From Raja brachyura (lineage: Eukaryota): a DNA stretch of 37,236 nucleotides. The notes under the pieces are model-generated. The model saw only the letters and a program-made list of their open reading frames with translations, ran no database searches and was not told where the DNA came from. The DNA lies in assembly GCA_963514005.1 (NCBI GenBank), contig OY740792.1:27430765-27468000 (forward strand). The letters are read 5' to 3'. A program made the position numbers and the translations under genes. This document shows positions 1 to 37,236 of this stretch, piece by piece. Position 1 is the stretch's first letter. Each line of letters starts with the position of its first letter.

Positions 1-10687: not shown

Positions 10688-11832
10688 GGAATATTTTTTA
10701 TTTGTAACAACTCGGGAAAATTGAAATATTTTTTAAAATACTAGAAAATATTTAAAATCCATTCAATGCACTTTAAATTAACAGAAGGAGAAAAGTATAA
10801 ATTACTTGAAACTTACCATTCTCCCTTCCAACTATTCATCTCCATTGAAATGAACGAAGTCACTGAACCTGCGCATGGTTTAAGTGAACACTGGTCAGGT
10901 AGCAGATTCCCTAATGCAGATGCTCAGAAACTGAGAAGCTAAAGCTGCACCACTAGACTCCAGTGTTGAAGTGCAGTAGAGGTGGTGCTGGTCAGCCATT
11001 GATGTTAAGAACTATTGCACTTCGACACATTCACATGAAAGCCTTTGACATCTCCCACCATCATCCCCCCCACCCCCACCTCTTGCCATGTTTATAGACT
11101 TACATAGAATAGTACAACAAAGTAACAGGCCCTTTGGCTCACCATGTGTGTACTAACCATAAGACCATGATGTCAATTTAACTAATTCCACCTGCCTACA
11201 CGTAGTCCACATCCCTCTATTTCGTCCATATTTGTGTGTCTGTCAAATGTCCCTTAAACATTCCTTTCTTACCTGCTTGCACCATCTCCCCAGGCAGCTC
11301 GTTGCAGACATCTTCCAATTCTAGGGGGAAAAAAACCTGCCTTACTGTCTCTTTTCAACTTTTTCTTTCCAGTCTTAAACAAATGTCCTCTAACATTTGA
11401 CATTTTCCACCATAGTCTGACTATGTGGAGTTGCACCACAAAATCCCTCTGTACATCAATGATCCCAAGGGTCCTGTCATTTACTGTGCACTTTCCTCTT
11501 GCATTTAATCCAGCAAAATTCATCAACTTCTCTTGTCCAGAATTAAAGGCAGAGATAGATAGATTCTTGATTAGTGCGGGTGTCAGGGGTTATGGAGAGA
11601 AGGCAGGAGAATGGGGTTGGGAGGGAGAGCTAGATCAGCCATGATTGAATGGCGGAGTAGACTTGGTAAGTTTCAAGTAATTTCCAATTTTCTCCTTTGG
11701 TTAATTTAAATGCATTGAATGGATTTTAAATGTTTACTGATATTTTAAAAAATATTTCCATTTTCCCCGAATTGTTAACAAATAAAAATATTTCTGAGCA
11801 TGACGAAGGGTCTCAACCCGATTTGTCGTCTA
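10650..11832. repeat. Inverted repeat pair of about 170 bp: 10650-10818 and 11664-11832
   Basis: AATTACTTGAAACTTACCA (10800-10818) pairs with TGGTAAGTTTCAAGTAATT (11664-11682); TTTAAAATCCATTCAATGCA pairs with TGCATTGAATGGATTTTAAA; TCGGGTTGAGACCC pairs with GGGTCTCAACCCGA. Confidence 0.92.
11095..11535 (-). mobile_element. Degraded, internally deleted CR1 3' fragment
   Basis: ORF 11269..11526 has TVNDRTLG..DVQRD and RGHLFK remnants; CR1-type tail near 11100-11150. Confidence 0.65.
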
Positions 11833-11870
11833 ATGGCCTAATTTTGCTCCTGTCACTTATGACCTTATGA
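11545..11870 (+). mobile_element. Short CR1 3' end whose tail is interrupted by the inverted insert
   Basis: KAEIDRFLISAGVRGYGEKAGEWG, then GATCAGCCATGATTGAATGGCGGAGTAGACTTG [insert] AATGGCCTAATTTTGCTCCTGTCACTTATGACCTTATGA. The uninterrupted tail is seen at 29880-29945. Confidence 0.85.
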
Positions 11871-12369
11871 GATCTGACACTGGATTATAAGCTATGGAGA
11901 AAGACTGAGACTCTGAGATTATGTGGCTTTAGAAGAAGGTGTCTGATTGGTGTTTATTGCAGTATTTGTTCAGGAAAAATTCATCTGAAATATAATTATT
12001 TTTGTAAAACTACGCAGTATCTCAGATTCATTGTAGTTTGTTTGTTATACTTGAAGACTCTGTGGTAATAGTTGCAATATTACTTTCCAATTATAACAGT
12101 CAATATATGATCTCTCTCCATAATGTGCATGTTATGAAGCAAAGTGGAGAAGTATACATCCCTCTGAAATATTATCATTTGCACTCATATAACACAATCT
12201 CACAGTAGCTATTAGGCCCATTGTTAGCTCAATTTCTATTTTTCTGATCTTCCCTTAAAGCCATATCATTTACTTACAATGGAGGTAAGAACTTTTTATT
12301 GTATCTGTGTGCTATTCAGAACTTTAAACATGGCACGATTTCTGTCAGATAGGCAAATAGACATATGAG

Positions 12370-14043
12370 TGAAATGGACCGGAGGTCAAATAAGATGGCG
12401 GAACTGAGTGAAATCCAGGTTAGCTGGGAAGTGGTGTTGGGTAAATTAAACGGATTAACGGCCGATAAATCCCCAGGGCCAGATGGTCTGCATCCCAGAG
12501 TGCTCAAGGACGTAGCCATGGAAATAGTGGATGCATTAGTGATAATTTTTCAAAATTCCTTAGATTCTGGAGTAGTTCCTGAGGATTGGAGGATAGCTAA
12601 AGTAACCCCACTTTTTAAAAAAGGAGGGAGTGAGAAAGCGGGGAATTACAGACCAGTTAGTCTAACATCGGTAGTGGGGAAACTGCTAGAGTTATTAAAG
12701 ATGGGATAGCAGTGCATTTGGAAAGTGGTGAAATCATTGGACAAAGTCAGCATGGATTTACAAAAGGTAAATCATGTCTGACGAATCTTATAGAATTTTT
12801 CGAGGATGTAACTAGTAGAGTGGATAAGGGAGAACCAGTGGATGTGTTATATCTGGACTTTCGGAAGGCTTTCGACGAGGTCCCACATAAGAGATTAGTA
12901 TATAAACTTAAAGCACACGGTATTGGAGGTTCAGTATTGATGTGGATAGAGAACTGGCTGGCAGACAGGAAGCAAAGGGTAGGAGTTAACGGGTCCTTTT
13001 CAAAATGGCAGGCAGTGAGTAGTGGGGTACCGCAAGGCTCAGTGCTGGGACCCCAGCTATTTACAATATACATTAATGATTTGAACGAGGGAATTGAATG
13101 CAACATCTCCAAATTTTCAGATGACACCAAGCTGTGGGGTATAGTTAGGTGTGAGGAGGATGCTAGGAGACTGCAGGGTGATTTGGATAGGCTGAGTGAA
13201 TGGGCAGATGCATGGCAGATGCAGTATAATGTGGATAAATGTGAGGTTATCCACTTTGGTGGCAAAAACATGAGGGTAGACTATTATCTGAATGGTGGCA
13301 GATTAGGAAAAGGGGTGATGCAACAAGACCTGGGTGTCATGGTACAACAGTCATTGAAAGTAGGCATGCAGGTGCAGCAGGCTGTGAAGAAAGCAAATGG
13401 TATGTTAGCATTCATAGCGAAAGGATTTGAGTATAGGAGCAGGGAGGTTCTACTGCAGTTGTACAGGGTTTTGGTGAGACCACACCTGGAGTATTGCGTA
13501 CAGTTTTGGTCTCCAAATCTGAGGAAAGACATTCTTGCTATAGAGGGGGTTCAGAGAAGGTTCACCAGACTGATTCCTGGGATGTCGGGACTTTCATATG
13601 AAGAAAGACTGGATAGACTCGGCTTGTACTCACTGGAATTTAGAAGATTGAGGGGCGATCTTATAGAAACTTACAAAATTCTTAAGGTGTTGGACAAGCT
13701 AGATGCAGTAAGATTGTTCCCGATGTTGGGGGAGTCCAGAACAAGGGGTCACAGTCTAAGGATAAGGGGGAATTCCTTCAGGACCGAGTTGAGGAAAACA
13801 TTCTTTACACAGAGAGTGGTGAGTCTCTGGAATTCTCTGCCACAGAAGGTCATTGAGGCCAGTTCATTGGCTATATTCAAGAGAATTTTGATGTGGCTCT
13901 TGGGGCTAAAGGGATCAGGGGGTATGGAGAGAAGGCAGGTATGGGATACTGAGTTGGATGATCAGCCATGATCATATTGAATGGCGGCGCAGGCTCGAAG
14001 GGCTGAATGGCCTACTCCTGCACCTATTTTTCTATGTTTCTAT
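12370..14043 (+). mobile_element. 5'-truncated CR1 LINE with near-complete reverse transcriptase domain, disrupted
   Basis: ORFs 12365..12709 and 12712..13971: KSPGPDG, NYRPVSLTS, QHGF, LDFRKAFD, GVPQGSVLGP, FSDD (family motif FADD). Frameshifts near 12690 and 13885, no endonuclease, tail CCTACTCCTGCACCTATTTTTCTATGTTTCTAT. Confidence 0.95.
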
Positions 14044-14921
14044 TGGAATATTTGATATTCATTTCCACACCCAGATATTCCGACTTCTGGGAGGAGGTAT
14101 ATACTTGGATATAATTGTTTACAATTGCTCCGCAGTGTCTGCCAGCAGATATCCCCTTAATGACAGGGAACATATTAAATTAATGAAGAACAACTTCACT
14201 TGTAAGAACAGTTCAGGCTGTTCTTTGCCAGTGATTATGGAGGCCTATAACACCCAAAACAGAAGGAGGGAAGGCAGTAGGGGACAATTAAGAAACCGCA
14301 AAACCCTTTAGATTACAATAGGGATTGTAGTGCTGAACAAATGTGCAAAAAGGGAAGGTAACTTAAATTATTTTTCTTTATTTTAATATTTTTTTAATTA
14401 TTTGTATTAAGTATTTTAGTGAACTTTAATATTATTTATAATTTTGTTTATTCCTTTTAAATGTCAACAATTTTAAATATTTTTAAATATCAGAAATGTT
14501 CAACACAATTTTTCAAATCAGTTACAGCTTTTATGGTGAATGATCTACAATGTTGGCTGCCCAAGTTTTCAAAGCATTTTTGTATCTCTGCTTCATGGCT
14601 GGCACTCCAGCCACAACTGCAGCTGGAGTCCTGGAGGTGTCAGGCCAGTGAGTTTGGCTAAGCCCAACCAGCCAGGTAGGCACAGACACTGGGAGCTTGG
14701 AGGCCGGGGGGTCAATGGTTCCAGGAGGAGGAAGTGGGCTGGCAAGAAGCGTCCCAGCGGTTCTGTGAGTGTACAGCTTTGTATGCAGCGGTGCTACATT
14801 TCTCACAGAAACAACATTGCAAGCAGAATTGCCCAGGAACCTTAAACCCTTAGGAGGAAATCTTGCAGTGTAGTGTAGCACCCACTACCATAAAAGCCAT
14901 CCAAATGCCACAAAACTGTGT

Positions 14922-15005
14922 GCAGGTCCTCCCCGGATTACGACGTAGTTCCGTTCCCGAGAACTGATTGTAACCCGAATAGTTCACGACGGAAATGCGG
15001 TCATT
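14922..15005 (+). mobile_element. Possible Tc1/mariner-pogo (Tigger-like) DNA transposon end
   Basis: CAGGTCCTCCCCGGATTACGAC resembles Tigger-type TIRs; partner end not found. Confidence 0.3.
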
Positions 15006-16484
15006 GTGGAAATAGCTTTATGGCAAACATAGGCAAACCAAGGACAGAATGCCACAAACCGAGTTCCTACACAGCAGAAGATGTCTGCAGTCCCACAGCA
15101 GCTGGGAAATCCTTCCCTCCGGCCTTCCAAACGCTTAATCATATGTGTGGGTTGTACATAAATGGGGTGTTCATAATCTGGGGAAGCTCTTTAAAGCAGT
15201 GTTGAGCCTCCACTGGGAGGTGATCTATGGTCAGGGTCAGCACCTGCAACCTAACGCATTACCAAGGAGAACTCAAATTTGGATAGCAGGCTTAGCAGAA
15301 ATGAAAAAGACTCAATTCATACCCCCATCACAACGTTCCCCCCATTTCCCAATAATTCTGCCTCATCTAGTTTAGAGTTGGGGGTGCAAATGAAAGACTA
15401 CCTTTGAAAATTATGGAGAAGAGGATTACTATGGCAGTGATTTGCTGCATCCATCTTTCACTCCCTTTTCCCCACTGTGACCAAACATCCCTGTATCCGC
15501 CTCCCTACTCTGTCAGAATTCTGTGACCTTAGTTTACCTTTGCAATTGTACATCAGTAGATCTTTATTTTTATATGTAAGCAAATCCAGTTATTCAATAA
15601 CCATGGGTCTGAGGAATCGTATCCAGGCTGTAGGACTTAAGCTGTGTACTTTGACAGTAACTTGGATGTGTGCCAACACACATTTGTACTCATGAGCCTT
15701 ACAGACCCATAAATTGCTCTCAGTGGGAAATCAGATTGCAAAATACTCCAGGTGTCATTAATTATTCACCAATTGTAATAAGCACTATAAATTCTAGTCT
15801 ATAAATCACACTCCCCATTTAATGGTTCTAATTTTTTTTAAGCTTTAGGTAAATATATACATTATTTAATGTCTGGTGAAATATATTCAAAATATAAATT
15901 TACTTGTTACATTTGTAAAATACACTATTAGACATCAGTGTGGAACAGTTTCATGCAATGTAGTAGAACATTTACTTGTACGTATCTTGAATTTGAATTG
16001 CTTAATTCAAATCACAAGGTAGAAGGAAGGCAATTTTTGACCTTTTTGACTCCCAAGGAATGAGGACGATGTGGGGACAAAACGTAGAGCCGGTTTCATC
16101 CGCTCCACATTTCTGGAAATTGAATTCCATTAAAAAGCTGAAGATCAACTTGTGTTGAGACAAAGTTTCTTCATGAAATTTGAATACGAGAGAAGCAATG
16201 AGAACAGTATTTCTTTAACTTGGTGTCAGATTTCAATGGTTTCTTGACCTTGCCAATTTGAATTATAGAGTCAAAAGTTACTAGATTGTGTCTTTCAATG
16301 CAAACCTAGTTAAAGGGATTAGCAACTTCTGTCAGATATATTTTTTACCTACATTTGCTGGTCCTTTTGTTATGGATATTGGGTATCAGAAACTTCAAGG
16401 ACATCCAGTTCAGATGCACACTATCCCTTTACATGATTGGCGACCATTACAGAAGCACACTTTACTACTAGGCTAAGAAAAAGG

Positions 16485-16833
16485 CAAGAAGGCAAATTGA
16501 GTTTAATCCAGGTATGTGGGAGATGTTGCACTTTGGGAGGTTGAATGTAAGGGGAAGACAAGACCCTTCAGAGCATTGGTGACAATAGGAATCTTGGGTT
16601 CCAAGTCAATAGCTCCCAGTAGGTGGCCACACACTGGAGAGCAACAAAGAAGGTGCGTGCTATACTTGCCTTCATTGGTCTAGGCATTGAGTATGAGTCA
16701 GGAAGTCATGCTGTAGCTTTATAAAACCTTGGTTAGGCTACATGTGGAGTATTGTGTGCAGTTCTGATCCACCCATTGCAGGAAGCATATGGAAGCGTTG
16801 GAGAGGATGAAAATTATGTTTACCAGAATGATG
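16485..16833 (+). mobile_element. CR1 ORF2 fragment; resumes at 17669-17745 after the Penelope insertion
   Basis: LYKTLVRLHVEYCVQF*SPHCRK-like sequence; continues CCAGAATGATGCCTGGATT at 17669. Confidence 0.8.
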
Positions 16834-16934
16834 TGTGTAAGCAGGAATTGCAGATGCTGGTTTAAACCGAAGATAGGCACGAAAAGCTGGAGTAACTCAA
16901 CAGGACAGGCAGCATCTCTGGAGAGAAGGAAAGG

Positions 16935-16968
16935 GTGATGTTTCGGGTCGAGACCCTTCTTCAGACTG
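16935..16968 (-). ncRNA. Minimal type-I hammerhead ribozyme-like motif in Penelope pLTR
   Basis: RNA CAGU-CUGAAGA-A-GGGUC-UC-GACCC-GAAAC-AUC-AC: CUGANGA core, stem II, GAAA, NUC site. Penelope pLTRs are known to carry minimal hammerheads. Confidence 0.65.
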
Positions 16969-17291
16969 GTTAGGGATAAGGGAAACAAGAGATATAGACG
17001 ATGATGCGGAGAGATAAAGAACAATGAATAAAAAATATGCAAAAAAGTAACGATGATAAAGCAGACAGGCCATTGTAAGCTGTTTGTAGGGTGAAAGTGT
17101 GAAGCTAGTGCGACTTGGGTGGGGGAGGGATAGAGAGAGAGGGAATGCCGGGGCTACCTGGTGAGAGAAATCAATATTCATACTACTTGGCTGTAAGCTA
17201 CCTAAGCAAAATATGAGATGCTGTTCCCACAATATGTGTTTAGCCTCACTCTGACAATGGAGGAGACCTAGGACAGAAAGGTCTTTGTAGG

Positions 17292-17418
17292 TGTTAAAGA
17301 AGGAACTGCAGGTGCTGGAGAATCGAGGGTAGACAAAAGGCTGGAGAAACTCAACGGGTGCAGCAGCATCTAAGGAGATAGGCGATGTTTCGGGTCGAGA
17401 CCCTTCTTCAGACTGGTT
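17292..17418 (-). mobile_element. Solo pLTR nested in the Penelope element, with 14-bp target site duplication
   Basis: AAGGTCTTTGTAGG (17278-17291) and AAGGTCTGTGTAGG (17419-17432); carries CTGAAGAAGGGTCTCGACCCGAAACATC on the minus strand. Confidence 0.8.
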
Positions 17419-18341
17419 AAGGTCTGTGTAGGAATGGGAAGGAGAATTAAAGTGTCCAGCAATCGGGAGATCAGGTAGATTCAGGCGGGCTGAGCGAAGG
17501 TGTTCCGCGGAATGATCACCCAGTCTGCGTTTGGTCTCGCCGATGTATAAGAGTCCACATCTTGAACAATGGACACAGTAAATAAGGTTGGAGGAGATGC
17601 AAGTGACCCTCTCCCTAACCTGAAAGGACTGCCGAGGTCCCTGGACAGAGTCGAGGGAGGAGGCAGAGCCAGAATGATGCCTGGATTATAGAGTATTAGC
17701 TATAACTTGGATTGTTTTCCACGGAGCATTAAAGATTGAAGGCTTAGATATTGCACCCTTTGCTTGATACTTAGCAAGGGTGCCATGTTACTTGAGAAAC
17801 TGCATTGTTTGTATAGCAGACCTCCTAAAGTTCCTCACATAAGAGTAGCAGCAACGTTCAAATGACAGAGCATGTTAAATTATTCCCTTCATCATGATGA
17901 GTGGACTGATAATTTACATCATTCTCTGAATGATGATACTACAGACTGTCCTCAATCTTTGAAGACTGAGAACCTCTACTTTGCTGATGAGATAAAATGG
18001 GAAGCATTGGCCGAGAGAGAAATATTGACCAAAACAATGGGGAGAACTAATCAATTCCTTGGATTGCAATTGTGGATGAGAGACTCATTGGCTAATAGTG
18101 CTTGAGAAAGTGATGGTGAGATGCCTTCTCTAATCATAGAGGGGATTCTGCAGGGGATGGTGTTCCTTCGCGCCTGCTGCCCTTCCACTCGGAGAAAAGG
18201 ATCACAGCTTTACAAGATGCTGGCACCTAATTGTGGTTAACTCAGTGAACTATTATAAAGTGGTGAGGACTATTAAGTGATGTTCTATCAAATCCTGCAC
18301 AGCAGCTGTGGAGTGTTAATTGGAGTAATTATATGTATCTA

Positions 18342-19423
18342 TCTATATATTACTAAAACTCTCATCTTGTTTGTTTCTGTGTGTGCGTGTATCTGGCTGT
18401 AATTATTATCATGGAGCTACGCCAAAATGGTACACGATAGCGCTAAAACCACCTTACTCACAGTTGTCCTGTGGTGGTTTGTGTCAAGTTTCGTTCAGAT
18501 TTATGTTATATTTCACAAGTTATTGACATTTACAAAAACTTTACAAAATCCCACTTTGAGAACAATATGCTGTGGCAGTTGCTGGCAGATTCTGTCAGTT
18601 TGCAGCTATGACATCACAATGGGATCTCATTTACATAAGCTGCCATGAACAGTGCTCCACCCGACAATTACATCACAATGGGATCTCATTTACATAAGCT
18701 GTCAATCAACGCTGTTCCACCCAGTCCATGAGAGATTTGTTACATTGTTGTAAGGAGAGGGAGGGGGTGAGGAAGAAATGTTATTTAAACATTGTGATTA
18801 GTGGGGGGGAGTGCAATTGGGGAGAGGTGAGGGAGGGAGGGAGTGACTGAGGGTAGGGAAAATCTGAGGGAGGGTGATGTGAGGGAGTGAGTGGAAGAGG
18901 AGAGGAGAGAGAAGAGGAGGAGGGAGTGTATGAGCCGTTCCTGCACAGTTGGGGGCCATGGGTGAGTGGTGTAATATTGCCTTGGGGGAACGGGTTGTGT
19001 AGGGGGAACGGGTGAGTGGTGGAAACGGGTTGTGTTGGGTAAATGGGTGAGTGGTGGAATATTGAGTCGGCACGGGGCCCAACGGGTTAGGGGGATAGGG
19101 AGGAGAGAGGCGTTATGGAGGGAGTAACTGAGGGTAGTGAGTGACTGAGGGTAGGGGAAAGGAGAGGGAGGGAGAGATGATGGAGGGAGTGGAGAAGGGG
19201 AGGATGATATGGGAGAGAAGAGGGAGGGTGTTGGGAGATGAGGGGAAATGAGCCACGCCTGTGCAGTTGGGGGCTATGGGTGAGCGGTGGTATATTGCAT
19301 TGGGGGGGATGGGTTATGTTGGGGGAACAGGTGAGTGGTGGAAACGGGTTGCATTGGGGGAACAGGTGAGTGGTGGAATATTGCGTTGGGGGTACGGGGC
19401 CCAATGGGTCCCACTTGGTCTCG
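18342..19423 (+). mobile_element. Non-autonomous Helitron-like element C
   Basis: A|TCTATATATTACTAAAA start; end GGGGCCCAATGGGTCCC hairpin followed by ACTTGGTCTCG|T (CTAG mutated to CTCG). No TSD. Confidence 0.8.
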
Positions 19424-19441
19424 TGAGCAATAAAAACCTAC

Positions 19442-19722
19442 TTTAGAGATACAGCATGGAAACAGGCCCTTCAGCCCACCGGGACTGCATCGACTGAGGA
19501 GCCCTCAGTTCTATCCCACACACTTGGGGGACAATTTACAGAAGCCAATTAACCTAAAAACCTGCACATCTTTAGAATGTAGGAGAGAACGGAGTGCCTG
19601 GAGAAAACCCATTCGGTCACAGGGTGAATGTACAAACTGCGTACAGACGGCACCCATAGTCAAGATCGATCCCAGGCCTCGGGTGCTGTAAGGCAGCAAC
19701 TCTATCGCTGTGCTACCGTGGT
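19442..19722 (-). mobile_element. Near-full-length tRNA-derived HE1/V-SINE-like SINE
   Basis: Minus strand head CACGGTAGCACAGCGATAGAG (A-box-like), GGGATCGATC (B-box-like), tail GAAGGGCCTGTTTCCATGCTGTATCTCTAAA. Confidence 0.8.
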
Positions 19723-20564
19723 GTCTATGAAACTACTGGATAGTTTTAAAAACCCATCTGCTTTATGAATGTTCTTTGGGATTGAAATCTGACACCCCTA
19801 CTCTGTCCAGCAGATATTAAATTCCAACCTACAGCAACGCTGTTGGCTTTCAATGGCTCAGCAAGCTGCTTAGTTCAGAGGAAATTGAGGATAGATTAAA
19901 AAATGGGACAGCAGAAGGTAAAATCTTGAGGAAAAAAAATACAAATTCTGGGGGAACTCTTTCTGATGGAGCAGGAAATGGCTGCTAGAAACTGGTGAGG
20001 GAAAGAGGTGCGAAATGAACTGGTGAGTGATAGGTGATTGAAGATGAGGAGGGATTGACTGATAGGTGAGACAGGTGGGAGAGTGGAGGGTGGAGATAAT
20101 AATGAAGGCTGAAGAACAAAGGGTGAAGATCATTGAAGCTAATAAGAAAGGAGGATGCATAGTGAAATGTAAAACCGGAGGGGGAAATTGTGACTAGAAA
20201 GGAATGGGAGGTTGAGAAGAAAAATACAGAACACGGAGCAGGGAGATGAGTGGAAGGAAGAGGTAGAGGAAAGGAAACTAACTGTGTGATGGGAGTGGGA
20301 GAACTAGAAAGAAAGATGTTCACAGGCAGGGGGAGGAAGATAAAGTTATACTAAGGAAACGATGATGTCAGTACGCCTAGTCTGTCAAAGCCTCTGTACA
20401 GCAGTGAGACAACAGTGCAGTACAATCTCACAGAGGCATCTGTCTAGATTTACTACTGACATTAGGGTTAGAATTTTGTCTTCCATCACATCTGCTAAAC
20501 ATGCACAAATCTTTGCAGGGTAAATCTGAACTCAAGTGTTTCCACAAAGGGAAGCTGCCTCCTG

Positions 20565-20920
20565 TGAGTGGGCGATATCACTCGTGCCTCTGAACCAGTA
20601 GGTGTTATTCAATCACATCTTAAAGGACCTAGTTACACAACCCAAGCTGATACTCCAGTGCAGGGTTCAGGGTACAATGCGTAGATAGAGGTGCCATTGT
20701 CGGCATGGCACATCAATCTGGAGCCCTGTTTCACAATAGCAAATAACACATCCCCTGCATGTATTCTTCAACCTCTGAAACAGGCGATCTTATGTTGTAT
20801 TTGGAGCTAGCTCTGTGACAAATTAGCCACCGTGTATCATGCTGTCAATGGTGACTACTCTTCACAAGTGCTTCATTGGTTGCAAAGTCCTGAGGGAAAC
20901 CCCGAGGCTGTGACAGGGGG
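20565..20920 (+). mobile_element. Deu-SINE-like (SacSINE1-like) element
   Basis: GCCTCTGAACCAG head, GCTGATACTCCAGTGCAG...GAGGTGCC, tail GTGACTACTCTTCACAAGTGCTTCATTGGTTGCAAAG. Confidence 0.6.
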
Positions 20921-21441
20921 AGTACCATTCTTTCTTATATTCCTGACATACTGTTTGCAGGCATTAAAGTATCACGAGACAACTGTGCATGATTTTCCAC
21001 ATACAGATTTCCAAGGAAAGGATACCTAATTTTCCAAATTTACAAAGTACCTTTCTACATACAAGAACTTGGCTAATGCACCCTTACATAGTACATTGAA
21101 ATGATACATTCTGTCAAAAATAGTGTGGGATTGTTCATTTCAAAGTAAAAATTGAACTGACAAAAATAAAGCAGGCTTAACCCATTCACGGGTGATAGGA
21201 AAGTATCTGCTTAGAGTGAAGAGAATGCAAGGGTTGAATTGTCTCTGGTTATCTTTGACATTGGAGTTATTAATTTTTGAATTTCTCAAACAATGAAAGA
21301 AGTAATTTCTGTTTGATGGAAGAAAATCTTCATGATAGGAATGATTTGGCTCGATAATACTGTATATTTGGGTCATAAATATGACATAGTCAAATTGTTA
21401 TTTTTGTATTTTATTATGATGCAATTTTATTTTGAATTATG

Positions 21442-22522
21442 AACATAGAAACATAGAAAAATAGGTGCAGGAGTAGGCCATTCGGCCCTTCGAGCCTGCG
21501 CCGCCATCACCGGCAAAGAACAGCCTGAACTGTTCTTACAAGTGAAGTTGTTCTTCATTAATTTAATATGTTCCCTGTCATTAAGGGGATATCTGCTGGC
21601 AGATACTGCGGAGCAATTGTAAACAATTATATCCAAGTACATACTTCCTCCCAGAAGTCGGAATATCTGGGCGTGGAAATGAATATCAAATATTCCAATA
21701 GAAACAAAGAAAAATAGGTGCAGGAGTAGGCCATTCAGCCCTTCGAGCCTGCGCCGCCATTCAATATGATCATGGCTGATCATCCAACTCAGTATCCCAT
21801 ACCTGCCTTCTCTCCATACCCCCTAATCCCTTTAGCCCCAAGAGCCACATCAAAATCCCTCTTGAATATAGCCAATGAACTGGCCTCAATGACCTTCTGT
21901 GGCAGAGAATTCCAGAGACTCACCACTCTCTGTGTAAAGAATGTTTTCCTCAACTCGGTCCTGAAGGAATTCCCCCTTATCCTTAGACTGTGACCCCTTG
22001 TTCTGGACTCCCCCAACATCGGGAACAATCTTCCTGCATCTAGCTTGTCCAACACCTTAAGAATTTTGTAAGTTTCTATGAGATCCCCCCTCAATCTTCT
22101 AAATTCCAGCGAGTACAAGCCGAGTCTATCCAATCTTTCCTCATATGAAAGTCCTGACATCCCAGGAATCAGTCTGGTGAATCTTCTCTGTACCCCCTCT
22201 ATGGCAAGGATGTCTTTCCTCAGATTTGGAGACCAAAACTGTACGCAATACTCCAGGTGTGGCCTCACCAAAACCCTGTACAACTGCAGTAGAACCTCCC
22301 TGCTCCTATACTCAAATCCTTTCGCTATCAATGCTAACATACCATTTGCTTTCTTCACTGCCTGCTGCACCTGCATGCCTACTTTCAATGACTGGTGTAC
22401 CATGACAGCCAGGTCTCGTTGCATCTCCCCTTTTCCTAATCTGCCACCATTCAGATAATAGTCTACCCTCATGTTTTTGCCACCAAAGTGGATAACCTCA
22501 CATTTATCCACATTATACTGCA
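21442..22522 (-). mobile_element. Composite insertion: CR1 3' 820 bp, 190 bp copy of the 14044-14235 flank, then a second 65-bp CR1 tail
   Basis: 21506-22522 is the reverse complement of 13220-14235. 21442-21507 reads ATGGCGGCGCAGGCTCGAAGGGCCGAATGGCCTACTCCTGCACCTATTTTTCTATGTTTCTATGTT on the minus strand. Confidence 0.95.
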
Positions 22523-23831
22523 ACATGAAGCAAGATTCAATGAGCAATGCATAGCTTATTATGAGATGCACAAGCTTATCGTATCATGTCAAAAACAGAA
22601 TGAGCTTACCATTTGACCCATCATATCTGTACAACCTCTTTATCGGAGCTGTCCAATTACTCCCACTTCACTGCTTTACATATATACAACAGGAGGTCTG
22701 CATTCAGATCACAATGCCTGTTAAGGATAATCAGACAAAATCTAATGCTTCCTACCCGCTTCAAGTGGATCTTCTCAATCTTCCCACTACTGTTGTGCAG
22801 TCATTCTGATTCTTCTAAATTTAAAGCACTTGAAATAATAAAAGTAAACATTAGATTTTTTTAAATGATGTTTACCATTCAGTCATTCAATCTGTAAAGC
22901 AAAACAAAATGTTCCAAAAGTCCTTTGCTAATTTTAGATTCTTTAATAGAGGGTGCAAAGTTTACAGACAATTAAAAGATGGCGGGTTCCCCAACTAATG
23001 TATTTTAGACAATTGATGGGCAATGCAAATATTTAAGTAGATCGTGGTAAATGGTTTGAGGAATGAATCCACAGTGGAGAAACAGGCCATTCAGCTCATC
23101 TAGACCATGTAGTGTTCTTCTGAAACACAATTATTTTACCCCCATTGCTGCCCCTCCATTTCCTTTTGTCCTCTGCAACCTTTCCTATAAAGTGATTAAT
23201 TTGTATCTACTTAATGCTCAAACAGCATAGCTAGCCTGTGCAAAGGAATTCCTCCTAAATATTTAAATAATAGCCATGTTATATTTATGATTTGTTCAAT
23301 ACTCACCCACAGGTTGATTGAAGAGTTCCAAAACTCAATGTAAACTTAGCGAGCACGGAAGATCCTAAACAGAAAGAAACTCTTGTTTACACAATGGTGA
23401 AACACTGTGAGTTGGTTAATGACATATGATCATCTTGATATCAACCATGTGGCTCAGAATGCAACCTGTTTTATATTATTAACGACAGCAGCAAAAAAAC
23501 AATCCAAGCTTCTTTACGCTTCTAGCCTTTTACTATTCTTCCTGATAGAATTAACTCATTATTTCGGGTTCTATTCATCCGTTCCCCTACCGAGAATCCA
23601 TCTGATCCCTAAGCATTTGATGTGGCAATGTATTGATAATTGGCTTAGATTTGCATTTCTAACTATGATATTCAACCGCAGATAGAACCCAACATAGAAT
23701 TTGATCTTGGAGTTCATACAGTCCTTGCTGCTCCAGCCTGGTAGGATGAAGAGGGCAAACTGGCTTAATGTACAGTAGAAAAAGTGTGATGGATCTATTG
23801 CTTGTACTGAAGCACTTGGATAATGGGCATT

Positions 23832-24190
23832 AAGTCAAGTTTACTGTTATATGCACAAGTACAGATGAGGTACGGGTACAATGAAAATCTTTGCAGCAGT
23901 ATCACAGGCACATAGACTCAGACAAGCAGAGCAAACATAAATTATCCATAAATTACACTTAATATTCTGTACAACAGTATAAAGAAAAAAAGACAATGTG
24001 AAAAAACAGGACATTTGTGAAAAACCCAATTATATTTAAAAAACAAGTCCACGACAGTGCAAGAGATAGTAAGTAGTGTTCCGTTGTCGAAGTTGGATTA
24101 GGGTTGTGTGCGTAGATTCAAGAGCCTGATGTTTGTAGGTAAGAATCTGTTCCTGATCCTGGTGGCATGGAACATTAGACTTCTGTACCA
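23832..24190 (-). mobile_element. LINE 3' end, probably Rex1/Babar-like
   Basis: TTCAAGAGCCTGATGTTTGTAGGTAAGAATCTGTTCCTGATCCTGGTGG (minus frame T.RIRNRFLPT.IRLLN) and a 3'UTR ending near AGTCAAGT. Confidence 0.5.
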
Positions 24191-24554
24191 TATTGTTATC
24201 ATTTCCACCTATATTGCAAAACACAAACAATTCTACTCACTCCATTGTAGATCCTTTCATTTGTGCAAATGCTGTAGCAGTTACATGAACACAAGAAAGA
24301 GAGACATCTGGAGGTCAGGTGTCCTCTTGAGCTTAGTCCATGTATCATGGCTGTTTTGGGCCTCGTCCACCCTTCTACCCAATCTCCTTCGATATTTTCT
24401 AACCCACTTCCAGTCATTGTCTGTCAGTCTGAAATTATTTGACTAATCCAGAAACTGTTGAGTCCAATTTCCCACTGCAACAGTTTGGGATTTTAAACTT
24501 AGTTTTTTTTTAATTTAGAAACTCAATCTGGTATCCATTAAATGAACCTGTCCA

Positions 24555-25584
24555 TCTATATTATACTAAAAGTCTTGTCATGTTTGTCTGTCTCTCTGAC
24601 TGTTTGTAAGATCAAGGAACGACGCCAAAACAGTACACAATAGCACAAACGTTTTTGCAGAATCTTACTTCACTTTTTCCCGTGGTCATTAGTATCAAGT
24701 TTATTCACATTTTATGTTATATTTCACAAGTTATTGATATTTAAAGTTTAAAAAAAGCCAACTTTGATAATAATAACTGCCTGTGAGAGTGAGACTTTTC
24801 TAGCAGCTTCCGGTGATGATGTCACAATAGCATCTCACAGTCGTCCAATCACAATGGGATCTCATTTACACAAACTGCCGTGAAGATTCCGAAAACGACA
24901 TCACAATGTGATCTCTACTGCCAATACAGAAGCTATGAGAGTTGACAGAGTGGGGGATGGGAGGGGTACATTTTTTATTTAAACGTTGTATTTAATGAGG
25001 GAGTGCGAAAGGGGAGAGGTGAGGGAGTGACTGAGGGTAGGGAAAAGGAGAGGTGACAGAGAGACAATGGGATCAGCAGCTTCAAGGAGAGTAAGGAGAG
25101 AGTGAGACTTTTGCCCCACATGGGAAGGATTGATTGCGTTGGGGGAACGGGTTGCGTTGAGGGAACGGGTGATAGGTGGATTATTGTGTTGGGGAAACAG
25201 GGCCCAACAGGTCAGGGGAGTAGAGAGGGATGAGGGGTTATGGAGGGTGGGAGGGAGTGACCGATGGTAGGGAATGATTGAGGGTAGGGGAAAGGAGAGG
25301 TGATGGAGGGAGTGGAGGAGGGGGAGGGAGTGTTAGGGGATGAGGGGAAATGAGCCGCACCTGCGCAGTTGGGGCTTATGGGTGAGTGGTGGAATATTGC
25401 ATTGGGCGAATGGGTTACATTGGGGGAACGGGTATTGGGGGTGATTGGCTCCGGGGGGCACCTGTCTCTGGGGTGAGCTCCGACGCCGCGCTCGGGGACC
25501 AACCCTCCCATGTGACGCCGCGCCCCCCCCCCCCCCCCCCCCGAATGTTGGGGGATGGGGCCCGACGGGTCACACCTGGTCTAG
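24555..25584 (+). mobile_element. Non-autonomous Helitron-like element D
   Basis: A|TCTATATTATACTAAAA start; end GGGGCCCGACGGGTCAC followed by ACCTGGTCTAG|T. Colinear with element C. Confidence 0.85.
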
Positions 25585-26097
25585 TTAGTCATAAAACCCT
25601 AATTGCTTCACTTACATTCTTCAAGGACAGAAACATGCTGTCCTCTGGCTTCTGTGTTATTCCACTCACACCAACATGGTTTATCTTGACATGCCTCTGA
25701 AGTTTCAAGAAGAATTCGGGATGACCTTAAACATCTGCCTTGTCAGCTACAATCACATTCTGAAAATCAATACAGATCCACCACCGATTTTCCAGCAATT
25801 GATGGTCTGGCACCTCCTTTAATGAGGACAAAATTATGAGAGCACACTTGAAATTCCCCCCAGGAAGTCCCCCTGAAAATGTGGTGCTTTCGCTGGATGA
25901 GGGGGCTGAACTCTATCTTATTGAGTGGAATATTAGGATATTGAGTGAATTCATTGTGGATTGTTGTTAGACCAAATGGATCACTTATAGAATACTAAGA
26001 GATTCAGGAAATAGGTTAACTTGAGAATGTTGTTATTGGATCGAAAATAGAGTGTTGAGGGATGGAGCATCGGTCATGATCTCCACCGTGATAGTGT

Positions 26098-26690
26098 TAC
26101 ATAGAAAATAGGTGCAGGAAGAGGCCATTCGGCCCTTCGAGCCAGCACCGCTATTCATTGTGATCATGTCTGATCGTCCCCTATCAATAACCCGTGCCTG
26201 CCTTCTCCCCATATCCCTTGACTCCACTAGCCCCTAGAGCTCTTTCTAACTCTCTCTTAAATCCATCCAGTGATTTGGCCTCCACTGCCCTCGGTGGCAG
26301 GGAATTCCATAAATTCACAACTCTCTGGGTGAAAACGTTTTTTTCTCACCTCAGTCTTAAATGACCTTCCATTTACTCTAAGACTGTGGCCCCTGGTTCT
26401 GGACTCGCCCAACATTGGGAACATTTTTCCTGCATCTAGCTTGTCCAGTCCTTTTATAATTTTATATGTTTCTATAAGATATCCCCTCATCCTTCTAAAC
26501 TCCAGTGAATACGAGCCTAGTTTTTTCAATCTTTCCTCATATGACAGTCCCGCCATCCCAGAAATCAATCTCGTGAACCTACGCTGCAGTGCCTCAATCA
26601 CAAGGATGTCCTTCCTCAAATTAGGAGACCAAAACTGTACACAATACTCCAGATGTGGTCTTACCAGAGCCCTATACAACTGCAGAAGAA
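26098..26690 (-). mobile_element. 5'-truncated CR1 3' fragment
   Basis: ORF 26257..26772 LLQLYRALVRPHLEYCVQFWSP...GESRTRGHSL; CR1 tail at 26098-26150. Confidence 0.92.
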
Positions 26691-27354
26691 ACTGTTCATG
26701 ACAGGATTGAGCCTGGTATATTGCCCGGATAAGTAGTGGTGTTAATAATAGAGAATTGCAAAGTATACACACACCAACTTTCCTGTATTATTTTGGTTCA
26801 AACTATACCTGTAAATCCTTGTACTTTTTTCTGCAATTGCAATTGACCAATTCTACTTTAGCAAATGAAAAACACACTACATGGTGAGCCAGATCAGATG
26901 AAAGATTCTCCAAGCATGGAGATAGCTCATGCTCCAGACCTATTTGTTAAGCAAAACACAACATCTGGCACAATTGTAAACACATGTGGAGGGATAATAA
27001 GATTTACATTCCCTTCACCTCTTCAAATATCAGAACCGTTTGTAAATTTCATGGTGGAACAATTGACATTTTCAAATATGCAGAGCTAAGTGTTCACAGT
27101 TCTCATTCTGCCAGTATGCATCTCTCTCCCTGGCATTCATAGCTGTCATAAATAATCTTTTAAATGTTTTGATTCTCATGTAAATTTTACACTCATCTTC
27201 AACATTGTGATAACATGAAAAAAAATTGTTCCACCCTTGAAGGAAAGAATCAAGGCATTTTTAAAATATGTTTTCTCAGTTCATACTGGAAACTTTCAAA
27301 GTCCTCTTGCAATCAACCCTGACTGCTTAAAGCAAATTCATAATTTATTTGGAA

Positions 27355-27577
27355 ACACAAGAGACTGCAGATGCTGGAATTCTGAGCAAAAAAACAAACT
27401 GCTGGAGGAACTCAGCAGGCCAGCCAACATTTGTAGTTGAAAATGAACAGATAATATTTCAGACTAGGACCCTTCAGACACTGTCAGAGTCGGTCCCAGT
27501 GAAGCATTGTCTGTTCATTTCTCTCCGCAGATGCTGCATGACCTTCCGAATTTCTCCAGCACTTTTCTTTTGCTCAT
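27355..27577. mobile_element. Palindromic element made of two inverted Penelope pLTR halves
   Basis: TGAGCAAAA...TGCTGGAGGAACTC...AAATGAACAGA versus CTGTTCATTT...GAATTTCTCCAGCA...TTTTGCTCA. Confidence 0.7.
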
Positions 27578-28974
27578 CAGAAGAACAATCACATGACACA
27601 AAATCAAAGTAATAACCAGCTCCTGTAAACAAGAGTGAATACTTTCAGTTGACATTACCAAATTGCTCATTGTCCACATCCTTAGGATTACATGAACCAG
27701 AAACTTCAATACTATGGCTTTAAAACCAATCAGAGCCTGTGTACAAGTACTGAAATGACTCCTTAAATGACTCACCTCCTGAATTCCCAAAGCCTTTCCA
27801 CCATTTAGAGATTTAGATTGTTAAAGCATACTCTCTATTAGGACAAGGGCAGAAGGCATATGGAGTATGTCACAAGCTGCAAATTCTCTCCCGATGCAAA
27901 GGTCCTTCTTATCATGAGGTCTAAGTTATCATCCACCAGGATTGAACCCTAAAATATATTGCTGGAGCTTCAGTGGATGTCTTAGTCTCTGCTCTTTATT
28001 CTGTATCTGAGGACCTGCCAATCGAAGGTTATTCAAAGCCAAGTATCACTGTGTTGGAAATACCCCCCCTTTGAAAGTATGAGCACAAGTTTTAGCTTTG
28101 ACGGGGTTTGGTCAGACATGATCCACGGCAACTGATAATTGGGCACTTAATTGGGCACCATTGCCAAAGTGGAATTTGAATATTCACCTCCCTGCACAAC
28201 TTTAAAGCAAAATTTGTGAATCAATGGATCAAATAACATCGGAGCCCACTCAGCCCAATTCACATCGCTGTTGGCACAAGCTATCTAATGAATCTCATTC
28301 CCTTGCTCTTTGATCCTTGCATTTTTTGTCAAGTATTTATTCAGTTCTGTCTTGAAAACCACCATTGAATAACCTTCTACTACCCTTTCAGGCAACACAC
28401 TCCACAACAACTTACTCTGTAGAAGAAGCATTTCCTCATGTTTCCCCGAATCTATTTCCCGTCATTCTATGTTCTCTGGTTACCAATCCCTCCATCACTG
28501 GAAACAATTTATCCTTAATTATTAAAACCATCCATGATGCTAAACATTTCTATTGAAAGCCATGTGTCCTTCACTTAAACAAAGGGCTTTGGAAGTTATT
28601 CCATTTACACTTTTAATTGAGGTTTTGCCAAACAACTTTCTTCCTTTGATCTGCTTTATCTCTTCCTGCTGTCTTTTTTATGATTGTACTTTATAAATCA
28701 TATACCCAAGTCTTGGCCCAAGCAAGGATGGATCTAGTATTATATTACACAGTCTATCTTATGGTTGCAGACACCTGGCAATGTCTCTGCCTCTCTCTTC
28801 TTTAGTCTAGAAGGGGCAATTACAAAATGGAGAAACAATGACAAAAGCTGAACCACAACATTTGATGGGTCTGTGTCATTAAACAGTGAGACATTTTATT
28901 AGCAAATTCTGTCTCTCGCACATTTGATGTCTCTCGTCTAAATTTGTGGAATTGAAATCCTCTATTTAACTAAT

Positions 28975-29538
28975 ATTGCCTTATGAGGAAAGGTTTGAAG
29001 GGTCAGGTTTCAGAAAAGTGAGAGGAGACTTGGTTGAAAGATATAAGATCCTTACAGGTATTAAGAGGATAGGTATAGAGGGGATGTTCACTCGACCAAT
29101 GCTCATAATAAGCAAGTTGTCTAATAGAGAAAGGTTAGATCGGCTGGGCTTGTATTCGTTGGAAGAAGAGAACAGTGAAATCACTTGATTTGATGAAAAT
29201 AAATAAGATCCTGAGCAGTTTTGAAGGGTAGATTTGAAGATGGATCTCCTCTCAAGGGAGAATCTGTAACTAGCTAGCACTGTTTAAAAATATTAGATAC
29301 ACATCTTCAAGACTGAGATAATATATATTTTTCTCTCAAAGGATCACGAGCATTTAGAATTTTCTTCATGAAAGAAAGCAGTCTCTCTGAATATTCTTAA
29401 CGCAGAGGTTCTTAATGTTCTTCTTAAAAGGGTGAAAGACTACCATAAGTACATGGGAAACAGCACATCGGGCGTGATTTAGATAAGAAGGCAGAACTCG
29501 ACAGGCCAAATGGCCTCCTGCTCCCAATTTATGGCTTA
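28975..29538 (+). mobile_element. Two abutting degraded CR1 3' fragments
   Basis: YEERF...RGDLVERYKIL and ERLDRLGLYSLE; tail GGCCAAATGGCCTCCTGCTCCC. Confidence 0.7.
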
Positions 29539-29799
29539 AGAGTAGTATTTTCACACATCCGCCTTCTCTTTAATGTCTTCAGTGTCTTTGCTTGACCACT
29601 GGGGATGGGGCAGAAAGTAGTAAAGGCTTGGCTTGAATTTCTAGGAGACGTGTTACTCTCCATTGATAAGGGCCGGATTTTACTCATTCCTGCATCAGAC
29701 TAAGGCCTTGATGAGATGTATTCCCCAGCTCACTGATCCCCCCAATCTGGCTTCACTTTTCTGGTTGGCTCAGGGTATCTCAGTCTTGCATCTGATCGG

Positions 29800-29945
29800 A
29801 AAGTGACAGATACTTGATTAGTAAGGATGTTAAGGGTTATTGGGAGAAGGCAGGAGAATGGGATTGGAAAGGAAAAATAGGTCAGCCTTGGAGTAGACTC
29901 GATGGGCTGAATGGCCTAATTCTGCTCCTATGACTTATGAACTTA
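29800..29945 (+). mobile_element. Short CR1 3' tail
   Basis: GGAGAAGGCAGGAGAATGGG...GGAGTAGACTCGATGGGCTGAATGGCCTAATTCTGCTCCTATGACTTATGA. Confidence 0.8.
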
Positions 29946-30154
29946 CCTGAAGGATGACACCTCAGCACTTCCACAGGATTGCACTCAAGTGCCAGCTCAT
30001 TGACATGTCATCAAGTCCCAATCCAGGGCTTGATCTTGGGAGATATGGTATAAAAGTGAATGAGCTTGTAACCCAAGGGTGAGGGTTCAAACCACAGCAA
30101 ATGGGAAACGTAAACTGAGTTAATAAAATACTATCATTGGAGAAGGTAGGTAAA

Positions 30155-30262
30155 ACAAAACACAAAGTGCTGGAATAACTCAGTGGATTAGGCAGCATCA
30201 AGTCAGGATTCTGCCTGACCTACTGCAGAGACCTACCTGCATCTGCAGTTCCTTGCATCTAG
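30155..30262. mobile_element. Short inverted Penelope pLTR element
   Basis: CACAAAGTGCTGGAATAACTCAG...AGGCAGCATC versus CTGCCTGACC...GCATCTGCAGTTCCTTG. Confidence 0.6.
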
Positions 30263-30879
30263 TTGGAGAAAGTGATCGACATTGTCATGAAGACCCATCT
30301 ACTTCATTCATAACCTGCAGGTATGGAAATCTGACACCCTGCTCTTCAATATAGCCAAATAATTGGCTCAACTGCTGACTGAAGTGGTCCAGCAAGCTGT
30401 TCTGTTCAAGGGCTGCAAAGGATTTCCAGCAATTGATGGGTTCATCAGTGAAGCTTCAATCCATGAATGAAATAATTAAATCCTCGGAGTCAGAGGCAGG
30501 AGCAGTGGCAATGAGTCATGCATTATTCTCTTTACATAATTGCCAACTCTCCACTATTGTTTTCCATTTCCTTGACATTCCCAGGGTCTTTGAAACACGT
30601 CTGGATCTTAACTCTGCCTTATTGCTAGGGTGGGAAAGAGCAAATACAATACATTGTGAAATCAAGAAAACCACCCTTCCCTCATGGACAAAGTGCATGG
30701 ACAACCTTCTGAAACCTTTCAGCCCAGATTCCTAACCCTCCAAGTTTCACTTCATGGATAAACCACAATTACCTCCTGCTTAGCACCTCAGCTTCCAGTA
30801 TGTTTACATCACTTACCCAACCTGGTATGAAACCATCCCACTTTAGTTCAAGAGCTTGCTCTAAAGCTTCTCAAAGGGA

Positions 30880-31220
30880 TTTACATACAATCAGTGAATA
30901 TATTTGCAGATTTCTTAATGTGAAGCAATGAAGTCCAACGGTGTTTCATAGAGATTATTTTTCTTTTAATTGAACAGTGAGCTACATCAGGAAATAGTGG
31001 ATGATCAAGCCCTTGGCCAAAAAAATCAGTCCTAAGAATGGTGAAGTAGAGATCTGCATGTTTGTGAAGAGAATTCCAGAGCTAAGGCCCTTAGCAACTG
31101 AGGGCACAAGCTGTTTAAGATCAGGGACTGTTTAAGAACTGTTTAAGATCAGGGATGACCTAATGGCTAGAATTGAAAGAACCCAAGTATTTTGGGAGGG
31201 TTGTATGTTTAGAGGATATG
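30880..31220 (-). mobile_element. Old L2-like LINE 3' end
   Basis: GAATTCCAGAGCTAAGGCCCTTAGCAACTGAGGGCAC resembles the reverse complement of the fragment at 33990-34035. Confidence 0.4.
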
Positions 31221-31525
31221 TCTGTGAATACTACTGCTGGCTGGTTGGCACAGCTAGCAGGAGTATTTCAACGAACACAGTGACAAACAGGATGAAGTAA
31301 AGAAGTTACATGTTGGGTTTTCCCTGTTGGTCCTTGGTTGGGTATGCCCTTTGTAACCATGGTTCGATATGGGTGCACAGTTCTTTTATTATATTAAACT
31401 CATTTGAAATTGATACTTCAAATTAAAGAAGTATAAATAATATACTTCGAACACAATTCCCAATTTGGACAACTTCATACTGCACAGATATTGAGTGGTC
31501 TCTCTTTAGTGTTCATGATCAATCT

Positions 31526-31532
31526 TATAAAG
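31526..31532 (+). promoter_or_regulatory. Candidate TATA box for the claudin gene
   Basis: TATAAAG starting 38 bp before the first in-frame ATG (31564); the region is AT-rich, so chance occurrence is possible. Confidence 0.3.
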
Positions 31533-31797
31533 TTACATTAAGCAAAAGCATTGTTTAAAACTAATGTGTGCTATTGATTGCAGGTATTCCATTCCAAGTT
31601 CCCCTCGAAGAAGCACCATGTGTACATACAGTAGAAGCAGTAAAGAGGGAATGCCAAGAGCTCGCAGCGACCTCAGTCCTCCTCCTCGGGTTCAAGTTTC
31701 AGAAGAGCTGTCCCCTAATAAGGAGCAGATGTACACAGTCGTTGAGCCATGCCTTGCAGGAGCTGAAAAGGCTTTCATTGAAGATAGGGACAACAGG

Positions 31798-32448
31798 ATG
31801 AAGTCAAGAAGTTGTGTATTTCAATGTGTAGGATTTTGTCTATCGTTCCTTGGTTGGATGTGCTCTTTGGCAACCACGGTTCTACGCGATTGGATGTCAA
31901 TGAACAATGACTTAGTGTTGACAGAGGAGTTCTCTATTGGCATCTGGGAGATGTGCGTTGCTCAAGAGGAAGGGAATGTCCAGTGCAAGGCCTACGATAG
32001 TCTCTTCACACTACCAGAGGACATTCAACTGGCTCGAATCTTCATGTGCACGTCCATTGCCTTTGGCCTGCTGAGCTTGGTGCTCTCCCTGTCCGGGTCG
32101 ACATCTGTCACCTGCTGTGGTGATGATAATGCCAAAAAGGGGAGGTTAATGGTCTGCGGTGGAGTCCTAGCTATTCTGGCTGGAGTTACGACCCTCATCC
32201 CAGTGTCCTACGTAGCCCACTTGACAGTGCTGAAGTTCTGGAATGATGACATCCCCGATTTTGTCCCACGTTGGGAGTTTGGCCAGGCTTTGTTTGTTGG
32301 TTGGGCTGGTGGCTTTCTTCTGTTGCCCGGTGGTCTTTTGCTGATCATTGCCCAGTGTTGCTTCAGAAAACCCAAGAGCAAATTTCAACTGAAGCCACCA
32401 TTACAAACTGCGAGGAGACAACTGTGGTATAAAGTGGAGTACGTCTAA
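31798..32448 (+). CDS. Intronless claudin, claudin-22/24-like (216 aa from the family-typical start)
   Basis: Four hydrophobic segments, ECL1 signature W...GIW..C...C, ECL2 FWNDDIPDFVPRWEFGQALFVGW (the PDFVPRWEFG motif typifies CLDN22/24), C-terminal EYV. ORF is open upstream to 31564. Confidence 0.93.
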   Translation: MKSRSCVFQCVGFCLSFLGWMCSLATTVLRDWMSMNNDLVLTEEFSIGIWEMCVAQEEGNVQCKAYDSLFTLPEDIQLARIFMCTSIAFGLLSLVLSLSGSTSVTCCGDDNAKKGRLMVCGGVLAILAGVTTLIPVSYVAHLTVLKFWNDDIPDFVPRWEFGQALFVGWAGGFLLLPGGLLLIIAQCCFRKPKSKFQLKPPLQTARRQLWYKVEYV

Positions 32449-32674
32449 GTGTAAACATGGTCTCCTTTACAATGCAGTTAGCCTAAACTTCCTCTTAGTT
32501 TGTGACGGCATATTAAACTGTCACAGGGCCAACCACCGTTTGGACATTCAATAGCACCCGAGCTCCAAGGCCTCGGGCGCTACTGAATTGGCCCTATCCA
32601 AGGACAAGTTCTTTTCCCCAGTGCATTGAAAATGTTGTCCAGGCCCAGGCATTCACAGGAGAGAGAGATCCAAG

Positions 32675-32720
32675 GGAGGGGAGGGCGGGTGGGGGGGGGG
32701 GGGGGGGTGGGGGGGGTGCG
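32675..32720 (+). repeat. Poly-G tract with G-quadruplex potential downstream of the claudin stop
   Basis: Many consecutive G runs of 3 to 18 bases. Confidence 0.7.
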
Positions 32721-34037
32721 GTGGGGTGGGGGGGGGGGTGCGAAGATGAAGGCCAAGCACCAGCAGTGAGGGGTTTGGTAGATGGCAGTCCAATTGGTGT
32801 GGTGGGAACCCTGCTTTTGCTCTTTGAGGGTGTGGGTTGACAGATTTATGGGTTACAATCGCCACTTGGAAGGTTGAGGGTGAGGTTGGGGTGAGGGTGA
32901 GGCCTGAGCCATTCATTAAATAACCTAAGGAGGACCTAACTGAGATAGTTTCTGAGATTTAGCCTGGGACATAGCTCAGGGAGGTACCCAAGTCAGCAGA
33001 GCAGGTCTCAAGCACTATGGAAACATATTTCTGCGGGACCATTCCATCATGACTGCAGCCCCTAAAACCATCACCCAGACAAGTGTTCCACACCATTGGA
33101 CGCCATCTATTTGTCCGTGATTTTCTGTTCATTACAGGTTAACCATATAGTGTAATCCAAAACAGATATATCAGATTTAGCAATCCATGCTGAGTGTTTT
33201 TGATTTTCATTGTCATCTTAAATTTCACAGAAATTGTATTGTACAATGCAGAACAATATGATGTGATTTCATTTCCAGGAAAGCACTTTGATAGAACTGC
33301 TCTTGGCTTGATCCGTGATTCAAATGGTTTGCAATGTTTTGAAAACAAAAGGACACTTTTTTTCACCATAATCTGTTCTGTGCCAAACTTTGCTTGTTAA
33401 TCTATTCTCAGAACATTCAGACAGATACAGCACAGCAACAAACTGAAGCTATTTGTTACATTCTGCTCTTACAATAACCAGGACTGTCATGCTTGGGAGT
33501 TGAATCTTTTCCTTTATGACCCAGAAGCAATAATGCGATTATTAAGTGAACACTCTTGCAACCTTACACCCATATTAGCATTACTAACTACCTGTGCACA
33601 TGCACAAATACAAGCTGCTGTGATAATTTGTGATTTCAATGTCACTAGGGTATGTTACTGTCAAAGAGATTGGAAAAAAATTAAGATCAGGTATGTGTAT
33701 GGAAAGGCTACTCATCCTATGTAAGTCCTGGGTCTTCAATAAAGATGATCAATTGAGCTCCGTCTTTAACATTACAATTGATGCCCTGCACTGCAGACTG
33801 AAGATGTGCTTGCTGAATTAATTCTAAATGACCTGGTTCTTGATGGTGGCTTCCCCTTATTCTGGATTCCCCCGTCAGGAGGCAATAGTCATCCTCTAGT
33901 TACCTTTATCAGACTCAGTTATCATTGTAAATACCACAATCTGATTTGTATTTTTCCAAATTTGAGCACCCTCACGAATAATCACTCCACCATCGATGGC
34001 TGAACCTTTGCTGCCAAATTCTTTAAATCTGGAGGCC

Positions 34038-34226
34038 TAAAGAAACTATGGATGCTGGAATCTTGTGTAAAATATAAAATTCTGGAGGAACTCAACTGGT
34101 CAGGCAATGTCTGTGGAGAGAACGGGTAGGCATTGTTTCGAGAGTTCTAACCCAAAACATCAGGTATCCATTTACTCCACTGATGTTGCCTGACCCACTG
34201 GGTTCCTCCGGTACTTTGTGTTTCTT
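34038..34226. mobile_element. Palindromic Penelope pLTR-derived element inside an L2-like remnant
   Basis: CTGGAGGAACTCAACTGGTCAGGCAATGTC versus GATGTTGCCTGACCCACTGGGTTCCTCCGG. Confidence 0.65.
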
Positions 34227-34514
34227 TAAAAGTAGAGTTCCCTCAACAAATAGTTTGCCTTCATACTTATTTCCTTTGGTGATCTGACCCAATATCTTGC
34301 TACTTCATTTTATAATGGCCCTGTAAAACACCTTTGGTTACTTTTCTACATCACAGCTACGTATAAATGCAACATTTTGTTCAAAGTCAAACACCCCCCC
34401 CCAAATCAAATATCTTCACTTAAGGGGTACACTCAAGGCCATTTTGAAAGTGATGCTACAACCCTTATTGTGTTGTGGTGAATCCTCAGATGATCCCTAG
34501 TTATAGTCACACCA

Positions 34515-34865
34515 TCATAGATTCTTACGGCGCGGAAACAAGCTCTTCCGCACACCTTCTCCATGCTGACCATGATGCACACTAGCTCCATGTTCCTGCA
34601 TTTGCCCATTTCCCTCTCAACCTTTCCTGTCCATGTACCTGTCCAAATGTATTTTAAATGTTATAGTACCTACCTCCTCTGGCAGCTTGTCCCATATATC
34701 ACTGCCCAGTGTCTAAAAAAGTTGCTCCATGTTCCAATTAAATCTTCCCCTTCTCACCTTAAAGCCATACCCTCTGGTTCTTGATTCCCCTACTCTGGGT
34801 AAAAGATTGTGCATTCACCCTATCTATTACCTTCAATGATTTTTTACACCTCTATAAGTTCACCC
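34515..34865 (-). mobile_element. Degraded CR1 3' fragment
   Basis: CCTTCTCACCTTAAAGCCATACCCTCTGGTTCTTGATTCCCCTACTCTGGG is the reverse complement of the CR1 motif at 3045-3095. Confidence 0.75.
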
Positions 34866-34927
34866 CCTCAGCCTCCTCTGGTCAATGGAGGCTATGCCTT
34901 CAACATCCAAGGCCCCACGTTCTTCAG

Positions 34928-35642
34928 AGTAGATACAAGGAACTGCAGTTGCTGGTTTATAAAAGAAGCAGCTCAGTGGGTCAGGCAGCATCTCAAGAGA
35001 ACATTGATAGGCAATGTTTCAGATTGGGATCCCTCTTCAAACCCATTGTGGGGTGGGTGAGGGGGAGGGGGGGGGGGAGGGGAGAAAACTAGAAGGGGTA
35101 GGGCAAAGCCTGGCAGGTAATAAGCTGTCACAGGTAAGGAAGGTCATTTGATAGGGAGATGGGTGAACAAAGACCAGAGATAAAAAGACAGATGGTGTGA
35201 GGCAAAAAAATGGACAGAAAAGTCAGTATGGGAATATGAAGAGGATTTAAATTGGATAACAACCGGTAGATCCTGCAGGCCTTGGGGACTGAGAGCATGT
35301 GTTCATCAAAATGGTCATGGAGTCTACGCTTGGTCTCGCGAATGTACAGGAGGCCACATTGGACACGGCAAATGCTGTAGGTGAGGTTAGACGAGGTGCG
35401 CGTGAACATCTGTCTCACCTGGAAGGAATGCTGGGGTTCCTGGATGGGGACGAGGGAGGTGTAGGGACAGGTGTTACATCTCATGATCTCCTGCAGTTGC
35501 AGCGGAAAGTGTCTGGGGCCGGAGTGGTTTTAGTGGGAAGGGATGAGTGAACCAATGAGTTGCGGAGAGAGCAATCTCTGCAGAAGGCGGAAAAGAGTGG
35601 GGATGAGAAGATGTGACTGGTGGTGAGATCATATTGGAGATG
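34928..35642 (-). mobile_element. Penelope-like element fragment (GIY-YIG endonuclease and pLTR)
   Basis: ORF 35128..35484 RCNTCPYT...FTRTSSNLTYSIC..CGLLYIRETKRRL. Confidence 0.85.
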
Positions 35643-35644
35643 CA

Positions 35645-36657
35645 TCTCATCTAATCCATCCGGTTTTCTCGATGTGGCCTCCTGTACATCAGTGAGTCCA
35701 CAGTGAGAGTGAAGATGACCTCCTTCGACCTCCCTTCAACTATGTTGAAGACTATCTATGACTACCTTCGACTCTTTCAATAACCTTCGACTACCATCGA
35801 TTACCTACGAATAACATGCCAACCTACTACGACTAAACCTACGAGTAAAAAAAAAAATTTTTTTCCATGGCGACCTTTTTTTACTCGCGGGCATTTTTCA
35901 GCATGTTGAAAAATACGCCACGACCTAGCTGAGGCCTCGAGTACGTGGGGATTACTCTCGAGCATGAAGGAGAGTTACAAAAACCTCCTAAGACCTCGTG
36001 TCGACCATGCTGCGAGTATGAGTCGAGGGCAAACTCTTCTAAACTCGCCAAATAGGTTGCTGCAATGGGACAGCCCCTTCACACTCTATCTGCCAAGTCC
36101 TGCAGGATCTTCCGGTTGCTATCCATTTAAACTCCTCTTCCCGTTCCCATACTGACCTTGCTGTCCTGAGCCTCCTCCATTGCCCGTGTAGACACATGCA
36201 AACTTTAGGAACAGCACCTCATATTTTGTTTGGGTAGTTTACAACCCAACTGCATGAACATTAAATTCTCCAATTTTAGGTAACTACCTTAACTCTCCTG
36301 CTCTCCTCCCTCTTTTGTCCCCCTCTCCTCCCCTCAAGGCTCCATATGGACCATTCATCTGTTTCTCTCCTCCCAGCTACATTGCTACCTCTAGCTTCAC
36401 AATTTGCACCTCTTCAATCCTTTTGTCAAAAACTTTGTTATTTCATCCCTAGTTTTTGCCAATAATCTGCCGATCAATTAACCTTCCTCACCTGCGTCAG
36501 CCTATTACCCAGCATGTTTTGTACTGCCCCTCCCTCTCTTTTAGGTTTCTTTCCACCACCCCTACAATCAGTCTGCAGAAGGGCCCCGGACCTGAAATAT
36601 CACCTTTCCATGTTCTCCTAAGATGCTGCCTGACCTGCTGATTTACTCCAACATCTT
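35645..36657 (+). mobile_element. Oppositely oriented Penelope 3' arm, interrupted at about 35700-36080
   Basis: GATGTGGCCTCCTGTACATC, then EQHLIFCLGSLQPNCMNIKFSNFR* and pLTR CAGTCTGCAGAAGGGCCCCGGACCTGAAATATCAC. Confidence 0.8.
35700..36080. mobile_element. Partial MITE-like DNA element with CTTCGA/CTACGA internal repeats
   Basis: CpG-rich; ends TGGGACAGCCCCTT, close to the reverse complement of the AAGGGCCTGTCACA terminus at 36866. Confidence 0.55.
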
Positions 36658-36865
36658 CCCAGGTTCTTTAGCCTCTCTAGCCTGCAGGATATCCTTTGAG
36701 GAAAGCTAACACATCCCAAATTTATTTTTGTCTTCTGCGTCCAAAAAGGGTTTGCAATTGGATGTGGTGGTAAAAATATTGACAAAGCACACCCAGTGTC
36801 TCTATCTACAAAGCACCAGGATTAGTTTCCTAGTATGTGATAGAGAAAGATTGGTATTTATGCTT

Positions 36866-37236
36866 AAGGGCCTGTCACACTAGCGCGCGATTAGACGCGA
36901 TAAGCGCGACAAATTCGGACGCGGGGGTCGCGTGGGGGTCAGGCGATCCCGGTGCGAGTGAAGGGCCTGTCACACTAGCGCGCGATTACACGCGCGACGT
37001 CCGAAGGAAGGACGTTATTTTTCATCACGCGACGATGCGCATGAGCATGCGCGTTGCACGACGTCGGGCAGTGACGTCATCACGCAACGCCACGCTGAAG
37101 ACGCACAACGTCAAAACGTCATCACGTTCCGCGCGACAGGATTTTGCCGCGCGTAATTTTTAAGCAGTGTCGGTTTTTGGACACTACGCGCGATGTCGAC
37201 ACCAGCTCCACACGAGTCCGCGGAACTCCACCAGAC
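36866..37236. mobile_element. Young CpG-rich MITE-like DNA transposon end (PIF/Harbinger-like), runs off the window
   Basis: TTA/AGGGCCTGTCACACTAGCGCGCGATTA terminus, repeated exactly at 36961-36988; abrupt switch to undecayed CpG. Confidence 0.6.

What the first reader, a model, noticed from the sequence alone, without database searches (positions are those of the whole stretch)
13220..22522. 1-kb inverted duplication: CR1 3' end plus 190 bp of its flank, capped by a second CR1 tail
Seen: 21506-22522 is the reverse complement of 13220-14235, including non-CR1 flank 14044-14235 (5 transitions in about 190 bp by my count). The copy then switches at an AT microhomology into the last 65 nt of CR1. 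The donor flank continues TGATTATGGAGGC, which mimics the tail's TGAATGGCGGC. The copy keeps the intact C-terminal frame (FKRDFDVALG...) that is frameshifted at about 13885 in the donor. A possible ATGAA TSD is weak. It looks like a re-tailed 3' transduction or template switch landing 7 kb from its source. The arms could also drive inversion of 14236-21505.
Basis: partly seen in the sequence, partly recalled or inferred. Interest (0 to 1): 0.8.

Follow-up and report, generated by a model that had tools for sequence, protein, structure and literature searches.

The report
CR1 retrotransposon patched from its neighbour
In what looks like a skate or ray genome, one dead jumping-gene copy carries about 550 bases copied from a similar copy 7 kb away, including 190 bases of that neighbour's flank; this is most likely the scar of a known kind of DNA break repair rather than a new way of jumping.

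Summary
The inverted pair is real: 13220-14235 versus 22522-21506, 26 substitutions and 1 gap, five flank transitions, second CR1 tail. It is not one 1-kb copy. Thirteen of 19 coding differences are synonymous, 12 in 13383-13662. Seven rare amino-acid states shared by both arms all lie 3' of 13686. So only the last ~550 nt of the right element (B) were copied from the already decayed left element (A). B's 5' ~450 nt and outer tail look like a separate, younger insertion, bounded by a 5-bp AACAT duplication. Best reading: a break inside B was repaired by invading A, over-ran 190 nt into A's flank and rejoined B's own tail by microhomology (DDSA / non-canonical HR termination; 0.5). Template switching during retrotransposition remains possible (local DNA 0.2, read-through RNA 0.12). 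Classical 3' transduction fails its tests. The interior is not inverted, if the TSD is real. A second CR1 tail in the window (11558-11870) also holds an inverted copy of DNA 0.85 kb away: 2 of 5 tails. No genome, reads or orthologues were available.

The parts
12377..14043 (+). Element A (donor): 5'-truncated, decayed CR1-clade LINE with ORF2 RT domain, frameshifts near 12690 and 13884, and 3' tail ending in (TTTCTATG)n
   Evidence: RVT_1 E=6e-24; 5' end by tblastn of long relatives; ORFs; private changes
13663..14043 (+). 3' part of A that was copied into B; the switch lies between 13663 and 13687 on the simplest reading
   Evidence: last synonymous difference at 13662, first shared rare state at 13687; 4 substitutions in 381 nt
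14044..14235 (+). Non-CR1 flank of A captured in B
   Evidence: only other match in the window is 21697-21506; no protein match for its open frame
14232..14244 (+). Microhomology to the CR1 tail at the end of the captured flank (AT at the junction; 7 of 8 match 3 nt further on)
21442..21446 (+). Probable target-site duplication AACAT, 3' copy, overlapping the tail microsatellite
   Evidence: chance about 0.014
21442..21507 (-). Outer (second) CR1 tail of B; carries C at the CpG where both inner tails have T; holds the predicted hairpin and repeats
21506..21697 (-). Copy of A's flank inside B
   Evidence: 192 nt, 97.4%
21698..22079 (-). A-derived ORF2 end and inner tail inside B
   Evidence: seven shared rare amino-acid states and shared T in the tail
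22080..22522 (-). 5' part of B, from a younger CR1 lineage rather than from decayed A; 5'-truncated at 22522
   Evidence: 12 synonymous differences, 0 shared rare states in 155 codons, 2 private changes
22522..22526 (+). Probable target-site duplication AACAT, 5' copy
11558..11870 (+). Second case (element D): short CR1-family tail split in its hairpin region by an inverted local copy at 11664-11827
   Evidence: both halves collinear with the tail at 29805-29945; insert 147 of 169 identical to 10818-10652
10652..10818 (+). Template of the second case: end of a dispersed repeat plus AT-rich flank, not CR1

Best explanation
B began as an ordinary 5'-truncated CR1 insertion of roughly 0.8-0.9 kb on the minus strand, made by target-primed reverse transcription with a 5-bp duplication. 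Not long afterwards it suffered a double-strand break or gap in its last ~350 nt. The end carrying B's 5' body invaded the nearest homologue, the older element A, 7 kb away in opposite orientation. It copied A's ORF2 end and tail, ran 190 nt into A's flank, was displaced, and was joined by microhomology to the other end, which still held B's own last 65 nt. Shown: the mosaic structure, the direction, and the junction and TSD sequences. Inferred: the break, the order of steps, and DNA rather than RNA as template. The product is a dead element with no expected function.
For: Mosaic: 13 of 19 coding substitutions are synonymous against 25-30% expected (P 1e-4 to 1e-3), 12 within 280 nt (scan P 0.001-0.006). 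Seven rare residues shared by A and B all fall in codons 156-243 and none in 1-155 (48 relatives; P 0.0004-0.004 against a control showing no such bias in relatives). G156V is absent from 146 of 146 homologues covering the site; six of the seven states are absent from 10 of 10 closest subfamily members. Models with a young 5' part of B beat whole-copy models by 1.2-8 log units. The outer tail has C like element C, both inner tails T, as expected if it is B's own. The TSD length fits the 3-5 bp stated for CR1/L2 (PMC4245944). Seen from the outer tail, the flank site is unremarkable (rank 18 of 271 by duplex energy; a nearer 7-of-8 site lies at 19978), but among tail-versus-flank pairs it is the only GC-rich 7-of-8 match at the flank end. 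This fits a homology-led start and microhomology-led finish, and explains why the donor is the nearest close CR1. Precedent: DDSA (PMC3276153) and microhomology-terminated long-tract conversion (PMC5104497). Element D shows a local inverted fill-in in another CR1 tail.
Against: B's 5' part is about as old as the copying event (2 private changes against 3.0 expected; twice as old P=0.06, three times P=0.006), which is exactly what a one-step chimeric insertion predicts. The copied strand contained 63 nt of near-perfect homology to the other end, which should normally give clean annealing without the flank. The junction lies 3-5 nt from the base of the predicted RNA hairpin, a natural place for an RT jump, although the fold is no more stable than shuffles (z about 0). 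Two things remain unexplained: A has no private change in 113 codons at 13348-13686 (P 0.008-0.05), and the arms show no synonymous difference in the first 54 codons (P=0.009). An extra conversion of A or mosaic master elements is needed. Relatives are proteins from other or unnamed sources, biased to open frames; no nucleotide subfamily data were available.
Confidence: 0.5

Rival explanations
1. One-step chimeric insertion with local DNA as template: the CR1 RT copied 65 nt of a young RNA, the cDNA end was extended on nearby exposed DNA of A (flank, tail, ORF2 end) by fold-back, and synthesis then returned to the CR1 RNA by homology.
For: Ages match; TSD encloses the whole chimera; junction next to the hairpin base; the template is the same strand as the primer, so fold-back geometry works (sequence); L1 insertions with sequence templated from DNA near the site were seen in 3 cases in PMC11702581 (passages).
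Against: A tail cDNA end has a perfect partner in A's own tail and many better microhomologies than the flank site; needs about 7 kb of exposed strand and two switches.
Confidence: 0.2
2. RNA template switching ('re-tailed transduction', the first reader's idea, modified): the RT jumped from a young CR1 RNA to a read-through transcript covering A and its flank, then back to CR1 RNA.
For: All parts are in sense orientation; CR1-type RTs need their own tail (PMC4176376, PMC3747384), so a flank could only be moved behind a borrowed tail; template switching by CR1 RT is proposed for PittSINE (PMC5729268); ages match.
Against: A cannot transcribe or mobilise itself (truncated, frameshifted); no evidence of a plus-strand transcript over A, which lies between a WW-domain exon and a claudin ORF; landing 7 kb from the donor needs a nascent local transcript; two switches.
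Confidence: 0.12
3. The whole 1 kb was copied from A in one event (either mechanism), and the middle of one arm was later overwritten by gene conversion from a third CR1 copy; or A itself is a young-5'/old-3' chimera.
For: The first 163 nt differ at only 4 sites, none synonymous, as for a plain copy; A's mutation-free middle suggests some conversion happened; the 'A is itself chimeric' model fits nearly as well as the best.
Against: No shared rare state in the first 155 codons; whole-copy models fit 1.2-8 log units worse; a TSD around B would then require the copying to be retrotransposition.
Confidence: 0.13
4. No local copying: A and B are independent insertions of an unsampled subfamily whose tail includes the 190 nt, or the structure is an assembly artefact.
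For: Could not be tested genome-wide; no reads.
Against: A lacks an outer tail after the 190 nt and runs on into other sequence; shared states include a change at a glycine kept in 139 of 146 homologues; the one database protein reading through this tail does not continue into the flank; the arms differ by 2.6% in a patterned way and no gap is near.
Confidence: 0.05

Closest known systems
Duplication-dependent strand annealing (DDSA; Fiston-Lavier et al. 2007, seen only as described in PMC3276153 and PMC3420103, passages)
   Same: Break inside a repeat repaired from an ectopic copy of the repeat, duplicating sequence next to it; intrachromosomal and close
   Different: Here the tract is only about 550 nt, inverted, between two CR1 copies of one subfamily, in a cartilaginous fish; the break itself is inferred
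[quoted passage not shown]
   Same: Synthesis runs past the homology and rejoins the second end by microhomology
   Different: That work used an induced break and sister-chromatid template in mouse ES cells with kilobase tracts; here the template is a roughly 95-97% identical paralogue in the germline
Template-switch retro-chimeras: U6-L1 (PMC13174262, abstract and introduction), PittSINE with CR1 tail (PMC5729268, passages), SINEU (PMC4494074, passages)
   Same: LINE tail at the 3' end, foreign sequence 5' of it in sense, TSD round the whole
   Different: The foreign part is a neighbour's flank plus a second CR1 end, followed by a return to CR1; the donor is 7 kb away; no known RNA
L1-type 3' transduction (definition recalled, not from a call)
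   Same: An element's 3' end and its downstream flank appear at a new site
   Different: Donor is dead and truncated, the insert is a mosaic, it ends in a second element tail rather than poly(A), and it is local
Elasmobranch CR1-clade LINEs (HER1 is listed as partner of HE1 SINE in PMC3747384, passages)
   Same: RT domain, CR1-like C-terminus, hairpin plus 8-nt repeat tail; 91% to a Leucoraja erinacea protein
   Different: Identity with HER1 or any named subfamily was not testable; no nucleotide library

Membership tests
CR1-clade LINE | ORF2 with RT domain related to CR1 proteins | tested here: met
   RVT_1; best named hits skate, ray, shark, bird and turtle RT-type proteins; no clade tree was built, so the label CR1 rests on these hits and recall
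CR1-clade LINE | 3' tail with hairpin and short (8-nt) terminal repeat | tested here: inconclusive
   (TTTCTATG)n present; the same hairpin is predicted in all tails folded but is not more stable than shuffles in A and B (z about 0; C z=-1.9)
CR1-clade LINE | 5' truncation with 3-5 bp TSD | tested here: met
   AACAT at both ends of B, chance about 0.014; expected length from PMC4245944
HER1 / named skate CR1 subfamily | Nucleotide identity to the family consensus | not testable with these tools
   no eukaryotic repeat or genome collection; the genome-contig scan gave 8 distant loci at 40-56% identity
Classical 3' transduction | Source element able to be transcribed and mobilised | tested here: not met
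   A starts near 12377, inside ORF2, and has two frameshifts
Classical 3' transduction | Whole insert derives from one source element plus flank | tested here: not met
   mosaic
Classical 3' transduction | Flank is the 3'-terminal part of the insert | tested here: not met
   a second CR1 tail follows the flank
Template-switch retro-chimera | LINE tail 3', other sequence 5' in sense, one TSD round both | tested here: met
Template-switch retro-chimera | All parts arrive in a single event | tested here: inconclusive
   ages compatible within about twofold; orthologous sites not available
Template-switch retro-chimera | Captured part exists as RNA | not testable with these tools
   no expression data; no protein match for the flank frame
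DDSA / HR over-run with end joining | Duplication starts inside shared repeat homology and extends into unique flank | tested here: met
   switch inside ORF2 at 13663-13687, end at 14235
DDSA / HR over-run with end joining | Remnant of the recipient repeat on the far side of the new tract | tested here: met
   outer tail differs from both inner tails and carries the TSD; rests on one CpG site and the repeat length
DDSA / HR over-run with end joining | Microhomology or added bases at the terminating junction | tested here: met
   AT, with 7-of-8 match adjacent; not exclusive to this mechanism
DDSA / HR over-run with end joining | Recipient repeat existed before the duplication | not testable with these tools
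   needs alleles or sister species

The most novel reading that the evidence does not exclude
CR1 3' tails in skates and rays are recurrent capture points for nearby DNA. Either the tail hairpin is break-prone, or the tail-dependent RT jumps as it leaves the hairpin, picks up local sequence in inverted orientation and returns. With 2 of 5 tails in this one window so modified, a tail-dependent LINE family covering a large share of these genomes would have its own substitute for 3' transduction and be a steady source of short inverted duplications and of mosaic CR1 lineages.
Probability: 0.2. Interest if true: 0.65.

Novelty: new member of a known kind. Interest (0 to 1): 0.33.

Why it matters
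As a single locus it is a clean natural example of repeat-initiated ectopic repair and has no evident function. It warns that LINE-plus-flank copies are not automatically transductions, and that CR1 copies can be mosaics that mislead subfamily trees and age estimates. It would matter more if the pattern is common. CR1-group elements cover 22-34% of elasmobranch genomes (bioRxiv 10.64898/2026.01.13.699120, passage), and a genome-wide count of tails with local inserts would directly test whether tail-dependent LINEs move flanking DNA and by which route.

Tried and rejected
Simple whole-arm duplication: overall divergence is even between CR1 part and flank (21 of 824 versus 5 of 197), which first looked supportive, but the synonymous and shared-state patterns reject it. 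Flank as coding exon or known element: its 88-residue frame found 0 hits among 1.84 billion representatives; the 133-residue tail-plus-flank frame found 1 hit among 14 candidates, tail only; an L1-like peptide resemblance in a stop-ridden frame was noticed and not tested. Nucleotide relatives: the one genome-contig scan returned 8 loci at 40-56% protein identity, too distant to use; eukaryotic genomes, reads, and the metagenome and viral contig collections stayed unchecked. Element C (79%) was too distant to polarise the synonymous block: of the 11 block sites it covered, 4 matched A, 4 matched B, 3 neither. P0151 matches B at 90 of 90 residues including F64L but then departs from the CR1 frame, so it was judged another copy, not proof of B; F64L may be a subfamily variant. 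No Rfam or tRNA match. Element D as a transposon with terminal inverted repeats: rejected, since one arm starts inside a continuous repeat and the other splits a CR1 tail. Past inversion of the interior: rejected, conditional on the TSD. Ten literature searches listed no report of CR1 flank capture in elasmobranchs; only titles and abstract starts were seen for most, and the library lacks most subscription papers.
Full report
Observation. Self-BLAST and alignment confirm the inverted pair 13220-14235 / 22522-21506 at 97.3% over 1017 columns, with 26 substitutions and one gap, and five transitions in the 192-nt flank. The right element (B, minus strand) continues through an AT junction into a second tail matching the left element's (A) tail at 62 of 63 nt. 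B's ORF2 end is open; A has lost one base near 13884. The only N run is at 4871-5024. A carries an RT domain, and the nearest named proteins are from Leucoraja erinacea (91%), Mobula and Hypanus, so the window is very probably from a skate or ray. The name CR1 rests on these hits and on recall; no clade tree was built.

The arm is a mosaic. Divergence is even overall but not in kind. Of 19 unambiguous coding substitutions, 13 are synonymous, against 25-30% expected for dead DNA (P 1e-4 to 1e-3), and 12 lie in 13383-13662 (scan P 0.001-0.006). Such a block marks descent through different active lineages. I compared both arms with the 48 of 164 held proteins that were at least 85% identical over at least 40 residues. 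A and B share seven rare states (G156V, M190L, V211I, codon 222, L223F, V228G, T241M), all at 13687-13943 and none in the first 155 codons. Relatives show no such bias (2.2-3.1 rare changes per 100 codons in each segment), giving P 0.0004-0.004. V at 156 is absent from 146 of 146 homologues covering the site. Six of the states are absent from all 10 closest subfamily members, and T241M, a CpG change, is in 1 of 10; M190L and V228G do occur in distant homologues. Both inner tails have T at a CpG where the outer tail and element C have C. So the last ~550 nt of B were copied from A after A had decayed, while B's 5' ~450 nt and outer tail look younger.

Limits of that reading. Rough Poisson models, with segments chosen after seeing the data, favour a young B 5' part over whole-copy models by 1.2-8 log units. 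Two results do not fit neatly. A has no private change in 113 codons at 13348-13686 (P 0.008-0.05), and the arms show no synonymous difference in their first 54 codons (P=0.009). The best-fitting model adds a later conversion of A's middle; mosaic master elements or a chimeric A are alternatives. The relatives are proteins from other or unnamed sources and favour open frames.

Boundaries. AACAT lies at 21442-21446 and 22522-22526, flush with B's 5' end and overlapping the tail repeat (chance about 0.014). A 3-5 bp duplication is what PMC4245944 states for CR1/L2 (passages). B's outer ends therefore look like one retrotransposition event. Because both copies still flank B in direct orientation, the interior has not been inverted in this haplotype. 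The longest perfect run between the arms is 174 nt. The flank matches nothing else in the window and no protein; whether it is unique in the genome is unchecked.

Mechanism. The junction has AT microhomology and a 7-of-8 match three bases on (chance about 0.002). From the outer tail's side this site is ordinary: rank 18 of 271 for a 10-nt primer, lower for longer ones, with a nearer 7-of-8 site at 19978 and a perfect site in A's own tail. A search that began at the outer tail would probably have landed elsewhere. A search that began from B's body, by long homology, explains the choice of A, the short distance, the switch inside ORF2, the captured flank and the leftover tail together. This is the DDSA model as described in PMC3276153 and PMC3420103 (passages; the original paper was not read), and it matches microhomology-terminated long-tract conversion in PMC5104497 (passages). 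Against it: B's 5' part is no more than about twice as old as the copying; 63 nt of tail homology should usually give clean repair; and the junction sits 3-5 nt from the predicted hairpin base (fold not better than shuffles). These keep one-step retrotransposition chimeras alive, with local DNA (PMC11702581, passages) or read-through RNA (PMC5729268, PMC4494074, passages; PMC13174262, abstract and introduction) as second template. CR1/L2-type RTs require their own tail (PMC4176376, PMC3747384, passages), which is why the RNA version would be interesting. Classical 3' transduction fails: A is truncated near 12377 and frameshifted, the insert is a mosaic, and it ends in a second tail. My odds: repair after insertion 0.5, local-DNA switch during insertion 0.2, whole copy plus conversion 0.13, RNA switch 0.12, no local copying or artefact 0.05.

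A second case. A short tail of another CR1-type family at 11558-11870 is collinear with 29805-29945 on both sides of an insert at 11664-11827 that is an inverted copy (147 of 169) of 10818-10652, 845 nt away, replacing roughly 7-10 nt in the hairpin region. The template is not CR1, so homologous invasion cannot apply. The geometry fits fold-back synthesis from the left end of a break in an existing tail (inference), though an RT detour is not excluded. Of the five CR1-type tails I recognised in the window (A, B, 26099, 11558, 29805), two carry a local inverted insert. The window was selected for one of them and the sample is tiny.

Verdict. The feature is real, and more structured than first read, but most likely a new example of repeat-initiated ectopic repair. 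Ten searches of the held library listed no report of such captures in elasmobranch CR1, which is weak evidence of absence; no supplements were read. Interest 0.33. The bold reading, recurrent local capture at CR1 tails as a substitute for transduction, has probability about 0.2 and is cheaply testable on an assembled skate genome.

Noticed in passing
11558-11870 and 10652-10818: Second CR1-type tail split in its hairpin region by an inverted 87% copy of DNA 845 nt upstream
   Followed up: partly
13348-13686: Element A has no private amino-acid change over 113 codons although it has 3-7 per 100 codons elsewhere; possible later conversion from a third CR1
   Followed up: partly
284-469 (-): WW-domain exon in GC-rich DNA (PF00397); among the top PDB matches is KIBRA residues 4-42; probably the first exon of a WWC-family gene (recalled, not tested)
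   Followed up: partly
31531-32448 (+): Single-exon claudin ORF (PF00822); a 71% partial direct duplicate of 31773-31882 lies at 31266-31365
   Followed up: no
16833-17685 and 35128-35529: Remnants with a GIY-YIG-like peptide and many short dispersed repeats, some in inverted pairs (27390-27571, 35212-36166); Penelope-like by recall, no Pfam match
   Followed up: no
26099-26693 (-): Third CR1 copy, 79% to A and B, with an ordinary single tail
   Followed up: partly
18338-19410 and 24551-25433: Two diverged copies of a repeat with internal tandem purine-rich units; family not identified
   Followed up: no
L001-L008: CR1-like RT sequences on mostly short contigs of bacterial genome assemblies, probably animal DNA contamination
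   Followed up: no
4871-5024: 154-base assembly gap in a purine-rich low-complexity region
   Followed up: no
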